DNA of 64,000 nucleotides from IMG/VR virus record IMGVR_UViG_3300021400_000095; one strand, 5' to 3'. Source of the stretch: a virus (taxonomy: Duplodnaviria > Caudoviricetes). The position numbers and the translations under genes are program-made. This document shows, piece after piece, positions 1-64,000 of this stretch. How positions within the stretch are numbered: the first letter of the stretch is position 1; each line of letters opens with the position of its first letter. The notes under the pieces are model-generated. The model worked only from the letters and a program-made list of their open reading frames with translations, was not told the DNA's origin and searched no databases.

Positions 1-1421
1 GTATTTTCTTCTTGGTATTTATAAATGTTTTTGGTTGTATATCCTGTGCAGGTTCTATTCATTATTGGGAAATAATTAATATTTGACCAATCTTGTCTGC
101 CAGTTAATGTGACTTTTGTTCCTTCAATCCAATCCTTAACAGTAAAGCCTTCTGGTGTTCTATCAAACATAAGGAACTTGTTGTCTGATTCAATTTCATA
201 ATAACCTTTCTTTGTAATTAAATGACCAAATGTATCAGCAATTTGATTTTCATTAATGGTTGCATCTTCCATTAAATATGTATCTTCAATTGATTTTGGA
301 CCATTATAACATTGGTCATCATAATATTCTGAATTAATATGGTCATCATCACAATTACATGGGCCTAATGGTTCCTTACATTTATTTTTTCCCTGACAGC
401 AATATGAATTTTCTTCATATTTATACTCATAAAGACTACTGATATGCCAATCATAATCAGGAATGGATGTTATATTACATTCACAACCATCTTTTGGTAT
501 ATATGGTTTATATTTTTTCTTTGGCTTTGGTTTTTTGCATTTATTGCAATCATTAGTTCCCTTATCATCATAATATTCAGGGTCAATATGATTATCATCA
601 CAAGGGTCAGATTCTTCTGGAACAATATCTCTTAAATATTCATCAAACACAACATGGTTTTCCAAATCAAGGGTTTCACCACTTTCACCACAAATGGATG
701 GGTCAAGATAACCATCATTTTTAATTGATTTTATTTTAAGTTCTTCTGTTGTTGCAGAATCCATTTTATATAAGTTGGCAAATTTATTTTCTGCTCTTGT
801 TCCCATATAAAAGAATATTCCTTTATTTTCAGGATGAAGTGCATTAATAGTATCACCACCAATTTCATAATCTGTTCTTGGTCTTAACACAAAATGCAAG
901 TTCCATTCAACATCAGGACCATTTGGAAGTGTTTGATAATCAAAACCAAAGAGTTTATAAAATCCTTGATAGAAGCCACCTTTGAGTGCAAGATATTTTT
1001 CAGTTTCATTTTCTTCAAGAAACATTGGATATGAGAATTGTTGTGTGTTTCCTGTTACTGGTGTAAAGAAAAATCTTGTATCACCTGATGGAATATCATA
1101 GGTACTTCCTGTTAATATTTTAAGGAAATCATAATTTGAAATCCTATCTCTTTCAAATCTTATAAGCCCATTATCAGGTCCTGTAAACCCAATATCTTCC
1201 ATTAATGTTCCATTGTTTACTGCATCTTCCCATACAACATCTGAATAGAGAATACCATCCTCAATATTCAAATTTGAAAAATCTGAAATTAAACATTTAT
1301 TAATGTCTGCATCACCATAGGTTTCACCCTTATAAAGCATGAAATCCCAATATTCATCCCTATATATTTTGCAATCAATGCTTCTAACATTATTATTTTT
1401 TATATTTTGATATGTAAGCAT
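1..1421 (-). CDS. Large hypothetical protein, probably virion-associated (runs off window start)
   Basis: ATG at 1421 (MLTYQNIKNNNVRSIDCKIYRDEYWDFMLY); frame spot-checked as open near both ends; preceded by the ACTATTTAT motif. Confidence 0.7.
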   Translation of the reverse strand, partial: MLTYQNIKNNNVRSIDCKIYRDEYWDFMLYKGETYGDADINKCLISDFSNLNIEDGILYSDVVWEDAVNNGTLMEDIGFTGPDNGLIRFERDRISNYDFLKILTGSTYDIPSGDTRFFFTPVTGNTQQFSYPMFLEENETEKYLALKGGFYQGFYKLFGFDYQTLPNGPDVEWNLHFVLRPRTDYEIGGDTINALHPENKGIFFYMGTRAENKFANLYKMDSATTEELKIKSIKNDGYLDPSICGESGETLDLENHVVFDEYLRDIVPEESDPCDDNHIDPEYYDDKGTNDCNKCKKPKPKKKYKPYIPKDGCECNITSIPDYDWHISSLYEYKYEENSYCCQGKNKCKEPLGPCNCDDDHINSEYYDDQCYNGPKSIEDTYLMEDATINENQIADTFGHLITKKGYYEIESDNKFLMFDRTPEGFTVKDWIEGTKVTLTGRQDWSNINYFPIMNRTCTGYTTKNIYKYQEEN

Positions 1422-1516
1422 AGTTAAGATACTATTAGTCCTATATAAATAGTTTTTACAAAGGTATTATTTGTTTGTGTGCAATATTTTTTGTATTTTT
1501 GTAAAAAATATTATTG

Positions 1517-2167
1517 ATGGATAAAATAGAATCAGAAAATCTACTTAAAGAAATTGTGTTCACTGATGACTTCAATGAACTAAAAGAGTGGAAAATGAAA
1601 AAATATGAGATTTTAACTGAGTCATTAATTGATGAAGCATATGAAATAATGCATTGTTTTCAGCAAAAAATGCCAAATGTAAAGGGTGTAAATTTGAAAT
1701 CTATGATTTTGTATAATTATTTACTACAATTTCAAAAAACTTATGAGAATTTTAGTCACTTTTTCTTTTATGGAATGTATATAACATATTCATTTGAAAT
1801 GGCTGCAAATGTATCATCAGTTTCAAGTTTTATTGGTGAATATTTTAAGAATAGAAACAAAAATGAAATAACAACTAAAGAATACCTTTCAGCATTAGAA
1901 AAATGTGATAAATATGATGCATATGTTGAAGTATTAAATTGGCTTGCAAATAGCAAACCAAATTCAAATGATATTGATTATATCAAAAAATGCATGACAG
2001 GAACATTTAAAAACATGTTTGGTGAAGGAGAAGAAATTACATTATATAATTCAGAAACTTTTAATGTAGAAGCATTTATATATAAGACAAAACAAGATAT
2101 AATTAAAAAATGTCAAGAAACAATTGAAAAAATGCATACAAATATAATGAACTTTTTAGAAAATTAA
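1517..2167 (+). CDS. Hypothetical protein
   Basis: ~216 aa ORF downstream of a TAnnTTTG promoter. Confidence 0.75.
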   Translation: MDKIESENLLKEIVFTDDFNELKEWKMKKYEILTESLIDEAYEIMHCFQQKMPNVKGVNLKSMILYNYLLQFQKTYENFSHFFFYGMYITYSFEMAANVSSVSSFIGEYFKNRNKNEITTKEYLSALEKCDKYDAYVEVLNWLANSKPNSNDIDYIKKCMTGTFKNMFGEGEEITLYNSETFNVEAFIYKTKQDIIKKCQETIEKMHTNIMNFLEN

Positions 2168-2180
2168 AATTTAAAAATAT

Positions 2181-3356
2181 ATGGAAAAATCAGAACTTAA
2201 TAACAATACTGTTATCAAAAACATTTCATGTGACCAAAGTGAAATTCTTTACAATATTATGCAATTGCATAATAATGGTCAGCCATTTGAATGTGACATA
2301 ACAGCAAGTGAACTAAAATTTTACAAGAAAGGAAAAAAAGATAAATATGATATTCCTATTCCTAAAATTTTAATGGATGTTTATCCACTGAGAGAAGATA
2401 TTATTAAAATTACACCATTTCAGAAACTACCATTGGAAGACAATAGTATTTCAAGTATTGTTGTTGATTTACCTTTTGTTATTTCACCTAGAGATTGTAA
2501 GTCAAAAATTGAGAATAAGGATGGTAGTAATCTTATAAGTAATAGATTTTCTTCTTTTTACCCAGCTGATGAGTTATTTGAAAACATATATTGGTGGATA
2601 AAAGAATGTTATAGAGTTGTTAAGGATGGTGGAATTGTTGTTTGGAAATTTCAATCAACTGTAAGTGGAGGTAGAGAGTGCTGGGGTGCACCTTTTTCAT
2701 TTATGGTTGCTGATAAGGTTGGCTTCTACATTAAGGATGAATTTATTCTTGAAGCCAAGGCAAGACTTATTTCAGCATCAAAAATAAATAAGCAAAAACA
2801 TGCAAGAAAATACACATCTACTTTCTGGGTTTTTCAAAAAGACCCTGTTTTAGCAGGAAAAAATAGTTGTTTCAGATGGCTTGAATTATGTGAAAAGCAA
2901 AATCTTGAAGGAAAGGTTTGGGATAATACAATGAAAAATAAAGAAATTAACAAAGAACTTGACCTTAAATATATTTCTAAAAGCAAAAGAAGACAACATA
3001 AAGATAAAAATATAGAAGAGAGTACTATGTTTGAGTTAAATAGAGAAAAATATAATAAGAAAATAGAAGAAGAAACTAAACTTACTTATTATGAGCAAAT
3101 AAAGCAAAAAGTAAGAGAAAGACATCAGAATCATGAAGAAAATAAAAATGTTGTTGAAGATAAAAAGCCTGATGTTATAGAAGAGGTTAAGAAGATAAAT
3201 AAGATTCAACAATTTTCTTTGGATGGAAATTTAATTAAAGAATGGAATACATATTCTGAAATCACAAAGGAATTAGGTATTTCAAGTTCATCATTGTCAC
3301 AATGTATTAGAGGAAAAATCAAGACAAGTGGTGGATATATTTGGAAAAAGATTTAA
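2181..3356 (+). CDS. DNA methyltransferase-like protein fused to C-terminal NUMOD1 DNA-binding domain
   Basis: LPLEDNSISSIVVDLPF (DPPF-like) and ECYRVVKDGGIVVWK; C-terminal IQQFSLDGNLIKEW...CIRGKIKTSGGYIWK is NUMOD1-like. Confidence 0.7.
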   Translation: MEKSELNNNTVIKNISCDQSEILYNIMQLHNNGQPFECDITASELKFYKKGKKDKYDIPIPKILMDVYPLREDIIKITPFQKLPLEDNSISSIVVDLPFVISPRDCKSKIENKDGSNLISNRFSSFYPADELFENIYWWIKECYRVVKDGGIVVWKFQSTVSGGRECWGAPFSFMVADKVGFYIKDEFILEAKARLISASKINKQKHARKYTSTFWVFQKDPVLAGKNSCFRWLELCEKQNLEGKVWDNTMKNKEINKELDLKYISKSKRRQHKDKNIEESTMFELNREKYNKKIEEETKLTYYEQIKQKVRERHQNHEENKNVVEDKKPDVIEEVKKINKIQQFSLDGNLIKEWNTYSEITKELGISSSSLSQCIRGKIKTSGGYIWKKI

Positions 3357-3410
3357 TAAATGTATTAGTTTGGTATAATTTTTGTAGTTATCTAAATAAA
3401 ATTTTTTAGT

Positions 3411-4439
3411 ATGGCTGAAAAAAATTATTATGAAATATTAGGTGTTCAAAAAACTGCAACTGATGATGAAATAAAAAAAGCATTTAAAAAATTGGCAATG
3501 CAATTTCACCCTGACAGATTTGCAGGGAAGCCTGAAAAAGAACAGAAGGAAGCTGAAGCAAAGTTTAAGGACATTAATGAGGCATATCATGTTCTATCTG
3601 ACCCTAAAAAAAGACAAGAATATGATAATCCAACACCTGAAGGATTTTCTGGTTTTCCACCAGGTTTTGACCCATTTGGTGTTTTTAGAAGAAGAAGTAG
3701 AAATGTAATGAATATTGGGTCTGATGTTCTTATTAACATGCAGATTTCAATTTATGAAGCATATTCAGGAATAAAGAAAAAAATAACATATCAGAGAGAG
3801 GAACATTGTCCTGATTGTAATGGTACAGGTTCTATTGATGGTAAAGAAGTTGCTTGTCCTCATTGTGGTGGTACTGGTATGATTAAGCAAGAATCAGTAA
3901 ATGGTTATATGCATACCATTAACATGACTCCATGCCCATATTGTAATGGTACAGGAAAAATTGTACAAAATCCTTGTAAATCCTGTAATGGAACAGGTTT
4001 GAAATTAAAGACTGTTACTGAAGAAGTTGAAATTCCAAAGGGTGTTTTTAATGGTGCACAGTTACAAATAAATGGTTTAGGTAATGCACCAAAGGGTAAT
4101 GGATATAATGGGAATTTAATTCTTAATGTTAGTATTGCACCTGACCCATACTTTACATTAGACAATAAAAGTTTTGACATTATTCATTATGAAAACATTA
4201 AATTTAATGAAGCAATGTTGGGTTGTGAAAGAGAGATTAGGTTTATTGATGGAACAACCAAGAAGTTAACAATACATGAATGTACAAAGGACAAAGAAGT
4301 AATTGTATATCATGGTAAGGGAATGTTTAATGTTCAACAAAATTATGGTTATGGTGATTATAGGGTAATTATCAATTATATTTATCCTACAACACTTAAT
4401 AAGGACCAAAAAAAGATGTTGGAGGAATTTAAATGGTAA
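3411..4439 (+). CDS. dnaJ: Chaperone DnaJ
   Basis: J domain with HPD, four CxxCxGxG zinc-finger repeats, C-terminal domain. Confidence 0.95.
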   Translation: MAEKNYYEILGVQKTATDDEIKKAFKKLAMQFHPDRFAGKPEKEQKEAEAKFKDINEAYHVLSDPKKRQEYDNPTPEGFSGFPPGFDPFGVFRRRSRNVMNIGSDVLINMQISIYEAYSGIKKKITYQREEHCPDCNGTGSIDGKEVACPHCGGTGMIKQESVNGYMHTINMTPCPYCNGTGKIVQNPCKSCNGTGLKLKTVTEEVEIPKGVFNGAQLQINGLGNAPKGNGYNGNLILNVSIAPDPYFTLDNKSFDIIHYENIKFNEAMLGCEREIRFIDGTTKKLTIHECTKDKEVIVYHGKGMFNVQQNYGYGDYRVIINYIYPTTLNKDQKKMLEEFKW

Positions 4440-5107
4440 AAGAAATTATAATTGGAACTGATTTAATTGATGAAATTAAATTATATGATGTAATTTTAGT
4501 TGGAACAACAATAAAAAATGCATTAGGAAATGGTTTTCAACATAAAATAGCAATTAATTTCAGGAATGTTTTGTTAGAAAATGAAAAAACAAAATATGAT
4601 GACCCAAGAAAATTAGGCACATGTAAAGTTGTCACTACATATCAAAAAGAAGGTTTTCCAATATTTGTATTATGTTATATAACAAAAGGAAGATATAGAC
4701 CTGATAAAAAACCTGATGCTCTTGATTATAATGCTTTAAGGTCCTGTCTTGAATTGGTCAATGAACATTTTAAGGGGAAAAAAGTTGCAACAACATTAAT
4801 AGGTAATTCTCCATTTGAAGGTGGTGGTGATGATAAAAAAATATATGAAATAATTGCAGATACTTGTGATGATATTGACTTATATATATATGATTATCTT
4901 CAAGAAGATTATGTAAAAGAAGATAAAAAAAGATTTGTTGAAATTGTAAACAATAGAAATGAGGATAAAATCACAAGAGAGGAATATGAAGAAAAAATGA
5001 AACAACTTTTATGGGAAGAAAATTTTGGTATATACAATAAAATGCCAGAAAATGTTTCATTATATGAATTAAAGAAAAAAATTAAAGAAATAAAATCACA
5101 ATGGTGA
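4433..5107 (+). CDS. Macro-domain-like protein
   Basis: N-x-LGNGFQ..IA, LGTC, DYNALRSCL, LIG...GGGD resemble phage Macro domains. Confidence 0.5.
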   Translation: MVKEIIIGTDLIDEIKLYDVILVGTTIKNALGNGFQHKIAINFRNVLLENEKTKYDDPRKLGTCKVVTTYQKEGFPIFVLCYITKGRYRPDKKPDALDYNALRSCLELVNEHFKGKKVATTLIGNSPFEGGGDDKKIYEIIADTCDDIDLYIYDYLQEDYVKEDKKRFVEIVNNRNEDKITREEYEEKMKQLLWEENFGIYNKMPENVSLYELKKKIKEIKSQW

Positions 5108-5136
5108 TTGGTATAATTTTTGTAATATAAAAAAAT

Positions 5137-5610
5137 ATGAAAGAAATAGTTATTTTAAGTTTAGTTTTATTTTGCTTGATTGTTTTTGGCATATTGGCAA
5201 CTTATTATGATAGAACTAATATGTCAGTATTGTATAATCCTGAAAGTTTTGAAACCAATATTTTATTTAATAACTTGGACAGAGAGATTGAGTTTAAAAT
5301 TAAAAATCTGAGTATCAAGAGTGAATATAGAAGAGTGTTATATAGAATTAAACCAAAAAATATTTTTGAAAAAATATTTAATAAATGGAGATATTTTTAT
5401 GGTGAACACTTTGGATTATATGATGTTAGTGAATTTGAATTTTACAATGAAAAATGTAAAACTGTAAAAGATGTACTTCTTGCAGAATCTGAAAATTGTG
5501 AAATATTAAAATATTTTGCTATGGATGATGGTTGGGAAAAATATTCAAAAGTAAAAAATAAAAAAGAAAAATTTAAAGAAAAAATTAAATTATTAAATAG
5601 TGAAAAATGA
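5137..5610 (+). CDS. Hypothetical membrane-anchored protein
   Basis: N-terminal hydrophobic helix. Confidence 0.7.
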   Translation: MKEIVILSLVLFCLIVFGILATYYDRTNMSVLYNPESFETNILFNNLDREIEFKIKNLSIKSEYRRVLYRIKPKNIFEKIFNKWRYFYGEHFGLYDVSEFEFYNEKCKTVKDVLLAESENCEILKYFAMDDGWEKYSKVKNKKEKFKEKIKLLNSEK

Positions 5611-6077
5611 TTGGAACATTAACTTTTAAAAAATTTACAGGTGAAAAACTTGAAAATGTTGAAGAATATATAAAGGATTATTGTAAAGACCACAATAATA
5701 TTGAAATAATGGTTGGAACTGATTCACAAAATAAGGGTGGAAAAACTTACTACTCAACTGTTATTGCATTATATACACCAGGCCATGGTGCACATTGTAT
5801 TTTTAAAAGATGGAACACACCAAGGGAAAGGATTAGAAATATAAGACTTATGAATGAAGTTGCAGCAAGTGTTGAAACTGCTGAAAGTATATACCATTAT
5901 AATGGTTGTCCAAAGCCAAAATATATTGACATTGATATTAATCCTAATCCAAAATATAAGTCAAATGAAGTTTATGCAGCAGCAAAAGGCTGGTGTGAAG
6001 GTCTTGGTTATGAAGTAAGATTTAAAACTCTTGGACCACTTGTAACAACATTGGCTGATTGGCTTGTTAAAAACTAA
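5607..6077 (+). CDS. RNase H-like YkuK (DUF458) family protein
   Basis: IMVGTDSQ, RLMNEV, IDIDIN, C-terminal AD motifs. Confidence 0.8.
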   Translation: MIGTLTFKKFTGEKLENVEEYIKDYCKDHNNIEIMVGTDSQNKGGKTYYSTVIALYTPGHGAHCIFKRWNTPRERIRNIRLMNEVAASVETAESIYHYNGCPKPKYIDIDINPNPKYKSNEVYAAAKGWCEGLGYEVRFKTLGPLVTTLADWLVKN

Positions 6078-6098
6078 AATATAAAAATTAAAATAATT

Positions 6099-6599
6099 AT
6101 GTACAAAAAAATTATATTTCTTGATATTGATGGTACAATGTCTTCAATTCCTTTTCTTTGTAAAGGAAAAGGGTTCATTGACCCTGAATGTGTCAAGAAA
6201 TTAAACACATTAAAAGATATTGATGCTGAAATTGTAATCAGTTCAACCTGGGGAGAAGATGCAGATGAGCCACTTATGGAACTTGGATTAGAAATACCAA
6301 TTATTGACCATACTGAACATTTTCATGTAGATTGGCTTTGTAGAGGTAATGAAATTGAGAAATGGCTTTGTGTTAATTTTGGTGGAATGTGTACAAAATA
6401 TGGAGTTTCAAACGATGACGGTATTCCATATTATAGAAAGCATTTTCATGAAGAAGATATTGATTATGAATATGTTATATTTGATGATGATACTGATTTC
6501 CTTCTTGGCCAAAAAGACAATTTCATTCATGTTAATGAGCAAACTGGCATCACTGATGAAGATATAGAAAAAGCAAGGAACATTTTAACTAGAAAATAA
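6099..6599 (+). CDS. HAD-family phosphatase (RNA-repair type)
   Basis: IFLDIDG, IVISSTW, RGNEIEKW, YVIFDD motifs. Confidence 0.85.
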   Translation: MYKKIIFLDIDGTMSSIPFLCKGKGFIDPECVKKLNTLKDIDAEIVISSTWGEDADEPLMELGLEIPIIDHTEHFHVDWLCRGNEIEKWLCVNFGGMCTKYGVSNDDGIPYYRKHFHEEDIDYEYVIFDDDTDFLLGQKDNFIHVNEQTGITDEDIEKARNILTRK

Positions 6600-6651
6600 G
6601 TACATTAGGTATAATTTTTGTAATATAACTTATATATAAATCATAACAACA

Positions 6652-7161
6652 ATGACAAATAAATTAATTTTAACTGATGAGCATATTAAACTTATTAAAA
6701 ATATTAAGTTTAATGAATTTGACATGGGTGAAACATTCAATATTGATTTCCTTCTAAATGCAATTGAAGAAATTGAATCTTGTCCAGAAAACATGAAGAA
6801 ATATGGACAGCTCAGGGACCAACTTGTAAGGCTAAAAGATAAAATACTTAATATATCAGACCTTAAAGAATGTCATGCTTGGGGAATTAATCAGTGGAAT
6901 CTTTTTGGTGGTACTTATGTAATGGAAGATGTTGCTCTTATTTTGGGGCATTATGGTGATTTTATTCCTGGAACTGAAGAAAGCCCAATGGGTAAACAAT
7001 ATCCAAAGGAACTTGAAGACCATTTTTGGGAATTGTATTTATATATTGTTGAAAATCTAACTGATATTATTAAATTGGTTTTGCAATTTATGGACTGTGG
7101 TGGTATTAGTGCAGGTGAATATAAATTTGATAAAAAAGAATATTGTTGGGTTAAAAAATAA
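6652..7161 (+). CDS. Hypothetical protein
   Basis: 169 aa ORF in operon. Confidence 0.75.
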   Translation: MTNKLILTDEHIKLIKNIKFNEFDMGETFNIDFLLNAIEEIESCPENMKKYGQLRDQLVRLKDKILNISDLKECHAWGINQWNLFGGTYVMEDVALILGHYGDFIPGTEESPMGKQYPKELEDHFWELYLYIVENLTDIIKLVLQFMDCGGISAGEYKFDKKEYCWVKK

Positions 7162-7167
7162 AAAATT

Positions 7168-7602
7168 ATGCTTCTTACACTTATATTATTTGCAATTTTG
7201 TTTTGTAGTATTTATTCTGTAATTTCAGCATCAAAAGATGTAGGAATAGATGATTCACCAGGCCTTTATTTGTTAATATTTTATTTCCATCTAATTTTAC
7301 TTGGTGCATGTGTTTATTGTGTTGTTGATTTATCAGATAACAAAACTGAGTATTTTGAATTCCAAAAAGAATATGCAGAAGTTGAGTATTTGGTTAAAAC
7401 TTATAACATAGACTTTGATGAAAATGGTGATTATTTACTTGACATTAAAGAGAAAGTATTTTATATTAATCAAAAAATTGAAAAGTGTAAAAAAAAGGTG
7501 AATAATCCTTTCTGTAAAGAGTTTTATCCTAAAGAAATTGCTGAAGCAGAACCTATTAATTTTGATTTTAATAATTTAATAAAAGTAAATAACAATGAGT
7601 GA
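7168..7602 (+). CDS. Hypothetical membrane protein
   Basis: Two N-terminal hydrophobic segments. Confidence 0.7.
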   Translation: MLLTLILFAILFCSIYSVISASKDVGIDDSPGLYLLIFYFHLILLGACVYCVVDLSDNKTEYFEFQKEYAEVEYLVKTYNIDFDENGDYLLDIKEKVFYINQKIEKCKKKVNNPFCKEFYPKEIAEAEPINFDFNNLIKVNNNE

Positions 7603-7897
7603 ATTTTGTAAAATTTGTGGGGCAGAAAAAATAGAAGGTGTTTGCCCAAATGCAGAAATGCATATTAAGAAAATGTGTATTAATTGCAATAGTTGTAATG
7701 AAAAAGATAATTTAATGTTTTGTAACAATGAAGATAATCTTAAAGATGCAACAAATGCAATGTTGAAATATGTTCCAAAGGGTTATTTAGTTGAAACATT
7801 AACTTTAAGCCCTATTGCACTTAAAGACCCAACTAAAAAGTGTATAAGATGGACTCTTAATGAAAACATTGTTCTATCTGAACTTGAAAATCTTTAA
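7595..7897 (+). CDS. Cys-rich, possibly zinc-binding protein
   Basis: CxxC motifs. Confidence 0.65.
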   Translation: MSEFCKICGAEKIEGVCPNAEMHIKKMCINCNSCNEKDNLMFCNNEDNLKDATNAMLKYVPKGYLVETLTLSPIALKDPTKKCIRWTLNENIVLSELENL

Positions 7898-7934
7898 TTT
7901 TTATTTTAAAATAACTTAAATTAAAACTTTTAAT

Positions 7935-8798
7935 ATGGATTTAAAAACTATTAAAGGTAGTCTTACTGTTAGAAATGACACAATTAACAGCTATCTTAAA
8001 GATATAAACAAATACCCTGTTCTTTCTGCTGATGAAGAAAATGAACTAATCAGTTTAATCAGAGAAAATAATGAACATTCAAAAGAATATAGAGATAAAT
8101 TGATTAGTTGTAATCAGAGATTTGTCTTTGCTATTGCAAAAAGATATTGCTCTGATGAAAGAGTACTTGACCTTGTTGATGAAGGAAATATTGGACTGAT
8201 GGAAGCAATAGATAAGTATGACCCAACTGTTGGTGTCAGATTCCTTTCCTATGCTGTTTGGTATATCAGAAGAAGTATTAACTATTACTTAATTAATGAT
8301 AACCTCATGATTAAGAAATCAAATAATATGAAACTTGGTACAAAAACAAGTACCATTGAAAATAAATTCTTCTGTGAAAATGGTAGATATCCAAGTGATA
8401 ATGAAATTATTGATATCTTAAAAAATGAATATGATATTGATATTAATAATAAAATTGATGTTATTGAAGTAAAAACTAATTCCATTAACTCAACCCTTAC
8501 TGAAGATAATACATCATGTACTGTTGAAAATTCTTCTGAATTTGTTGATAAAACTGCAAGTTATAATGACTATGAAAAACAAATGGAAAAAGAACATGCA
8601 ACTAAAACTGTTGAACATTACCTCTCTTTCTTGAATGAAAGAAATGCTACAATCCTTAAAATGAGTTATGGCATTGGATATAATAAAGAATATACTAACT
8701 ATGAAATTGCTGAAGAACTAGGCTTGTCTTCTGAAAGAGTTAGACAACTTAAAACTGAATCAATGCAAAAACTACAAAAAGCAGCAAAATATAATTAA
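7935..8798 (+). CDS. RNA polymerase sigma-70 family factor
   Basis: Region 2 DLVDEGNIGLMEAIDKYD...FLSYAVWYIR; region 4 EIAEELGLSSERVRQL. Confidence 0.93.
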   Translation: MDLKTIKGSLTVRNDTINSYLKDINKYPVLSADEENELISLIRENNEHSKEYRDKLISCNQRFVFAIAKRYCSDERVLDLVDEGNIGLMEAIDKYDPTVGVRFLSYAVWYIRRSINYYLINDNLMIKKSNNMKLGTKTSTIENKFFCENGRYPSDNEIIDILKNEYDIDINNKIDVIEVKTNSINSTLTEDNTSCTVENSSEFVDKTASYNDYEKQMEKEHATKTVEHYLSFLNERNATILKMSYGIGYNKEYTNYEIAEELGLSSERVRQLKTESMQKLQKAAKYN

Positions 8799-8803
8799 TA
8801 ATA

Positions 8804-8831
8804 AAAGGCTCAGAGACAAATCTGAGCCTTT
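8804..8831. terminator. Bidirectional intrinsic terminator
   Basis: AAAGGCTCAGA-gacaaa-TCTGAGCCTTT between convergent genes. Confidence 0.75.
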
Positions 8832-8935
8832 ATCTTTAATATATACATTTTTATTGTTAATTTATGATGGATTTACAGTACTAAAATAGATGTTCTCTGG
8901 GTAGTTTCCATTACATGCTTCATAAAATATCTTCA

Positions 8936-10537
8936 TCAAACCTTTCCCTGCATAACTACAAAATCTGTAGAACCAGAACATTCTTCATATAAACTGGTTG
9001 CTGGTAATGTTGCATAAACAGTGTAAAAACCAACTACAAGACCTGATATAGTAAAACTTGCTTGACCTTCAATAACTGAACTTGTATATGTTGTCCCATT
9101 AACTGTAATGCTGCAATCCCCAACATAATCCTCAAAGGTATAAACTGTTATTTCTACTGGACTATTTGGGGCAGCATCTCCTACTTCAATAGATATTACA
9201 TTAGTACTCTTAGATATCCACCCTGTAGGAATACCAGATGTACCTGTTGTCCATCCTGTCATTGATGGGTCTTTTACAAATGTACCAGTACTTGCCACAC
9301 TACTTACCCAATCTGTTGTACAACCATTTGCAGAAATATCAGTTGCTAAACATTTGATATAGTTTAAATTACTACAACCATTAAACATACTTTCATAACA
9401 ACTTTCTGTTAATGTAGTTGCAGGTAATACAGGTGCTGTTGTTAAACTAGTACATCCAGCAAACATATAACTATAACAATAAGAACCTAAAGTAGTATCT
9501 GATAATACAGGTGCTTGAATTAAATTAGTACAACCTTGGAACATTCCATAATAGCAACCTGATGTTAATGTAGTAGCTGGTAATGCAGGTGCAGTTACTA
9601 AACTAGTACAACCATAAAACATTTGACTATAACAACCATCTGTTAATGTTGTTGCTGGTAATGCAGGTGCTGTTGTTAAACTAGTACAACCATAAAACAT
9701 ATAACTATAGCAATAATCTGCTAATGTAGTTACTGATAATTCTGGTGCTGTTGTTAAAGTAGTACAACCACTAAACATACCACAATAACAACTGTTTGCT
9801 AAAGTAGTTGCAGGTAATTCTGGTGCACCTGTTAAACTAGTACAACCTTGGAACATATAAAGACAAGCATAGTCAGCCATTGTAGTTGCAGAAGTTCCAA
9901 TACTACTTGGACTTTGTGCTAAACTAGTACAGTCTTCAAACATATATTGATAACACTTTTCTGATAAAGTGGTTGCAGGTAAAAGTAATTCACTTGCATC
10001 AATTAAACCAGTACATCCATAAAACAAGCCAGCAAATGCATATCTATCAGACAATGTTGTTGAACCAGTATTAATTAAACTCATTATATTACCTTTAGCA
10101 CTAAAACTACATGTACTTCCACTAAAACAGTTATAAGAAGAATTTGTTCCATATGCTGTATTATTACCCCTAAATTGGACTGTATCACCAGAAACTACTG
10201 AAATACTAGTACCACCTGTTGTTGATGTTATTGATGTCCATTCACCTCCATTCTTACTATATTCTATGGTTCTTGTTGGAGCACTTGTTCTTGTTTTTTT
10301 CCATGTAATATCACCATCACTTTGAATTTCAAATGTCAATGGTGTTTCAAGAAATTTTTCCTCTTCAGTTTTATTATAGTCAACTCTTGCAACATCAGGT
10401 ACTTCTTCATCAGTTACAGGAATATTTTCATCAAGATTGTACTCAGTTAAACTGAGCCATGGTTCATCATAATTTTCAACTGACCTTTTGTTATCAAAAG
10501 AATTTTCATTATTGAAATAAAGTATGTATTTACTCAT
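8936..10537 (-). CDS. BspA/TpLRR-type leucine-rich repeat protein with C-terminal Ig-like domain
   Basis: ~9 repeats of MFxGCTSLTTAPELPATTLxxxCY; paralog of 59866. Confidence 0.85.
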   Translation of the reverse strand: MSKYILYFNNENSFDNKRSVENYDEPWLSLTEYNLDENIPVTDEEVPDVARVDYNKTEEEKFLETPLTFEIQSDGDITWKKTRTSAPTRTIEYSKNGGEWTSITSTTGGTSISVVSGDTVQFRGNNTAYGTNSSYNCFSGSTCSFSAKGNIMSLINTGSTTLSDRYAFAGLFYGCTGLIDASELLLPATTLSEKCYQYMFEDCTSLAQSPSSIGTSATTMADYACLYMFQGCTSLTGAPELPATTLANSCYCGMFSGCTTLTTAPELSVTTLADYCYSYMFYGCTSLTTAPALPATTLTDGCYSQMFYGCTSLVTAPALPATTLTSGCYYGMFQGCTNLIQAPVLSDTTLGSYCYSYMFAGCTSLTTAPVLPATTLTESCYESMFNGCSNLNYIKCLATDISANGCTTDWVSSVASTGTFVKDPSMTGWTTGTSGIPTGWISKSTNVISIEVGDAAPNSPVEITVYTFEDYVGDCSITVNGTTYTSSVIEGQASFTISGLVVGFYTVYATLPATSLYEECSGSTDFVVMQGKV

Positions 10538-10639
10538 AATTTATATAATTTTTATACAAATATAAATAGTAAATAAAAAATAAAAAATCCATAACCTGCG
10601 GAGTATCAATGGGTTATGCCCATTGCTTTATAAAACAAA

Positions 10640-10663
10640 AAAAGGAGCATTACTGCTCCTTTT
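10640..10663 (-). terminator. Intrinsic terminator
   Basis: AAAAGGAGCA-ttac-TGCTCCTTTT with an A-run to the left. Confidence 0.7.
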
Positions 10664-10685
10664 CAATCAAGAATAATTAAGGTAT

Positions 10686-11180
10686 TTAGTCATTTATATT
10701 ATTTAACATTTCCAAGTCAGAACTTTGTGAATTCCAGCTTTCCATCCAATTAATATAGAAGGCACTTAATTTATTAAGGACAACCATATTATCTTTTGAA
10801 AGGATAAGTCCATCAGCCCAAATAAAGCATCCATTACCTGTATTTGTTCTTAATTTAAATTGGAATTTAAGGTTATTGAGTCTTGGAATAGTGCCACTAA
10901 ATATAAGATTACCTGTTTTTGGCATATAGATAAGTGGGCAATCTGCTACATCATCTGAAGGTTTTGCAAATTGAGCACTTCCATCAACAATTGTTCTGAA
11001 TTGTTGAATTTGGTTAGAAAGTACTTGTTGCCCAAATTTTGGGTCATCTGTAATTGCAATAGCATTATCATCAACCTCATCATTTGTATCTTCAACAATA
11101 AGATTTTTTTCTGAATATGTTCCTTCCTGAATATTTCTAATTGTAGAAAGGATATTTCTTGTTTTTATATCTTCTTTCAT
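10686..11180 (-). CDS. Hypothetical protein
   Basis: ORF; start reassigned to MKEDIK. Confidence 0.7.
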   Translation of the reverse strand: MKEDIKTRNILSTIRNIQEGTYSEKNLIVEDTNDEVDDNAIAITDDPKFGQQVLSNQIQQFRTIVDGSAQFAKPSDDVADCPLIYMPKTGNLIFSGTIPRLNNLKFQFKLRTNTGNGCFIWADGLILSKDNMVVLNKLSAFYINWMESWNSQSSDLEMLNNIND

Positions 11181-11181
11181 G

Positions 11182-11613
11182 TTAATAGTCCATATACATA
11201 CCATTCCAGGTATATGTTATATTATTGTTTTTAATTATTGTTTTTACTTCTTCTTTAAGGTCTTCTGCTTTTTTCATTTCTTCTTGAATGATTTCTTCAG
11301 CCTTTTCAGGTTCATTTTCAATTTTTTCATTCAGTTCTTTTTGTGCTTTTTCAACCTCATTTATTTTTTCAGTAATTTGTTCAAAAACAGTTGTATCAGG
11401 TTCATTTATTTCAACATTTTCAGTAGTAATAGTTGTTTCAATCTTATTCAATGCATCTTCAATATTATTTACCATATCATTGTTTTCAGGTGCAACATTT
11501 TCAACAGTATTATTAGTTTCATTAACATTATTAATTACTTCTTTGTTTTCAGTGTTGACTGCTGTTTCAACTTCCTTTTTTGTTCTTGGTTTTCTTGTTT
11601 TTGTTTCTGCCAT
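11182..11613 (-). CDS. Acidic coiled-coil hypothetical protein
   Basis: E/N-rich 143 aa ORF after an ACTATTTAT motif. Confidence 0.75.
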   Translation of the reverse strand: MAETKTRKPRTKKEVETAVNTENKEVINNVNETNNTVENVAPENNDMVNNIEDALNKIETTITTENVEINEPDTTVFEQITEKINEVEKAQKELNEKIENEPEKAEEIIQEEMKKAEDLKEEVKTIIKNNNITYTWNGMYMDY

Positions 11614-11646
11614 AATTACATTTATTTATAAATAGTTTATTTTTGT

Positions 11647-12339
11647 TTAATTATTCATCATTAATGCAGCACTTCTCATTTTTATAAAACTTTTTGCATT
11701 GATTTGCCTAACTCTTTCTTTTGAAATGCCAAGTTCTTTTCCAATTTCTTCAAGGGTTTTTGGTTTTGACCCATCAAGCCCATAATATTTTGTTAATATA
11801 TTTTTTTCCTTATCAGATAAAAAGTTCATTAAATAACCAACAACTTTTTTTTCTTCATCTGCTTTATCTTGTTTTGCTTCTTCATCAAATAGAAAGTCAT
11901 TATTAACAACAACAGTTGAATCATCTTTATAATCATCTTCTATTTCAACATCATTAATTGGAAGGTCATCTGCATCCATTACATTTTTCTTTTTAATTGC
12001 TTCAACTATAGCCTGTCTAATCCACCAAACAGAATAACTAATCAATTTAAATCCCTTATCACCATCAAATTTATCAATTGCTCTGATTAATCCACAATTA
12101 CCTTCAGAAATAAGTTCATTATAAGACAATCCCATTCCTTGATAATGTTTTGCAATGCTTGCAACAAATTTTAAATTGCATGACACCAATTTATTTCTTG
12201 CTTCAATATCATTTTCTTCCTTATATTTTTTCCAAAGTTCATATTCTTCATCCCTTTCAAGGGGTTGACTCTTTGTTATCTCATTAAAATATAATAAAGC
12301 ACTCTTATCATAGTCAATAACATTCTTATTTCTTTTCAT
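11647..12339 (-). CDS. RNA polymerase sigma-70 family factor (second copy)
   Basis: ELISEGNCGLIRAIDKFD...ISYSVWWIRQ; TLEEIGKELGISKERVRQI. Confidence 0.93.
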   Translation of the reverse strand: MKRNKNVIDYDKSALLYFNEITKSQPLERDEEYELWKKYKEENDIEARNKLVSCNLKFVASIAKHYQGMGLSYNELISEGNCGLIRAIDKFDGDKGFKLISYSVWWIRQAIVEAIKKKNVMDADDLPINDVEIEDDYKDDSTVVVNNDFLFDEEAKQDKADEEKKVVGYLMNFLSDKEKNILTKYYGLDGSKPKTLEEIGKELGISKERVRQINAKSFIKMRSAALMMNN

Positions 12340-13141
12340 CTTGTATCATGTTTTCATCTTCATTATTTTTAATTTTAAAATATTCATCAATTCTTTGTTT
12401 ACTCATTTCATAATATTCATCAACCTTCTCAATACCAATAAAATTTCTATTTAATTTTATTGCTGCAATTCCTGATGTGCCACTTCCAAGAAATGGGTCT
12501 AAAACCAAATCACCTTCATTTGTCCATGATTTTATATGGTCATAAGCAAGTTGTTCTGGAAATACAGCAGGATGACTTGTCTTATTTTTTGCAACAGCAA
12601 TTTCCCACACATTTGATTTTACTTTTTCATTATTAATGTTAAAAGTTTTATGTGTTCTTCCATTTTCACCACCCATATTTTTACAAGTACTATCATATTT
12701 CTGGCCAGCACATTTACAAGGAACCATTATTGGATTAAATGTTTTTGGCTTCCCTTTACTGAATACAAACATGTATTCAAAATCTTGATTATACCTTGGT
12801 TGTTTAACTTGTGGCATACTATTGGTTTTTTTGAAAATCATAGTATCATTCAGATTAAAGCCATAGTTCATAAAAGCAAGTGCTTGTTTAAATGAAGTAC
12901 CTGTCTCACTCCCCTTTTCAGTTTTATCACCAACAACCCAAACAATAACACCACCTGGTTTAAGAATATCATATAATTTCAAAGCAACCTCCTTACAAAT
13001 ATCCAAATTCCATTCACAAGTATTGTTATAAGTTCTCATGTTGTCATAAGGTGGACTTGTTATTACCATATCAACCTGTATTTTTTTTGCTATAAGGTCA
13101 TCTAAGATATCTCTACAATCACCTTTTATAATATTATACAT
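12326..13141 (-). CDS. Beta-class N4-C/N6-A DNA methyltransferase
   Basis: TSPPY motif IV, HPAVFP, VLDPFLGSGTS motif I. Confidence 0.93.
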   Translation of the reverse strand: MYNIIKGDCRDILDDLIAKKIQVDMVITSPPYDNMRTYNNTCEWNLDICKEVALKLYDILKPGGVIVWVVGDKTEKGSETGTSFKQALAFMNYGFNLNDTMIFKKTNSMPQVKQPRYNQDFEYMFVFSKGKPKTFNPIMVPCKCAGQKYDSTCKNMGGENGRTHKTFNINNEKVKSNVWEIAVAKNKTSHPAVFPEQLAYDHIKSWTNEGDLVLDPFLGSGTSGIAAIKLNRNFIGIEKVDEYYEMSKQRIDEYFKIKNNEDENMIQDEKK

Positions 13142-15548
13142 AGTTAGTTACTGATTTTATTGAACTTATGTTATTTATTTTTTGGACTGTGATTATTTGG
13201 TCATGATATTCAATCCACTGATTTAAGTGACAGATATGCAAAACAAAATCATAATTTGCAACAATCTTATCATATAATTTCTTCATATCATCATAATTTG
13301 CTTCTGCAACACCACCAAGGACTTCATCAAGCAAGATAAAGGAGACATTGCAGAGATTACTCATGTTACCTAGAACAACCCTTAATGCAAGTGCAGCCTG
13401 TGTTTTTTCAAGTCCTGATGCTCCTGCCAAATTATATTTGATACCATCTCTTGACATTATAAAATTAACATCACCCTTTTCATTGATTTCAACTTGAACT
13501 TCAAAATCTGCAACACCTGTAAGTAATCTATTAATTTCTGCATTAATAATTGGAATTGCATTTCTTAAAACCATTTTTGAGATACCATCTTTACCAATCA
13601 TCTTAAGATAAAGTTTCCAGTTCTTTTCAATTGCAAGTTCATTTTCAATTTTTACAATGTAAGACTTTTTTTCTTTAATACTTTCAATGTTATGATTAAT
13701 CATTGCTTTATTTTCAGATAATGTATTGTTTAGATTAATTCTTATCTTATCTTCAATGTTAATACTATCATTACAAACATTTATCTTTGCATCAAGTTCA
13801 TCATTGTACTTAATGGCTTCTTTATTTTCCTTAAGTTTCTTAATTGTATCAATAATATCCCTACCTTCAAGTCTTAATGATAATATTTGGGATTCAAGAG
13901 CAGCAACCTTTAACTCAATTTTGTTTTTCTCAGTCTGATTATTTCTTATGACTTCAATCCTTTCAATTTCTTTTATTAACTCTTCTTTCTTACTATTTTT
14001 TGTAATTCCTTCTTGAATTAGTTTATTGATACCAGATTCATTTGCTTCAATAAGTTTTGTATTATCAATATTATCATATTTCCTATGACATGTTGGACAA
14101 TATTCACCTTCAGCAAGGGATTTGTTCTTTTCTTTAAGAAGTTTGATATTTGCTTTTATGCTTGCAATTTCTTCAACTAAATTGTCTTTCATTGACTTAA
14201 GTTCATTATATTCATCAAGAGAATAATCAACCTCCTTTATTTTTGCAGATTCTTCTTTTAAATCATTGGCTTGTTTTGTCTTAGCAACACCATCAGTCTT
14301 AATAATTTCAAGTCTTTTTTCCAATGTTGTTATATCACCTTTTTTAAGAAGGTTTTCATCAACAGGTTTCTTTTCTGAAAAATACCTTTCTTTATCTGAA
14401 GTATATTGTTTTATCTTTTTTTCACATTCTTTTATTTTTCCATCAATGATTTCATTGTCTTTACTTGTTTGTACATTAGTTTCTTCAAGTTCTTTAATTT
14501 CATTCTTTAAAGTTTCTCTATTATACAAATCACAATATCTGCCAACAGATATTTTTTTATTCCATATTTCTTTTGCCTTATTATTTTTATCTTCAAGACA
14601 TGAAAGACCAATCCATCTTGACAATAATTTTCCTCTTTCATCATTTTTAAGAGAAATCAAATCATCAAGGTCCTTTGCATTTGCTGAAATAATAAGGTCA
14701 AAATCCTTTTCATTGCCAATGGCTTCCTTAATTATTTTATTGGTTTTTGTTGAACTTTCTTCTTGCAAATTTACTGAATCTTTAAGTTCTTCCATTTCAC
14801 CATTTTCACAGACTTTAAAATATTCAATTTTCTGTGTTGCAGTTCTTATTTCTTTCTTTGATTTTGATGGTCTTTTTAATGTTCTTCTAATAATATAATC
14901 AGAGCCTTCAATATTAATACAACCTTCAACTTTAAGTTCAGTTTCATCAGGCAAAAATGAATTAAACAAAGCACCTAGATTAAATTGTCCACTTTCAGTT
15001 TTTGCTTTACCTGATTTTGTTTCACCAAAGAAAAGAAAATGTAACAAGTCATAAGCAAATGTTGATTTTCCACTTTTATTTGCTGGTTCACCATTTAACA
15101 AGACAAGGCCATGAAGTTGTGTAAAATCAAAATGGTTTTCTTTACCATAAGAAAGAAAATTACTCCAATCAAGCCATTTTACTGAATATCTTTTTCCAGT
15201 TTCATATTGTGAATAATCCATCAAAGCATTAACTGTTGAGTCAATTTTCACAATTTCATCAAAGTTACAATCTTCAATGTTATTTTCTTCAATATATTCT
15301 TTAAATAACTTATGTTGAAATGCTGGGTCTGTAATACTTTTTATGTTTTCACTATTAAGACCTGCATTGGTATTTGTTACTGATGTTTGATAATCCTTTT
15401 CAATAATAATGTTTGATTCTGGAATATCATATTTTTTTGCAAACAATGTTCTTATATTGTTTTCCTTTTCTTTGGAATAATCAACAGGTTTTACCTTCCA
15501 AACAATTGAAACTTTTGCTTTTTTTCCAATATCAATTTTCTTTTCCAT
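13134..15548 (-). CDS. sbcC: SbcC/Rad50-like SMC ATPase
   Basis: NFLSYG, Walker A NKSGKST, CPTC zinc hook, SGLEK signature, LLDE Walker B. Confidence 0.9.
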   Translation of the reverse strand: MEKKIDIGKKAKVSIVWKVKPVDYSKEKENNIRTLFAKKYDIPESNIIIEKDYQTSVTNTNAGLNSENIKSITDPAFQHKLFKEYIEENNIEDCNFDEIVKIDSTVNALMDYSQYETGKRYSVKWLDWSNFLSYGKENHFDFTQLHGLVLLNGEPANKSGKSTFAYDLLHFLFFGETKSGKAKTESGQFNLGALFNSFLPDETELKVEGCINIEGSDYIIRRTLKRPSKSKKEIRTATQKIEYFKVCENGEMEELKDSVNLQEESSTKTNKIIKEAIGNEKDFDLIISANAKDLDDLISLKNDERGKLLSRWIGLSCLEDKNNKAKEIWNKKISVGRYCDLYNRETLKNEIKELEETNVQTSKDNEIIDGKIKECEKKIKQYTSDKERYFSEKKPVDENLLKKGDITTLEKRLEIIKTDGVAKTKQANDLKEESAKIKEVDYSLDEYNELKSMKDNLVEEIASIKANIKLLKEKNKSLAEGEYCPTCHRKYDNIDNTKLIEANESGINKLIQEGITKNSKKEELIKEIERIEVIRNNQTEKNKIELKVAALESQILSLRLEGRDIIDTIKKLKENKEAIKYNDELDAKINVCNDSINIEDKIRINLNNTLSENKAMINHNIESIKEKKSYIVKIENELAIEKNWKLYLKMIGKDGISKMVLRNAIPIINAEINRLLTGVADFEVQVEINEKGDVNFIMSRDGIKYNLAGASGLEKTQAALALRVVLGNMSNLCNVSFILLDEVLGGVAEANYDDMKKLYDKIVANYDFVLHICHLNQWIEYHDQIITVQKINNISSIKSVTNYV

Positions 15549-16000
15549 TATTTTAATCTTCTTTTTTTTGGTTTATCTTTTAAATTTTCTATATGCTCAA
15601 CTGTTGTTGTTTGTTTATCATCAGATTTAATTTGTGTCTGGGCTTCAGAAACTGGCTCAAAATAAAATGATTTTCCAACAGGCTCATCCATTTTAATTTC
15701 AGAAACTTCTTTTTTTGGTACTGTTAAATTATAATCAGCAACAGGCTCAGATTTTATTTCATCATTAATTAATTCATCCCAATGTTCATTTATAACTACT
15801 TGAATTTGTTCAGGAATTTCTTCTTGTTTTTTTAAATGACTAAATGGTGCATCACCATATTTTTCAACCATAAAAGATTTCCTTATTAAATCATCCACAA
15901 AATCACCAAATTTTAAATCATTTATCTGACAATATTCCTTTATGTCATGATAAAGTTTTTCACTTATTAAAATACTATGTGTTTTTTTGCTTTTTTCCAT
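15548..16000 (-). CDS. Hypothetical protein, possible ribbon-helix-helix N-terminus
   Basis: HSILISEKLYHDIKEYC. Confidence 0.65.
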   Translation of the reverse strand: MEKSKKTHSILISEKLYHDIKEYCQINDLKFGDFVDDLIRKSFMVEKYGDAPFSHLKKQEEIPEQIQVVINEHWDELINDEIKSEPVADYNLTVPKKEVSEIKMDEPVGKSFYFEPVSEAQTQIKSDDKQTTTVEHIENLKDKPKKRRLK

Positions 16001-16103
16001 GTAATTTATTGATTTTTAACAAAAATACAAAAAATAAGTATAAAAACAAAATATTTATTTACTTTTTAGTCCAATAATTTTATTTTAAATTAAAACTATT
16101 AAT

Positions 16104-16910
16104 ATGGACAATAATTTTCCAAGAGTAATATTAGGTCTTGATGTCAGTACAAATTGTATTGGTATCAGTATTGTTGAAGATAATGGTGTTGATGAAAAAC
16201 CTAAAATAATTGCAATCACACAGAAATCACCAAGAATTCCTAAAAAAATTAAAGGAATTGAAGCACTTTGTTTAAAAAAATTTGGTTTTGATGAAGGCTT
16301 TCTTAAAAATTTAAATGAATATACAGATAAAAAGATAACAGATGTTGTTATTGAAGAACCTTTGGTTTCATCAAATAATGTAAACACTGTTGCCACATTG
16401 TTAAAATTCACTGGAATGATTGCTGATAGTGTATATACTACATTAGGGATTGTACCAGTTTTTATTTCATCATATGATGCCAGAACATATTCATTCCCTG
16501 AATTAATAGCAATTAGAAAATTTAATAAACAAGGAAAGGTTTATCCTTTATCACATATCAAGAATGCTATTAAGAAGAATAATATTGTTTTATTTGGTGC
16601 ATATCCTTATGATGTTGATAAAAAAACTGTTATGATGAACATGGTAAATGATACATATTTTGGTGATGACCTTATACCATGGGAAAAAAATAAGTATGAT
16701 GAACTTAAGAAAGAAAACTATGATGCTTGTGATGCATTGATATGTGCATTGGCATATGTTAATATAAATAGACATGGCATTTCAACAACAGAAATTGTTG
16801 ATTCTGAAATTGAAGAAAATGATGATGAGTATATTATTAAATATACAACATCAATATGGGACAAGAAATTCCCCAAAACACTAATTTTGCCAAAAAATAA
16901 TGCTGAATAA
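16104..16910 (+). CDS. RuvC-like RNase H-fold nuclease/resolvase
   Basis: ILGLDVST, VVIEEP, YDACDAL. Confidence 0.8.
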   Translation: MDNNFPRVILGLDVSTNCIGISIVEDNGVDEKPKIIAITQKSPRIPKKIKGIEALCLKKFGFDEGFLKNLNEYTDKKITDVVIEEPLVSSNNVNTVATLLKFTGMIADSVYTTLGIVPVFISSYDARTYSFPELIAIRKFNKQGKVYPLSHIKNAIKKNNIVLFGAYPYDVDKKTVMMNMVNDTYFGDDLIPWEKNKYDELKKENYDACDALICALAYVNINRHGISTTEIVDSEIEENDDEYIIKYTTSIWDKKFPKTLILPKNNAE

Positions 16911-16975
16911 TAATTTTATTTGTTTACCAACTATTTATAAGAGAAATAACAGACAAAAAACAAATAATATATATT

Positions 16976-17764
16976 ATGGCATATTTAAATGACCCAAGAG
17001 AACAAGCAATTGACATTGACAACCATGTTATCTGGGAATCTGACAATAGGATTGAGAAAAGATATCAATGGGGTGCAATGATTACAGATTTGTGTGACAT
17101 GTCTCCTGAAGAATATATGAAAAATCCTTTAATTGAAGCAGTCAAAGCTGGTGGTAATACTGATGAACTTAAGGATGTAATTGAAGAAAGTGCTAACAAA
17201 ATTACTGATAAGATTGGTGAAGCATCTGATGCTATTGTAGAAGGAAACTGTGAATGTATCAGTGATGCTACAGTTGAAATTACTGATGCAATCTATTCAG
17301 CAGCAACTATCATTTCAAAGGGTATAAGTGGTTTAACTCCTGTTGAAGTTGTTCTTTATTATACATCAGTCAATAACAGCACATTACCTGAAAATTTAAC
17401 TGAAGATGATTTTACAAGTGCTGCTATTGGTGTTGGTTCTGATTCTTTTATAAACTTCATTTTAGGTGACCCAACACCTGAACAATGGGAACAATATATA
17501 AATAAGGAGATTACAGAACAAGAATTAAGAACAGTTGCAGCAAATGACTATTACCTTTCAATACCAAAGGCATATAAAGATAAAGTCTCAATTCAAGAAA
17601 ATGGTACAGTAGATTTAACAGACAATTTCATTGAAGTTGAAAATGTAAGTCTTTTTGGTGATAATATCTTATATAGGTCACAAGATGTTGATTACTTCAA
17701 TGAAGATTATGAATCTGGTGAAACCAAAGTTAAAATTCCATTTAAAATAACTATAACTAAATAA
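16976..17764 (+). CDS. Hypothetical, probably structural protein
   Basis: Acidic 262 aa ORF after ACTATTTAT at ~16930. Confidence 0.7.
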   Translation: MAYLNDPREQAIDIDNHVIWESDNRIEKRYQWGAMITDLCDMSPEEYMKNPLIEAVKAGGNTDELKDVIEESANKITDKIGEASDAIVEGNCECISDATVEITDAIYSAATIISKGISGLTPVEVVLYYTSVNNSTLPENLTEDDFTSAAIGVGSDSFINFILGDPTPEQWEQYINKEITEQELRTVAANDYYLSIPKAYKDKVSIQENGTVDLTDNFIEVENVSLFGDNILYRSQDVDYFNEDYESGETKVKIPFKITITK

Positions 17765-17772
17765 ATTAAACT

Positions 17773-18018
17773 ATGCCAAGTGTAAATTCAGGAACACAAA
17801 AATTTTCAAGTCAATTTCAATATACAGGTGATGGCCCATTAGATACAAAACAAGCACCTGTTCCAACACTTGCTGACCTTCCATCAGCATTAAAATCATA
17901 TGAAGGACAAACAGTAACTGTTCTTTCAGATGATAAAGGAGAAATTAGTGATTGGCAATTCACTGATGGACAATGGGTTAAAAAATACCAAATAGTTGAT
18001 TGTGGTGAATTCTTTTAA
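17773..18018 (+). CDS. Small hypothetical protein
   Basis: 81 aa ORF followed by a hairpin terminator at 18041-18076. Confidence 0.7.
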   Translation: MPSVNSGTQKFSSQFQYTGDGPLDTKQAPVPTLADLPSALKSYEGQTVTVLSDDKGEISDWQFTDGQWVKKYQIVDCGEFF

Positions 18019-18117
18019 AAAATAAAATTAGAATAAAATTAAAAAAGGCTGTGGTAAAAAACTACAGTCTTTTTTGTTTTTTATTTCAACTTTTTGTATT
18101 TTTGCAAAAAGAATTTT

Positions 18118-19143
18118 ATGTTACCTGTTGAATGTAAAAGAATATATGATATATTGACTATGTTGTTTGGTAATAGCAAACAAGGTAGTTTCAGTACATC
18201 TGTAGACCAGTACCAATTTTGTTGTCCATGGGAAAGAGATGAAAATGGTGGAATACCTGACATGAAATTTAACATGGAAATAAACTTTAGCATTGGTAAA
18301 TGGCATACATGGTGCTGTAATCATGGTGGTAATATTTCTAAATTAATAAAAAAATGGGGAAATTCTGAATTACTTAAAGAATATTTTACTATAATTAATG
18401 AAATTAAAGAAAGTAAATATTATAACCTTGATTTATTTAAAGATACTGAATTTTCATTATATGGTATAAATAATAATGTAATACTTCCACCAACATTTAC
18501 CAAAATAAACATTGAAAAATGTAAAAAAAACAAATTGGTTGATTATCTGAATGAAAGAAAAATTACACAAGATATTATTGATAAGTATAATATAGGATAT
18601 ACAACATGGGATGAGGAACAATGGCAAGATAGAGATAGAATTATAATCCCATCATATGATTCAAATGGTGACCTTAATTTCTGGGTTGGAAGAGATTTCT
18701 CTGGAAACAAAAGTAAAGTTAAATATAAAAATTGTAAAGTTGACAAAAAAGAAATAATCTTCCAAGAAGGAAAAATTTTATGGTCATCTGATATATGGCT
18801 TGTTGAAGGTGCTATTGATTGTATTTATGGAAATGGAAATACTGTTTCTTTACTAGGTAAAACATTAACCAAAGATTGTAAACTTTATAAATCATTAAAT
18901 GAAAAAGCAAATGCTAATGTTGTGATTTGTCTTGATGGTGATGTAAATGATAATGAAATTAAAAGAATATATAATCTACTTAATAAAGGAAGACTATATA
19001 ATAAAATTTGGTATGTAAAACTTGGTACTGATGAACTTCCATGGAAAGACTTTGGAGAAGCATATCAAGATGGTGGGAAAAATAATATTATAAAAATAAT
19101 GAAATCAAGAAAACAATTTAATGAAATTGAATTACTTATATAA
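18118..19143 (+). CDS. dnaG: DNA primase (zinc finger + TOPRIM)
   Basis: CCP..HTWCC zinc region, RIIIP, VGR, KYKN, VEGAID, LDGD. Confidence 0.88.
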   Translation: MLPVECKRIYDILTMLFGNSKQGSFSTSVDQYQFCCPWERDENGGIPDMKFNMEINFSIGKWHTWCCNHGGNISKLIKKWGNSELLKEYFTIINEIKESKYYNLDLFKDTEFSLYGINNNVILPPTFTKINIEKCKKNKLVDYLNERKITQDIIDKYNIGYTTWDEEQWQDRDRIIIPSYDSNGDLNFWVGRDFSGNKSKVKYKNCKVDKKEIIFQEGKILWSSDIWLVEGAIDCIYGNGNTVSLLGKTLTKDCKLYKSLNEKANANVVICLDGDVNDNEIKRIYNLLNKGRLYNKIWYVKLGTDELPWKDFGEAYQDGGKNNIIKIMKSRKQFNEIELLI

Positions 19144-19216
19144 TAGTCTGAAAATAAAAAAGAATTACTTGACTTAATTAATAATAGTATTTATTTTAAA
19201 ATAAAAGAATAGTTAT

Positions 19217-19897
19217 ATGGCATATAAAAAGAAACTTACTAGTGAAGAATTTGTTAAAACAATTATTGATAAGGAACTTGAAATTGTTAATGCTGATATC
19301 AGATATGATGATATAATTAAACTACCAAAAGAAGAACAAGAAAAACTTAAATGGTGGTCTAAATATAGTTTTAAAACTTTTGAACAATTTGAAGAATGGA
19401 AAGAGTTTTTCTATGAAAAATTCTATGATTGGCAACCAAAATCAATATCAAAAGAAATGATGAAAAAAGAATTCTCTTGGATTAATCTTATGTGGGGCCT
19501 TAAATATGATTTCCCATATGAAATAATTGAATTCTTTAAAGACCCTTGCTTCAAAAAAGCATATGATTTTTATAAATCACATGTTCCTGAATATGATATT
19601 AATAAAAGTCAGATTAATTTCACAAAATCAATACTTAATCTATATGATAAAAAACTGAAAAAATCATTTGTTTCTGACTTTGATGATTTTTATGATAAAG
19701 AAAAAGATAATATTGATGCTTATTTCAAAAATATTAATCAATATGAAAATGACCAATTAAAAGAACCTGTTGTTTTATTGATTTTATATGCTTTGAGAAA
19801 AAGAGAACCAAAAACTATTGAACTATGGCCTTTCTCAAATGACTTGCTGAAAGAATTCTTGAAAATTATGAATATTAGTACTGATGCTCTTACTTAA
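19217..19897 (+). CDS. Hypothetical protein
   Basis: 226 aa ORF; hairpin terminator 19910-19938. Confidence 0.75.
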   Translation: MAYKKKLTSEEFVKTIIDKELEIVNADIRYDDIIKLPKEEQEKLKWWSKYSFKTFEQFEEWKEFFYEKFYDWQPKSISKEMMKKEFSWINLMWGLKYDFPYEIIEFFKDPCFKKAYDFYKSHVPEYDINKSQINFTKSILNLYDKKLKKSFVSDFDDFYDKEKDNIDAYFKNINQYENDQLKEPVVLLILYALRKREPKTIELWPFSNDLLKEFLKIMNISTDALT

Positions 19898-19985
19898 TTA
19901 ATATAATTTGGGACTAATTTAATTAGTCCCTTTTTTTGTAATATAAAATTTTATTTGTATTTTTGTGGAAACAAACTAAAATAAT

Positions 19986-20687
19986 ATGAATACAACTTTA
20001 AATGATTTTGAAAAATTTGCAATTAGCAAAGGAATTAGTACAAATAAACTTGATGCATATTCAAAGAATATGATAAAAAATTATGGTGTTAATCCTGTTA
20101 TCTTGGAAGAAAGACAAATGAATGTCACAGCAATTGACATTTATTCAAGACTTATGTATGATAAAATTATCTTCTTGGGTACAGCAATTGATGATGTTGT
20201 AGCAAATATTGTTAATGCACAACTTCTCTACCTTAATTCAATTACTGATGAAGATGATGATATTAAAATGTTTATTAACTCACCTGGGGGTTCTGTAATT
20301 GATGGACTGGCAATATATGATTGCCTGAACTTTATTACACCTGATGTTTCAACATATTGTATGGGTATGGCAGCATCAATGGGGTCAATCCTTATTTCTT
20401 CAGGTGCAAGAGGAAAAAGATTTGCACTACCAAACAGTACTATCATGATTCACCAAGTAAGTTCAGGAACAGGTAGAGTACAAAATGCTGACCTTCAAAT
20501 TGCAGCAAAAGAATCACAAAAATGGCAAAATATTTTGTATAATATACTTGCTAAGAACACAGGAAAATCTATTGAAGAAATTGAACAAGATGCTGACAGA
20601 GACCATTGGCTAATGCCAAATGAAGCACTTCCTAATGTTTATGGCCCTTATGGTCTTATTGATGAAATAATAACAAAATCAAAGTAA
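19986..20687 (+). CDS. clpP: ATP-dependent Clp protease proteolytic subunit
   Basis: DIYSRL, INSPGGSV, GMAASMGS, MIHQ, DRD. Confidence 0.95.
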   Translation: MNTTLNDFEKFAISKGISTNKLDAYSKNMIKNYGVNPVILEERQMNVTAIDIYSRLMYDKIIFLGTAIDDVVANIVNAQLLYLNSITDEDDDIKMFINSPGGSVIDGLAIYDCLNFITPDVSTYCMGMAASMGSILISSGARGKRFALPNSTIMIHQVSSGTGRVQNADLQIAAKESQKWQNILYNILAKNTGKSIEEIEQDADRDHWLMPNEALPNVYGPYGLIDEIITKSK

Positions 20688-20692
20688 TTATT

Positions 20693-22270
20693 ATGATTAA
20701 TATTATAGTTGCAGTTGGTGACTATGTTGTTGATAAAGGCTATCCTATTGGAAAAAATGGAAATATGCCTTGGCATAATAAAGCAGATTTAAAATGGTTT
20801 AAAGACACAACCACAGGTCACCCAATTATCATGGGTAGGAAAACATTTGAAGCAATAGGACATCCTCTTAAAAATAGGACCAATATTGTTGTAACAAGCA
20901 GAAGCAAGTCTAATTTGTGGCAAGATAATGCAGCCATAAGAGTTAGCAATTCTCTTGAAAGTGCTATTGAATTTGCAAAAAAAATTGATGATGAAATTTT
21001 CATCATAGGTGGTTCAAGTCTTTATAAATATGCCCTTGAAAATAACCTTGTTGATAGAATCTATATTGATATGCTTGCAGAAAATGTAACTGATGCAGAT
21101 GCTTTCTTTCCAAATGTATTTACTAATAATGATTGGGAAGAAATTGGAAGACCTATTGAAGTTGAACCAAGAAAAGCATATGTAATGACCTATGTTAAAA
21201 ACAATGGAAGCAATAATCATGTTGATGAGCAATATCTTAACCTTGTAAATGAAATTATTGAAAATGGAGAATGTAAAGATACTAGAGCAGGTAAAACAAG
21301 GTCATTGTTTGGAAAACAACTGAGATTTAATCTTAAAGAAGGTCTCCCAATACTTACAACAAAAAAAGTATATACAAAAGGTGTAATACATGAACTACTA
21401 TGGTTCTTAAAAGGTGACACCAACATAAAATATCTTGTTGATAATAATGTTCATATTTGGGATGATGATGCATATAGGTATTATCTTGAAGTAGTTAAAA
21501 AATGCAAAGGACCTGAAGGATTTAAGAATGCTTACAATAAAGAAGCATTTTTGAAATTTGTTAAACTAAATGCTTTTGGGGATGGGTTGTATAATATAGA
21601 TAAGTCTACTTATTACTATGGAGACCTCGGCCCTGTTTATGGTAAACAATGGACTAATTGGAATGGTATTAATCAAATTAAGGAACTTATTAGTAAATTA
21701 AAAACAAATCCAGATGATAGAAGATTGATTGTTTCTGCTTGGAATGTTGGTGAAATCCCTGATATGGCTCTTCCACCTTGTCATTATACTGCTCAATTTT
21801 ATACAAAGAAAATGACAATGGAAGAAAGACAAAAGTGGGTATTTGATAATAATTTTGATTTTCATTTACCTGATGATTATTTTAATAGAAACCTTGAAGA
21901 TTTATTTGATGAATGGGGTGTACCTAAAAGAAAATTATCCTGTATGTGGAATCAGAGGTCAGTTGATTCTTTGCTTGGTTTGCCATTCAACATATTGAGT
22001 TATAGTGTTTTAACATATTTAATTGCACAATGTTGCAATATGGATGTTGATGAACTTATATTCAGTGGTGGTGATTGTCATGTATATGAGAATCAGATTG
22101 AAGCATATGAAAATGAGCAAAAAAATAGAAATCCACATATGTATGGACTTCCAAAAATTAAATTAAATACTAATATAAAAAATATTGAAGACTTCAAATT
22201 TGAAGATATAGAAATTATTGGGTATGAATCATATCCAGCAATCAAATATCCACTATCAGTAGGATTATAA
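20693..22270 (+). CDS. thyA: Bifunctional dihydrofolate reductase-thymidylate synthase
   Basis: DHFR (IGKNGNMPW, IMGRKT, IIGG) fused to TS (ELLWF, LGPVYG, PPCH, QRSVD, GLPFN, HVYENQ). Confidence 0.95.
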   Translation: MINIIVAVGDYVVDKGYPIGKNGNMPWHNKADLKWFKDTTTGHPIIMGRKTFEAIGHPLKNRTNIVVTSRSKSNLWQDNAAIRVSNSLESAIEFAKKIDDEIFIIGGSSLYKYALENNLVDRIYIDMLAENVTDADAFFPNVFTNNDWEEIGRPIEVEPRKAYVMTYVKNNGSNNHVDEQYLNLVNEIIENGECKDTRAGKTRSLFGKQLRFNLKEGLPILTTKKVYTKGVIHELLWFLKGDTNIKYLVDNNVHIWDDDAYRYYLEVVKKCKGPEGFKNAYNKEAFLKFVKLNAFGDGLYNIDKSTYYYGDLGPVYGKQWTNWNGINQIKELISKLKTNPDDRRLIVSAWNVGEIPDMALPPCHYTAQFYTKKMTMEERQKWVFDNNFDFHLPDDYFNRNLEDLFDEWGVPKRKLSCMWNQRSVDSLLGLPFNILSYSVLTYLIAQCCNMDVDELIFSGGDCHVYENQIEAYENEQKNRNPHMYGLPKIKLNTNIKNIEDFKFEDIEIIGYESYPAIKYPLSVGL

Positions 22271-22271
22271 A

Positions 22272-22412
22272 TTAGATTGGTCTTCTATATGTAATCCTTT
22301 TGATAGTTTTCTTTACTGTTGTATTAGGAGTTTTACTTGTAGGTATTTTTTTAACAACCTGTTTTACAGCACTAACCTGTCCTGCTGATTTTGATTTACA
22401 TGCACATGCCAT
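22272..22412 (-). CDS. Small basic protein MACACKSK... (46 aa; not in ORF track)
   Basis: ATG 22412 to TAA 22272; preceded by ACTATTTAT. Confidence 0.6.
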   Translation of the reverse strand: MACACKSKSAGQVSAVKQVVKKIPTSKTPNTTVKKTIKRITYRRPI

Positions 22413-22499
22413 AATATTTTCTATTTTATCATAAATAAATAGTTGTTTATTTTGGTTTTATAAAAAAAATAATGTATATTTGCAAAAAAACAAAATAAA

Positions 22500-22700
22500 A
22501 TGAATGATAATGCTACTGCTAACAATTTAGCAAAATGTTTAAATGAAATAACAAGACATTATGAATATAATTTAAGTCCATGGACTGAACAATCAACATA
22601 TTCATATCTAACAGAAAAAGACTTTGTTGAAACAGATGAAGAAGATGTAGGAGACAATAAAGTTGATTCAAAGTTTGATTTAGAAAATATAATGCTATAA
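22500..22700 (+). CDS. Small hypothetical protein
   Basis: 66 aa ORF after a TAnnTTTG promoter. Confidence 0.6.
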   Translation: MNDNATANNLAKCLNEITRHYEYNLSPWTEQSTYSYLTEKDFVETDEEDVGDNKVDSKFDLENIML

Positions 22701-22718
22701 TAAATAAATTACACAATT

Positions 22719-23120
22719 ATGGAAGAATTTAATAACAAAGGATTGTTTTATCAGAATCTCACAAGAGATTTTAAGAAGTTAAAGGCTGATAGGGCTGAAA
22801 GTGTTACTGAAGATGCTGAAATTGCATATAAGAGACACATTGAGGACTATTGTAGAGACCTTAGGGAAATCAGTAGAAGGAGAGAAAACCTAATGCTTGA
22901 ACTTGCTCCTACTACTACATATGATGCTACTGTTGTACCTGCTGATTTTGATGTCAATAAATTTATGGCAGAAGATGAAAAACTGGGTATTAGAAGTAGG
23001 GAACTTACTATCAAACTTGAAATTATGCTTGATAGATATGAAACATTATTTGGTGAATATACAGATAAGGACCTTGTAAATAGAGTTCTCCCTGAATGGA
23101 AATCTAAATATAATGCTTAA
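22719..23120 (+). CDS. Hypothetical coiled-coil protein
   Basis: 133 aa ORF in operon with vWA and PurA-like genes. Confidence 0.75.
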   Translation: MEEFNNKGLFYQNLTRDFKKLKADRAESVTEDAEIAYKRHIEDYCRDLREISRRRENLMLELAPTTTYDATVVPADFDVNKFMAEDEKLGIRSRELTIKLEIMLDRYETLFGEYTDKDLVNRVLPEWKSKYNA

Positions 23121-23132
23121 ACTTATTTAACT

Positions 23133-24017
23133 ATGGGTGGTGGTACTTATTGTTATGCAGATGCTTCATATAGAAGTACAACATATGCAACTGCATCATC
23201 TTTTGATTCTTCTTACCTTAATAGAGAAATTTTCACTAAGAGAAGTCTTGATGAAAAAATGAATATTAAAGGCAAAATTAGAGAATCTAGAGATAGTGAT
23301 GAACATCCAACATCTTTCCCAATTATTATTGGCCTTGATGTCACAGGTTCAATGGGTAGTATCCCTAAGTATTTGATTACTAAAGGTTTCCCTGAACTTA
23401 TGAAAAAAATCATGGATGAAGGTGTTGACCATGCACAAGTTTGTTTCATGGGAATTGGTGACCATGAGTGTGATACTGCACCAATTCAAGTTGGACAATT
23501 TGAAACATCAGACCTTTTACAAGAAGAGTGGCTTAAGTCAATTTATCTTGAAGGAGGGGGAGGTGGAAATGCTGGAGAAAGTTACAGTCTTGCATGGTAT
23601 GCAGCAGCAAGACACACCTCAACAGATTCATTTGAAAAACATGGGAAGAAAGGTGTATTAATCACTATTGGTGATGAACCTGTTCTTGAAAACCTTCCTA
23701 AGAGAGATTTGCAAGAACTTTTTGGTGAAGGACAAGCAGATATTGATGTACATGATATTTTAAATGAGGCAAGAAAGACTTGGGATGTTTATCATATCAA
23801 TGTTACTGATTATTCTGGTTCAAGAAAAACTGTACAAGACCAATGGTCACAGTTACTTGGTGAAAACTTTGTAAATACACAAAATCCTGATGGTAAAGAT
23901 GTGCCTGATTTGATTGCAGGTATTATTGTCAAGGCATATAACAATAGTGGAAACAGAGTTGTCCTTAATGAAAATGTTATTGAACCTACAGTAGTTGAAC
24001 CAACAATGATTATTTAA
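23133..24017 (+). CDS. vWA-domain protein
   Basis: MIDAS-like IIIGLDVTGSM, GGGGNAGESY, TIGDEP. Confidence 0.85.
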   Translation: MGGGTYCYADASYRSTTYATASSFDSSYLNREIFTKRSLDEKMNIKGKIRESRDSDEHPTSFPIIIGLDVTGSMGSIPKYLITKGFPELMKKIMDEGVDHAQVCFMGIGDHECDTAPIQVGQFETSDLLQEEWLKSIYLEGGGGGNAGESYSLAWYAAARHTSTDSFEKHGKKGVLITIGDEPVLENLPKRDLQELFGEGQADIDVHDILNEARKTWDVYHINVTDYSGSRKTVQDQWSQLLGENFVNTQNPDGKDVPDLIAGIIVKAYNNSGNRVVLNENVIEPTVVEPTMII

Positions 24018-25214
24018 ATGAAAGCAAAAATTGTATTAGGTCATTCATTTGGTGATGAAGGAAAAGGTATAACAGTACAATATTTGTGTAAAGAAGCTAT
24101 TGACAGGGGGCAAAAGCCCCTTGTCATTAGGTTTAGTGGTGGCCCACAAGCAGCACATACTATTAATTATAATGGTGTTGAACATATTTGTTCAACATAT
24201 GGTAGTGGTGTTCTTCTTGGTGTTCCAACATTAATATGGGATACAGCTTATTTTGACCCTCTTAGTGCTAAAAATGAATATGAAGTTCTTAAAACTAAGA
24301 TGAAGGAAGTTCCACCATTGTTTGTTATGCCTAACACAAGGATTATTACACCATATGAAGTTAATTTTGGTAGAAATGATGAAAAAATTCTTAAAGATGG
24401 AACTTGTGGAAGAGGAATATTCCCAACATTTAAAAGAGAAAGGGAAGGGCTTGAAATACATGCCAATAATCTGACTGATGATATTAACCTTTTTGCACTT
24501 GAACAATATTATTATCCTGAAAACACACAAAGTGATTGTGTCCTTTCTCATGAAGGAGAACTTTTTGAAGAAATAAGACAAAACATTAAGAATAATAAAT
24601 ATGATTTCTATTCAGTAACCAGTGGTGGCCTTTTATTGTCAATGTTTGATGTTTTAATTTTTGAAGGAAGTCAAGGACTATTACTTGATATGGATAGAGG
24701 TTTTTATCCAAATGTAACACCTTCAAAAGTTGGATTAAATGCATTTGCTGATAATAAATTTCTTGAAAAAATATTATATGATGCTGATGTCTATTTAGTA
24801 ACAAGAACATATTTAACAAGGCATGGAAATGGCTATGAACCTTGCAAATTAGGCTTTAATTTTGACCTTAAAGATAAACATGAGACAAACATCCTAAATG
24901 ATTTTCAAGGCCAATTTAAGACAGGTATAATGAATTTTGACTTACTAAATGAAGCATTAAATAGACATTGTATTGATAATTATTGGTTGTTATATAATCT
25001 TAATTTAAATTTGGTTATCACACATTTTGACTTATTAAAAGATATAGATTCTTATAATTATATTTTTGGTGGTAAAAGATTGAGTTTTACTGAGAACATT
25101 GAAGAAAATGTGTTGGATATGTTCAAATATTATCCAAAAACAATTAAGTATGAAAATGTCTATATAAATGATAGTATTGAATCTAATTTAAAAGAGGACT
25201 ATATACTGATATGA
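24018..25214 (+). CDS. Divergent adenylosuccinate synthetase-like protein
   Basis: GDEGKG, RFSGGPQAAHT, FEGSQGLLLD, PNVTPS, YLTRHGNG. Confidence 0.85.
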   Translation: MKAKIVLGHSFGDEGKGITVQYLCKEAIDRGQKPLVIRFSGGPQAAHTINYNGVEHICSTYGSGVLLGVPTLIWDTAYFDPLSAKNEYEVLKTKMKEVPPLFVMPNTRIITPYEVNFGRNDEKILKDGTCGRGIFPTFKREREGLEIHANNLTDDINLFALEQYYYPENTQSDCVLSHEGELFEEIRQNIKNNKYDFYSVTSGGLLLSMFDVLIFEGSQGLLLDMDRGFYPNVTPSKVGLNAFADNKFLEKILYDADVYLVTRTYLTRHGNGYEPCKLGFNFDLKDKHETNILNDFQGQFKTGIMNFDLLNEALNRHCIDNYWLLYNLNLNLVITHFDLLKDIDSYNYIFGGKRLSFTENIEENVLDMFKYYPKTIKYENVYINDSIESNLKEDYILI

Positions 25215-25375
25215 AAATAATTGGAGGTTATCACTATTATACAAGTAAAGAACAAGACAAGTGGTGTAAAGAACATGGAGTTCCACCTGTTCATTGGACC
25301 CTTAAACAATGGAGAAATCTAAGAACAGAAAGTGGCTATCCTATATTGGGACCAAATTATGATAGATACTTTTAA
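25211..25375 (+). CDS. Small hypothetical protein (54 aa)
   Basis: ATGA overlap with the upstream stop; MKIIGGYHYY... Confidence 0.55.
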   Translation: MKIIGGYHYYTSKEQDKWCKEHGVPPVHWTLKQWRNLRTESGYPILGPNYDRYF

Positions 25376-25504
25376 TTGTTATGTTTTGAACAACAAGTAT
25401 ATAATTCCCATTAAAAATTACTTGATTATTAATTATTTTATTTGTATTTTTACAATGGCCTTAGTTAAGGCTTAATAATAATATTATAAAAAAACAGATT
25501 GACT

Positions 25505-25534
25505 ATGACACACTAGGTATTAAACCCTCCTTAA
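25505..25534 (+). promoter_or_regulatory. Putative leader uORF M-T-H-amber-V-L-N-P-P-stop
   Basis: ATG ACA CAC TAG GTA TTA AAC CCT CCT TAA upstream of the PTH2-like/suppressor tRNA unit. Confidence 0.4.
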
Positions 25535-25607
25535 TTCATGTTGGTTTTTGATTGGTTAGAAATAAAATGTGAAAAACAAAAATAAAACTATAAAATTAAA
25601 AATTAAC

Positions 25608-26081
25608 ATGGAAACAAATTACAAACAAATTCTTGATGAAATTAAAGACAGAATTGCTGATTTAGCAAAAGAACAGAAAAATTTAAAACCACAAAGAAAA
25701 ACTGTGCACTTCAATGGTGAAAGAACAATTGACCCATCAGAAGCAACCTATAAGGTTGACAACAATAAATCTGAACTTAGATATTTGTATGCTGCATATG
25801 GTCTTTTAAGAGGTAAAGGTTTTGAAATTACTGAGAGTAGTTTTAAACCACTTGATGCAGATGAATATTATCAGAAAACTGGTAAAAGTTTAGATAAACA
25901 ACTTTGTGGTAAACATCCATTAATGGCATTGCTATCTGATATTGATTTTATATTAAATCAATATGGTTATGAAATACCTAAAAAAGAAATTACTAAAAAA
26001 TTTTATTGGTCTAAAGAGTTAAAAAAAATAAAAGTATATGACATTGACAACTATGAAAAGATTGTATGTGTTGGTGAATAA
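25608..26081 (+). CDS. Hypothetical protein
   Basis: ORF with LRYLYAAYGLLRGK; start reassigned to METNY. Confidence 0.75.
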   Translation: METNYKQILDEIKDRIADLAKEQKNLKPQRKTVHFNGERTIDPSEATYKVDNNKSELRYLYAAYGLLRGKGFEITESSFKPLDADEYYQKTGKSLDKQLCGKHPLMALLSDIDFILNQYGYEIPKKEITKKFYWSKELKKIKVYDIDNYEKIVCVGE

Positions 26082-26340
26082 AAAATTGTCACCTGTTTAT
26101 GGCTGTGTGCAAGCAGGACATGCTGTTGCTCAATGGCTTATTGATAACCCACAACAGGAATGGAACAATGAATATTTGATTTATTTGTATGCTGATACAA
26201 ATAAATGGTATAAAAAATTAATGAATTTAGGTATTGATTTTTCTGCTTTTTTTGAACCTGACTTAAATTATACAATTACAGCAATTGCTGTTCAAGAAAA
26301 CACTGGAGAATTGTTTAAAAACCTAAAAACAGTCAAATGA
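26053..26340 (+). CDS. Peptidyl-tRNA hydrolase PTH2-like protein
   Basis: LYVLV..LS....VQAGHAVA, FFEPDL..TITAIA. Confidence 0.7.
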   Translation: MKRLYVLVNKKLSPVYGCVQAGHAVAQWLIDNPQQEWNNEYLIYLYADTNKWYKKLMNLGIDFSAFFEPDLNYTITAIAVQENTGELFKNLKTVK

Positions 26341-26424
26341 GCCTTGTAATCTTTAGGCTTTAAACAAAAGATTTTGATTTCCCTATTTTGTCAGTTTAAT
26401 GGGTGATAAATAAACTGACACTAT

Positions 26425-26496
26425 GCCACATTAGTACAAAGGTTAGTGCAACTGTCCCTAAAACAGATAATATGGGTTCAATTCCTATATGTGGCA
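26425..26496 (+). tRNA. tRNA with CUA anticodon (amber suppressor-type)
   Basis: Cloverleaf GCCACAT/ATGTGGC; ACTGT-CCCTAAA-ACAGA; T loop TTCAATT; C33 instead of U33. Confidence 0.75.
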
Positions 26497-26549
26497 CAAA
26501 GTATTGAAGATATATTTGATTGATTTTAAATCATAGCAAAATTTGAAAA

Positions 26550-27371
26550 ATGAATGATATTAATACACTGATAGTCCCTGATATACATTGTAGAGACTAT
26601 TGGAAAACACCTGTTGATGAAACACTGAAACAACATCCTGATGCAGATGTTGTTTTTCTTGGTGATTATCTTGACCCATATCCTTTTGAATGGGAAAATG
26701 GTAAAGAAATTCTCCCAGAAATCATTGACAATGGTTTTAAAAACTTGAAAAAAATAATACAACTATCAAAAAAGCATAAAAACATACATCTGTTAGTTGG
26801 AAACCATGATGCTTCTTATATTGGCCCAATTGATGTTTGTCATACAAGACATGATTATTGGAATGATGCCAAAAATAGAAAACTTTTTTGGTCTAACCAT
26901 AAACAATTTAATATTGTGTTTGAAAAAAATATAAATAATAAACAATTTATGTTTTCACATGCAGGTTTTATAAATGATTGGGTGGAATATAATGATGTGT
27001 TCTTTGAAAGTGTTATTAATAAAAAATGTAATATTACTGATTTTCTTAATAACAAATTTCAACTTACATTTGAAAATGATGGCAATAATGAAGACTTTGA
27101 TTACTTCTGGAATATAATGTCATTATATGATAAATATAGAGGTGAACTTGGCCTTCCTTATGCTTCTATAATTTGGACTGATGTTAGAACACATATTGAC
27201 AATAAAAAAAAATCTAAAAATGATGAAATAATTCAAATTTTTGGCCACACTTATCTATCTACAGACTATTTAAAGATAAATAATAATAGATATTGTCTTG
27301 ATAGTCAACAATGCTTCTATCTTGATAATGATGGCAATGTTAGAAACTATAATAGTGATGAAATCATATAA
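26550..27371 (+). CDS. Calcineurin-like metallophosphoesterase
   Basis: DIH, GDYLD, GNHD, SHAG, FGHT. Confidence 0.9.
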   Translation: MNDINTLIVPDIHCRDYWKTPVDETLKQHPDADVVFLGDYLDPYPFEWENGKEILPEIIDNGFKNLKKIIQLSKKHKNIHLLVGNHDASYIGPIDVCHTRHDYWNDAKNRKLFWSNHKQFNIVFEKNINNKQFMFSHAGFINDWVEYNDVFFESVINKKCNITDFLNNKFQLTFENDGNNEDFDYFWNIMSLYDKYRGELGLPYASIIWTDVRTHIDNKKKSKNDEIIQIFGHTYLSTDYLKINNNRYCLDSQQCFYLDNDGNVRNYNSDEII

Positions 27372-28206
27372 CAAAAATAATCTTATTACTGAGATAAAAA
27401 AATCAATTAATGAAGAACTTGGAATATCAAAAATTGTCACCAATGAAACTAATTCTTTGATTTCAACTATAATAAATGATAGTAAAAAACAACCAAAACA
27501 AAATAATATGAAAAATGGCTTGTTTGATACTATGGTATTTGGTGTGCCAATCTCAGTTCAATACCAAATTTTTTATGTTAATTCATATCAAGATATTAAT
27601 ACACTTAATATTGTAAATCCTGGTAATTTAACTGATGATAATTTTATTGTAACAACTCTTTGCTATATCAAAGACCAGAATAAATATATTGATTATGATG
27701 GTTCAACCCAACATGAACTGCAACATCTGTATCAAGAATTAATGTCAGGAAAAGATTTACTTGAAAATCCTAAAATTAAAAAAATATATACAACAGCAAT
27801 TAAACTTGCAAAATCTACAAATGCTTTTGAAAAATTTGTTGGCTTTACAATTTATTATGGTAACAAATTTGAAAAAGATGCTTTCATGAATGAAATGTAT
27901 AAACAAATAATGGATAACTGGCAAATTAATCCATTTGAAACCATTAAAAAAACTGTTGTGTATAGAAATATTAATGCAATAAAAAATGCTATTGATAACC
28001 TAACAGAATACCAAAAAACAAAATTACAAGAAACTGTCCAATTCTATTTTAATAAAAATCTTAACTGGTTTATTACTATTGCAAATAAGATTGTTAAAAC
28101 CTATACAAATAAAATTGGTAAAATTATAATTAAAGCACAAAATGATATTGCTGAAAAATATCCAAAAATGACTTTTAATGAAAAAATTCAACAAAATTTA
28201 CCATAA
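27358..28206 (+). CDS. HExxH zinc-metallopeptidase-like protein
   Basis: QHELQH plus downstream FEKDA; similar layout to 54600. Confidence 0.6.
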   Translation: MKSYNKNNLITEIKKSINEELGISKIVTNETNSLISTIINDSKKQPKQNNMKNGLFDTMVFGVPISVQYQIFYVNSYQDINTLNIVNPGNLTDDNFIVTTLCYIKDQNKYIDYDGSTQHELQHLYQELMSGKDLLENPKIKKIYTTAIKLAKSTNAFEKFVGFTIYYGNKFEKDAFMNEMYKQIMDNWQINPFETIKKTVVYRNINAIKNAIDNLTEYQKTKLQETVQFYFNKNLNWFITIANKIVKTYTNKIGKIIIKAQNDIAEKYPKMTFNEKIQQNLP

Positions 28207-28292
28207 TTTCTTGCTTTTTTAAAAAAATATTTATATTTTTGCAAAGAAATTAAGTTTTTTTGAAAAACAATTATATTTATTAATAGAAAAAA

Positions 28293-28424
28293 ATGATTAT
28301 GTTGCAAAAAGTACATACATATAAATCCATTCAAGCCATTAATGCTAATGGTTTTGGAAGTTTTGTACCATCATGTGATTATAACCAATCACTTGAACCA
28401 AGATGGTGTAAAATAAGAGGATAA
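28293..28424 (+). CDS. Leader peptide (43 aa, all 20 amino acids) upstream of the tRNA island
   Basis: MIMLQKVHTYKSIQAINANGFGSFVPSCDYNQSLEPRWCKIRG; its 3' end overlaps the antiterminator strand. Confidence 0.6.
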   Translation: MIMLQKVHTYKSIQAINANGFGSFVPSCDYNQSLEPRWCKIRG

Positions 28425-28534
28425 GAAAATGTACAACAAAATATAATCACACATAGGTTTCTAACCACAACATATTTCCCAACCTCTTAGTTAAAAATTC
28501 CTTCAACAAAAGAATTAAAACCAAGAGGTTTTTT
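28414..28534 (+). promoter_or_regulatory. Attenuator-like terminator/antiterminator
   Basis: Terminator AACCTCTT-a-GTT(28481)/AAC-c-AAGAGGTT(28519)+T4; competing TAAGAGG(28414)/CCTCTTA(28483). Confidence 0.6.
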
Positions 28535-28552
28535 AATTTAAAGGCTTTTATT

Positions 28553-28786
28553 ATGATTTTAGTGATAAATTTACATGACTTGTATAAAACATATACTAAT
28601 AAAGATGATTTTGATTATTCAAATAGTTCATTGAAAGACTTGCAAAACTTTTTGAAAATTGCTGATGTAAACCAATTGAAAACTTGTAGCCAATTGAACT
28701 TTGACTCTTGGAAAGAACTTACTGATAAAATGAATACTGATAGAAAAGCATTCCCAAATGCATTTTTCTTGAAAGAAATTAAATAA
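28553..28786 (+). CDS. Small hypothetical protein
   Basis: 77 aa ORF after the attenuator. Confidence 0.65.
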   Translation: MILVINLHDLYKTYTNKDDFDYSNSSLKDLQNFLKIADVNQLKTCSQLNFDSWKELTDKMNTDRKAFPNAFFLKEIK

Positions 28787-28819
28787 TGGCATGATTTTTG
28801 TTACTATGTAAAAATACTT

Positions 28820-28893
28820 GGCCCCTTAGACCAATTGGAAGAGTCAATAGATTCAAAACCTATTCAGTGTGAGTTCAAATCTCACAGGGGCTA
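28820..28893 (+). tRNA. tRNA-Leu(CAA), short variable loop
   Basis: GGCCCCT/AGGGGCT; loop TTCAAAA. Confidence 0.8.
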
Positions 28894-28950
28894 CAAAAAA
28901 AATAAAACTATTTGTTTTTATTTGAAAAATTTGTACTTTTGTAAAAAGTT

Positions 28951-28965
28951 TGGCATGATTATTGC
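28951..28965 (+). promoter_or_regulatory. Sigma-54-type -24/-12 promoter, in tandem with a TAnnTTTG promoter
   Basis: TGGCATGATTATTGC (GG-N10-GC). Confidence 0.7.
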
Positions 28966-29004
28966 TACTAAATGAAATGTAGTTCATTGAAATATTACTT
29001 ACTT

Positions 29005-29087
29005 GGGTAGGTATGTGAAGTGGTCAAACACACCTGACTGTAAATCAGGCAGCTCAGCTTTCGGGGGTTCGAATCCCTCCCTGCCCA
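29005..29087 (+). tRNA. tRNA-Tyr(GTA)
   Basis: CCTGA-CTGTAAA-TCAGG, long variable arm. Confidence 0.95.
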
Positions 29088-29092
29088 CATAT

Positions 29093-29165
29093 GCTTCCAT
29101 AATTCAATTGAAAGAATGTTTCCCCCCTAAGGAAAAAGTTGAAGGTTTGAATCCTTCTGGAAGTA
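29093..29165 (+). tRNA. tRNA-Arg(CCT)
   Basis: TTTCC-CCCCTAA-GGAAA. Confidence 0.8.
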
Positions 29166-29173
29166 CAAGTAAT

Positions 29174-29246
29174 GGTCTTGTGGCAGAATGATTGATGCAC
29201 CTGCCTCTTAAGCAGGGTGATGTGGGTTTGAATCCCATCAGGACCA
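29174..29246 (+). tRNA. tRNA-Lys(CTT)
   Basis: CCTGC-CTCTTAA-GCAGG. Confidence 0.88.
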
Positions 29247-29310
29247 CACAAAAAAAAGTTAAGATTTATGTTGCTTTTTATCTAAATTATTTATATATTT
29301 GTAAAAAGTT

Positions 29311-29325
29311 TGGCATGATTCTTGC
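29311..29325 (+). promoter_or_regulatory. Sigma-54-type promoter (near-duplicate of the 28951 cassette)
   Basis: TGGCATGATTCTTGC followed by boxA-like GTTCATTGA. Confidence 0.7.
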
Positions 29326-29360
29326 TATTAAACTTGAAAGTTCATTGAAAATATAATAAT

Positions 29361-29434
29361 GGGAACATAGCTCAATTGGTTAGAGCAATTGACTGTTAAT
29401 CAATAGGTTATGGGTTCAAGTCCCTTTGTTCCCG
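29361..29434 (+). tRNA. tRNA-Asn(GTT)
   Basis: ATTGA-CTGTTAA-TCAAT. Confidence 0.95.
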
Positions 29435-29458
29435 CAGAAAAAGATGTTTGAAATACAT

Positions 29459-29533
29459 GCTGGGGTCTACTAATTGGTTGAGGTACCCAGATTTTCAATC
29501 TGTGCAATGCGAGTTCGAGTCTCGTCCCCAGTA
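29459..29533 (+). tRNA. tRNA-Glu(TTC)
   Basis: CCAGA-TTTTCAA-TCTGT. Confidence 0.85.
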
Positions 29534-29575
29534 CCTGTAGGTTTGTCAGTGGCATGCCCTAAAACTGTCAAAGTA

Positions 29576-29653
29576 CTAATCAGTCATCTAGTGAACAAGG
29601 ATGCCTAGCAGTGATGCACATGGACACAGAGGTTTGAATCCTCTCTGATTAGC
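29576..29653 (+). ncRNA. tRNA-like RNA lacking a canonical anticodon loop
   Basis: CTAATCAG/CTGATTAG, CATC/GATG D stem, AGAGG-TTTGAAT-CCTCT; anticodon arm capped by GCA-GTGA-TGC. Confidence 0.6.
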
Positions 29654-29659
29654 AAATTA

Positions 29660-29729
29660 AGAAAACATACAGCAAAATTTATTTTGTAAAATTTGAATTT
29701 GGGTTTCAAACTGAAAAAAATGTTTTCTG
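29660..29729 (+). ncRNA. CAGCAA-scaffold RNA 1 (Pro UGG loop)
   Basis: AGAAAACA-TACAGCAA...TTTGAA-TTTGGGT-TTCAAA...TGTTTTCT-G. Confidence 0.75.
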
Positions 29730-29737
29730 TAAAATAT

Positions 29738-29808
29738 TGAAATGTCGTTCAAAGGTAGGACTCAGGATTTTGGTCCCTGCAATGTAGGTTCGATTCCTAC
29801 CATTTCAA
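29738..29808 (+). tRNA. tRNA-Gln(TTG)
   Basis: CAGGA-TTTTGGT-CCCTG. Confidence 0.9.
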
Positions 29809-29889
29809 CAAAGTTTTTTGAAAATTATACTGACTTTTTAAAATCTTGGCATGATTTTTGAATAACTAACATTAGTTCTTTGATTTAAT

Positions 29890-30414
29890 GCATCAGTAGC
29901 TCAGTTGGACAGAGCAACAGCCTTTAAGTGATTGATTTTCAATCAAATAGGAGTGTACTTAAGGAAACTTAAGATATAGAACTTTCCAAATTAGGTGAAG
30001 GCTAAGTACAGTGGGAACCTCACAGTGTAGGTTTTAAAAGGATGATAACCCACATGAGTATATGCTAATACCTAGCCAATGTCCCTGATATTCTAAAACA
30101 AAACATTCAAGTGAGAAGTGTGTGTCTTCTCAGAATATTAGACAGTGTGTAGAGACTAGATGGAAAGAACCTAAGTTGAAATATTAATGTGTACAGGTGG
30201 AAGCAGACCACATAAAAACTTAATGCTTTAAAAGACATTAATTACTTGCAAGATTTCAATATGGTTAAGGTATAGTCCAGACTACAAACATTAACTTGTT
30301 GGAGGAAGTAACTTGATGAAACCTTAAAAAATCTAATCCAATTAATAATGTGATAGTGAAAACTATTGTAGTAGGCTAAGCTGTGGGTCCTGGGTTCGAA
30401 TCCCAGCTGATGTA
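29890..30414 (+). tRNA. tRNA-Arg(TCT) interrupted by a group I intron
   Basis: Exons 29890-29924 and 30376-30414 join to ACAGC-CTTCTAA-GCTGT. Confidence 0.9.
29925..30375 (+). mobile_element. Group I self-splicing intron (IC3-like), no ORF
   Basis: Follows U34, ends in G; IGS TAGGAG 29948-53; P/Q/R/S-like AAATTAGGTGAA, GCTAATACCTAGC, GTAGAGACTAGATGG, AAGGTATAGTCC. Confidence 0.9.
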
Positions 30415-30509
30415 CAAAAAAAAATTAAAAAGTTCATTGACAAGTTTGGTAAATACAATAATCTATTTTGTAGATATGTGATATTGAAATAAAATAGTTG
30501 ACCTCAATG

Positions 30510-30632
30510 GCTATAATTGTTAAGTGGCTGAAAACAGTGGTCTTACCCTAAAGTACTGATATGGGGAAAACCACAATGTTAAATATAAAGTGCTGTATTT
30601 AACACACATTGGTTCAAATCCAATTTATAGCA
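30510..30632 (+). tRNA. tRNA-Leu(TAA)-like (alternatively Ser TGA) with a 21-nt insertion in the anticodon loop
   Basis: GCTATAA/TTATAGC-A; GTGGT-CTTA[insert]AAA-ACCAC; 11-bp variable arm. Confidence 0.6.
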
Positions 30633-30892
30633 TACTAGAGAGGTTATTTAATAAAACAAATACTGACAGTAGCATTGAATAAATGCTTAACATACTTGAT
30701 TTATGTGTTGAAGTTAACCTTCCTTGTAACATTTAACACTAAATAAGTTCACAGTAGCAAAGTAATCTGAGGTGGGTTCCGGCCAGCGGACTGGTATAAG
30801 CAAGAAGAGAGGAATACATAGTTTAATTAAAACAATTAGTGGTCATATATGTTAATGGTGACAGAGTTCAGAATAAGTTTTATTTTTTTATT

Positions 30893-30979
30893 GGAGAGGT
30901 GGCAGAGTGGTCTATTGCATCGGTCTTGAAAACCGAAGTCCTTGTAAGGGGACCCAGGGTTCGAATCCCTGCCTCTCCG
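30893..30979 (+). tRNA. tRNA-Ser(TGA)
   Basis: TCGGT-CTTGAAA-ACCGA, long variable arm, G73. Confidence 0.95.
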
Positions 30980-30985
30980 CATAGA

Positions 30986-31065
30986 AGAAAACATACAGCA
31001 AATTATAATTTAATGAATTTAATGCTATTGAAATTTGGGATTTTCAAACAAAAAAATGTTTTCTG
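30986..31065 (+). ncRNA. CAGCAA-scaffold RNA 2 (Pro UGG loop)
   Basis: AGAAAACA-TACAGCAA...TTGAAA-TTTGGGAT-TTTCAA...TGTTTTCT-G. Confidence 0.75.
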
Positions 31066-31071
31066 TTATTT

Positions 31072-31145
31072 ACCTCATTAGCCCAATTGGAAGAGGCAAT
31101 AGGTTTAGGGCCTATTAAGTGTGAGTTCAAATCTCACATGAGGTA
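31072..31145 (+). tRNA. tRNA-Leu(TAG), short variable loop
   Basis: ATAGG-TTTAGGG-CCTAT. Confidence 0.85.
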
Positions 31146-31407
31146 CTGATAATCAAATTGTTATCACAAAATTTGCTACTTTTTCATGGCCAATGAAAAT
31201 GAAGCAAAAATATTGATAAAATATTGAAAATTAAAAACTTCCTGGTCTAGAAATAGACAAAAATAGCATTAGAACAATGGGCAACCTAGGAATGTCACAT
31301 TGTACTTGCTGGGTGGATATAATTGAATGTGCACTTGATGAATAACACCCCATAGGCTTAATCCTTAATAAATTGGGACAGATGGATGGAAGTTTTTTTC
31401 TAAAAAT

Positions 31408-31481
31408 AGGGTAGTAGTTCAGTTGGCTAGAACACTTGGTTTGGGACCAAGGGGTCGCAGGTTCGAGTCCTGTCTACCCTA
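31408..31481 (+). tRNA. tRNA-Pro(TGG)
   Basis: CTTGG-TTTGGGA-CCAAG. Confidence 0.93.
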
Positions 31482-31692
31482 CCTAATCATTTAATAATTA
31501 ATTACTTAGGTGGTTCAAAAAGTCATTAAACTGCTGTGGGGGTTAGACTTCCCCCTTTGTGTGAAAAATATATTAATACTATTTTATATTAAACTCTGAA
31601 AAGACAAGCTGCAACTTGTTGAAGTAAGTGGGCTTTTATTATTTTAATGTTCTATGTTGCAGAATACTATATTAAACTAATAAAAGAAAAAA

Positions 31693-31759
31693 TTTCTTGT
31701 AAGTCTCAGTGGAAGAGCTACCCATGGGGTGGTCATTGGTTCGAATCCAATCAGGGAAC
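31693..31759 (+). ncRNA. tRNA-like RNA with shrunken anticodon loop
   Basis: TTTCTTG/CAGGGAA, D-like CTCAGTGGAAGAG, TACCC-ATG-GGGTG, ATTGG-TTCGAAT-CCAAT. Confidence 0.6.
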
Positions 31760-31765
31760 AAATTA

Positions 31766-31837
31766 AGGAAACATACAGCAAACAACATTTAAGCCTCAAA
31801 CTTTTAATTTGAAAATGCTAAATAATTTAGTTTCCTG
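31766..31837 (+). ncRNA. CAGCAA-scaffold RNA 3 (Lys UUU loop)
   Basis: AGGAAAC-ATACAGCAA...TCAAA-CTTTTAA-TTTGA...GTTTCCT-G (compensatory pair). Confidence 0.8.
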
Positions 31838-31919
31838 TAAATCTTAACCTTGGATGAAATCATTAGTATATTCCTATCATTGCTAACAGAAAGTAAAGAA
31901 GAGCCAAGGTTTTTTTAAT

Positions 31920-31990
31920 AGGAGTATGGTGTAATGGTAGCATCCGACTCTCCAAAAGTCTAGGCCTCTGTTCGACTCGGAGTACTCCTG
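31920..31990 (+). tRNA. tRNA-Trp(CCA)
   Basis: GACT-CTCCAAA-AGTC. Confidence 0.9.
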
Positions 31991-32014
31991 CATCAGTTTT
32001 TAATTATTGTTTTT

Positions 32015-32087
32015 GGAGGTCTGGCAGAGGTGGTCTATGCACTGGACTGAAAATCCAGAGAACCCAGTTCAACTCTGGGGGCCTCCA
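32015..32087 (+). tRNA. tRNA-Phe(GAA)
   Basis: CTGGA-CTGAAAA-TCCAG. Confidence 0.93.
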
Positions 32088-32102
32088 CAACAAAAAAAGG
32101 AA

Positions 32103-32175
32103 GACTCCATAGCTCAGTTGGTAGAGCACCACACTTTTAATGTGGGGGTCACGAGTTCGAGCCTCGTTGGGGTCA
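32103..32175 (+). tRNA. tRNA-Lys(TTT)
   Basis: CCACA-CTTTTAA-TGTGG. Confidence 0.95.
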
Positions 32176-32433
32176 CAAAAGCAATGTTGGCAAATCCAAT
32201 TGCTTTTTCTTAAGAGAAAATAACCTTTTCACATTTATTGGTTGTATGTGAATAAATTACTGATGTATTTTAAAAACCAATATGTATCAGTATCTGCAAA
32301 GTTTAAGGGTATCTTTGTAACTAAAAGTTAAAACTGTTTGGTTTTTCTTGTAAAACTGGTTTCCAAGCATCTGTTCAACAGTCAGTACCTTTCTGGATGA
32401 ATCATATTGCAGGTTAAAAATGATTCATCACAT

Positions 32434-32505
32434 GCAGAGTTAGTACAATGGTTAGTATGCCAGCCTTCCAAGCTGGATATGAGGGTTCAATTCCCTTACT
32501 CTGCT
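32434..32505 (+). tRNA. tRNA-Gly(TCC)
   Basis: CCAGC-CTTCCAA-GCTGG. Confidence 0.93.
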
Positions 32506-32528
32506 CAAAGTCATAAAGTGCCCAGGGC

Positions 32529-32591
32529 ATGGAAGTATTGCAGGTTGATACTTTTAATATTTAAACTTAGGTTCGAGCCCAGGCCATGCAG
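32529..32591 (+). pseudogene. Degenerate tRNA-like element
   Basis: GCATGG/CCATGC ends and a GGTTCGAGCC T loop, poor internal arms. Confidence 0.35.
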
Positions 32592-32626
32592 CAAGCAATA
32601 CTTTATGAAACAAAATATTTTTCAAT

Positions 32627-33000
32627 GGGGGTGTTCTTGGTTTTGACACATAACAACCAATAAACAAGCATGTAGTGCTTTGTATGTAGGCACTTAAATA
32701 TTAACATTCAACAATTAACTGGCAATTATGCTTATTCTTTTGCTTATTAATCAATACAAGGTATCTGATTAAAACAAATCACAAGGTGATTTGGGCAAAC
32801 ATCTTATAAAGATATTTTCTTTGTTATTGTCTTTAATTATTAAGGTGTCATCTTAAACAAAGTGGTATCCAAACAGGGGTTCAATGAATAACATTTTGTT
32901 TGTACAATTACAAGGTTATTCTTTTAATGAAATTGTACTAAACATGTAGAAACTTTTGAGGAACTTATGTTGGACAGTGGTTCAACTCCACTCACCTCCA
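32627..33000 (+). ncRNA. ssrA: tmRNA; tag ORF 32721-32750 (A)GNYAYSFAY
   Basis: 5' GGGGGTG..GGTTTTGAC; 3' GGACAGTGG-TTCAACT-CCACT-CACCTCCA with G3:U70; TAACT-GGC resume context. Confidence 0.9.
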
Positions 33001-33541
33001 CTTTTTCTTGTTTTTTTGAATATTTATCTGTATATTTGCAGTGTATTTGTTCTTTGACAAGTTTGTAGTAACATAAATATTTGGTTTAGTAAATGTACAC
33101 CCAAATATACCATGCAAACAGGACTATTTGCTAAGGTCTCTTTAAAAACATTTACAGTTGAGTTAACAACTCATGTTAGCATAAGTAAACACATTTATAG
33201 TCCAATGTCTATAGGGTTTCTAACAGCTATTACAATAGTGTTGGTCTTTTCCTATTTTTTTTTTTGAAATTGATTAATAAAAAAAGATAGTGGTTTTTGG
33301 TGATTTTGGCCTATTGTCTTCTTACTTTGGATTAGTAAGTTTTTGAAAAACCCCAGGTTTTTGGCTTTTTTTACCCCTGTACTACTTCAAAAACAAAAAG
33401 AAATGAAAAATCTTTATCCCCATAAGTTTAATCCAACTAATTTGGAGGATAAAAAAACAATAGGTTTTCATTACTGGTTGTGGTAGATACCAAGTCTTTT
33501 CCTATTTTTTTTGAAATATAATAAACCACACAAAAGGTTTA

Positions 33542-33674
33542 AGAAAACATGCAGCAATTTTAAATAAAATTAATTTGTCTGTAATACAAAAGATGGTGGG
33601 TTCAAATCCCCCATAAAGAAGTTTGTGGTCCTTCTTTATTAGTTTAATGGTGAGAACTAAAATTTTGTTTTCTG
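33542..33674 (+). ncRNA. CAGCAA-scaffold RNA 4: circularly permuted tRNA-Tyr-like domain
   Basis: Stem-TGCAGCAA, TTTGT-CTGTAAT-ACAAA, T arm, closed acceptor ATAAAGAAG/CTTCTTTAT, D arm, stem. Confidence 0.8.
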
Positions 33675-33691
33675 TAAAATACCTTATATTT

Positions 33692-33766
33692 GGGAGCTTA
33701 GCTCAGTTGGTTCAGAGCATTTGCCTTACAAGCAAAGGGTCGATGGTTCGAATCCATCAGTTCCCA
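33692..33766 (+). tRNA. tRNA-Val(TAC)
   Basis: TTTGC-CTTACAA-GCAAA. Confidence 0.95.
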
Positions 33767-33912
33767 CAAGAGATACTTGGAGAAGGTACAAGGTAGTTAA
33801 TGCATCAATGGCTACAATCATGGCCTCCATGATAAGAGATAGTTTATGAATTTGAAAACACCAAGTAACAACATGTAGAGGTTGCAAACTCTATATGGCT
33901 CTAATCTTAACA

Positions 33913-34025
33913 AGAAAAGTAACAGCAAAATTTGAAGTTTTTAGATGAGTCATAAGATGATATGTATAGTGAAAACTATATGGGGTCTGAATCCCCAACT
34001 TACCCCAAACTAAAATTCTTTTCTG
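33913..34025 (+). ncRNA. CAGCAA-scaffold RNA 5 (variable-arm and T-arm-like hairpins)
   Basis: AGAAAAG-TAACAGCAA...TATAG-TGAAAA-CTATA, GGGG-TCTGAAT-CCCC...CTTTTCT-G (compensatory pair). Confidence 0.7.
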
Positions 34026-34041
34026 TTTTAAAGTATAAAAT

Positions 34042-34119
34042 GGTGTGTTAGTTCAGCCTGGTTAGAATGCCACACTGTCACTGTGGAGGTCATGGGTTCG
34101 AGTCCCATACATACCGCCA
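34042..34119 (+). tRNA. tRNA-Asp(GTC)
   Basis: CCACA-CTGTCAC-TGTGG, encoded CCA. Confidence 0.95.
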
Positions 34120-34121
34120 AA

Positions 34122-34214
34122 AGAAAACTTACAGCAATTTATGTTGGATAAAATAAAAAATCTCTAAACTTTTTTATGAAATGGTTCAAATCCATTAAAA
34201 CTAATAGTTTTCTG
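34122..34214 (+). ncRNA. CAGCAA-scaffold RNA 6 (amber CUA loop + T arm)
   Basis: AGAAAACT-TACAGCAA...ATAAAAAA-tCTCTAAAc-TTTTTTAT, AATGG-TTCAAAT-CCATT...AGTTTTCT-G. Confidence 0.75.
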
Positions 34215-34228
34215 TTTATTTTTAAACT

Positions 34229-34301
34229 GGGGGATTAGCTCAGTTGGCAGAGCACAACATTTGCAATGTTGGGGTCAGGGGTTCAAATCCCCTATCCTCC
34301 A
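34229..34301 (+). tRNA. tRNA-Ala(TGC)
   Basis: CAACA-TTTGCAA-TGTTG, G3:U70. Confidence 0.95.
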
Positions 34302-34335
34302 CTAAATCAATTAATTACAATATTGTAATTATATT

Positions 34336-34410
34336 CATGCCATCGTATAATTGGTTAGTACCCTGCCCTTTCACGGCAGAAATGTTGGGGTTCGAGTCCC
34401 CCTGGCATGA
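34336..34410 (+). tRNA. tRNA-Glu(TTC), second copy
   Basis: CTGCC-CTTTCAC-GGCAG. Confidence 0.9.
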
Positions 34411-34425
34411 CAAATTTTTAGTACA

Positions 34426-35364
34426 ATGTCAAAATATGATATTTTATTTAGTGAAAAAGAGAAAGAGAACATAATTAAAGATTATGTTGAAAACTTATTA
34501 TCAATTAAAGAAATTTGTTTTAAATATAGTATAAAAAACAAACAATGGTTATGCAAAAAACTTTTAAAAGGAAAAACAAGAAGTTATAATGAATCTTGTA
34601 AAATTGCACATAAAAAATATCCAGAAAAATTCTTACATACAGAAGAAACAAAAAAATTAATGAGACAAAAAAGGCTTGATTTTATGAAAAATCATCCTGA
34701 AGAAACTGCTTGGAGAAAAAGAAACAAACCTTCATATCCTGAGCAATGTTTTATTGATTTTTTAAATGAATATGGATATTCTGACAAATATTTAATTGAA
34801 AGAGAAAAAAGTATATTTCCATATTTCATTGATTTTGCTTTTAATGATTTAAAGATTGCAGTTGAAATTGATGGTTCACAACATTATCTAGAGGAAGATA
34901 GAATTAAAAGGGATAAGAAGAAAGATGAACTATTAATTTCTTTAGGATGGTCAATATTAAGAATTTCAGCAATTTCTTTAGTCAATAAAGAATTTAAAGA
35001 AATTGATAAAAAGTTATCTGAAATCATAGTTTCTGTTAAAACTGTAGTACAACCATTACAAGTTGGTTTAATAAAGAAAATAAAGGGGAAGAAAAGACTA
35101 TCAAAAAATGGTAAATGGTATGTAAATTACAGAGAAAAATCTGAAAAATATTCAGATAACCAAACAATTAAGCAATATGAAAATTCATTAAGACAGAGAA
35201 AAGTTAAAGACAGACCATCAAAAGAAGAATTATTTGAAATGATGTCAACACAGACATTTAAATCAATTGCTGAAAAATATGGTGTTTCAACAAATGCTAT
35301 TCAAAAATGGTGTAAGGCATATGGGATACCACATAGGAAAAGAGATTACAATAATTTGGGATAG
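34426..35364 (+). CDS. DUF559/Vsr-like PD-(D/E)xK endonuclease, free-standing homing-endonuclease-like
   Basis: HTEETKK (NUMOD3-like), YFIDFA, AVEIDGSQH, RDKKKD..L...GW.ILR, C-terminal HTH. Confidence 0.85.
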   Translation: MSKYDILFSEKEKENIIKDYVENLLSIKEICFKYSIKNKQWLCKKLLKGKTRSYNESCKIAHKKYPEKFLHTEETKKLMRQKRLDFMKNHPEETAWRKRNKPSYPEQCFIDFLNEYGYSDKYLIEREKSIFPYFIDFAFNDLKIAVEIDGSQHYLEEDRIKRDKKKDELLISLGWSILRISAISLVNKEFKEIDKKLSEIIVSVKTVVQPLQVGLIKKIKGKKRLSKNGKWYVNYREKSEKYSDNQTIKQYENSLRQRKVKDRPSKEELFEMMSTQTFKSIAEKYGVSTNAIQKWCKAYGIPHRKRDYNNLG

Positions 35365-35437
35365 TGCTGGAACTGGTATACAGGCATGCCTAAGGAGCAT
35401 GTGGAGATTTCCATGTGGGTTCAAATCCCCTACCCCA
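35358..35437 (+). tRNA. tRNA-Leu(AAG), long variable arm, defective T stem (possible pseudogene)
   Basis: CATGC-CTAAGGA-GCATG; 3' T-stem strand ~2 nt short; overlaps the endonuclease stop. Confidence 0.6.
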
Positions 35438-35568
35438 TACAAATGAGATACAACATAACAATATAAGTTATTAGAAAAATAATAATATGGGTATATCACC
35501 CATAGTTTAAGTCCCCTCCAAAAAGGCAGAACAATTATTTTAATAATATAATAACAAAATTAATAATT

Positions 35569-35778
35569 ATGGGGTACTTTGTTTTAATTTTTGGTTTCTT
35601 ATTCACATTTATTGCAACAATAATCAAGGTGAATAAGACTTACATTCCAAAGACTGATTGTTCTACAGACATCAAGGATGCTAAGAGCAATTTGATTCAC
35701 ATGAGAACTTTCTTTATACTTGGACCAAGTTTAATTGTAATAAGTATTATACTTATTATTTTAGGTGTAGGATTATAA
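35569..35778 (+). CDS. Small membrane protein
   Basis: Two hydrophobic helices. Confidence 0.6.
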   Translation: MGYFVLIFGFLFTFIATIIKVNKTYIPKTDCSTDIKDAKSNLIHMRTFFILGPSLIVISIILIILGVGL

Positions 35779-35826
35779 AGGAAATGTAATATGAATGGGT
35801 ACAAGATGAACTTCTTGTACCATTTT

Positions 35827-35900
35827 ACCCCCTTAGCCCAATTGGAAGAGGCAATAGGTTAAGGACCTATTCAGTGTGAGTTCAAATCTCACAGGGGGTA
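35827..35900 (+). tRNA. tRNA-Leu(AAG), short variable loop
   Basis: ATAGG-TTAAGGA-CCTAT; body near-identical to 28820 and 31072. Confidence 0.85.
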
Positions 35901-35918
35901 CAAATAATATAAATATAT

Positions 35919-36036
35919 TGGGAGGTAGCTCAGTTGGTTAGAGCAGAGTATTTATGTTTTTAGTAACAGAAACTTACAGCAATATTTACAATGCATTTGG
36001 AGCCTCAGGTCATAGGTTCAAGTCCTATCCTCCCAA
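35919..36036 (+). ncRNA. tRNA body with the CAGCAA scaffold inserted in the anticodon arm (scaffold RNA 7)
   Basis: TGGGAGG/CCTCCCA, canonical D and T arms; internal GTTTTT-agtaac-AGAAAC-TTACAGCAA, then GC-ATTTGGA-GC. Confidence 0.75.
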
Positions 36037-36041
36037 CAAAT

Positions 36042-36119
36042 GGACATGTAGCTCAGTTGGTTTAGAGCATTTGACTGATATTCAAAAGGTCACAGGTTCA
36101 ACTCCTGTCTTGTCCACCA
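36042..36119 (+). tRNA. tRNA-Ile(GAT)
   Basis: TTTGA-CTGATAT-TCAAA, encoded CCA. Confidence 0.9.
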
Positions 36120-36250
36120 AGATAACCTTTCATTGGTCTAGCTAGGTGAAAGGAGAACTAATTTTATGCTGATAGTTTGAAAGCACACAAGTAGAACAGT
36201 TAGCAAAATAAGGTTGTAAAAAGTTGGTGAAAACCCATTATCTTGACCAT

Positions 36251-36323
36251 GCAGTAATATATCAATTGGTAGATAGTCTGCTTGCCATGCAGAAGGTTGA
36301 GAGTTCGAGTCTCTTTTACTGCT
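36251..36323 (+). tRNA. tRNA-Gly(GCC)
   Basis: TCTGC-TTGCCAT-GCAGA. Confidence 0.92.
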
Positions 36324-36455
36324 CAAAGAGTAACGGACAAGGCTTAGGAGTATGATTAATGTTAAAGGAAGGAGTTTATTAACAAACATTTTTACTTCTT
36401 AATAATCATTAAAACAAGACTGTGGGATGCGAGTGGTTACTTTTTTTATTTAAAT

Positions 36456-36530
36456 GGGGATTATGGTGTAATGGTAGCATGTATGATTGTGGTTCATCAG
36501 GTCACAGTTCGAGCCTGTGTTTTCCCCCCA
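36456..36530 (+). tRNA. tRNA-His(GTG)
   Basis: ATGA-TTGTGGT-TCAT; G-1/C73; two acceptor mismatches; CCA. Confidence 0.75.
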
Positions 36531-36594
36531 TAAAAAATTATTTTTTTTTAGAAAAATTTGTTTATTTAAAATAATATTTATATATTTGTAGAGA

Positions 36595-36697
36595 AGAAAA
36601 CAGACAGCAAATTAAGTTTAAGATTGTAGGTTCAATTCCTTCTGTTTTTAAAGAAATTTAAAGGCAAAAATAGGTAATCCAAAAACAAAGTTTTCTG
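36595..36697 (+). ncRNA. CAGCAA-scaffold RNA 8 (T arm + closed acceptor, no anticodon)
   Basis: AGAAAAC-AGACAGCAA...AGG-TTCAATT-CCT, TGTTTTTAAA-GAAA-TTTAAAGGCA...GTTTTCT-G. Confidence 0.7.
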
Positions 36698-36709
36698 CTT
36701 GAAATACAA

Positions 36710-36865
36710 GCCGCCTTAGTATAGTGGTATTACAACTGACTTGCTACAGAGTGATTCACTGAGAAGAATTGCAAGGTATTAAAAGTGGTGAGCAGTACAG
36801 ATGATAGTTCAACTCTATCTACCTTGCCTAATCAGTAGATGTTGGTTCGATTCCGACAGGCGGCT
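36710..36865 (+). tRNA. tRNA-Thr(TGT)-like with an 85-nt anticodon insertion containing a nested tRNA-like module
   Basis: ACTGA-CTTG[36744-36828]TAA-TCAGT; insert has GCAAGGTA/TACCTTGC and GATAG-TTCAACT-CTATC. Confidence 0.7.
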
Positions 36866-36906
36866 CAAATTTTCTGAACACATAGGAAAATTTTTGTGTA
36901 CACAAT

Positions 36907-37061
36907 GCCTGTATAGACTGAAATGGTGAAAGGGAGTAACAAACTGCTAAACAAATTTTAGTGAATGCATTAAGTTAAACTTTGAGTTAGTAAGTGTGAA
37001 AGGCTTAAGCAGCACCCTCTTTTGATAGAGGGGGATGTGGGTTCAATTCCCACTACAGGTA
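36907..37061 (+). ncRNA. tRNA-like gene with ~80-nt D-loop insertion and atypical anticodon loop
   Basis: GCCTGTA/TACAGGT; CCCTC-TTTTGATA-GAGGG; GTGGG-TTCAATT-CCCAC. Confidence 0.6.
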
Positions 37062-37068
37062 CAAAAAT

Positions 37069-37142
37069 TGTGGGGTGATAGCAGTTGGTAGCTAGTCAGG
37101 CTCATAACCTGAAGGTCATGGGTTCAAGTCCCATCCCCGCAA
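37069..37142 (+). tRNA. tRNA-Met(CAT), initiator-like
   Basis: TCAGG-CTCATAA-CCTGA; fMet-like D arm. Confidence 0.9.
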
Positions 37143-37676
37143 CAACAGAACAAATATTTTTTCCTTATCATTTCTTTGATAAGTATAACACAAACTTGTC
37201 CTATAGTCCCTCAAATATAGGACCTTGCCATGTGCAATTAGGTAAAGGCATAAAATAGTGTACATATGTTTATGCATAATAAGAGACCATTCCAAAGTGT
37301 TGGGTTGCTAATTAAACATGTACTCAGCCATTCTTGGCTAGTCAGAATATAACAAATAAATCTGGAGAGAAGCACCTTGCCAACAGTTAAGTAAAACCTT
37401 GTAAAGAAAATTATTTCCAAAGGTCATCCATTTAAAATGGTTAAACAGTCGCAGTGATGTAGTAAAGTTTGTGTTTTTTTATTATTTAGTGCTGTAAAAA
37501 GTTTGGCAGATTAAAGATTAGGTTGCAAATGAAAGTTATCCTCCCTATTGGCTGTGTATTTTTATAATACTGAACTCTAGTTGCATAAGCCTTGTATGAG
37601 CAGCATAACTAAAATTATTTAGTTCCAAACATTCAGGGAGTAAGGCATTAATAAGGGCACTGAACAGCACTATTAT

Positions 37677-37753
37677 GTACCTGTGGCAGAGTGGTCAAAT
37701 GCAAAGGTCTGCAAAACCTTGATTCATTGGTTCAAATCCAATCAGGTACTCCA
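37677..37753 (+). tRNA. tRNA-Cys(GCA)
   Basis: AAGGT-CTGCAAA-ACCTT, U73, CCA. Confidence 0.93.
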
Positions 37754-37812
37754 AAAAAGCATATAACAATTTTTGAATTTTTGTAATTTAGAAGTTGTTA
37801 TTTTTTTTTTAT

Positions 37813-37897
37813 GGAGGGTTGGGTGAGTGGCTTAAACCAGCAGTTTGCTAAACTGCCGACCCACAAGGGTCCACTGGTTCAAATCCAGTACCCTCCG
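37813..37897 (+). tRNA. tRNA-Ser(GCT)
   Basis: GCAGT-TTGCTAA-ACTGC, long variable arm. Confidence 0.95.
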
Positions 37898-38011
37898 CAT
37901 TAACAAAAAGAATTGTATTTACCAAATTTTAATTAGCAGCACATCTTTAATAGGTGTGCTTTTTTTTTGTTTAGTATTAAACTATTTATATAAAAATATA
38001 TTAATTTAGGT

Positions 38012-38872
38012 ATGACTTTATTTGAGGACATAGTACAGGAATTTGACAACAATAGTTTCATTTTGACAAGGGATTGGTTATATGAGAAATACAATGAAAT
38101 GAATCAGAGTTTGTTCAGTGGAAGTCTTGGTGAATGTGATTTGGACATATTCACCACAGGAAGGGGTGCAAATGGAAGGGTTTTAGGATGGTTTTCAATG
38201 AAAATGAGTGGTTTAAAGTACAACAAGACAACAAGGAGGTTATATCTTGTAGATTATTGGGGTGATAAGGAATATGTTACCAAGTCAAATTTTTATGAAA
38301 CCACAAGTCCATTAATTAGTTTAAATGGAAATTATACATGGAGTGAGAAGGCAGCATTATCAACATTAGTTCATGAGATGTGTCATTATTATACATTTAT
38401 GTATGGCATTGCACCAAAGCAAGCACATGGGCCTGAGTTCAGGGAAATTGCATATATAGTATCAAAGAGGTCAAATGGTATATTTACAGTACAGAGGTTA
38501 GCAAGTGCAGAGCAGATGGGTGAAATGCAGTTAGATGCTGCAATACAGGCAAAGAATGATGAAAGGAAAGAGAGGAAAATGAGTAAGACAATACCAATGT
38601 TCATTTACTATAATGATGGAAAAATTGGATTAACAATGGCAAATAGTCAGAAGGTTGTTGATTATATTGTACATTATGAGTACAAAAATACTTCAACAAA
38701 TGGTGCAATAAAGATTAACATATGTACTGATGAGAAACTAAAGGATTTTTTGGTAAATGATAAAGGATACAAGAAGACACAGACATCATATAGATATTGG
38801 GATATAACAGGAAAGTCATGGTTAAATGAGCTTGACAAATATCCAATGAAGACTATATTTTCCAGAGAATAA
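38012..38872 (+). CDS. SprT-like zinc metalloprotease
   Basis: N..LF, TLVHEMCH, HGPEF. Confidence 0.85.
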   Translation: MTLFEDIVQEFDNNSFILTRDWLYEKYNEMNQSLFSGSLGECDLDIFTTGRGANGRVLGWFSMKMSGLKYNKTTRRLYLVDYWGDKEYVTKSNFYETTSPLISLNGNYTWSEKAALSTLVHEMCHYYTFMYGIAPKQAHGPEFREIAYIVSKRSNGIFTVQRLASAEQMGEMQLDAAIQAKNDERKERKMSKTIPMFIYYNDGKIGLTMANSQKVVDYIVHYEYKNTSTNGAIKINICTDEKLKDFLVNDKGYKKTQTSYRYWDITGKSWLNELDKYPMKTIFSRE

Positions 38873-39069
38873 CATAATTAGTTAATAGTATTATGGATTT
38901 TAGTAAATTAAATGAAGAGCAATTACATGAACTTGTCAGGGAAAGGGTTTTTGATAAGTTAAGTAAGGAGTATATGAAAAACAGTAATGACAATAAAGAA
39001 ATCCCTGTTGGGATTAATTTAGGGGTTATTGATTTAGAATAATAAAAAAATAAAAAACAAGTTTAAGAA

Positions 39070-39411
39070 ATGTTAGTAACAGCATTATTATCACAATTAT
39101 TAATAGCAGTTCCAAGTATTATTTTAGGGACACAGACATTAACATCAGTATTCAATGGTTTTTTCAAAGTAGATAAGCCAGGTTTAAGGCAATTAGTATC
39201 TTGGATTTTTGCAATTTTAATTGCAATTGGATTTGTTGCAACAGGTAATTTAACATTTGGTTTACCAGTTGTTTGGGAATACATTGTTGGTATTGTTTCA
39301 GGTGTTTTAGCAGGTGGTGCTGCTAATGGTTTTTATGATTGGGCAGCAATTTCTGCAATTTTCAATTCATTTGAAAATGTAATTAGGGGAGAAAAGAGAG
39401 TAAAGGAATAA
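39070..39411 (+). CDS. Holin-like membrane protein
   Basis: Three hydrophobic helices, GGAANGFYD, charged C-terminus. Confidence 0.6.
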   Translation: MLVTALLSQLLIAVPSIILGTQTLTSVFNGFFKVDKPGLRQLVSWIFAILIAIGFVATGNLTFGLPVVWEYIVGIVSGVLAGGAANGFYDWAAISAIFNSFENVIRGEKRVKE

Positions 39412-39509
39412 AATAAACAAGATTAATTTGTGCAAGGATTGGCAATATTGTCAATCCTTTTTTGTTTTCCTAATATGTTTTTGTATATTTGTAAAAAAAT
39501 ATTAGGAAT

Positions 39510-40664
39510 ATGAATAAAGGATATATTTGTACAAGTTCTTATGGTATTAAAGCACCAATTATTAAGGAAGGTGATGATTTAGTAAATATTATAGTGAAGT
39601 CTGTTCTTGATGCAACTTATGTTGACAGTACTTATAATATGGTTAAAAATGATAGTATTAAAGAGGGGTTTGAGACACAAGTGGTGAAAAATTATGACCT
39701 TGATGACAGGGACATTATTGGTATTACTGAGAGTGTTATTGCCAGGGCACAGGGAAATTATGTTACAGTTGATGAGGTAGCAGAGAACATAAAGGAACTT
39801 GTAGGTGATGTTAAGAAAATAATAGTAGTAAATCCAATTTATAGTAGGAATAGATTTAGTTTAATACTTAAGGCAATTGCAAGGGCTGCTAGTGAATCTA
39901 TTGCCATATACATGCCTGAATTTGATGAGGTTGGAAATCCATCAGGTGTTAATCCATTTACTGGTGTTGATATAAAGGCATATTACAAGGAACTTGTTGA
40001 AAAAGAAGGTAAAAATTGTTATTTTAGGGAAGGAAGCCATTATGACTATGACAATGAAAACAATGCCATTGAGATTTATTGTGGGCTTCATGATTATAAG
40101 GAATGGAAAGAAAAATATGGTGATGAAAGGCACATTACATTGGCAGATATTTGTTCAGACAAGTGTGAATATGGCCTTCTTGGTTCAAACAAGGCAACTG
40201 ATGAAAAGTTAAAGTTATTTCCAAACAAGGTAAAGGCTGAAAAGTTATTATATGAGGTACAAAAAAGAATATTAGAAAAGACAGGGAAATTAGTATATGT
40301 TGCATCATATGGTGATGGTTGTTTCAAGGATGCTGTTGGTGGTATTTGGGAGTTTGCTGACCCTGTAACAATGCCAGCATATACAAATCCTGAGGTATTT
40401 GAATCAAGGCCAAATGAAATTAAGATTAAGGCATTTGCTGATGACCAATATAGGGATTTAAGTGGAAATAAACTAATTAATGCAATAAAGGATAGTATTA
40501 AATCAAAGGATAATATGCTTATTGGCAAGATGGCAAGTCAAGGAACAACACCAAGAATTGTCAGGGATTTGGTTGCAAGTTTAATGGATTTAACATCAGG
40601 TAGTGGAGACAAGGGAACACCAATTGTATTAGTTAAGGGGTATTTTAATAATTATGCTAAGTAA
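39510..40664 (+). CDS. F420-0:gamma-glutamyl ligase (CofE)-like protein
   Basis: PIIKEGDDL, ITESVIARAQGN, DLTSGSGDKGTPIVLV. Confidence 0.85.
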   Translation: MNKGYICTSSYGIKAPIIKEGDDLVNIIVKSVLDATYVDSTYNMVKNDSIKEGFETQVVKNYDLDDRDIIGITESVIARAQGNYVTVDEVAENIKELVGDVKKIIVVNPIYSRNRFSLILKAIARAASESIAIYMPEFDEVGNPSGVNPFTGVDIKAYYKELVEKEGKNCYFREGSHYDYDNENNAIEIYCGLHDYKEWKEKYGDERHITLADICSDKCEYGLLGSNKATDEKLKLFPNKVKAEKLLYEVQKRILEKTGKLVYVASYGDGCFKDAVGGIWEFADPVTMPAYTNPEVFESRPNEIKIKAFADDQYRDLSGNKLINAIKDSIKSKDNMLIGKMASQGTTPRIVRDLVASLMDLTSGSGDKGTPIVLVKGYFNNYAK

Positions 40665-40670
40665 GAAAAT

Positions 40671-41027
40671 ATGAAAACAATTAATATAGAAATTGAAAAT
40701 GCATACATGGGTGATGCATGTCAATTTAAATTTAATACATCTGAAGAATATTCAAGTAATATTTCTTTAAAAGAAGTTATTACAGACTATATAAACAGGA
40801 TACACATATTATGTAATTCAGAGGTAAAAAGTTTTGAATATTCTGAAGATTTAGGTGCATTGTATTTTGATGATGAAATTGAAATAAATTTTGTTAATAA
40901 TATTGATACCCTTCTTGATGATTGCCAAAAACTTTTTGATAAAGGTGGTAATATATTTTGCTTTAAAGCATGTTATGAAAATGTAATTTGTTGGTTTAGT
41001 TTTATAATAAAAGAAGAAGAGTCTTAA
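40671..41027 (+). CDS. Hypothetical protein
   Basis: 118 aa ORF. Confidence 0.65.
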   Translation: MKTINIEIENAYMGDACQFKFNTSEEYSSNISLKEVITDYINRIHILCNSEVKSFEYSEDLGALYFDDEIEINFVNNIDTLLDDCQKLFDKGGNIFCFKACYENVICWFSFIIKEEES

Positions 41028-42058
41028 ATAAGGCTCTTCTTTATTTGTTTAATGGATTCCAGAATCATATATTTAATATCTTGTTCTGTAATTTTAATTT
41101 TTCTTTCTGCAACTATTGGGTCTGACAATCTATCAGGTGTAAGAATTTTATTTTTCATAAGTCTTTTCCTAACTTCTAAGGTATCACTATTCATAACATA
41201 GAAATTATCATCAACTTGTATTTGATAATAATCAACACCTTTTATATCAACAATTGTTGGTTTATGTATAGTATAATCAAAGCCATTTATATTATCAACA
41301 ATTGTTTCTTTATCACCAAAAGTAGAATCATCAAACCAAGATTTTTTTACTTTAGTAAGTATAGGTTTTTGTGCTTTATCATTAAAATTTGATTTATTAA
41401 TTATATTTTCTTTTCCAAATTTTTCAAATCTTATATTAAGACCAAAAAGATTTTTAATGTCATTATAATCATAAGTTGGTTTACTATTAGAAACAACTTC
41501 ATCTATAAATGTTTCAAATTTAGCATTAGGATTATTTGGGTCATAAACAACATTATATACATTTAATGCCATTTTACTATCACTACTATCAAATCCTTTA
41601 TTGTTAACTTTTGGGTCAATAAGAACATTTAACACAAATTGGTTTGCTTTAGTTTTATTATCACCATTATTTGACCCAAACCAAACATTTGGCCTTAATG
41701 GATGGTCAGCAACTCTTAAATTAAATGCCACTTTTTTACCTTGATAGCCAGGCACATTCAAAAGATAAAAATAGTTAGAGGTGTACCAAGCATCAGCACA
41801 AATCCAATCAAAGTTATTTTTATAACTATTAATATCATTGTTTTTTTTATATCCTATTTTATGCTTAAATGCAAAATTTGCAGCATCACCTTTTCTTTTT
41901 AATAAGTATAAGAAGAAATTAATATCAGTATTAATTTTATCAATTTCTTCTTCATTCTTTATCCATTCTTTTGTTCCATCTGAATCATGATAAAAGCCTA
42001 TACCAAGGTCAGGTCTTGCATCAGAAAGAATAAAAACTTCATTTAAATTTTGTTTCAT
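41024..42058 (-). CDS. Hypothetical protein with C-terminal KITEQDIKYMILESIKQI motif
   Basis: 344 aa; ACTATTTAT upstream. Confidence 0.75.
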   Translation of the reverse strand: MKQNLNEVFILSDARPDLGIGFYHDSDGTKEWIKNEEEIDKINTDINFFLYLLKRKGDAANFAFKHKIGYKKNNDINSYKNNFDWICADAWYTSNYFYLLNVPGYQGKKVAFNLRVADHPLRPNVWFGSNNGDNKTKANQFVLNVLIDPKVNNKGFDSSDSKMALNVYNVVYDPNNPNAKFETFIDEVVSNSKPTYDYNDIKNLFGLNIRFEKFGKENIINKSNFNDKAQKPILTKVKKSWFDDSTFGDKETIVDNINGFDYTIHKPTIVDIKGVDYYQIQVDDNFYVMNSDTLEVRKRLMKNKILTPDRLSDPIVAERKIKITEQDIKYMILESIKQIKKSLI

Positions 42059-42135
42059 ATTAATAACAACATTTTCATATAAATAGTTGTTAAATTAATA
42101 TAATTTTTGTATTTTTGTAAAAAAAGGATTTAATT

Positions 42136-42378
42136 ATGAGCACATTAGTTATTGTTTTGATTGTTGTTGCAGTATTGATTGCAGCATGTTTAATTAGTTA
42201 TCATTATGGTGAACATCATGAACTTCACAAGGTAAGGGCTGAATTCAGTGATGTTTTAAAGCACCTTGGTCCAAGTAGCAGATTCAGACAGGGCTTTGAA
42301 GCAGCAGAAAAAATTATTGATGTTATGGATGCTGATTTTAATGGTAATTATAGAGAAAAAGAGGATGTTGAAGATTAA
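42136..42378 (+). CDS. Small membrane-anchored protein
   Basis: N-terminal TM helix. Confidence 0.7.
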   Translation: MSTLVIVLIVVAVLIAACLISYHYGEHHELHKVRAEFSDVLKHLGPSSRFRQGFEAAEKIIDVMDADFNGNYREKEDVED

Positions 42379-42420
42379 TTTGGCACATTTCTTGTAGTAT
42401 AATAATAAAAACACAAAAAT

Positions 42421-42651
42421 ATGGCTAAAAATACATTTACATTAGATTCATTTAAAGAAATGCTCAAAGAAGATAAAGACTTCAAAGAGCAGATTGTTAA
42501 GAAAAATGATTTTATTGACTTGGACAATGGTGTTATGAGGATTCATTCAGAAAATATAAACAAATATCTTGAAAAATATTCTTGTAAAGATGCTGAAGAC
42601 CTTGAAAACACATTGTGGTTTAACTATGGTATTTTTTGTCAAGTAATTTAA
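42421..42651 (+). CDS. Hypothetical protein
   Basis: 76 aa after a sigma-54-type motif at 42381. Confidence 0.7.
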   Translation: MAKNTFTLDSFKEMLKEDKDFKEQIVKKNDFIDLDNGVMRIHSENINKYLEKYSCKDAEDLENTLWFNYGIFCQVI

Positions 42652-42657
42652 GTACAT

Positions 42658-42876
42658 ATGTTTGGTAAAATTAAAAAGAAAGAATTATATAAGGTTAATG
42701 TTGATATAAGAACAAAAAGCAACCCATATGTTATTGCAAATAATACATATTTTGTTGTTGCAAAAGACATTTATGATGCAAGAGGAAAAGTAAGAAAGTT
42801 GCTTAAGGTTAACAAAGATATACAGCAAATTTCAATATGTAGTTCTTCATTAGTAAATGATGAAATTTATGAGTAA
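42658..42876 (+). CDS. Hypothetical protein
   Basis: 72 aa ORF in operon. Confidence 0.65.
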   Translation: MFGKIKKKELYKVNVDIRTKSNPYVIANNTYFVVAKDIYDARGKVRKLLKVNKDIQQISICSSSLVNDEIYE

Positions 42877-43810
42877 CAAAGCAAAATATCTTAGATTTAC
42901 AAAAGATTACAGTTTACCTATTAATATTTTTAATGATGAACTGTTTTCTTATTATAGGGAATTGTATAAGGATTTCTGGCCAGTTCATGAAGAAAATTTA
43001 ATGAACAATGAAATTGAACAACTTGATGGAAATGTTGATGCTTGGTTGGCAACATATGCAACAATAAGGGATAATATTATAAACACCCTTGAAGCAAGTG
43101 ACAAGTATCAAGAATTCAACAATAAAGACATTTCCATGTATGATATTCCAAATATTGGCCTTGGTGAACATAGCCTTTATAGTGAAGAAACTGATGGAAA
43201 AATGTTTATTTCACTTGATTTGAAAAAAGCCAATTTTCAAGCCTTAAAATATGTTGGTGTTCTTCCTTATGCTTCATATGAGGAATTTATTAAGGCATAT
43301 GGTGGAACTGAATATTTTTCAAAATCAAAATATTTGAGACAGGTTATTTTTGGTAAACTTAATCCAAAAAGACAAATCAAAGTTGAAAAATTCCTTATTT
43401 ATCAACTTTATCTTGATTGTATTAGAGAATATGGTTTTACTTCACCTTATTCATTAAATAGTGATGAACTTGTCTTTAATGTTAATGAAAACAATGTACC
43501 ATCAGAAAAAAAACTTAAATATATTGAAGAAAAAGTTAAATTCTTATATGGTATTGATGTTAGAGTTGAGGTTGTGAAAATTAAAAGGCTTCCTATTGTT
43601 AATAGTAATGGTAATAAAGTGGATTGCTATATAAGGAAAAATATATATACAGGTGAAGAAAAATTGAAAAAGGCTTCTACTACATTTTTCCCACAAATTT
43701 GGAAACTTTATAAAGGTCTTGAAATTACAGAAAAAGATAGAATGTTTTTCTTTGAGGACCAAATTGCAACTTTTAATGAAAATTTAAAACTTGCTGAAAA
43801 AACTGATTAA
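42869..43810 (+). CDS. Hypothetical protein with polymerase-palm-like motifs
   Basis: ISLDLKKANF, KYLRQVIFG, LNSDE. Confidence 0.6.
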   Translation: MSNKAKYLRFTKDYSLPINIFNDELFSYYRELYKDFWPVHEENLMNNEIEQLDGNVDAWLATYATIRDNIINTLEASDKYQEFNNKDISMYDIPNIGLGEHSLYSEETDGKMFISLDLKKANFQALKYVGVLPYASYEEFIKAYGGTEYFSKSKYLRQVIFGKLNPKRQIKVEKFLIYQLYLDCIREYGFTSPYSLNSDELVFNVNENNVPSEKKLKYIEEKVKFLYGIDVRVEVVKIKRLPIVNSNGNKVDCYIRKNIYTGEEKLKKASTTFFPQIWKLYKGLEITEKDRMFFFEDQIATFNENLKLAEKTD

Positions 43811-43826
43811 AAATAAATATTAGTAT

Positions 43827-44576
43827 ATGGATACTTTAAAAATATTAGCAACAAGTGACTTTCATGGACACTTGCCTGATATAACAACACCTTTTGATTT
43901 GTTGTTAATATGTGGGGATATTTGCCCTGCACATGACCACTATTATGCATATCAAATCAACTGGTTTCAACATACCTTTGCTAATTGGATAAATAAACTA
44001 CCATTTAAAAATGAGTGGAGCAAAGTTGTGATGGTTGCAGGAAATCATGATTTTTTTTTAGAGAGGTTAAGTTCTTTAAGTGAAGAAATCAGATGTTTTA
44101 ACATAACAACTAATAACAGGGTTGTTATTCTTAAAAATGAAGAATATGATTATGAATATTTGTCTGATGATGGTATTAAAACCTTAAAGATTTTTGGTAC
44201 ACCTTATTGTCATATTTTTGGTAATTGGGCTTTTATGATATCAGATGAAAGTCTTGAAAAGAAGTTTTCATTTATACCTGACAATTGTGATATATTTATT
44301 TCACATGATTCACCATCAACAAATGGTCTTGGGACTATAAATGAAGGTTGGAATGCAGGTACTGATGCTGGTAACATACCACTTACCAATATACTTAAAG
44401 AAAAGAAACCAAAATACTTTTTTAGTGGGCACATTCATACAGGTAATCATAATTTTGAAAAAATAGACAATACTTGGATGGCAAATGTATCTTATATTAA
44501 TGAAGGGTATAGAGTTGCTTTTCCTGTGCTTGAATTTGAAATAGATAAAGAAACAAAGATGTATGGAGAACATTGA
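43827..44576 (+). CDS. Metallophosphoesterase
   Basis: SDFHG, CGD, AGNHD, GHIH. Confidence 0.9.
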   Translation: MDTLKILATSDFHGHLPDITTPFDLLLICGDICPAHDHYYAYQINWFQHTFANWINKLPFKNEWSKVVMVAGNHDFFLERLSSLSEEIRCFNITTNNRVVILKNEEYDYEYLSDDGIKTLKIFGTPYCHIFGNWAFMISDESLEKKFSFIPDNCDIFISHDSPSTNGLGTINEGWNAGTDAGNIPLTNILKEKKPKYFFSGHIHTGNHNFEKIDNTWMANVSYINEGYRVAFPVLEFEIDKETKMYGEH

Positions 44577-44895
44577 AAAAGATTATAATGATATTGCAAC
44601 AGCAATTGCATCATTATTGGTTAAAATACAATCAAGTATTATTGAAGAGAACAGTAAGTCAGAAAATGGTGAAAAAGTTGATGTTGAATATTTGAAGAAA
44701 TTAAAAGCATCTGCTATGCATTGTTCACATGCAATAGGTGAATTAATTGAATCAAAAGCAATTTTGATTGATGATTTATCTGCTGCTGATAATTTAATTA
44801 TTGAACAATATGAAAATGAAATGGATATGGCATTGGATAATTTTGGTAAAACAATTTTGTTCAGTGATATTTTAAAAGATTTTAATGATGAATAA
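44563..44895 (+). CDS. Hypothetical protein
   Basis: 110 aa ORF. Confidence 0.7.
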   Translation: MENIEKDYNDIATAIASLLVKIQSSIIEENSKSENGEKVDVEYLKKLKASAMHCSHAIGELIESKAILIDDLSAADNLIIEQYENEMDMALDNFGKTILFSDILKDFNDE

Positions 44896-44907
44896 TTTTA
44901 TTGTATT

Positions 44908-45360
44908 ATGGAGAAATTAGAAAAAACAATTGTTAATGACCTGATGGTTGCAATGAAGGAAAAGAATGAAGTCAAACTTTCAGCACTTAGGTCTGTTAAA
45001 ACTGCTATTCAGAATGAAAAAACAAATGGCTCATTCCATGAACTAACTGATGGTGATGTTGCCAAAATTATTCAGAAACAAATCAAACAAAGACTTGAAT
45101 CTGAACAGATTTACAGGGATGCAAATAGGGATGAACTTGCAGACAAGGAAATGAAAGAAAGAGTTGCACTTGAAGAATATATTCCAAAACAGTTAAATGA
45201 TGAAGAATTACTTTCTGCAATTAACACCATTATTCATGACCTTAATGCTACATCTATGAAAGATATGGGTAAGGTTATGGGTGAACTTAATAAAAGATAT
45301 GCTGGTAGAATAGATGGCAAGAAAGCAAGTACAATTATAAAAGAAAAACTTAATGAATAA
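44908..45360 (+). CDS. GatB/Yqey domain protein
   Basis: AMKEK..LSALR, KQRLES, YIPKQL, MKDMGKVM. Confidence 0.92.
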   Translation: MEKLEKTIVNDLMVAMKEKNEVKLSALRSVKTAIQNEKTNGSFHELTDGDVAKIIQKQIKQRLESEQIYRDANRDELADKEMKERVALEEYIPKQLNDEELLSAINTIIHDLNATSMKDMGKVMGELNKRYAGRIDGKKASTIIKEKLNE

Positions 45361-45362
45361 AA

Positions 45363-45391
45363 AAAGGTCACTGATTTTTCAGTGACCTTTT
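45363..45391. terminator. Bidirectional terminator
   Basis: AAAGGTCACTGA-tttt-TCAGTGACCTTT. Confidence 0.8.
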
Positions 45392-45396
45392 ATGTT

Positions 45397-46101
45397 TTAT
45401 TTAGCAGGAAAGGCAAATTTATAACAATCAGCACCTTTTCCATTTATATCATTTTTTGGATAGAATGATGGTGATTTACCTTCAAGTGGTATACAGCAAT
45501 CACCAGCATTTAAGCCATTTGCCAATTCACATGGACCACCTTGCATGAAATTTCTTTCAAATGCTTTTACATCAGCAATATCTTCATCAGAAAGTCCTTC
45601 ATAGTCACCATTTACAAGTGCAGGTAATGCCCATTCAGGAACAATTACATCATAGTAATTATTATTAAAAGAAGTAAGTTGTTCAGGTGTTACATTATCA
45701 AAATCCTCATCATCATATGATTCAAGCAAAACTTTTTGAACACTTTCTCTAATAATAGCACTCAAACTCTTATTAATTGATTCATCAAAATAACCTCTAC
45801 TTGGTGCAAAATCATATGAGGATTCTTCTTGTTCTCTATTCATTTTTTCTGCATATGCCCATGCTTGTTCTTCACTATTAGTGGTTTTAACAATATCCAT
45901 ATCATTTAAATTAAGTGACATGTCTTCAATATAGTTTCCATTCTTATCAAACATATCAGATGAAAACACATTATAAGCACCACCATCATCAACAACATAA
46001 TATTTCATGGTATCAATAAATGATTCAGATACAAGTCTTTTAACACATTCATTAACAACACTTTTTAAATCTGTTGTATTAATTGTTATTATTTTACTCA
46101 T
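45397..46101 (-). CDS. Hypothetical protein with repeated (V/I)xE(S/C)V motif
   Basis: DLKSVVNECVKRLVSES; LSAIIRESVQKVLLES. Confidence 0.75.
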   Translation of the reverse strand: MSKIITINTTDLKSVVNECVKRLVSESFIDTMKYYVVDDGGAYNVFSSDMFDKNGNYIEDMSLNLNDMDIVKTTNSEEQAWAYAEKMNREQEESSYDFAPSRGYFDESINKSLSAIIRESVQKVLLESYDDEDFDNVTPEQLTSFNNNYYDVIVPEWALPALVNGDYEGLSDEDIADVKAFERNFMQGGPCELANGLNAGDCCIPLEGKSPSFYPKNDINGKGADCYKFAFPAK

Positions 46102-46103
46102 AA

Positions 46104-46814
46104 TTAATTACTATTTAAAAGTACATTTATTTGGTTAGAATAAACTTGCATGCTTTTAATAACTTCCCTTGCACTAGGGACATCTTCTTTTTCTTTAAAT
46201 ATAACACCAAGACATGCAGTTGGAAGGCCATTTTTGCCATGCATTACATACATACCCATATATGCAACTTCTTCATTTTTTAATCTATAGTACATTTCAG
46301 GGTCACTTTCCATGCAATCATCAATAGGACCATACCAATATCCATGTTCAATAACATAAGAGGCCCAAGGATATCTTGAAAGTCTGAAATTCTTATATTC
46401 TGATTCAATAATATCATATTTATTTCTAGGGTCCATATATGTTAAGTCTGCATATAAGAAAGGAAGATTATTCAAATTTGAACCACCATTATGTGCTTCC
46501 AAAATATATGCTCTATCAGCATTAATACTTGACCTAAAATCAGAAAGTAAACTTCTAATTTGTGGGTCTGCTTGCAGTCTTTGTTTTATTCCTTCTTCAT
46601 GTTTTTCAATTGAATATTCTTGGAATTTTTCAAATACAGTTCCAGGATTAAGGATAAAATATCCAACACAGGCCGCAATAAACAAAGTTAAAAGACTTGT
46701 AAAAGTACCTTTAAGTCCTTCCTTATTAATGAATCTTTTGATTCTTTCCATCAAGCCAACAACATTATTAATCTCAGTTGTTGTGGTTTTCATAGTTTTC
46801 TTATCCTCTGCCAT
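46104..46814 (-). CDS. Membrane protein with TM + GAF-like domain (T4 holin T-like layout)
   Basis: Single TM, then ADRAYILEAHNGG. Confidence 0.5.
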   Translation of the reverse strand: MAEDKKTMKTTTTEINNVVGLMERIKRFINKEGLKGTFTSLLTLFIAACVGYFILNPGTVFEKFQEYSIEKHEEGIKQRLQADPQIRSLLSDFRSSINADRAYILEAHNGGSNLNNLPFLYADLTYMDPRNKYDIIESEYKNFRLSRYPWASYVIEHGYWYGPIDDCMESDPEMYYRLKNEEVAYMGMYVMHGKNGLPTACLGVIFKEKEDVPSAREVIKSMQVYSNQINVLLNSN

Positions 46815-47040
46815 GTTTTTTCATTATTAAGCATTGAATGCCAATTATAATTAAAAGAACTGCAACTGTGCCAATAACACCAAGTGCAGTGTTAATTTGG
46901 AATAAGAAACTTGCAGCATAGAACATACCACCAGCAATTGCAACTGCTAATATAGTGATTAAAATTGCTTCTAAATATTTTTTCCAACCAAGTTCTTTCC
47001 AAAAATCTACAATAAATTTAAAAACATTAAACATAATCAT
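46801..47040 (-). CDS. Small membrane protein
   Basis: Two TM helices. Confidence 0.7.
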   Translation of the reverse strand: MIMFNVFKFIVDFWKELGWKKYLEAILITILAVAIAGGMFYAASFLFQINTALGVIGTVAVLLIIIGIQCLIMKKHGRG

Positions 47041-47043
47041 TAA

Positions 47044-47931
47044 CTATTTTATTTCTCTTATTTTGTCCAATGTTGATTTGAAAGTCTCTTGATTTTCATT
47101 TAACCTATCTGCATAAGTTGTTTTTGTATCACTTGATTTGTAACCCATTAAATGCTTCATTCTTTCAAATTCTTCATCTAATTTAACTTTATTTGTGTGA
47201 CTTACTACATTGGCTTTGTTATTTCTCCATTCAACTAAATATATGTTACCATCACAATCCTTCATGTTAAATTTCATACCATTTTGTTTGAAATCATCAG
47301 GAATCTTACTAATCATATGATTTTCTGTGATGAACTTTGTCTTTTTATAATAAATAGTTTTAATGTTTTCATTAATTGGCTTATTTGCAGATTTTTCAGC
47401 ATCAGAAAGATGATTTATCATTTGTCTCATGTTAATACCATCTTTACTTTCATACATGCTTTCCCTATCAAAAACATCATCAGGCATTTCTCTTGCTTGT
47501 AAACCAGTTTTCTTGAAGGCTTTTTCATTCCCTTGCATTTTTTCACCAGCATCTTTTAATCCCTGATAAATGTTCTCATTATCAGAAAAATCTCCAGATT
47601 TTTCAAGACCATTGTTCATTTCTTTCTCAGAACTATAACCTTTTACTTGTGCATGCACTCTTTTCTTATACTCTGGAGTTGCATTCTCTGGATTATAGTC
47701 CAATGTGGTTTTATTTCCATCTTGCTTTTCATATTTGGCTTTCTTTTCACCAACCTCATCAGCAAGACCACCATCATAGTCTTTGGCTCTCTTTTTTGCA
47801 TCACTGTAAGCCTTACCATTGTTCTTCCTGTCTTCACTTTCAACATTTGGGCCAAGTTTTGCCTTAAACTCATTTGAACTTTCCTTGACAAGACCTTTAA
47901 TTGCTTTAACAGTCAATACCATTTCTTCCAT
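47044..47931 (-). CDS. Hypothetical, probably virion protein
   Basis: 295 aa; ends in TAG in frame with the next ATG. Confidence 0.75.
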   Translation of the reverse strand: MEEMVLTVKAIKGLVKESSNEFKAKLGPNVESEDRKNNGKAYSDAKKRAKDYDGGLADEVGEKKAKYEKQDGNKTTLDYNPENATPEYKKRVHAQVKGYSSEKEMNNGLEKSGDFSDNENIYQGLKDAGEKMQGNEKAFKKTGLQAREMPDDVFDRESMYESKDGINMRQMINHLSDAEKSANKPINENIKTIYYKKTKFITENHMISKIPDDFKQNGMKFNMKDCDGNIYLVEWRNNKANVVSHTNKVKLDEEFERMKHLMGYKSSDTKTTYADRLNENQETFKSTLDKIREIK

Positions 47932-47960
47932 AGTTATTTATTTTGTATATAATTTATTTA

Positions 47961-48368
47961 TTAATTATCTCCTGTTTTATATACCAAAGTATCATCATCA
48001 TAATCATCATCAATACAACCATAAACACTATAATCACCAAACTTATTTGTTGATTCTTTTTGTTTTGCATCATTAACTGCCTCCATATATGGGTCATATG
48101 ATGGGTCTGACATATCCTTTGTATAATTTCCTAATATTGCACCATCAGATTCATCAACCAAGACATATGCATCATAATCCATGTCATCAATGATTCTTTG
48201 TCTCTCTTGTTCTGCTTCCTCTTTGGCATAATATTCCATTGCTTCATCTTCATCAGAAAAGTGCTTTCTGTAAAAATCCTCTTCATCTGGATAATCACCA
48301 TAAGATTCAACAATCTGTCTTACACTTTCCTTTACCATTTCTTTTATGTCATCTACTGTGATTTTCAT
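47961..48368 (-). CDS. Acidic hypothetical protein with N-terminal KITVDDIKEMVKESV motif
   Basis: ORF in late-type operon. Confidence 0.75.
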   Translation of the reverse strand: MKITVDDIKEMVKESVRQIVESYGDYPDEEDFYRKHFSDEDEAMEYYAKEEAEQERQRIIDDMDYDAYVLVDESDGAILGNYTKDMSDPSYDPYMEAVNDAKQKESTNKFGDYSVYGCIDDDYDDDTLVYKTGDN

Positions 48369-48571
48369 TACCAAGGTATATTTCTTCTATAATTATTATA
48401 ATAACCTGAATTAAGTTCCATCCCTCTCATTAGTTGTTGCATTCTTAATTGTAACAATTTTTCATTATCTGGCTTTTCTTCACTCAATTCATTTTTTATT
48501 TTATCATTTATTTTTGATAAATCTCTTAATACATTTGGGTCAAAACTTTGACTAAATTCTTGTCTAACCAT
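48368..48571 (-). CDS. Small hypothetical protein
   Basis: 67 aa, tightly packed. Confidence 0.65.
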   Translation of the reverse strand: MVRQEFSQSFDPNVLRDLSKINDKIKNELSEEKPDNEKLLQLRMQQLMRGMELNSGYYNNYRRNIPW

Positions 48572-48572
48572 T

Positions 48573-49841
48573 TTATTTTTTAATTGATTTTGCTATCATG
48601 TTTTTGTGGTCATATGCAGGGTCTTTCTTTTTACTGAAAGGTGGAGCATCATAACCAAAATCTCCAAATCTTGTGTCCATTTCAACAGCTTCTTTTAAAT
48701 AATCAATTTGCTCTTGTGTTAAATAAACAGTTCTTTTAATTGGCTTGCCAAACAATGGCTGACAATATTGCCCTGAAGCATCTGCTGATGTTGCACCACC
48801 ACCTTCACCATCTTCATTGATAACAGATTCATGCATAGGCTCAGATGATGTGTTCCCTGTGTTTTCAATATTCATAATATTTTTATCATATTTAATAAGT
48901 GATATATCATTAAAATTCTTTTTCAAACTGCTTTTAATTTCCTTTGGGTTTTTCCAACTCTTTATGAATTCTTCATTATGATATAAAGTCCTTAATATGT
49001 TTTTAGCAAATTCAATAGCATTGTTAAATGCATCTGTAAATAATAACTCATCTTCTTTATATTTTTTGATAAAATCAATTAATACACCAACATTTGCCCA
49101 CATTAAATCACTGTTTCCACTATTATTGATTTTATTTATCAAATATTGTAATGCAAATTCACCAAACTTATCTTGATTGTCAAGTGCTGAATCATTTTCA
49201 AGAATTCCAGTTCCCCAAGCACCTTCAGTAATAGGACTAATTTTAATTGTAACATCATAAACATCATCCAATGTATCAATATTAACATCATTTATATATA
49301 CATTGTTTTCTTTTGACATGTTTTTGATGTCTTTTCCAATTTTTACTAATTCATCAGATAAACCCCATCCATTCTTACCAAAACTATATTTAATCTCATC
49401 ACCATCTTTTTCCTTTTTTATTTCTGATGGAAGTTCATTTGCATTCATTTCATTTAATTGATTACCTTCTATAATATGTGATTCAAATGTGTTTATGTAA
49501 AGATTTCTCATCTTTTTCATGTAATCTTTTCTTGGTAATTTGTATTTAATATGAAATTTATCCTTCCCTGTACTATTACCATCTTCATCAACATCAGGCT
49601 TAATCCTTTCAGTCCTAATTAAAATTGCACTGTTTTCATCTGATGGGTCACTTCTCTTTAACAATAATTCCAATGCCTTTGGACTGTCAATACCATGTGC
49701 TAATAGATACCTATCAACACTTGCTGACTTTGGACTTGTCAACAATTGCTTAATAAAATATTCCATATGAGATATGAAACCATATCTTGTCATTTCATCA
49801 TTCTCTGGAATATATGATTCTATTAAACCCATATAATTCAT
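48573..49841 (-). CDS. Hypothetical, probably virion protein
   Basis: 422 aa; INEDGEGGGAT..SGQY..PLFG. Confidence 0.75.
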   Translation of the reverse strand: MNYMGLIESYIPENDEMTRYGFISHMEYFIKQLLTSPKSASVDRYLLAHGIDSPKALELLLKRSDPSDENSAILIRTERIKPDVDEDGNSTGKDKFHIKYKLPRKDYMKKMRNLYINTFESHIIEGNQLNEMNANELPSEIKKEKDGDEIKYSFGKNGWGLSDELVKIGKDIKNMSKENNVYINDVNIDTLDDVYDVTIKISPITEGAWGTGILENDSALDNQDKFGEFALQYLINKINNSGNSDLMWANVGVLIDFIKKYKEDELLFTDAFNNAIEFAKNILRTLYHNEEFIKSWKNPKEIKSSLKKNFNDISLIKYDKNIMNIENTGNTSSEPMHESVINEDGEGGGATSADASGQYCQPLFGKPIKRTVYLTQEQIDYLKEAVEMDTRFGDFGYDAPPFSKKKDPAYDHKNMIAKSIKK

Positions 49842-49843
49842 GA

Positions 49844-50101
49844 CTATTTCTGTATTTCACTTTGATAAAATGCACTCCTTTGCCACAATGTCCTAAACAA
49901 TGTGTCAACTGATTTTGCTACTATCTTCTTAACTTGTTTTTCAAGTTCTTTATCATTCTTAATAGCATCTTTTGCAATATCTTTGACCTTTTTATTGAAT
50001 TCCTGATTCTTTAATATGTCATCAATATTGCCCTCAGTAATGATTCCTTCCATTACTAATTTCTTAGCCATTGATTCTGAAACAATTACCTTTTTAGCCA
50101 T
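49844..50101 (-). CDS. Small hypothetical protein
   Basis: First gene after ACTATTTAT at ~50125-50133. Confidence 0.7.
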   Translation of the reverse strand: MAKKVIVSESMAKKLVMEGIITEGNIDDILKNQEFNKKVKDIAKDAIKNDKELEKQVKKIVAKSVDTLFRTLWQRSAFYQSEIQK

Positions 50102-50266
50102 TTTTGTATATTTTTATTCATAGATAAATAGTTTTATTATCTAAAAAAGACTTAATTATTTGCTTTTCTTAGTTTTATTTTGTATTTTTGAATTGTCAAA
50201 ATATTATTATAAAATAATATGCTTTTGGCATGATTTTTGATAATGAATAAGGAAAATAATTTTTAT

Positions 50267-51859
50267 ATGAAAGAAATGTTTAAAATATCTGAAAATGCAA
50301 ATCCAAACTACCTTGCATTGATTACTAAAATTGGTGAAACCCATCCAATTGAAGGTGCTGATAGGCTTCTTAGAACCACTGTTAATGGTTTTGACATTGT
50401 TGTTGGTAATAACATGAAAGAAGGGGATATTGTTGTATATGTTCCTGTGGAATCTGCACTTTCTGAAAAGTTCCTTTCTACAAATAACTTGTATGAACTT
50501 GATGAATGGCAAAAAAATGCCAATGCATCTGAAATTGGTGTTCTTTATACCAAACTTAATGAACTTAAGTCTGAAGGTAAAAAGGATGAAGCAGATGCTG
50601 TTTATAAGGAAATTAAATCTAAGGTTGGATATTTTACCAATAAGAATAGGGTTAGAATTATTAACCTTAGAGGTTGCCCTTCTAATGGCTTTGTTGCTGG
50701 TGTTGATTCTCTTGTAAAATATAATTCTGAACTTGCTAATTCTAACTGGGAAGAACTTGTTGGAACTTATTTTAATTATGTAGGTGATGATGAGTTTTGT
50801 AAGAAATACATCCCTACTATCAAAGATAATAATGTTCCTCAAAATAATAGGAAAGGTACTAAAAAAGCACAAAAGAAACTGCAAAGGTTTGATAGACTTG
50901 TCCCTGGTCAGTATGAATTCCATTATGACACAATCAGACTTGATGCAACCAATATGCAAACTTTTATTCAACCAACTGATACTGTAACTATTACAGTAAA
51001 GGTACATGGTGCTCTTGCTGAAATGGCAAATGTTCTTATTAATAAGAAACTTTCTGTTTGGGAGAAAATTAAGAAATTCATTGGTTTTCATGTTGAAACC
51101 ACTGAATATGGAAATGTCTATTCTTCACATAAGGTAATCAAAAATAGATATATTAATAAGGGTGAAATTAATAATTTCTATGGTGCTGACATTTGGGGTT
51201 GTGTAAATAGGGACTTTGGTAAGTACCTTTCTGAAGGCATGACTGTTTATGGTGAGGTTGCTGGTTATGTTGAAGGCTCTGATAAAATGATTCAAAAAAA
51301 TCATGACTATGGTTGTAAGCCTGGTTGTTGGAAATTCATGCCTTATAGAATTACTGAAACTGACAAATATGGTAATTCAAGAGAATGGAACATTTCTGAA
51401 ATTTTTAAGTGGACCATTGATTTAATGGTTGCTCACCCTGAACTTGAAGATAAAATTCTTCCTATTAAGATACTTTATCATGGAAGAATTTGTGACTTGT
51501 ACCCTGATATTGAAATTGATGAAAAATGGTATAGTAATTTCCTTGAAAGACTTCATAATGATAAGAACTTCTATATGGAGTTAAAGGAACCCATGTGCCA
51601 TCTTTATGAGGAAGAAGCAAATGCAGCAAAGAAAGCACTTGATAAGGCAATTGCTGATGGTGAATCAAAGAAAATCATTGCTAAACTTGAAAAAGAGTTT
51701 AACAAATGGGAAGATATGAGAGCACCAAGGGAAGGTGTTGTTATTAGAATTGATAATGATGCCAAGGCAGAAGCTTTTAAAGTTAAGACTAATGCCCACT
51801 ACGGGGTTGAATGTGCACAACATGATGCTGGTGAAGTTGATATTGAGGAAATTTCATAA
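50267..51859 (+). CDS. RNA ligase (Rnl2/DRB0094-type) with N-terminal OB domain
   Basis: PIEGADRL, motif I TVKVHG, VYGE, REGVV, FKVK. Confidence 0.85.
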   Translation: MKEMFKISENANPNYLALITKIGETHPIEGADRLLRTTVNGFDIVVGNNMKEGDIVVYVPVESALSEKFLSTNNLYELDEWQKNANASEIGVLYTKLNELKSEGKKDEADAVYKEIKSKVGYFTNKNRVRIINLRGCPSNGFVAGVDSLVKYNSELANSNWEELVGTYFNYVGDDEFCKKYIPTIKDNNVPQNNRKGTKKAQKKLQRFDRLVPGQYEFHYDTIRLDATNMQTFIQPTDTVTITVKVHGALAEMANVLINKKLSVWEKIKKFIGFHVETTEYGNVYSSHKVIKNRYINKGEINNFYGADIWGCVNRDFGKYLSEGMTVYGEVAGYVEGSDKMIQKNHDYGCKPGCWKFMPYRITETDKYGNSREWNISEIFKWTIDLMVAHPELEDKILPIKILYHGRICDLYPDIEIDEKWYSNFLERLHNDKNFYMELKEPMCHLYEEEANAAKKALDKAIADGESKKIIAKLEKEFNKWEDMRAPREGVVIRIDNDAKAEAFKVKTNAHYGVECAQHDAGEVDIEEIS

Positions 51860-52065
51860 TGAAAAGGGTTGTTAAATATATTCCAGTTGACCCATATTAT
51901 TCTGAACAAACTCAGACCTATATTGGGTCAACTGCTTCTGAAGTTGATAATATTCAATATGAAACTGAAGAATTTATGGCAAGAAATCATACAAATTTGG
52001 GTATGATTTATAAAACTGAAACAATTTTTGACAATACAAATGAGTTTGGCATGAATTTTGATTAA
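51859..52065 (+). CDS. Small hypothetical protein
   Basis: 68 aa, overlaps the ligase stop. Confidence 0.65.
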   Translation: MKRVVKYIPVDPYYSEQTQTYIGSTASEVDNIQYETEEFMARNHTNLGMIYKTETIFDNTNEFGMNFD

Positions 52066-52119
52066 GTTAAAATAGAAAATTAACAAATACATTATTAACA
52101 ACAAAAAAAAATTAGAACA

Positions 52120-52974
52120 ATGGCAGATACAATGCTTTCTTTTAGTAGGAATCTTAGTTCCACTTTTCTTACTGAGGATGAACTTAAGAAGATTTGTCCT
52201 ATGGCTTTTAAGACTGAGCCTACCAACCCTGATGTTTCTGACAAGTACACTATGGCAACCACTATGGATGTTGTAAATGACATGGCACAGATTGGTTGGT
52301 TTCCAACTCAGGCAAAGCAGTGCAGGGGAAAGAAGAATTCAAAGGGGATTAGGAGTTATCATATGATTTCTTTTCAAAATCCTGATATTAAGATTTTGAA
52401 GGATGGTGAAATTGAAGCCTATCCAACCATTATTTTGCAGAACTCTCATGATGGTTTCAGTTCTTTTAAGTTTATGTGTGGCCTCTATCGGCTAGTATGT
52501 AGCAACGGATTAATTTTGGCTGATGCTGAATATGCAAGTGTTTCCATTAGACATATCAATTACAATTTTGAAGAACTCAGGCATGTTATTAATGACATTG
52601 TTGAAAAACTTCCTGAAAAGATTGCTGTAATTAATAAGATGAAGTCAACTGAACTTACTGAGGAACAGAAGACTGAGTTTGCAACCAATGTTATTAAGGT
52701 TAGAAAAGATATCCCCATTGAAAAGGAGATTGAGGTTAGTAATGACACTATTACTGACATTTTAACACCTATTAGGAAAGAAGATGAAGGTAACAATTTG
52801 TGGGCAATCTACAATGTTCTTCAGGAGAAGATTATCAATGGATATTTCTCTTATGCCAAGGATGAAAGAACCAAAGCAAGGAAGATGAGGAAGATTACCA
52901 GCCCTATTAAGGACATTAATATTAACTGTGAATTGTTTAAACTGGCCAGTAACTACATGAATGTTGCTGCATAA
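52120..52974 (+). CDS. DUF932/DUF945 family protein
   Basis: NSHDGFSSF, GLYRLVCSNGL, NNLWAIYNVLQE. Confidence 0.9.
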   Translation: MADTMLSFSRNLSSTFLTEDELKKICPMAFKTEPTNPDVSDKYTMATTMDVVNDMAQIGWFPTQAKQCRGKKNSKGIRSYHMISFQNPDIKILKDGEIEAYPTIILQNSHDGFSSFKFMCGLYRLVCSNGLILADAEYASVSIRHINYNFEELRHVINDIVEKLPEKIAVINKMKSTELTEEQKTEFATNVIKVRKDIPIEKEIEVSNDTITDILTPIRKEDEGNNLWAIYNVLQEKIINGYFSYAKDERTKARKMRKITSPIKDININCELFKLASNYMNVAA

Positions 52975-52986
52975 ATATAAATTAAT

Positions 52987-53271
52987 ATGAGTGATTTGCT
53001 AAATAAGAAATTTTTTAAGCACAAGAAGTTGAATACATTTTATCTCAAAAGGTTCAAGACTGAATCAAAGAGTAATTTTCAGGTTTGGAAGAAAAATGGT
53101 AAATATTATGTTGCAATAGGTGTAATATCTGTTGGTGACAGTCTTTATGCTGAAGAAACCATTGATTATGGGACTAACATTATTGAAGCAAGGAAGTATT
53201 GTGATGAACTTAGGCAAAATTATATCTTAAATGAAGTAAAAAGATATAAGAATTTAAAGAAAGTATATTAA
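52987..53271 (+). CDS. Hypothetical protein
   Basis: 94 aa ORF. Confidence 0.65.
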   Translation: MSDLLNKKFFKHKKLNTFYLKRFKTESKSNFQVWKKNGKYYVAIGVISVGDSLYAEETIDYGTNIIEARKYCDELRQNYILNEVKRYKNLKKVY

Positions 53272-54533
53272 TGATAGAAAAGTTATTTAAAATAAACATA
53301 TGTGAAAAACATCCTGAATATTGTTCCATTGAATATTTATGGGACAATATTTGGTCTATACCTGAGTTTGCAATTTTAAAGACATGTGAACAAAATCCAA
53401 AATGGCATGGTGAAGGAAATGTTATGAACCACACTGCACTTGTCATAAAGCATGCACTTCAAATTGTGAACAATGATATGACCTATGATGGTATTCATAT
53501 TAATGGATATTTGGATGCTGAAAGCAATCATAAAAGAAATGAATTTGAAACTGTTTGGCTTGACAAGAAGCATTTCAATGATACATTAATTTTGCTTACA
53601 GCAGCATTGTTTCATGATATTGGCAAAGGTGTAACAACCAGGCTTGGAAAAGATGGAAATTATCATTCATATAATCATGAATTTGAGGGTGAAAAACTTA
53701 CCAGATTACTTTTATGGGATGAAAACATTCATTTTAGGGAAGCAGTTTGTTCATTGGTTAAATACCATATGATGCCATTAAGTCTTTTTAATAGTAAAGA
53801 TTATTTGGAAAAAATTGTACAAATTTCACATAATGTTCCATCTTGGGAATTATTATTGAAATTAAAGTCATGTGATTTGGAAGGTTCCTTACAGGAGGAT
53901 AATCTTTTAAAGGAAAGGGACACCTTATATTTATCTGAATTGGTAGATATCACAACAAATATTAATTTCAAAGGTTTTCCATCAAAGAGACATTATGGTA
54001 TCAAGTATTATGAAAGAAACACCAAAAAACCATTGGATATTTATATTTTGATTGGGCTTTCAGGTGCTGGTAAAAATACTTTTATCAACAATATATTTGA
54101 AGATGATGTTGTTGCCATTAATGGCAAAGTTATAAAGAAACTTGACAAAGATAATACTACCATTATTTCAAGGGATGATATTAGGATTAAACTTGGATAT
54201 TGTTCTGAGAATGAAAAAATTGTTGGCACTACTGAACAGGAAAATAAGGTATCAGAAGTTTTCAATGAAGAAGTTCTATCTGCTGCAAAAGAAGGAAAAA
54301 CAATTATCATTAATAATATTAATTTAAAGAAGGAATATAGGTCACAGATAATAAACATGTTTTCAAACTATTGTTTGACAATAAATTATGTTTATATACA
54401 GGCAGACAAACTACAAAAGAATTTTGATAGAAGAGAAGGTCAAATGAACTCAGATTCAATTATTAGACAAATAAAGAATTTTGATTGGCCAGATTTCTAT
54501 GAATATGATAAATTTTACATTCTCACAAATTAA
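53271..54533 (+). CDS. HD-domain phosphohydrolase fused to P-loop (polynucleotide kinase-like) domain
   Basis: Q..WHGEGNV..HT, FHDIGK; GLSGAGKNT, ISRDDIR. Confidence 0.88.
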   Translation: MIEKLFKINICEKHPEYCSIEYLWDNIWSIPEFAILKTCEQNPKWHGEGNVMNHTALVIKHALQIVNNDMTYDGIHINGYLDAESNHKRNEFETVWLDKKHFNDTLILLTAALFHDIGKGVTTRLGKDGNYHSYNHEFEGEKLTRLLLWDENIHFREAVCSLVKYHMMPLSLFNSKDYLEKIVQISHNVPSWELLLKLKSCDLEGSLQEDNLLKERDTLYLSELVDITTNINFKGFPSKRHYGIKYYERNTKKPLDIYILIGLSGAGKNTFINNIFEDDVVAINGKVIKKLDKDNTTIISRDDIRIKLGYCSENEKIVGTTEQENKVSEVFNEEVLSAAKEGKTIIINNINLKKEYRSQIINMFSNYCLTINYVYIQADKLQKNFDRREGQMNSDSIIRQIKNFDWPDFYEYDKFYILTN

Positions 54534-54599
54534 TTTGTGAGAATTTTTTTTTTATTTTTGGCATATTTTTTGTATATTTGTAAAAAGGTACAATATAAT

Positions 54600-55580
54600 A
54601 TGGATGAAATTAGTTTAATACAAAAAATAGGTGGAAATACAACACCAAATGACATACTTGAAATTGAAAATAAAGTCATTAAATTAGTTGAGGAAAGGGG
54701 TGTTGCACCTTTTCCTTACAAAAACATTATTAGTTCTATTGTAGAATATATTAAAAAAGAAACAAATTTAAATAAACCAACAGCAACAGTTGGGGAAAAG
54801 AAGCTTTACATACCATATGAGATTACCAGTAAAATTGATTTTATTGATAATTTAAATATTGAGGTTAATGTGGAATATACTACTGATGAGAAAAAACTTA
54901 GCAATTCAGGTGGTGGTATTACACATTTTTCCACAAGACCTAGAATGGTTAATGGAAAACTTGACAATATTACAATTGTAATACATTGTTTATCAATGTA
55001 TGGGTATTTGTTAGAAAGAACATTGTATAATTCATTATATCATGAAATACATCATGCATATGAAGCATATTTAGATTTAAAGAAAAATGGATATTATAAA
55101 AGATGGCTCAACCAAGTCAAGAAATCTAATATTAATGTTACTGATATTTTTAATAATAATGAAGACAATAATTTGTTTAATATAATATTATATAGGTTAT
55201 TTTCTGAAACTGAATTTAATGCACTTATTTCAGGCTTATATGGTGATTTAAAAGGATTTCATTCAATTAGGCAAAACTTTCAAAAAGATATTAAAAATAC
55301 ACAAGCATATTATATTTACTATTTAATCAGTCAAAATTATAAAGCACTTTATGCAAAAATAAATGACAGTAATATTAGTAAAGTTAAAAATTTATTGGTT
55401 GACCATGGGATTATATTAAATCCATATAATAATTCAACAGCAAGTTATGTTAAAGAACTTTCAAGAAAAACAAATTATTTGTTAAAGGATTTAATTAAAG
55501 GTATTGGAAGGGCTGCTTCATTATATTATGATAATCAAGAGGAAAAATTTCCAGATAAAAATATTAAAATAGAAAATTAA
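54600..55580 (+). CDS. HExxH metallopeptidase-like protein
   Basis: LYHEIHHAYE, ETEFNA. Confidence 0.65.
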   Translation: MDEISLIQKIGGNTTPNDILEIENKVIKLVEERGVAPFPYKNIISSIVEYIKKETNLNKPTATVGEKKLYIPYEITSKIDFIDNLNIEVNVEYTTDEKKLSNSGGGITHFSTRPRMVNGKLDNITIVIHCLSMYGYLLERTLYNSLYHEIHHAYEAYLDLKKNGYYKRWLNQVKKSNINVTDIFNNNEDNNLFNIILYRLFSETEFNALISGLYGDLKGFHSIRQNFQKDIKNTQAYYIYYLISQNYKALYAKINDSNISKVKNLLVDHGIILNPYNNSTASYVKELSRKTNYLLKDLIKGIGRAASLYYDNQEEKFPDKNIKIEN

Positions 55581-55582
55581 AT

Positions 55583-56014
55583 ATGGATAAAAATTGGCAA
55601 TATTATGGTGTTTTCTTTTCTGATAAAGTAAAGGAACTTTTATATAGGAAAGCAAGTCAATATCTTGACCTTCCTTTTATGTTTGAAAACTATTATTTTG
55701 ATATTGATACATGGAAGAAATATTGTGACCATGTAACAATTGTATATAATGATGGAAACCCTGAAAAACAAAAAATTGCAGAAGGACTTGACCTATTTGT
55801 AGGTAATGAGGCTTCTATGATGGTAACACATTTGGGTGTATCTGATAGAGCAGTTGCTTTTAAAGTTGATTATAAAACAACAAATAAGATTTCACATGTA
55901 ACTGTTGCAGTTGCTCCTGGTGCAAAACCTGTTGAAAGCAATTATATTACTGATTGGGAAGAAATTGATGTTTTTTATATTAGTGGCAAAATTAATAAAG
56001 TTTTAAAGAAATGA
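55583..56014 (+). CDS. 2H phosphoesterase (tRNA-ligase CPDase-like)
   Basis: Two HxT motifs (HVTI, HVTV), KPVESN. Confidence 0.85.
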   Translation: MDKNWQYYGVFFSDKVKELLYRKASQYLDLPFMFENYYFDIDTWKKYCDHVTIVYNDGNPEKQKIAEGLDLFVGNEASMMVTHLGVSDRAVAFKVDYKTTNKISHVTVAVAPGAKPVESNYITDWEEIDVFYISGKINKVLKK

Positions 56015-57273
56015 CAATAAATATCTATAAAGAAATCCTTAAAGAACTAAAGAACATAATTACAGGTACTGAATGGGAAAATCATATTTTTTCTGTTGGT
56101 GGTTGTAATAGGGATTATATTATGGGAAATGAAATTAAAGACATTGATTTTGTTTGTGATTTGCCAAATGGTGGTATTAATTTTGCAAAATGGCTCAAAG
56201 AAAATGAATATGTCAATAATAGCATTGTTGTTTATGAAAATTTTGGAACTGCAATGTTTCATTTAAATAAATTTCCTGATATTGAACTTGAAGTTGTTCA
56301 TACAAGAAAAGAATGTTATCATGATGCAAAGACAAGAAATCCTGAAACTTCTTTTGGCACACTTCTTGAAGATTGGGAAAGAAGGGACTTTACAATTAAT
56401 GCAATATATTACAACATTAGTAAAGGTGAATTTTTAGATTTTAAAGATAGAGGTAAAACTGACATTGAAAAGAAAATAATTAGAACCTGTAGTTTAAACC
56501 CTGATATAGTTTTTACTGAAGACCCTTTAAGAATTCTAAGAATGGTTAGATTTGCTACAAAACTGGGGTTTGAAATTGATAATAATACTTTTAGTAGTGC
56601 TAAAAAGAATACAAACAGGTTATCAATTATTAGTAAAGAAAGGATTCAGGATGAACTTAATAAAATGCTTACTTCTGGTAATGCAGATTATGCAATGAAA
56701 CTTATATATGATTTAGGTGCTGATGAATATATTTTTAATTCAAAAATTGATTGCCCTGAGCAAATAATTAAATCTCTGAAAAACTATAAGTTACTGCCAA
56801 ACTGTGATGTAAAAAATCTTGAAGCCAATTTGACTATTATATATAGTTTCTATCCTGATGTAGAAGATAAAATGAAATATCTCAAATATTCAAATGAAAT
56901 AATTTATTTGGTTATGTTTTATTTTGATTTATTTGATGATATTAATTTATCAAGAATGACACCATCAGGAATTAGAAAAATACAATATAACAGCAAAACA
57001 TTTAATAATTTAATAAATGCCTGTAATATTGCTACTGCTGTCCTTAACACACCAAATGTTAATAAAGTATTGGAAAGCACTAATAAAATGATGAAAGCTG
57101 GCATAGCAATGTTTAATTATAAACTTCCTGTTGATGGAAATGATGTTATGAGAGTGCTTCATATTAAACCATCACCAGTTGTAAAAACAAAATTGGATTT
57201 CCTGTTAAATCAGGCTTTTATTAATCCATTCCTTAGTAAATCTGATTGCGAATTATTGTTAGAACTAAATTAA
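56011..57273 (+). CDS. cca: tRNA nucleotidyltransferase (CCA-adding enzyme, class II)
   Basis: VGGCNRD, DIDF, RRDFTINA, EDPLRILR, SKERI. Confidence 0.9.
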   Translation: MTINIYKEILKELKNIITGTEWENHIFSVGGCNRDYIMGNEIKDIDFVCDLPNGGINFAKWLKENEYVNNSIVVYENFGTAMFHLNKFPDIELEVVHTRKECYHDAKTRNPETSFGTLLEDWERRDFTINAIYYNISKGEFLDFKDRGKTDIEKKIIRTCSLNPDIVFTEDPLRILRMVRFATKLGFEIDNNTFSSAKKNTNRLSIISKERIQDELNKMLTSGNADYAMKLIYDLGADEYIFNSKIDCPEQIIKSLKNYKLLPNCDVKNLEANLTIIYSFYPDVEDKMKYLKYSNEIIYLVMFYFDLFDDINLSRMTPSGIRKIQYNSKTFNNLINACNIATAVLNTPNVNKVLESTNKMMKAGIAMFNYKLPVDGNDVMRVLHIKPSPVVKTKLDFLLNQAFINPFLSKSDCELLLELN

Positions 57274-57441
57274 TAATATTATGACTAGTAATACTAATGA
57301 AACTTTATTAAAAAATACCTATCAAGTTGGAAACTCTGTTTTTAACTCCTATGAAGAAGCATTATGCTATTTAATGAAAGAAAAAAATTATACAACTAAT
57401 GCAACAGAAATAATAATAAATACTGAATACTATTATTGATT

Positions 57442-58662
57442 ATGACTAAATTAACAATTGAATATCTTAGAGAACATAACATGATTGCCTATGAATATAT
57501 TAGAGGGTCACATGCTTATGGCACTAACATTGAAACCTCTGATAAAGATATTGGAGGTGTTTACATTTGTCCAAAGGAAACTCTTGTTGGACTTAGATGC
57601 AATTATGTGGAACAGGTTGCTGATGAAAAAAATGATACTGTTTTCTATGAACTTGGTAGATGGGTTGAACTCCTTATGAAATCAAATCCAACTGCACTTG
57701 AAAGTTTGTTTATACCTGAAGATTGCATCATTGGTAAAATTCATCCAGCAGTACAACATATTCTTGACCATAGAGACCTTTTTGTTACTAAAGAATGCCT
57801 AAATCCTCTATTGGGTTATTCATATTCACAAATTGAAAAAGCAAAGGGTCTTAATAAGAAAATCAATATTCCTGAAGATTTCCAAAGAAAAGATATTCTT
57901 GATTTTTGCTATACTTTTAAGAATCAAGGAAGTCAACCAATTAAAGATTTTCTTAAAGAAAATTATCTTGACCAAAAATATTGTGGTCTTGTAAACATTC
58001 CTAACATGAAAGATGTTTATGGTGTTTACTATGATTGGGCTTCATATTTCAAATTTGAGAACATTGATTGGTATGATGCAAGTTTTCAAAGTGGTGGAAT
58101 TAAATACCCATTTTCAAAGTTCATCAAAGATTTTGAGCATGCATATATTAGAGATAGAATTAATGATAAGGTGTTTTTCCATTATTCTGGAATTGTTCAT
58201 CCTGATGAATTATCAAAGTCAAATGTTGTTAGATTGTCATCCATTCCAAAGGGTGAAAAGCCTATTTGTTTTATGACTTATAATAAAGATGGTTATGAAA
58301 GTCATTGTAAAAAATATAAAGAATGGGTAGATTGGAAAAAACATAGGAATCCTGTAAGGTATGAAAATAATAAAGGACATAACTATGATGCCAAAAATCT
58401 ATGCCATACAATTAGATTAATGACAATGGGTGTTGAACTTGCTGAAGGAAAAGGTTTCAATGTTAGAAGAAGTGGTGAAGATGTAAAGCATCTTCTTGCA
58501 ATTAGAAATCATGAAATGTCATATGATGAAATCATGGAAGAAGCAACCAATTTGAAAAAAATTTTTGATGAGAAAGTAAAAACAACAACTCTTCCTGATA
58601 AAATTGATATTTCTTTAGTTAATAAACTACTTATTGAAAGTAGAAGTATTGCTTATGAATGA
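57442..58662 (+). CDS. Pol-beta superfamily nucleotidyltransferase
   Basis: GSHAYG...SDKD, NPTALE, YDAKNLCHTIRL. Confidence 0.85.
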   Translation: MTKLTIEYLREHNMIAYEYIRGSHAYGTNIETSDKDIGGVYICPKETLVGLRCNYVEQVADEKNDTVFYELGRWVELLMKSNPTALESLFIPEDCIIGKIHPAVQHILDHRDLFVTKECLNPLLGYSYSQIEKAKGLNKKINIPEDFQRKDILDFCYTFKNQGSQPIKDFLKENYLDQKYCGLVNIPNMKDVYGVYYDWASYFKFENIDWYDASFQSGGIKYPFSKFIKDFEHAYIRDRINDKVFFHYSGIVHPDELSKSNVVRLSSIPKGEKPICFMTYNKDGYESHCKKYKEWVDWKKHRNPVRYENNKGHNYDAKNLCHTIRLMTMGVELAEGKGFNVRRSGEDVKHLLAIRNHEMSYDEIMEEATNLKKIFDEKVKTTTLPDKIDISLVNKLLIESRSIAYE

Positions 58663-58831
58663 AAGAAATTCTGATGGTCCAATAATATTTTATGAAGAAA
58701 ATCTTGGTATGTTTTCTGATTGGGGTGACCACATGGTAATGGAAAACAAGTTTATAAATAAAGATTGGTATGATTTTTTTGAAAAAGCAGATGTTGATGA
58801 TTTATTTCCAATAAAAAGGGAGCCTTATTAG
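58655..58831 (+). CDS. Small hypothetical protein
   Basis: 58 aa ORF ending in a terminator hairpin. Confidence 0.5.
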   Translation: MNERNSDGPIIFYEENLGMFSDWGDHMVMENKFINKDWYDFFEKADVDDLFPIKREPY

Positions 58832-58844
58832 GCCCCCTTTTCAT

Positions 58845-59687
58845 TTATAAATTGATTAGTTGTTCATCATCATTTTCTATATCTTCAATGTTATTAATTG
58901 TGAATTTGAAATATCCATGGTCTTTATTTGGTGTTTCAATATATTCATATGTATAATCATCCTTATCTGAAATATCCCAAACAACAAAACCATGTTCTGA
59001 AATGCTCTCACCAAAGTCTTTTTGATTTATTGATGAACAATATACAATTTTTACACCATTCTTTTTAATTTCCTGTTTCTTGTGAATATGGCCAGCAACA
59101 ACAAAATCACAATCTTCAAATATATTTGGGTCAATTCCATTCTCTGTTATGTTCCTTGTTGTTGTAATTGCACCATTAATATCAGCATGAATTAATCCAA
59201 CATATGTTTTATCTTCACCAAATTTAATCCTTGCAAATTGTGTATCAGGTGAATTAAAACCATCAAATGATGACCATAAACACCAAACAACATTGTCATC
59301 CTCAAAACAACCTGATTTATATTTAAGTTCCTTATCAAGATAAATAACATTCTTCATTTTTCCAAGTTCAAAAACAGGTGTTAAGGAATCAACCCTATCT
59401 GTATTGTTCATTAACATATCATGGTTTCCAGCAATGATAATTGTCTTTGTAACTTTACCTAACTCTGTAAGAAACCAATGGGCTGCAAGTATTGATTCAT
59501 TAGTGACATCTATCTTCTTGTGAAAAATATCACCAGCAACAACAATTCTTACATCACCATTATTTTTTTCTTCTTGCACAATTTTACTGCACTGCTTAAT
59601 AAATGTCTTTAAAATCTCCTTAAGGTCTTCAATTCCATTGAAATTTGGAATGTGTATGTCTGCACATGTAATAATCTTTGTTATCAT
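58845..59687 (-). CDS. sbcD: SbcD/Mre11-like nuclease
   Basis: ADIH, AGDIFH, GNHD, GHIH, QKDFGE. Confidence 0.88.
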   Translation of the reverse strand: MITKIITCADIHIPNFNGIEDLKEILKTFIKQCSKIVQEEKNNGDVRIVVAGDIFHKKIDVTNESILAAHWFLTELGKVTKTIIIAGNHDMLMNNTDRVDSLTPVFELGKMKNVIYLDKELKYKSGCFEDDNVVWCLWSSFDGFNSPDTQFARIKFGEDKTYVGLIHADINGAITTTRNITENGIDPNIFEDCDFVVAGHIHKKQEIKKNGVKIVYCSSINQKDFGESISEHGFVVWDISDKDDYTYEYIETPNKDHGYFKFTINNIEDIENDDEQLINL

Positions 59688-59865
59688 AACAATATTTCTT
59701 TTTACAAAAATATAAAAATTTTTAGGAAAAAACAAATTAATAATAATCAATATTTTAATGCTTTAATTTGCATAACTTATTGATTATCCGAAAGTTATTT
59801 GGTTTTTTTTCCACATTTATTTACTATTTATATGTTAGTAAATAATAACAAAAAATACATAAAAT

Positions 59866-61821
59866 ATGAAATATTTACATAGGTTTAAAACCACTGAAGA
59901 TTTCAATCAAGAGTTTCATGGAGATGATTATAAAATTCCTTGGGTATCAGTTATAAGTGCTAATACAGATACTCTACAATATAACAAAACAAAAGAACAA
60001 GAAAAGGAAGAAGAAAGACAAAAAACACCATTGACATTTGAAATACAAAGTGATGGTAATATTATATGGAAAACAAATAGTGCAAGTGCACCAACAAGAA
60101 CAATTGAATATAGTAAGGACAATGGTGAAACATGGACAGAGATTACAAGTGCAACAGGTAATACTGCACCAAGTATCTCAGTAGTTTCTGGAGATACTGT
60201 TCAGTTTAGAGGTGATAATGAAAGTTATAGTGTATCTTCTTATTGTAATTGTTTTAGTGGAAGTACATGCAGTTTTAGTATTAAGGGCAATATAATGAGT
60301 TTAATTAATAGTACAGATTTTGCTACATTAACAACATTAGAAAGTGCATATACATTTGGTTATTTGTTTAGAAATTGTACTGGTTTAACTGATGCAAGTG
60401 AATTACTTTTACCTGCCACAACATTAGCAGATAATTGCTATACAAGTATGTTTTATATTTGTACTAGTTTAACAACTGCACCAGAATTACCTGCTACTAC
60501 TTTAGCAACTTATTGTTATTCTTCTATGTTTGCAGGTTGTACTAGTTTAACAACTGCACCAGAATTACCAGCAACTACTTTAGCATCTTATTGTTATTAT
60601 TATATGTTTGTAGGTTGTATTAGTTTAACAGGAGCACCAGAATTACCAGCAACTACTTTAACAGGAAATTGTTATTCATATATGTTTAATAGATGTACAA
60701 GTTTAGTAAATGCACCTGCATTACCAGCAACTACATTAGCAGGTTATTGTTATACTTGTATGTTTAGTGGTTGTACTAGTTTAACAGGTGTTCCTGTTAA
60801 TTATTTACCTGTTACAACATTAGCAAATAATTGTTATCAAAGTATGTTCCAAAGTTGTACTAGTTTAACAACTGCACCAGAATTACCTGCTGAAACATTA
60901 GCAGGAACTTGTTATTCTAGCATGTTTGCAGGTTGTACTAGTTTAACCACTTCACCAGAATTACCAGCTACTACTTTAGCAACAAGTTGTTATCAAAGTA
61001 TGTTTGCAGGTTGTACAAATTTAACACAAGCACCAGAATTACCAGCAACCACTTTAACAGGAAATTGTTATAATGGTATGTTTAGTGGTTGTACTAGTTT
61101 AACAGGTGTTCCTGTTAATTATTTACCTGTTACAACATTAGCAAATTGGTGTTATACAAGTATGTTTGCAGGTTGTACAAATTTAACACAAGCACCTGAA
61201 TTACCTGCTACTACTTTAGCAACTTATTGTTATTCATATATGTTTAATAGATGTACAAGTTTAGTAAATGCACCTGCATTACCAGCCACCACTTTAAAAG
61301 ATAGTTGTTATGAAGGTATGTTTTATGGTTGTACTAGTTTAACAACAGCACCTGAATTACCTGCTACTACTTTAGCAATTTATTGTTATAATAGTATGTT
61401 TAGAGGTTGTACTAGTTTAACAACAGCACCAGATTTACCAGCAACTACATTAGCAAGTAATTGTTATGGAAGTATGTTTTTTGCTTGTACTAGTTTAACT
61501 ACAGCACCAGAACTACCTGCAACTACATTAGCATCTAGTTGTTATTATGGAATGTTCCAAAATTGTACTAGTTTAACAACAGCACCAGATTTACCAGCCA
61601 CAACATTAGTACAAAGTTGTTATAGAGTAATGTTTAATGGTTGTAGTAATTTAAACTATATTAAATGTCTTGCTACTGATGTATCTGTAACTTACTGTAC
61701 AAATAATTGGGTAACTAATGTTGCATCTTCTGGTACATTTGTTAAAAATTCAGCAATGACAGGATGGACAACAGGTATTAGTGGTATTCCTGCAAACTGG
61801 ACTGTTCAGGATGCAAGTTAA
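59866..61821 (+). CDS. BspA/TpLRR-type leucine-rich repeat protein
   Basis: ~17 23-25-aa repeats; N- and C-caps shared with 8936. Confidence 0.88.
   Translation: MKYLHRFKTTEDFNQEFHGDDYKIPWVSVISANTDTLQYNKTKEQEKEEERQKTPLTFEIQSDGNIIWKTNSASAPTRTIEYSKDNGETWTEITSATGNTAPSISVVSGDTVQFRGDNESYSVSSYCNCFSGSTCSFSIKGNIMSLINSTDFATLTTLESAYTFGYLFRNCTGLTDASELLLPATTLADNCYTSMFYICTSLTTAPELPATTLATYCYSSMFAGCTSLTTAPELPATTLASYCYYYMFVGCISLTGAPELPATTLTGNCYSYMFNRCTSLVNAPALPATTLAGYCYTCMFSGCTSLTGVPVNYLPVTTLANNCYQSMFQSCTSLTTAPELPAETLAGTCYSSMFAGCTSLTTSPELPATTLATSCYQSMFAGCTNLTQAPELPATTLTGNCYNGMFSGCTSLTGVPVNYLPVTTLANWCYTSMFAGCTNLTQAPELPATTLATYCYSYMFNRCTSLVNAPALPATTLKDSCYEGMFYGCTSLTTAPELPATTLAIYCYNSMFRGCTSLTTAPDLPATTLASNCYGSMFFACTSLTTAPELPATTLASSCYYGMFQNCTSLTTAPDLPATTLVQSCYRVMFNGCSNLNYIKCLATDVSVTYCTNNWVTNVASSGTFVKNSAMTGWTTGISGIPANWTVQDAS
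60360..61660 (+). repeat. ~69-bp coding tandem repeat (LRR units)
   Basis: Includes identical blocks, e.g. 60760-60828 = 61078-61146. Confidence 0.85.
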
Positions 61822-61857
61822 TTCTTAAATAAAACTATATCATATAAAAAAAAATTA

Positions 61858-61882
61858 AACCACTGAATTACTCAGTGGTTTT
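61858..61882. terminator. Bidirectional terminator
   Basis: AAACCACTGA-attac-TCAGTGGTTT. Confidence 0.7.
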
Positions 61883-62285
61883 TTATTTTTTCACAAATAA
61901 AATCAGTTATTGCTGATGTTTTGTCATTAATTTCTTCCAGTAAATTTTTCAATGTTTTATTTCTATTATCCAAAGCTGAAACAATATCTTCAAGTTCCAT
62001 AAGGTCAAATATTTCATCCATAATATCTTCATGTCCATATACATAATCAGCAATATCACTACTTGTCATATTATCAAGGACATCAATTTCAAGATTATTG
62101 TTTTCAATTTCAGATACTAAATCAATATCATCATCTTTAACAAACCCAAATTCTTCAGCAATTTCTTGAATTTCATCATAATCAAGTTCACAAACTATTG
62201 ATTTAATAAAATCAACTTTATCCCAAGGGGTTAGGTTATCAATTTTATCAAAAATTTCTTTAAATTCAGGAGAATATTTATCCAT
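61872..62285 (-). CDS. Acidic hypothetical protein
   Basis: 137 aa ORF. Confidence 0.7.
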   Translation of the reverse strand: MDKYSPEFKEIFDKIDNLTPWDKVDFIKSIVCELDYDEIQEIAEEFGFVKDDDIDLVSEIENNNLEIDVLDNMTSSDIADYVYGHEDIMDEIFDLMELEDIVSALDNRNKTLKNLLEEINDKTSAITDFICEKIKNH

Positions 62286-62305
62286 ATGCCAATATATTTT
62301 ATTTA

Positions 62306-62791
62306 TTAAAGTCCTGATTGTGTGCTAAAAAAATGTTTATTTCCACCACCAATAACATGAACATTGCCACTAATTTCCACAATATCAACATCACCTTGAA
62401 AGTCTTCAATTATAGCAGCACACCAAGGATGTTCTTTTATCCACAATTTATTTTTATCAGAAAGTTTATCATATTCAAAAACACCAACTGAACCTGCATC
62501 AGCACAAAACTCACCCAATGTTTTTTCCTTTAGCCATTTTTCTCTAAATTCATGAAATTCATTTGCAAGTTTTTCCTTTTCTTCCTCACTTTTTCCAGTG
62601 AAATTATAAGTGTTGAAAAACTCAAAATATTTTTCATCCCATTGCTTATAATCTTCATTTTCACCAAAAATGCCTGGATATACCATACAAGACCAATCAC
62701 CATAATTAGTGCCTCTATGCATTAAACATGCTTCATATGCATTTTTCAAATAACAAGGGTCTGTAATCACAATTGTTCCTTTTACTTTCAT
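62306..62791 (-). CDS. Conserved-looking phage protein
   Basis: IVITDPCY, YGDWSC, FCADAGSV motifs. Confidence 0.75.
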   Translation of the reverse strand: MKVKGTIVITDPCYLKNAYEACLMHRGTNYGDWSCMVYPGIFGENEDYKQWDEKYFEFFNTYNFTGKSEEEKEKLANEFHEFREKWLKEKTLGEFCADAGSVGVFEYDKLSDKNKLWIKEHPWCAAIIEDFQGDVDIVEISGNVHVIGGGNKHFFSTQSGL

Positions 62792-62828
62792 AATATATAA
62801 AAATTTTATTTTATTTCATATACAAAAA

Positions 62829-63086
62829 TTATACCAAACTAAGTAAAAAACACCAAAATTTTTTAAAGAAATTATTTTTTTCTTCTTTTATTGGTTCAAT
62901 CTTTTCTTTTCTCTTATCTAAATCAAGATTAATTAATGCTTGATGATAATAATCATTATCAATTAATTCAATATCAGCATCATCAAGCCATCCACTATCA
63001 ATCTTTTCTTTCAATTGTTTCTGATTTTCTTTTACAACAATATTAGTTTTAATAATATCACTTTTTAAATCATTAATACTATCCAT
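62829..63086 (-). CDS. Hypothetical protein
   Basis: 85 aa ORF. Confidence 0.6.
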   Translation of the reverse strand: MDSINDLKSDIIKTNIVVKENQKQLKEKIDSGWLDDADIELIDNDYYHQALINLDLDKRKEKIEPIKEEKNNFFKKFWCFLLSLV

Positions 63087-63498
63087 TGTTTATTTCAATT
63101 GTATCATCATTATTTTCCATTTCTTGGCTGTTTACATTTCCTTCAGCAATATTCTCAAAAAATAATTCAATATGATTAATTATCCAAACAATTCCTGATG
63201 TAAAACAACAATCAAATAATAATGCCAACCACCATAAACCTGTTCCTGTAAGAAGTATATTAAATGGTGTAAATGCAACACTTTTGACAAAAAACCAATC
63301 AATCAATGATAATATCCAACCTAAATTTGCTGGAAAACACATCATACAACTGAACATAGTCCCAAAATGCTCAGAAATATTTGAACTAATGCTTCTTATA
63401 TGTTCAAATATATGAAATGGTCCACTACCAAACACTTGCATATTAGACCAACCATAGCATACAATACAATATAAAAATATAATTAAACCATTACTCAT
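63079..63498 (-). CDS. Membrane protein with CxxC (DUF1360-like)
   Basis: IFEHIR...FSCMMC..W, several TM helices. Confidence 0.65.
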   Translation of the reverse strand: MSNGLIIFLYCIVCYGWSNMQVFGSGPFHIFEHIRSISSNISEHFGTMFSCMMCFPANLGWILSLIDWFFVKSVAFTPFNILLTGTGLWWLALLFDCCFTSGIVWIINHIELFFENIAEGNVNSQEMENNDDTIEINNG

Positions 63499-63508
63499 AA
63501 AATACTAT

Positions 63509-63829
63509 TTAAAGCCAATTTTCAAATAAAGGAGTTACCCTTGGTGCACTTCTCCAATTATTTATTTCTTCTTTTGTTATTAAACCATTTTGATAATCAA
63601 ACTCTCTTGCCAAATTTTTTAAAGCACCAATTAAATAATTGCCACCATCAAGTTCATTTAAATCCTGACCACCACTATTTGGTCCTATCCCAATCCTAAC
63701 AGTATGATATTGGCCATTACTGTTCATAATACAAACATTGATGTCACCATCATGACCAACATTGATTTTCAGTTCATTTCCTGAACCATCCAAATCTTTT
63801 AAAACAAAATCATTATAAGCATTATTCAT
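63509..63829 (-). CDS. Hypothetical protein
   Basis: 106 aa ORF. Confidence 0.7.
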   Translation of the reverse strand: MNNAYNDFVLKDLDGSGNELKINVGHDGDINVCIMNSNGQYHTVRIGIGPNSGGQDLNELDGGNYLIGALKNLAREFDYQNGLITKEEINNWRSAPRVTPLFENWL

Positions 63830-64000
63830 TTTTCTTAAACTTTTTATTGAATTGATTTTTCATGTTATTAATCATTTCATTAAATGCTAATTCAAATTCT
63901 TCCTTGGTTATGATTTTAATCTTATCTATTTCTTCTTTAAACTCTTTCTCTGAATTATTAGAAATGGTAAATTCTTTCATAAAATCAAACTCACACCAAG

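Follow-up and report, generated by a model that had tools for sequence, protein, structure and literature searches.

A short leader at the head of a phage tRNA island appears to act as a ribosome-coupled attenuator: it would respond when decoding is slow at almost any amino acid and control a supplementary transcript into the island, a reading to which we assign a probability of about 0.68; that a translation-coupled switch of some kind is present is highly probable. The anatomy and conservation of the unit, the covariation of its strands and its excess amino-acid coverage are direct observations, and from them we infer a promoter, translation, conditional read-through and a trigger.

According to the proposed mechanism, a phage-type promoter would start the leader RNA, and the leader ORF, whose conservation is observed, would be translated, its codon set mattering and its product not. 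By default, the purine strand at the end of the ORF would capture the 5' arm of the terminator as this arm emerges; with a ribosome stalled at codons 2–38, or never loaded, transcription would continue into the tRNA genes. Where every codon is decoded in time, the ribosome would cover or melt the purine strand, with terminator formation and a stop near position 28534. The signal would be slow decoding from any cause, be it cleavage of host tRNAs, starvation or infection-driven depletion. Basal tRNA output would probably come from sigma54-like and host-type promoters inside the island, the leader serving as an on-demand booster.

The stretch of DNA that was analysed (64,000 nt, hereafter the window) has a GC content of 29% and contains 27 tRNA calls, a tmRNA and two sigma70-family genes (7935–8798 and 11647–12339). 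A recoded genome was rejected, since translation table 11 fits and TAG ends long ORFs. The one gene tested (20693–22270) has Prevotella Lak phages as its best named relatives, at about 50% identity, and the source of the window is most likely a large phage with a host among the gut Bacteroidota.

Conceptual translation confirmed the claim of the preliminary description that the leader ORF encodes all 20 amino acids in 43 codons (Table 1), and the full set is still present when the second ATG (28299) is taken as the start. The start context is A-rich and without a Shine-Dalgarno sequence. No amino acid occurs more than four times among the 43 residues and five occur once; the tandem codons for one to three amino acids that mark the classical trp, his and phe leaders are absent from the window leader. 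By classical attenuator standards, an amino acid that occurs once makes a weak sensor, and many amino acids in the leaders do occur once. Only 27 of the 61 sense codons are used, with none of the codons for the phage's own Lys-CUU and Arg-CCU tRNAs among them; the leader thus samples every amino acid but not every isoacceptor. The earlier suggestion that loss of any tRNA would be sensed is therefore overstated.

The chance of 20/20 coverage for a single ORF is 0.5–1%, and among the 213 small ORFs of the window, 4 reach it. Coverage in the window alone is thus weak to modest evidence, and it exceeds chance only through the homologues. Two other readings of the ORF region were rejected: a structured noncoding RNA (z −3.0), as the sequence of the ORF body is unconserved among homologues while the frame is kept, and a functional peptide family, there being no Pfam match and only weak purifying selection.

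Table 1. Features of the leader unit and the tRNA island (window coordinates).
Feature	Position	Strand	Details	Basis
TATTTAT(A/T) promoter-like motif	28274..28283	+		recurrence before leaders
Leader peptide ORF	28293..28424	+	43 aa, all 20 amino acids; last new one Trp38	translation; frame kept in homologue L001
Antiterminator 5' strand	28414..28432	+	over last codons and stop	pairs with 28470–28489
Invariant 25-nt motif	28450..28474	+	CACATAGGTTTCTAACCACAACATA, with 4-bp hairpin	homologue comparison
Switch strand	28470..28489	+	antiterminator 3' strand, common to terminator 5' arm (28481–28488)	folding, family pairing
Intrinsic terminator	28481..28534	+	long loop and U run	hairpin −11.6 kcal/mol, z −3.3; covariation
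First of four sigma54-like sites (also 28951, 29311, 29847)	28787..28800	+	candidate attenuator bypass	
tRNA island	28820..37898	+	26 tRNAs (ARAGORN), tmRNA, several interrupted tRNAs	
Terminator closing island	37938..37968	+		

Homologous leaders and the proposed RNA switch

A protein search with the upstream gene led to one phage, L001, whose leader keeps the frame at 43 aa with 19 amino acid types, Trp and His lying at other positions; the helix overlap and the terminator are likewise conserved, and the tRNA cluster follows immediately. The segment identical in the window and L001, CACATAGGTTTCTAACCAC, was used as the query for a wider search, which brought up 16 stretches from viral records, 75 from metagenomes and 4 from genomes. 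Six chance matches that lack the unit (L060, L107, L109, L110, L112 and L113), incomplete loci and two ORF-less copies were removed; L002/L003 were likewise excluded as chance matches. There remain 57 distinct leaders, which form 20 peptide families at 45% identity with a median pairwise identity of 26%. Because the search was made by a DNA motif, the peptides were not selected for composition. A terminator-only pattern taken from the window matched 15 stretches, and its refined version gave the same loci again and one coding chance match. One full unit with a tRNA cluster was found in a Bacteroidales MAG (L111), probably a binned phage contig; no similar element was found in GenBank phages.

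The leader ORFs have 27–63 codons and each ends close to the 25-nt motif, whereas at random positions in tRNA clusters an ORF of 38–65 codons ends comparably at only 5%. tRNA clusters lie downstream of the leaders, and the unit keeps its place at the cluster head though the first tRNA varies; in five near-complete genomes (345–393 kb) the motif is present in a single copy and heads the main tRNA cluster.

The complementary segments named in the preliminary description, TAAGAGG (28414–28420) and CCTCTTA (28483–28489), are both in place, as are the terminator arms AACCTCTT (28481–28488) and AAGAGGTT (28523–28530), with a U run to 28534, and the GAAA-AUGU extension, with which the antiterminator duplex reaches −13.2 kcal/mol. 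The overlap of ORF and antiterminator is kept throughout: each of the 57 leaders has a purine strand, located in the last 17 codons or across the stop, that is able to pair with the 5' arm of the terminator. The terminator itself, 30–37 nt after the motif start, is kept in 56 of the 57 leaders. The exception is L052 (1140–1250), in which a 20/20 leader is intact and the terminator is deleted, either a natural constitutive variant or an assembly error.

Cognate antiterminator pairing beats non-cognate pairing in 17 of the 20 families (permutation P < 5e-5), and in 18 homologues the terminator stem has 93% of cells paired, with two-sided changes at 3 of 8 pairs. The structural traits of a ribosome-mediated attenuator are thus present, namely a short conserved ORF, a terminator and an exclusive antiterminator lying under a late-ORF ribosome.

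In folding models, ribosome position sets the choice between terminator and antiterminator, as had been proposed. For the nascent window RNA, the antiterminator probability is 0.3–0.9 with codons 2–38 in the A site and 0 for codons 39–44, so that the claim that a stall at any earlier codon frees the antiterminator holds in the model for the former and fails for the latter. In the full-length window RNA, equilibrium favours the terminator wherever the ribosome sits; the switch must therefore be kinetic. Across the homologues, capture of the terminator arm is 0.64–0.71 for early stalls, falls to 0.27 with the ribosome three codons before the end and is 0.39 at the stop, or 0.03 there when pairing across the ribosome is forbidden; the ribosome-free mean is 0.66. 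These values indicate that the default is read-through and that termination needs timely and complete translation. Anti-antiterminator-like folding of the untranslated leader is partly seen in the window (0.34–0.44) but not in most homologues (mean 0.66).

The geometry of the late ribosome and the antiterminator is clean in the window and less so in leaders with a long C-terminal tail. In families 0, 1, 2, 3, 5, 7 and 10, the antiterminator strand lies 5' of a ribosome sitting at the stop, so that masking there needs a steric or kinetic argument.

Amino-acid coverage and the proposed signal

All 20 amino acids are present in 29 of the 57 peptides and at least 19 in 43. The expected number with 20/20 is 1.7 from proteome composition, 1.8 from the leaders' own base composition, 3.5 from pooled leader composition and 8.3 from a uniform model; shifted and reverse frames of the same DNA give 0–6 of 57. 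When each family counts once, the leaders average 18.26 types, versus 16.7 in 312 control ORFs of matched length taken from the same tRNA clusters (P < 2e-4). Against the uniform model, whole-peptide family coverage reaches only P 0.055–0.08. In the sensing part (the codons lying 10 nt or more upstream of the antiterminator, 36 on average) there are 17.7 types versus 16.67 under the uniform model, P 2.5e-4, and the window leader completes its 20 at Trp38, the last such codon. Coverage in divergent homologues is accordingly near-complete at 26% median identity and above the proteome, composition and matched-ORF nulls, but 20/20 is found in only 8 of the 20 families; the other 12, all 11 singletons among them, never reach it and have 14–19 types.

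The pN/pS ratio within the larger families is about 0.5–1, yet a lost single-copy residue reappears elsewhere in 29.2 of 38 family-by-residue units versus 22.3 expected (P 0.004, from rough alignments); selection therefore seems to act on the amino-acid set and not on the peptide. Residues that occur once show only a modest gain in conservation (odds ratio 0.67). In four-fold boxes, codons ending in U make up 18% in leaders versus 42% in proteomes; we dropped this avoidance as evidence because it is partly compositional, shifted frames giving 22–26%.

The control codons are related to the downstream function, with broad coverage before a cluster of tRNAs for 19–20 amino acids. In phages with the motif, amino acids absent from the leader overlap tRNAs absent from the cluster 9 times versus 4.4–4.9 expected (P 0.005–0.03; 0.09–0.26 without two genomes), a match of gaps that is suggestive only. 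Thirteen further large phage records, collected independently by protein homology, are without the 25-nt motif. In five lineages among them (G317, G318, G321/G322, G326, G329), the tRNA region contains two short leaders with terminators, or a single clear one, and the amino acids of these split leaders match the tRNA block behind (L170, L171, L173, L174, L178, L181). For example, Phe, Lys, Met, Cys, Gly, Trp, His and Ala are all present in a 24-codon leader of L171. The combined P is 4e-4, for seven leaders picked and delimited by hand, post hoc.

These data bear on the explanation that a translation-coupled switch reads overall ribosome availability or speed, as a timer or coupling sensor, with amino-acid coverage as a by-product. 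The capture of the arm in untranslated leaders (mean 0.66) agrees with it, as do families with only 14–17 amino acid types and the induction of uORF attenuators such as vmlR by translation defects (PMC9226507). Coverage of the sensing part beyond the uniform model, the regain of lost residues and the split leaders that track their tRNA blocks speak against it, and we consider it unlikely.

Within the attenuator reading, the leader may be a selected, pan-amino-acid surveillance gene for the destruction of host tRNAs. A ribosome pass over about 38 codons would audit the pool of tRNAs, and the full replacement tRNA set would be called up when an anticodon nuclease of the host makes the ribosome stall. 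We advance this tentatively, as a doubtful extension; the anticodon-nuclease trigger is indistinguishable here from amino-acid starvation or general slowing.

Motif, promoters and tRNA island

The preliminary description omitted the 25-nt motif (Table 1). It consists of six bases, a 4-bp hairpin and eight more bases, is invariant with no compensatory change, and lies in the loop between the two antiterminator strands. Searches with a relaxed loop, with a relaxed stem or by the terminator alone added just one one-base variant, so that the invariance is not merely a search artefact within IMG/VR. The motif was not found in 300 other Bacteroidales genomes, and a host origin was rejected on the host-order genomes searched. 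Also rejected were a solitary CRISPR repeat or mimicry (no matching arrays in the 61–301 Bacteroidales genomes searched) and a link to a phage Cas6 (no Cas6 in the five near-complete phage genomes; only L077 precedes a Cas6 gene). The motif most likely, at about even odds, times the ribosome as a polymerase pause or as a binding site for a factor; part of a trans-acting small RNA is the next most likely role.

The two ORF-less copies (L077, 1087–1150; L103, 1560–1630) have the motif and the terminator with no leader ORF and no tRNAs; a TATTTAT site lies directly before each, and they precede protein genes, in L077 the Cas6 gene.

A TATTTAT(A/T) site lies 19–55 nt (106 in one case) before the ATG in 50 of the 57 leaders and 21–52 nt before several other genes of the window, without window-wide enrichment; it is probably read by a phage sigma factor. 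The sigma54-like sites, TGG(C/T)A..TTG, number 12 in the window versus 0.4 expected and mostly lie just before genes or tRNAs (listed positions 3371, 5109, 28787, 28951, 29311, 29847, 42381, 50226, 52047, 54559 and 62836), so the phage apparently uses RpoN-type promoters. Such a site is found between the terminator and the first tRNA in 43 of 48 loci. Host-type promoter-like sites and boxA-like words also occur inside the island; the latter, GTTC(A/T)TTGA(A/C)A, follow island promoters at 28626, 28982, 29340, 30432 and 33049, which suggests antitermination of the rRNA type.

In mid-island, two related ATAGG...CCTAT hairpins with long T runs (33209–33265 and 33462–33515) may shorten the read-through transcript; the first begins with a stretch resembling the leader motif. 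Given the bypass promoters and these hairpins, conditional boosting is the most fitting role for the leader, with a promoter that probably belongs to another class and may act at another stage of infection.

The island covers 19 amino acids, with an interrupted Thr-like gene in addition. The tRNA at 29889–30414, missed by default ARAGORN, contains a group I intron (RF00028, 29928–30301, E 9.5e-8), and its joined exons give an Arg(UCU)-like anticodon. Rfam matches show three tRNA-like genes with insertions of 45–85 nt in the anticodon arm: 36710–36865, resembling Thr(UGU), 35919–36036, resembling Pro, and 30510–30632. Units of the form AGAAAAC..ACAGCAA ... TTTTCTG lie between tRNAs (29660–29730, 30985–31070, 31765–31840, 33545–33675, 34120–34215 and 36595–36700) and also inside the insertion at 35919–36036. 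A DUF559-type endonuclease with HTH domains, possibly a homing endonuclease, is encoded among the tRNA genes (34426–35364). Upstream of the leader there is a tRNA with a CUA anticodon (26425–26497, amber suppressor-like), although long ORFs still end in TAG.

The bypass promoters in 43 of the 48 loci would suit a second explanation, namely that the ORF, or else the terminated RNA, forms an independent small gene (a peptide or a motif-based trans-acting sRNA) and the terminator only insulates a self-promoted island. Conservation of the motif far beyond the need of a cis switch and the ORF-less copies before protein genes, with their own promoter-like sites, point the same way. However, the peptides diverge to 26% with pN/pS near 0.5–1, the covariation of the purine strand with the terminator arm would be needless in an insulator, and the unit keeps to the cluster head across loci that differ in their first tRNA; we regard this explanation as improbable, somewhat more so than a general ribosome-speed sensor.

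Lower again we place a gate of the nut/boxB kind, in which a phage antiterminator or a host Nus-like factor bound to the motif would control read-through and the ORF would be secondary. An invariant stem and loop without compensatory change fits sequence-specific recognition, as does the placing of the motif between the antiterminator strands, but the motif is single-copy per genome, amino-acid coverage is left unexplained, split leaders occur without the motif and the five near-complete genomes have no Cas6. The last explanation, a chance ORF beside an ordinary terminator, could draw on the number of small ORFs in the window with 20/20 coverage (4 of 213) and is refuted by the homologue set, in which ORF, helix overlap and coverage recur in 20 families.

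Comparison with known systems

The leader has no Rfam match at E up to 10, leader families and the T-box included, and a literature search, with most subscription papers outside its reach, found no published attenuator on phage tRNA genes. If the attenuator reading is true, the mechanism would work like that of the trp and his type, the novelty being the tRNA genes, the phage and the breadth of nearly all 20 amino acids.

The closest likeness is to trpL, hisL, pheL, leuL and the multivalent thrL and ilvGMEDA leaders, which have a short ORF, an antiterminator at the ORF end and an arm common with an intrinsic terminator; in these, too, stalling leads to read-through and the sensed amino acids relate to the downstream genes. 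The phage leader differs in that it precedes tRNA genes, has 40–60 codons that cover 14–20 amino acid types, many of them a single time, where the classical leaders repeat codons for one to three in tandem, and carries an invariant 25-nt motif. In folding models the phage leaders also have no consistent anti-antiterminator, so that an untranslated phage leader would read through.

In E. coli pheM-pheST, the supply of charged tRNA controls a component of the translation machinery by attenuation. That system is chromosomal, responds to one amino acid and regulates a synthetase and not tRNA genes. The T-box riboswitch likewise couples tRNA status to antitermination, but it binds one uncharged tRNA directly, without translation. 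The split leaders of the motif-free phages share a leader ORF and a switchable terminator before phage tRNA genes, with amino acids that track the tRNA set; there the amino acids are divided among blocks and the motif is absent in the genomes tested, whereas the motif clade has one leader per whole cluster.

Among uORF attenuators that sense translation failure without amino-acid specificity are B. subtilis vmlR (PMC9226507) and ermC (PMC2965389), antibiotic-sensing examples whose output, like that proposed here, relieves the failure. They respond to drug-induced stalling and control resistance genes, whereas the phage leader would have codons selected for breadth and tRNAs as its output.

Why phages carry tRNAs has been open for more than 50 years, with codon compensation and counter-defence against tRNA depletion as rival answers (PMC10264068). 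Constitutive codon compensation needs no sensor while on-demand replacement does, so that a feedback switch shows which signal the phage responds to. Were the anticodon-nuclease reading true, the unit would amount to an inducible counter-defence, and it would show directly that phages bring their tRNAs into play when needed, in response to tRNA depletion. The 240-nt unit makes the question testable and could serve as a compact genetic reporter of tRNA-pool damage.

Taken together, if the attenuator reading is true, leader-peptide attenuation would no longer be confined to one to three amino acids, to biosynthetic operons and to cells, but would also embrace nearly all 20 amino acids, tRNA genes and phages.

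What the first reader, a model, noticed from the sequence alone, without database searches (positions are those of the whole stretch)
33542..36036. Two scaffold RNAs are circular permutations of one another
Seen: 33542-33674 reads scaffold 5' strand, CAGCAA, Tyr anticodon hairpin, T arm (GGG-TTCAAAT-CCC), acceptor closed by a loop (ATAAAGAAG/CTTCTTTAT), D arm (TAGTTTAATGGTGAGAAC), scaffold 3' strand. 35919-36036 has the same cyclic order opened at the acceptor: acceptor 5', D arm, scaffold 3' strand, loop, scaffold 5' strand, TTACAGCAA, Pro/Gln-like loop, T arm, acceptor 3'. Known: T arm-closed acceptor-D arm is the YrlA arrangement. Inference: the 3D fold, not the linear order, is under selection. 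The 35919 form could be processed by RNase P, receive CCA and perhaps be charged while carrying a protein-binding insert, suggesting an intermediate between tRNA and a Y-like RNA.
Basis: partly seen in the sequence, partly recalled or inferred. Interest (0 to 1): 0.85.

Follow-up and report, generated by a model that had tools for sequence, protein, structure and literature searches.

The report
tRNA-mimic RNAs in two permuted layouts
A 353-kb rumen phage carries two small RNA genes with the same parts (a whole tRNA shape plus a short conserved "handle") written in two rotated orders; both layouts recur in many phages that encode a ring protein shaped like the RNA-binding autoantigen Ro60, so they are most likely an undescribed kind of Y-RNA-like partner of that protein, and just possibly a new way of splicing tRNAs.

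Summary
Confirmed, with corrections. 33542-33675 and 35919-36036 hold the same parts in the same cyclic order: a tRNA body plus a handle (7-bp helix + CAGCAA). Removing 35949-35992 in silico gives a tRNA-Gln(UUG); rejoining the halves of 33542 gives a tRNA-Tyr(GUA). Both layouts are widespread (62 linear, 82 permuted non-redundant RNAs), open the tRNA at about the same place (after nt 28/29), and keep compensatory pairs in the handle and the 15:48 tertiary pair, so the fold rather than the order is conserved. DUF2828, which folds like Ro60, occurs in 43/49 handle-carrying phage records against 3/33 controls; I could not verify it in this genome. About half the family lacks an anticodon arm and identity elements have drifted, which favours a retained handle on a tRNA mimic (0.62) over an intron/permuted tRNA gene (0.15). 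The two RNAs are only 44% alike, so neither is shown to derive from the other. YrlA has the same topology but a different motif: works like a Y RNA, not a YrlA member. Nothing is shown experimentally. The scan has already reported this family, both layouts included, in over 60 other genomes.

The parts
33542..33675 (+). Permuted (YrlA-order) handle RNA: handle 5' strand, CAGCAA, Tyr anticodon hairpin, T arm, loop-closed acceptor, D arm, handle 3' strand, GU tail
33542..33557 (+). Handle 5' strand (33542-33548) and CAGCAA motif (33552-33557) of the permuted RNA
33574..33612 (+). Self-contained Tyr (GUA) anticodon hairpin, short variable loop and T arm (one mismatch or one bulged U)
   Evidence: Rfam tRNA partial match 20.8 bits
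33613..33639 (+). Acceptor stem, 9 bp (7 bp + N73:N-1 + 1), closed by a 9-nt loop; U1:A72, A73
33640..33673 (+). D arm (33640-33657), A/U linker and handle 3' strand (33667-33673)
35919..36036 (+). Linear handle RNA: complete tRNA-Gln(UUG)-shaped body with the handle inserted between nt 29 and 30
   Evidence: Rfam tRNA 49.8 bits; ARAGORN calls tRNA-Gln after in-silico excision
35949..35992 (+). 44-nt insert: handle 3' strand 35956-35961, loop, handle 5' strand 35968-35973, CAGCAA 35977-35982, linker
35993..36006 (+). Rest of the anticodon arm: nt 30-43, loop AUUUGGA (A32, anticodon UUG)
29660..29730 (+). Handle copy enclosing a Pro (UGG) anticodon-like hairpin only
30986..31066 (+). Handle copy enclosing a Pro (UGG) anticodon-like hairpin only
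31766..31839 (+). Handle copy (compensatory G-C pair) enclosing a Lys (UUU) anticodon-like hairpin
33913..34026 (+). Handle copy (compensatory change) with several hairpins, one T-arm-like
34122..34215 (+). Handle copy with a T arm; weak match to the Dictyostelium Class I RNA model (20.3 bits, cut-off 41.5)
36595..36698 (+). Handle copy with a T-arm-like hairpin
50237..58662 (+). Context, possibly functionally linked: RNA end-healing and sealing genes (PHA02142-type RNA ligase 50237, HD + kinase 53271, cyclic phosphodiesterase 55583, CCA/poly(A)-polymerase family 56011, RlaP nucleotidyltransferase 57436)
   Evidence: Pfam; a link to the handle RNAs is inference

Best explanation
Both genes encode tRNA-shaped non-coding RNAs that keep their handle. 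The handle (7-bp helix + unpaired CAGCAA, with G(U) after the 3' strand) is the binding site for a phage-encoded DUF2828 protein, a Ro60-like ring, as the Y stem is for Ro60. It projects from the 5' strand of the anticodon stem, so the L-shaped body can still form. Because acceptor end and handle tip can each be either an open end or a loop, the same molecule can be written in linear order (35919: open acceptor, looped handle) or permuted order (33542: looped acceptor, open handle). Tandem duplication followed by loss of the outer halves converts one into the other. RNase P cleavage of the acceptor loop would make the permuted RNA a two-piece copy of the linear one. Most likely role: the particle presents tRNA surfaces (elbow, acceptor, often an anticodon loop) to tRNA-directed enzymes during infection, as bait for host tRNA nucleases or as a tether for RNA repair or decay enzymes. 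Shown: anatomy, covariation, wide distribution, co-occurrence with DUF2828, Ro60-like fold of related DUF2828. Inferred: expression, binding, processing, role.
For: Handle helix 7/7 paired in 35/62 linear RNAs (swap null 2.1, max 8) and 72/82 permuted (null 6.2; set pre-filtered for 6 bp), with several pair types per position; RNAalifold recovers it with compensatory changes in both layouts. 15:48 pair covaries. DUF2828 in 43/49 handle records (25/27 near-complete) vs 3/33 tRNA-carrying controls, two of which have handles; within size-matched loci 61/137 vs 3/115, and 16/21 loci from prokaryote genome assemblies. A DUF2828 model from a related phage has only Ro60/Rsr structures as its eight hits at E<0.001; profile search also ranks Ro60 first (E 0.02). 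Against a tRNA product: a full 5-bp arm with U33 forms in only 30/62 and 39/82; six of eight copies here lack most of the tRNA body; purine at 32 in 15/69 vs 15/620; CCA 7/62 vs 326/620; discriminator match 0.47/0.44 vs 0.88. 3' junction lies 7-20 nt from the motif with no fixed sequence. Tandem pairs able to fold either way exist (L535), and layouts are intermixed on a tree. Precedent: M. smegmatis YrlA is cut by RNase P and receives CCA (PMC4201824).
Against: The model is modest (pLDDT 66, TM 0.38-0.45). The motif is not the Ro60 motif GNCGAA. The handle in 35919 is thermodynamically marginal. The exact 5-bp arm recovered on excision and the above-chance match of acceptor to anticodon (mean rank 6.8/6.3 vs 10.7/10.1 shuffled, 2.9 intact) are also what a spliced tRNA would show. 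Displayed anticodons are neither more nor less often duplicated by intact tRNAs than chance (16/30 vs 15.0).
Confidence: 0.62

Rival explanations
1. The handle is a splice mark. 35919 is a tRNA-Gln gene with a 44-nt intron at 29/30; 33542 is a circularly permuted tRNA-Tyr gene whose ends are cut and ligated into a circle that RNase P and a 3' nuclease then open, as in Cyanidioschyzon merolae but without a bulge-helix-bulge motif. DUF2828 would guide a nuclease and the phage ligase.
For: Excision or rejoining gives ARAGORN-recognised tRNAs for both. The split falls after nt 28 or 29 in 29/30 linear and 34/39 permuted RNAs with a full arm; pairs across the split are partner-specific (42/62 and 52/82 vs about 9). 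Permuted acceptors are 7-9 bp in 75/95. The window has ligase, kinase, phosphodiesterase and CCA-type genes and another intron-split tRNA (36710). Permuted tRNA genes are established in algae and an archaeon (PMC3978253).
Against: About half the members could give no anticodon arm; handle-only copies have no exons; A32, missing CCA and drifted discriminators; 33542 lacks the bacterial Tyr determinant G1:C72 (PMC9976931) and the long variable arm of this phage's intact tRNA-Tyr at 29005; intact Gln(UUG) and Tyr(GUA) genes are present; variable 3' junction; no endonuclease identified; Ro60 folds are not known nucleases (own knowledge).
Confidence: 0.15
2. The linear RNA is matured by RNase P, given CCA and aminoacylated while keeping the handle, and serves as a protein-tethered charged adaptor.
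For: 35919 has U1:A72, G2:C71, G3:C70, G10:C25 and U35, positions named as glutamine determinants (PMC9976931 for 1-72, 3-70, 10-25, U35); the phage's intact tRNA-Gln also has U1:A72 and A73; Gln ranks 3rd of 19 by acceptor.
Against: Its nearest relative (L351, 69%, support 100/91) shows a Pro loop and a different acceptor, so the Gln reading may be drift; family-wide identity match is weak; a 44-nt arm in the anticodon stem may block the synthetase (inference).
Confidence: 0.1
3. The handle binds some other protein, or acts mainly as a processing or stability element of the tRNA polycistron; DUF2828 merely travels in the same RNA-repair region.
For: Binding is untested; 6/49 handle records show no DUF2828, two of them near-complete; Dictyostelium Class I RNAs with the same motif are reported to bind an RRM protein (PMC7919456).
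Against: Strong and close linkage; handle-like motifs lie just upstream of several DUF2828 start codons; Ro60-like fold.
Confidence: 0.09
4. Decaying tRNA pseudogenes carrying a mobile repeat, with no function.
For: 33542 is AU-rich with a T-stem defect; identity elements drift.
Against: Compensatory changes in all helices and in the 15:48 pair in both layouts; handle sequences diverge while pairing is kept; fixed insertion point.
Confidence: 0.04

Closest known systems
YrlA bacterial/phage Y RNA with Rsr/Ro60 (Rfam RF02553; Chen et al. 2014, PMC4201824; Thermus phage phiLo Ro60-Yrl, PMC12135203)
   Same: [quoted passage not shown]
   Different: Motif CAGCAA after a covarying 7-bp helix, not GNCGAA; partner is DUF2828 (PF11443), 10-15% identical to Ro60 structures; half the members keep an anticodon loop; an unpermuted linear layout exists, which is not described for YrlA; no YrlA model hit on 33542, 18 bits (cut-off 69) elsewhere.
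Circularly permuted and non-canonically intron-split tRNA genes of algae and archaea (Soma 2014, PMC3978253)
   Same: 3' half before 5' half, joined through the acceptor; complete tRNA recoverable on paper; gene ends paired; tandem-duplication origin proposed.
   Different: No bulge-helix-bulge motif; bacterial host; junction in the 5' anticodon stem; many members cannot yield a tRNA; no processing shown.
Dictyostelium Class I RNAs (Rfam RF01414; Kjellin et al. 2021, PMC7919456)
   Same: Short terminal helix with compensatory changes, adjacent unpaired motif ending CAGCAA, 3' CUG tail, variable interior.
   Different: Class I RNAs are 42-65 nt, reported only from dictyostelids, without tRNA modules; best score here 20.3 bits against cut-off 41.5.
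'Enigmatic' tRNA introns of Lak megaphages (Devoto et al. 2019, PMC6784885)
   Same: Inserts in tRNA genes of large gut phages with no known removal mechanism.
   Different: The passages read describe introns in tRNA-Tyr and tRNA-Thr and do not mention a handle motif or permutation.

Membership tests
YrlA / bacterial Y RNA | Order T arm - closed acceptor-like stem - D arm inside a terminal stem | tested here: met
   33542, (35919 has it only cyclically)
YrlA / bacterial Y RNA | GNCGAA(N)G Ro60-binding motif near the 5' end | tested here: not met
   Motif is CAGCAA in all copies; definition from PMC4201824
YrlA / bacterial Y RNA | Match to Rfam RF02553 at the gathering score | tested here: not met
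   No hit on 33542 at E<=10; 18 bits vs 69 across neighbouring genes
YrlA / bacterial Y RNA | Encoded within about 4 kb of a TROVE-domain Ro60 gene | tested here: not met
   No DUF2828 in the window and no long unexplained ORF of that kind near the array; a direct TROVE search was not possible. Relatives have DUF2828 close by in 61/137 loci
YrlA / bacterial Y RNA | Partner protein with the Ro60 ring (HEAT repeats + vWA) fold | tested here: inconclusive
   Met for DUF2828 of related phages (pLDDT 66); this genome's copy not retrieved
YrlA / bacterial Y RNA | Physical binding to the ring protein; tRNA-type modifications | not testable with these tools
   Needs experiment
Permuted or intron-split tRNA gene | Halves reconstitute a complete cloverleaf | tested here: met
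   for both RNAs; about half of the family
Permuted or intron-split tRNA gene | Bulge-helix-bulge motif, or group I/II intron core, at the junction | tested here: not met
   44-nt insert, variable 7-20 nt linker, no fixed 3' junction; no intron family hit
Permuted or intron-split tRNA gene | Identity elements agree with the anticodon | tested here: inconclusive
   Above chance but far below intact tRNAs; compatible for 35919 (Gln), not for 33542 (Tyr)
Permuted or intron-split tRNA gene | Spliced or circular product exists | not testable with these tools
Dictyostelium Class I RNA | Short terminal stem plus 11-nt motif ending CAA, 3' CUG | tested here: met
   (34123 copy)
Dictyostelium Class I RNA | 42-65 nt length, Rfam RF01414 score, dictyostelid promoter element | tested here: not met
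   70-135 nt; 20.3 and 12.7 bits vs 41.5; phage genome

The most novel reading that the evidence does not exclude
The handle is a protein-read splice mark: phages, and some gut bacteria, encode tRNAs in intron-split and circularly permuted form and mature them with a Ro60-like guide protein plus their own healing and ligase enzymes. That would be a tRNA splicing route without bulge-helix-bulge or ribozyme, and the first permuted tRNA genes in the bacterial world.
Probability: 0.15. Interest if true: 0.92.

Novelty: new variant of a known kind. Interest (0 to 1): 0.68.

Why it matters
It gives a testable RNA ligand for DUF2828, a widespread family with no functional paper in the library searched, and extends the Ro60/Y RNA design to a different ring protein and motif. 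The linear layout is the missing step between a tRNA and the permuted YrlA-type arrangement: a whole tRNA with a handle in its anticodon stem, which one tandem duplication turns inside out. Natural circular permutation pairs are known for few RNA classes (PMC10085705). It also links phage tRNA arrays to defence by tRNA cleavage, and offers a lead for the unexplained Class I RNAs of social amoebae. For annotation, such genes are mis-called as tRNAs with odd introns or missed.

Tried and rejected
Whole-genome search and download: none held. This genome's DUF2828: two homologue searches showed no hit on a 352,732-bp contig; I did not walk along the contig because a tool states a limit on how much of a metagenome record a session may hold. 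Close relatives with an orthologous array: none, so no insert-free allele could be sought. First pattern search was mostly chance coding matches (5 of 112 real). Rejected: the long inner helix as part of the scaffold; YrlA membership; direct descent of one RNA from the other; five Woesearchaeota/Pacearchaeota matches (ordinary 37/38 introns in tRNA-Asn); the linear parses of L241 and L271 (artefacts, left in the counts, 2 of 62). Redundancy test was uninformative (16/30 vs 15.0). Anticodons UUU/UGU/GUU, the PARIS AriB targets (PMC12409363), are 23/69 vs 112/620 in intact tRNAs (p 0.004), but the set was chosen after looking, GUU alone is not enriched and sequences are not independent: a lead only. 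Promoter scan gave nothing specific. Literature searches found no description of this RNA class; the library is incomplete.
Full report
Setting. The window comes from a 352,732-bp rumen metagenome contig, an AT-rich jumbo phage by gene content. It holds a tRNA array with about 30 tRNA-like genes and a tmRNA at 28.8-37.9 kb. No whole genome or reads were available.

Observation. Both elements are real. 33542-33675 runs handle 5' strand, CAGCAA, Tyr hairpin, T arm, loop-closed 9-bp acceptor, D arm, handle 3' strand; it folds better than all 200 shuffles. 35919-36036 scores 49.8 bits as a tRNA with an insert. Deleting 35949-35992 in silico leaves a fully paired tRNA-Gln(UUG); joining 33633-33658 to 33574-33620 gives a tRNA-Tyr(GUA) with one T-stem defect. 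Six more handles lie in the array around lone anticodon hairpins or T arms; seven perfect 7-bp handles in all, against 0.013 by chance. In single-sequence folding the handle of 35919 is marginal (0.14-0.18) and the Tyr hairpin of 33542 is out-competed, so those parts rest on comparison.

Both layouts are a large family. After removing near-duplicates, 62 linear and 82 permuted RNAs remain. The 7 nt ending 3 nt before CAGCAA pair 7/7 with a partner strand in 35/62 (swap null 2.1) and 72/82 (null 6.2; this set was pre-filtered), with many pair types; a G, usually GU, follows the 3' strand in both, as hairpin loop in one layout and tail in the other. RNAalifold finds the same helices with compensatory changes. 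The tRNA is opened after nt 28 or 29 in 63 of 69 members with a full anticodon arm, and pairs 27-28:42-43 span the break (42/62, 52/82; null about 9). The 15:48 tertiary pair covaries (59/62, 74/82; null 32, 41). This is good evidence that the fold, not the order, is conserved. Caveats: the patterns demand canonical D and T motifs, sequences are related, and two parses are artefacts.

How the layouts interconvert. Tandem linear copies occur. In L535 the 3' half of one copy can pair with the next copy's 5' half in both acceptor and handle (7/7 either way), so the inner segment is a ready-made permuted gene. This is the duplication-and-loss model proposed for permuted tRNA genes (PMC3978253). 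On a tree of order-normalised sequences the layouts are intermixed: 26 changes against 40.5 shuffled, 7 forced by supported branches, one of them an artefact; the tree is poorly resolved and module exchange could mimic flips. The two RNAs here are 44% alike and lie apart; 35919 groups with a Pro-loop linear RNA. They are permutations in design, not shown to be parent and daughter. 33542 is atypical: break at 26/27 with a self-contained hairpin.

Partner. Earlier scan notes pointed to DUF2828; I tested it. It is present in 43/49 handle records against 3/33 controls chosen by an ordinary tRNA pattern, two of those three having handles. Controls are smaller records, but size-matched loci give 61/137 against 3/115. 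A model of one DUF2828 (pLDDT 66) matches only Ro60/Rsr structures at E<0.001, and a profile search ranks Ro60 first. For this genome the gene is reported about 38.5 kb before the window by an unchecked note; I could not confirm it.

Mimic or spliced tRNA. For splicing: exact reconstitution, a near-fixed break point, mostly 7-9-bp permuted acceptors, and RNA healing, ligase and CCA-type genes in the window. Against: only about half of the members have an anticodon arm, and in many the handle simply replaces it as in YrlA; handle-only copies exist; position 32 is a purine in 15/69 against 15/620; CCA is encoded in 7/62 against 326/620; discriminators match in under half; the 3' junction is variable. 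Acceptor identity still tracks the anticodon above chance (rank 6.8 and 6.3, shuffled 10-11, intact 2.9), as expected from tRNA ancestry or from a chargeable subset. 35919 keeps glutamine determinants; 33542 lacks G1:C72 (PMC9976931) and the long variable arm of the phage's own tRNA-Tyr. I put the retained-handle mimic at 0.62, splicing at 0.15, a charged tethered adaptor at 0.10.

Mechanism. Inferred: the array is transcribed as polycistrons; RNase P and 3' trimming release the RNAs; DUF2828 binds the handle; the tRNA body engages tRNA-directed enzymes. RNase P could nick the acceptor loop of 33542, as in M. smegmatis YrlA (PMC4201824), making it a two-piece equivalent of 35919. Bait for host tRNA nucleases or a tether for repair or decay enzymes are the likeliest roles; phage Ro60-Yrl complexes bind host PNPase (PMC12135203). 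The excess of AriB-target anticodons is post hoc and only a lead.

Comparison and verdict. It works like Ro60/YrlA but fails YrlA membership on motif, model score and gene proximity. The handle matches the design of Dictyostelium Class I RNAs below threshold (PMC7919456). I found no paper on it. The scan has reported this family in over 60 genomes, including both layouts; that is not independent evidence. New variant of a known kind; interest 0.68.

Noticed in passing
window 29890-30415: tRNA-Arg(UCU)-like gene interrupted in the anticodon loop by about 430 nt with group I intron-like core motifs (read by eye); missed by ARAGORN and by Rfam at gathering score.
   Followed up: no
window 31689-31760 and 29576-29653: tRNA-like genes with acceptor, D-like and T arms but a stunted or odd anticodon arm, each directly upstream of a handle copy that displays an anticodon hairpin (31766, 29660). 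L359:589-652 is a similar 64-nt minimal tRNA next to a linear handle RNA.
   Followed up: no
window 30510-30632: Oversized tRNA-like gene (Rfam tRNA 44.2 bits) with an extended anticodon arm and a long variable arm; no handle motif.
   Followed up: no
window 36710-36865 and 36907-37061: Two further interrupted tRNAs without the handle (Thr with an insert in the anticodon; one with an expanded D region). If they are spliced, this phage needs an unknown tRNA endonuclease, which bears on the splicing rival.
   Followed up: no
window 50237-58662: Cluster of RNA end-healing and sealing genes: RNA ligase with PHA02142 domain, HD + kinase, cyclic phosphodiesterase, CCA/poly(A) polymerase family, RlaP nucleotidyltransferase.
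   Followed up: partly
window 26425-26497: tRNA with CUA anticodon (amber suppressor type) although the window's genes read as long frames under the standard code.
   Followed up: no
window 34426-35364: DUF559-type endonuclease gene inside the tRNA array, its end overlapping the tRNA-Leu at 35357; probably a homing endonuclease.
   Followed up: partly
L535:6506-6770: Two tandem linear handle RNAs in a Lachnospiraceae assembly whose inner segment can fold as a complete permuted RNA: a candidate permutation intermediate, just upstream of DUF2828.
   Followed up: partly
L522, L523, L533, L541, L542: Woesearchaeota/Pacearchaeota tRNA-Asn genes with short 37/38 introns ending in ACAGCA, which pairs with the anticodon arm; a coincidental match to the handle motif.
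   Followed up: partly
L500:1380-1452, L352, L355, L357, L494 (upstream of DUF2828): A handle-like ACAGCAA element lies within 70 nt of the DUF2828 start codon in several phages, suggesting feedback control of its translation.
   Followed up: no
window 28820-28894, 31072-31146, 35827-35901: Three paralogous Leu-anticodon tRNAs with short variable loops.
   Followed up: no

Follow-up and report, generated by a model that had tools for sequence, protein, structure and literature searches.

A probable Lak-type intron with a pseudoknot leader in the anticodon of a phage tRNA-Thr gene

A tRNA-Thr(UGU) gene of a rumen phage is interrupted within its anticodon by an 85-nt insert that contains a tRNA-like top half of its own. 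This insert is probably a mobile tRNA intron of the Lak type, of a subtype with a pseudoknot leader, which does not splice itself and would be removed from the transcript by proteins, leaving a functional tRNA-Thr(UGU). Sequence comparison defines its boundaries, the architecture of its family, its mobility and the cognate 7-nt loop left by its removal; the enzymes that we name below are candidates. Group I and group II self-splicing are, to our knowledge, the only ways in which bacteria and their phages are known to remove tRNA introns. Inserts of this class, which measure 65-170 nt, fit neither.

The split gene and its junction

The window analysed here is a stretch of 64,000 nt (64 kb) from a 352,732-bp contig of the rumen assembly ERZ28612966; the sample is SAMN02144230, which we read from the accession as sheep rumen. 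With about 30 tRNAs and a tmRNA, it belongs to a jumbo phage. The host would be a member of the Bacteroidales, judging from relatives: Lak infects Prevotella, and one member of the insert family lies in a Bacteroidales bin.

The Rfam tRNA model spans positions 36710-36865 with a score of 51.3 bits. ARAGORN at its defaults overlooks the split gene, and its own intron call is Arg. After excision of the insert (Table 1), which restores a cognate 7-nt anticodon loop, ARAGORN reads tRNA-Thr(tgt) with a body of 71 nt plus the discriminator. The spliced gene is 90% identical to the intron-less tRNA-Thr of the related record L099 and 86% identical to that of L186, and CCA is not encoded at the end of the 3′ exon. 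The coordinates that the original prediction gave for gene and insert all proved correct when re-checked on the sequence. It had also held that the island has no other Thr tRNA; we found no intact one within the 64-kb window of the contig, and Thr is the sole amino acid absent from the window's intact tRNA set.

Table 1. Features of the split tRNA-Thr gene, its insert and its surroundings in the window
Feature	Position	Strand	Description
5′ exon, tRNA-Thr(UGU)	36710..36743	+	acceptor 5′ strand, D arm, anticodon stem 5′ strand, loop positions 32-35
Insert, 85 nt	36744..36828	+	within anticodon at 35/36; removal gives tRNA-Thr(UGU)
Leader, 27 nt	36744..36770	+	starts N-TACAG; H-type pseudoknot
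Pseudoknot P1	36747-36749/36759-36761	+	covariation
Pseudoknot P2	36753-36757/36766-36770	+	covariation
Inner tRNA top half	36771..36827	+	8-bp acceptor-like stem, 24-nt D-like linker, 5-bp T arm, 7-nt T loop
Inner stem GCAAGGTA/TACCTTGC	36771-36778/36820-36827	+	8 bp
Inner T arm GATAG-TTCAACT-CTATC	36803-36819	+	present in sequence
Unpaired terminal C	36828..36828	+	discriminator-like; 3′ junction directly after, 14 nt past inner T loop
3′ exon	36829..36865	+	positions 36-38, anticodon stem 3′ strand, variable loop, T arm, acceptor 3′ strand, U73
Rnl5/DRB0094-like ATP-dependent RNA ligase	50267..51859	+	candidate sealer; PF21189, weak TIGR02306, phrog_968 E 1.6e-32
HD-domain and polynucleotide-kinase-like protein	53271..54533	+	candidate end-healing enzyme; Pfam HD, AAA_33, phrog_505
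CCA-adding nucleotidyltransferase-like gene	56011..57273	+	encoded in the window
ACAGCAA elements	29656-29732, 30985-31066, 31765-31840, 33540-33675, 33910-34026, 34120-34215, 36594-36698		AGAAAAC/GTTTTCT-type closing stem

Sliding the 85-nt excision along the gene yields Arg(CCU), Thr(UGU) and Ala(UGC), among others. Comparison with other tRNAs supports Thr(UGU), at 35/36, as the junction. When the anticodon is masked, the five nearest neighbours among 1,193 intron-less tRNAs are all Thr and the best match is UGU. In the syntenic orthologue L093 the insert starts with A where that of the window has C; a 36/37 junction would make the window gene Ala and the L093 gene Ser, which favours Thr at 35/36. 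Moreover, near-identical pairs of genes with and without the insert have one common offset, which fixes the junction: the insert begins one base ahead of TAC and finishes in C after the stem. These pairs are Tyr in L191 and L193 (identical), Pro in L228 and L294, and Arg in L294 and L193 (one mismatch each).

The same comparisons make it very improbable that the insert is a degenerate group I intron at 33/34, leaving tRNA-Arg(CCU) (junction 36742-36826), or that a 36/37 junction leaves Ala(UGC). The −2 junction would follow U33 and the intron would end in G; ARAGORN chooses it, and the same slide yields CCU in L093, L122 and L125 too. However, the tRNA body is that of a Thr tRNA, by its masked match and by U73 and the lack of A20 and of G3-U70; the 85 nt hold no group I core; and the −2 intron of L122 and L125 ends in C or T. 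The observation that the insert does not end in G, made in the original prediction, is right for the Thr junction and wrong for the −2 slide. Its statement that the insert is neither a group I nor a group II intron stands: at 85 nt it has no Rfam match, and at the supported junction the insert comes after G and has a terminal C.

Elsewhere in the window, a tRNA-Arg(UCU) gene (29890-30415) carries after U34 an insert of 451 nt (29925-30375) that ends in G and has group I-like motifs. This gene is overlooked by Rfam and mis-called Ser by ARAGORN.

Anatomy of the insert

The 3′ part of the insert has the layout of a tRNA top half (Table 1). The inner stem and T arm that had been read from the sequence are both there, and a T arm with an 8-bp closing stem did not arise once when the insert was dinucleotide-shuffled 100,000 times. 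Exactly one unpaired 3′ base follows the closing stem in 31 of 32 related inserts, and the stem has at least 8 bp in those 31; the closing stem was not among the search criteria, but the T loop and the C were required, so these two features are partly selected. Related inserts vary widely between the acceptor-like 5′ strand and the T arm, where some have a few bases and others complete D, anticodon and variable arms, which indicates that only the top half is constrained. In the L093 orthologue the inner stem remains paired through an A-U to G-U change.

Energy folding backs only the outer acceptor stem, the outer T arm and the inner 8-bp stem. It gives the inner T arm a pair probability of 0.06 and favours neither the pseudoknot helices nor the anticodon stem. 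Support for these three elements is therefore comparative.

The first 27 nt of the insert form a conserved pseudoknot that the earlier description had left out. Thirteen distinct leaders align without gaps, and across them 95% of the cells of the two-helix pseudoknot are paired, with two-sided changes in five of the eight pairs. No shuffle among 500 reaches the pseudoknot score and slid controls lie at 8-46%, although kinship among the sequences can inflate such counts. The single-stranded leader bases A3, T9 and A21 are invariant.

Relatives, mobility and use of the tRNA

About 30 phage tRNA genes, which belong to several isotypes, have inserts of this layout, at sites 34/35, 35/36 or 36/37. 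Leader-type inserts are found in Thr, Asn, Phe, Tyr, Glu, Pro, Arg and Met genes. They follow a boundary rule: the insert starts with N-TAC or N-TAA and ends in C 14 nt past the T loop. The anticodon derived by this rule agrees with the masked body in 22 of the 27 leader-type inserts. Thr(UGU) itself is restored at 34/35 in L193, at 35/36 in the window, L093, L122 and L125, and at 36/37 in Lak-A1 and L091. A model built from ten other inserts, none of them from a Thr gene (model R2), has its top match in the window at 36744-36828, end to end (48.7 bits, E 2.7e-7). There is also a second class of inserts, which are leaderless, lie at 34/35 to 36/37 and are tRNA-shaped from the first paired base to a terminal CCA (L199, L204, L207, L218, L232, L262, L267, L277, L289 and L305).

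The identities of exons and inserts are decoupled, from which it follows that the insert is mobile between tRNA bodies. Window and L093 share 67% identity in the exons and 84% in the insert; for window and L122 the values are 89% and 58%; and for L093 and L193, whose insertion sites differ, they are 88% and 58%. The L093 gene lies in a syntenic order of His, ACAGCAA element, Thr, Cys, Ser, SprT-like and F420-ligase-like genes. Syntenic L191 is intron-less whereas L193 and L093 bear inserts. The comparison of orthologues proposed in the original prediction thus has both of its arms, with related tRNAs that carry the insert (L093, L193) and related tRNAs that lack it (L099, L186, L191).

The class looks phage-restricted, as far as the scan pattern reaches. 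Among 185,579 prokaryote genomes the scan found a single match, in a dense tRNA island of a Bacteroidales bin, and that insert is the same as in the phage contigs L211 and L314. A metagenome scan gave mostly chance matches and two real ones; a first viral scan gave chance matches only. Neither the exact exon pattern nor the SprT-like protein had a match in IMG/VR, and BLAST against GenBank phages returned exon fragments only.

Is the tRNA used? In the window and in L093, L122, L125 and L193 every exon stem pairs, and the changes between them include two-sided ones. Within the fetched islands, an intact copy with the same anticodon is missing for 18 of the 23 split genes; the other five have an intact duplicate. 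ACA is the commonest Thr codon in the sampled ORFs of the window (229 of 430). Taken from the genes themselves, the paired exons, the mostly single copies and the use of ACA speak against both a decaying gene and a surplus decoy copy. That the split gene fits the missing isotype is equally expected if the insert merely kills a single-copy gene. In the same sampled ORFs, ACG is absent from 7,045 codons (ACA 229, ACT 164, ACC 37), which suggests strong avoidance of CG.

The arms of relatives, whose decay would mark a pseudogene, are not decayed: the syntenic orthologue retains both arms and the insert, which makes a pseudogene unlikely. It is quite improbable that the insert is a selfish element that inactivates the tRNA, with the host supplying Thr tRNA, or the scar of an integrated element. 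Phages can often do without their tRNAs, tRNA genes are frequent integration targets, and a 5-nt repeat, CTTGC, lies close to both ends of the insert. Against this, the repeat is missing in L122 and L125, the exact pairs with and without the insert show no target duplication, the insert covaries and the exons stay paired through two-sided changes.

The gene could instead give an unspliced, non-decoding RNA, either a double tRNA mimic that serves as decoy or carrier or a source from which the inner mini-tRNA is released, with no mature Thr tRNA made. The inner module is conserved above the exons between window and L093 (84% against 67%), other tRNA-like RNAs in the island may not decode, and intact duplicates exist for some split genes. 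But a decoy would have no need to keep, at three insertion sites and across many isotypes, a cognate anticodon that removal of the insert restores exactly, and the majority of split genes are the only copy seen. We regard this reading as fairly unlikely. The original prediction had left the choice between a protein-processed intron and a decoy; restorable anticodons and mostly single copies disfavour the decoy, and the protein-processed intron is the likeliest reading.

The surrounding island holds further tRNA-like features. The ACAGCAA elements (Table 1) are kept in synteny in L093, and several of them contain circularly permuted tRNA parts; that at 33540 has a Tyr anticodon arm, T arm, acceptor and D arm. 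Only N-ACAG and a nearby distal CTG are common to these elements and the intron leader. The second match of model R2 (29667-29809) joins an ACAGCAA element to the downstream tRNA-Gln. A tRNA-like gene at 35919-36037 holds the ACAGCAA scaffold inside, in swapped order, and has a Pro-like TGG loop; similar genes lie in L093 near 5955 and 5712, on the minus strand. A Leu(UAA)-like class II tRNA (30510-30633) has a 21-nt anticodon-loop hairpin unlike the Thr insert. The tRNA-like sequence at 36908-37063 pairs in its acceptor and T arm; its D region is enlarged by about 75 nt, and its anticodon loop has 8 nt. Directly after tRNA-Glu there is an unannotated tRNA-like unit (29575-29654) with a long acceptor-like stem and a T arm. 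A tRNA with a CUA (amber) anticodon is found at 26425-26497, yet long ORFs read in code 11. A lone DUF559/REase-like endonuclease gene (34426-35364) sits within the island; it resembles a mobile homing endonuclease, and it is present in L192 and not called in its close relative L191.

A proposed splicing route and known systems

We propose that the inner 8+5-bp top half would be read as a pre-tRNA. An RNase Z-type enzyme, probably the host's, would cut after the unpaired C36828 and leave a 5′-phosphate on exon 2. Mammalian tRNase Z cuts after the discriminator on substrates without D and anticodon arms and on those of more than 11 bp, and it is inhibited by long 5′ leaders (PMC9141469). The 3′ junction would thus coincide with the expected RNase Z site, on data for a mammalian enzyme and not the host's. 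No metallo-beta-lactamase/RNase Z-fold gene was found in five insert-bearing phage records, which makes the host enzyme the candidate; the Bacteroidales MAG has an RNase Z-like gene that scores below the curated cut-off. RNase P may cut first, at the border of leader and stem, and could so ease the inhibition of RNase Z by the leader. Its site would be 36770/36771, 27 nt inside the insert and not at 36743/36744, so RNase P cannot make the 5′ junction. The original idea of tRNA-processing nucleases that see the inner module therefore suits the 3′ end, at an RNase Z-type site, but RNase P and RNase Z are not the whole mechanism.

For the 5′ junction, the N-TACAG pseudoknot may mark the site for an endonuclease, or it may self-cleave there. 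A cyclic phosphate, if formed, could be healed by the HD/kinase protein. The tRNA halves would be held together by the acceptor and anticodon stems and sealed by the Rnl5-like ligase of the phage. The gene for the phage RNA ligase invoked in the original prediction is indeed present (Table 1), and its motif I is of the KxHG type. Homologues of the ligase occur in Lak-A1 and in two of three other insert-bearing genomes (three of four in all), and we infer a link between ligase and intron. RNA ligases are common in jumbo phages irrespective of introns. Rnl5 ligases join a 3′-OH to a 5′-phosphate and were characterised on duplex nicks, not loops (PMC5397189). For the HD/kinase protein we found no homologue in Lak-A1, and comparison of both proteins with the PDB gave nothing informative.

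The leader pseudoknot, with or without the T-arm module, might instead be a small self-cleaving or self-splicing ribozyme, with proteins only healing and sealing the ends of the same intron. Three invariant bases lie in a compact covarying pseudoknot that abuts the 5′ junction, an HD phosphoesterase/kinase gene is nearby, and the five insert-bearing phage records have neither an RNase Z-fold gene nor RtcB. We nevertheless consider a ribozyme unlikely. Even with E allowed to reach 10, Rfam gives no ribozyme match for the insert, and the covariance models of HDV/theta, twister, pistol, hatchet and hammerhead do not match it; mapped by eye, the leader did not fit these folds. P2 is missing from the short-leader members, Lak included, and the 3′ end is set by a tRNA-like ruler, which suggests a protein.

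For the protein-removed intron that we prefer, the boundary rule points to the precise junction and to a single candidate site for a nuclease, and a pseudoknot and a candidate ligase come with it, so that the question is directly testable. It also corrects annotation, because such genes are missed or mis-assigned (as Arg by ARAGORN here, and as Tyr for an Asn gene in Lak). If the gene is spliced, phage tRNA output would depend on phage RNA-repair enzymes, a possible timing switch.

Short introns of this kind have been described before. Devoto 2019 reported 'enigmatic' tRNA introns in Lak megaphages, with tRNA alleles that have or lack the intron, and among them a tRNA-Thr(TGT) whose intron may contain a tRNA (PMC6784885, Fig. 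4, Table S6); that paper gives neither an architecture nor a mechanism, and we saw no splicing experiment there. That tRNA within a tRNA-Thr intron has the same layout as ours, and the insert is not the new kind of intron suggested in the original prediction. In literature searches we found no later explanation of Lak-type introns since 2019, and tRNA introns do not come up in the main texts of Al-Shayeb 2020 and Borges 2021.

We derived the architecture of the Lak-type class from the Table S6 sequences and their relatives (Lak-A1 is our L087). In Lak as in the window, a jumbo-phage tRNA bears a short insert (about 80-140 nt in Lak) in its anticodon loop. Like the window insert, the Lak-A1 introns begin with N-TA(C/A), have a short leader stem, the 8-bp stem and the T arm, keep to the 14-nt ruler and end in an unpaired C. 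They differ in site (35/36 in the window's Thr gene, 36/37 in that of Lak) and in leader, which is a two-helix pseudoknot in the window and a short hairpin with an A-rich tail in Lak. The window insert is 49% identical to the Lak Thr intron. A Lak-only model (R1; AT-rich, 10 pairs) does not detect it, and R2 scores the Lak introns at 25-30 bits, inside the ordinary tRNA background. We therefore file the insert, by its architecture, as a pseudoknot-leader variant of the Lak kind. The published Lak 'tRNA-Tyr(GTA)' intron genes (L087, Lak-A1, 12005-12168; L088, 3284-3498) are better read as tRNA-Asn(GUU) split at 35/36: they have G73 and a short variable loop, and the L088 gene is nearest an intact Asn.

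Group I introns of bacterial and phage tRNAs occupy the same place in the anticodon loop. However, they have a catalytic core, P3-P7, a U before the 5′ site and a terminal G, whereas the window insert is coreless, follows G35 and ends in C. Group II introns have six domains including domain V, over several hundred nt; the insert has 85 nt and no Rfam match.

The introns of archaeal and eukaryotic tRNAs are likewise short, lie in the anticodon loop and, like ours presumably, are spliced by proteins (EndA/TSEN at a BHB; RtcB or Trl1). They are mostly at 37/38, whereas the phage class is at 34/35 to 36/37. Archaeal and eukaryotic systems may ligate by RtcB, which was not found in the five phage records, and the phage class looks restricted to phages within the reach of the scan pattern. 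In mascRNA/menRNA and in the tRNA-like domain of tmRNA, a mimic of the tRNA top half recruits RNase P- or RNase Z-type cuts; these set the ends of the RNA, and the flanking exons are not re-ligated. The ends of the phage insert, unlike those of archaeal and eukaryotic introns, would be defined by an internal tRNA mimic and a pseudoknot. It is quite possible, if a little short of probable, that this is a fourth, phage-only route of tRNA splicing, in which the top-half mimic would borrow the 3′-trimming nuclease of the host, the new pseudoknot, as nuclease signal or ribozyme, would serve the other junction and the phage ligase would reseal the anticodon.
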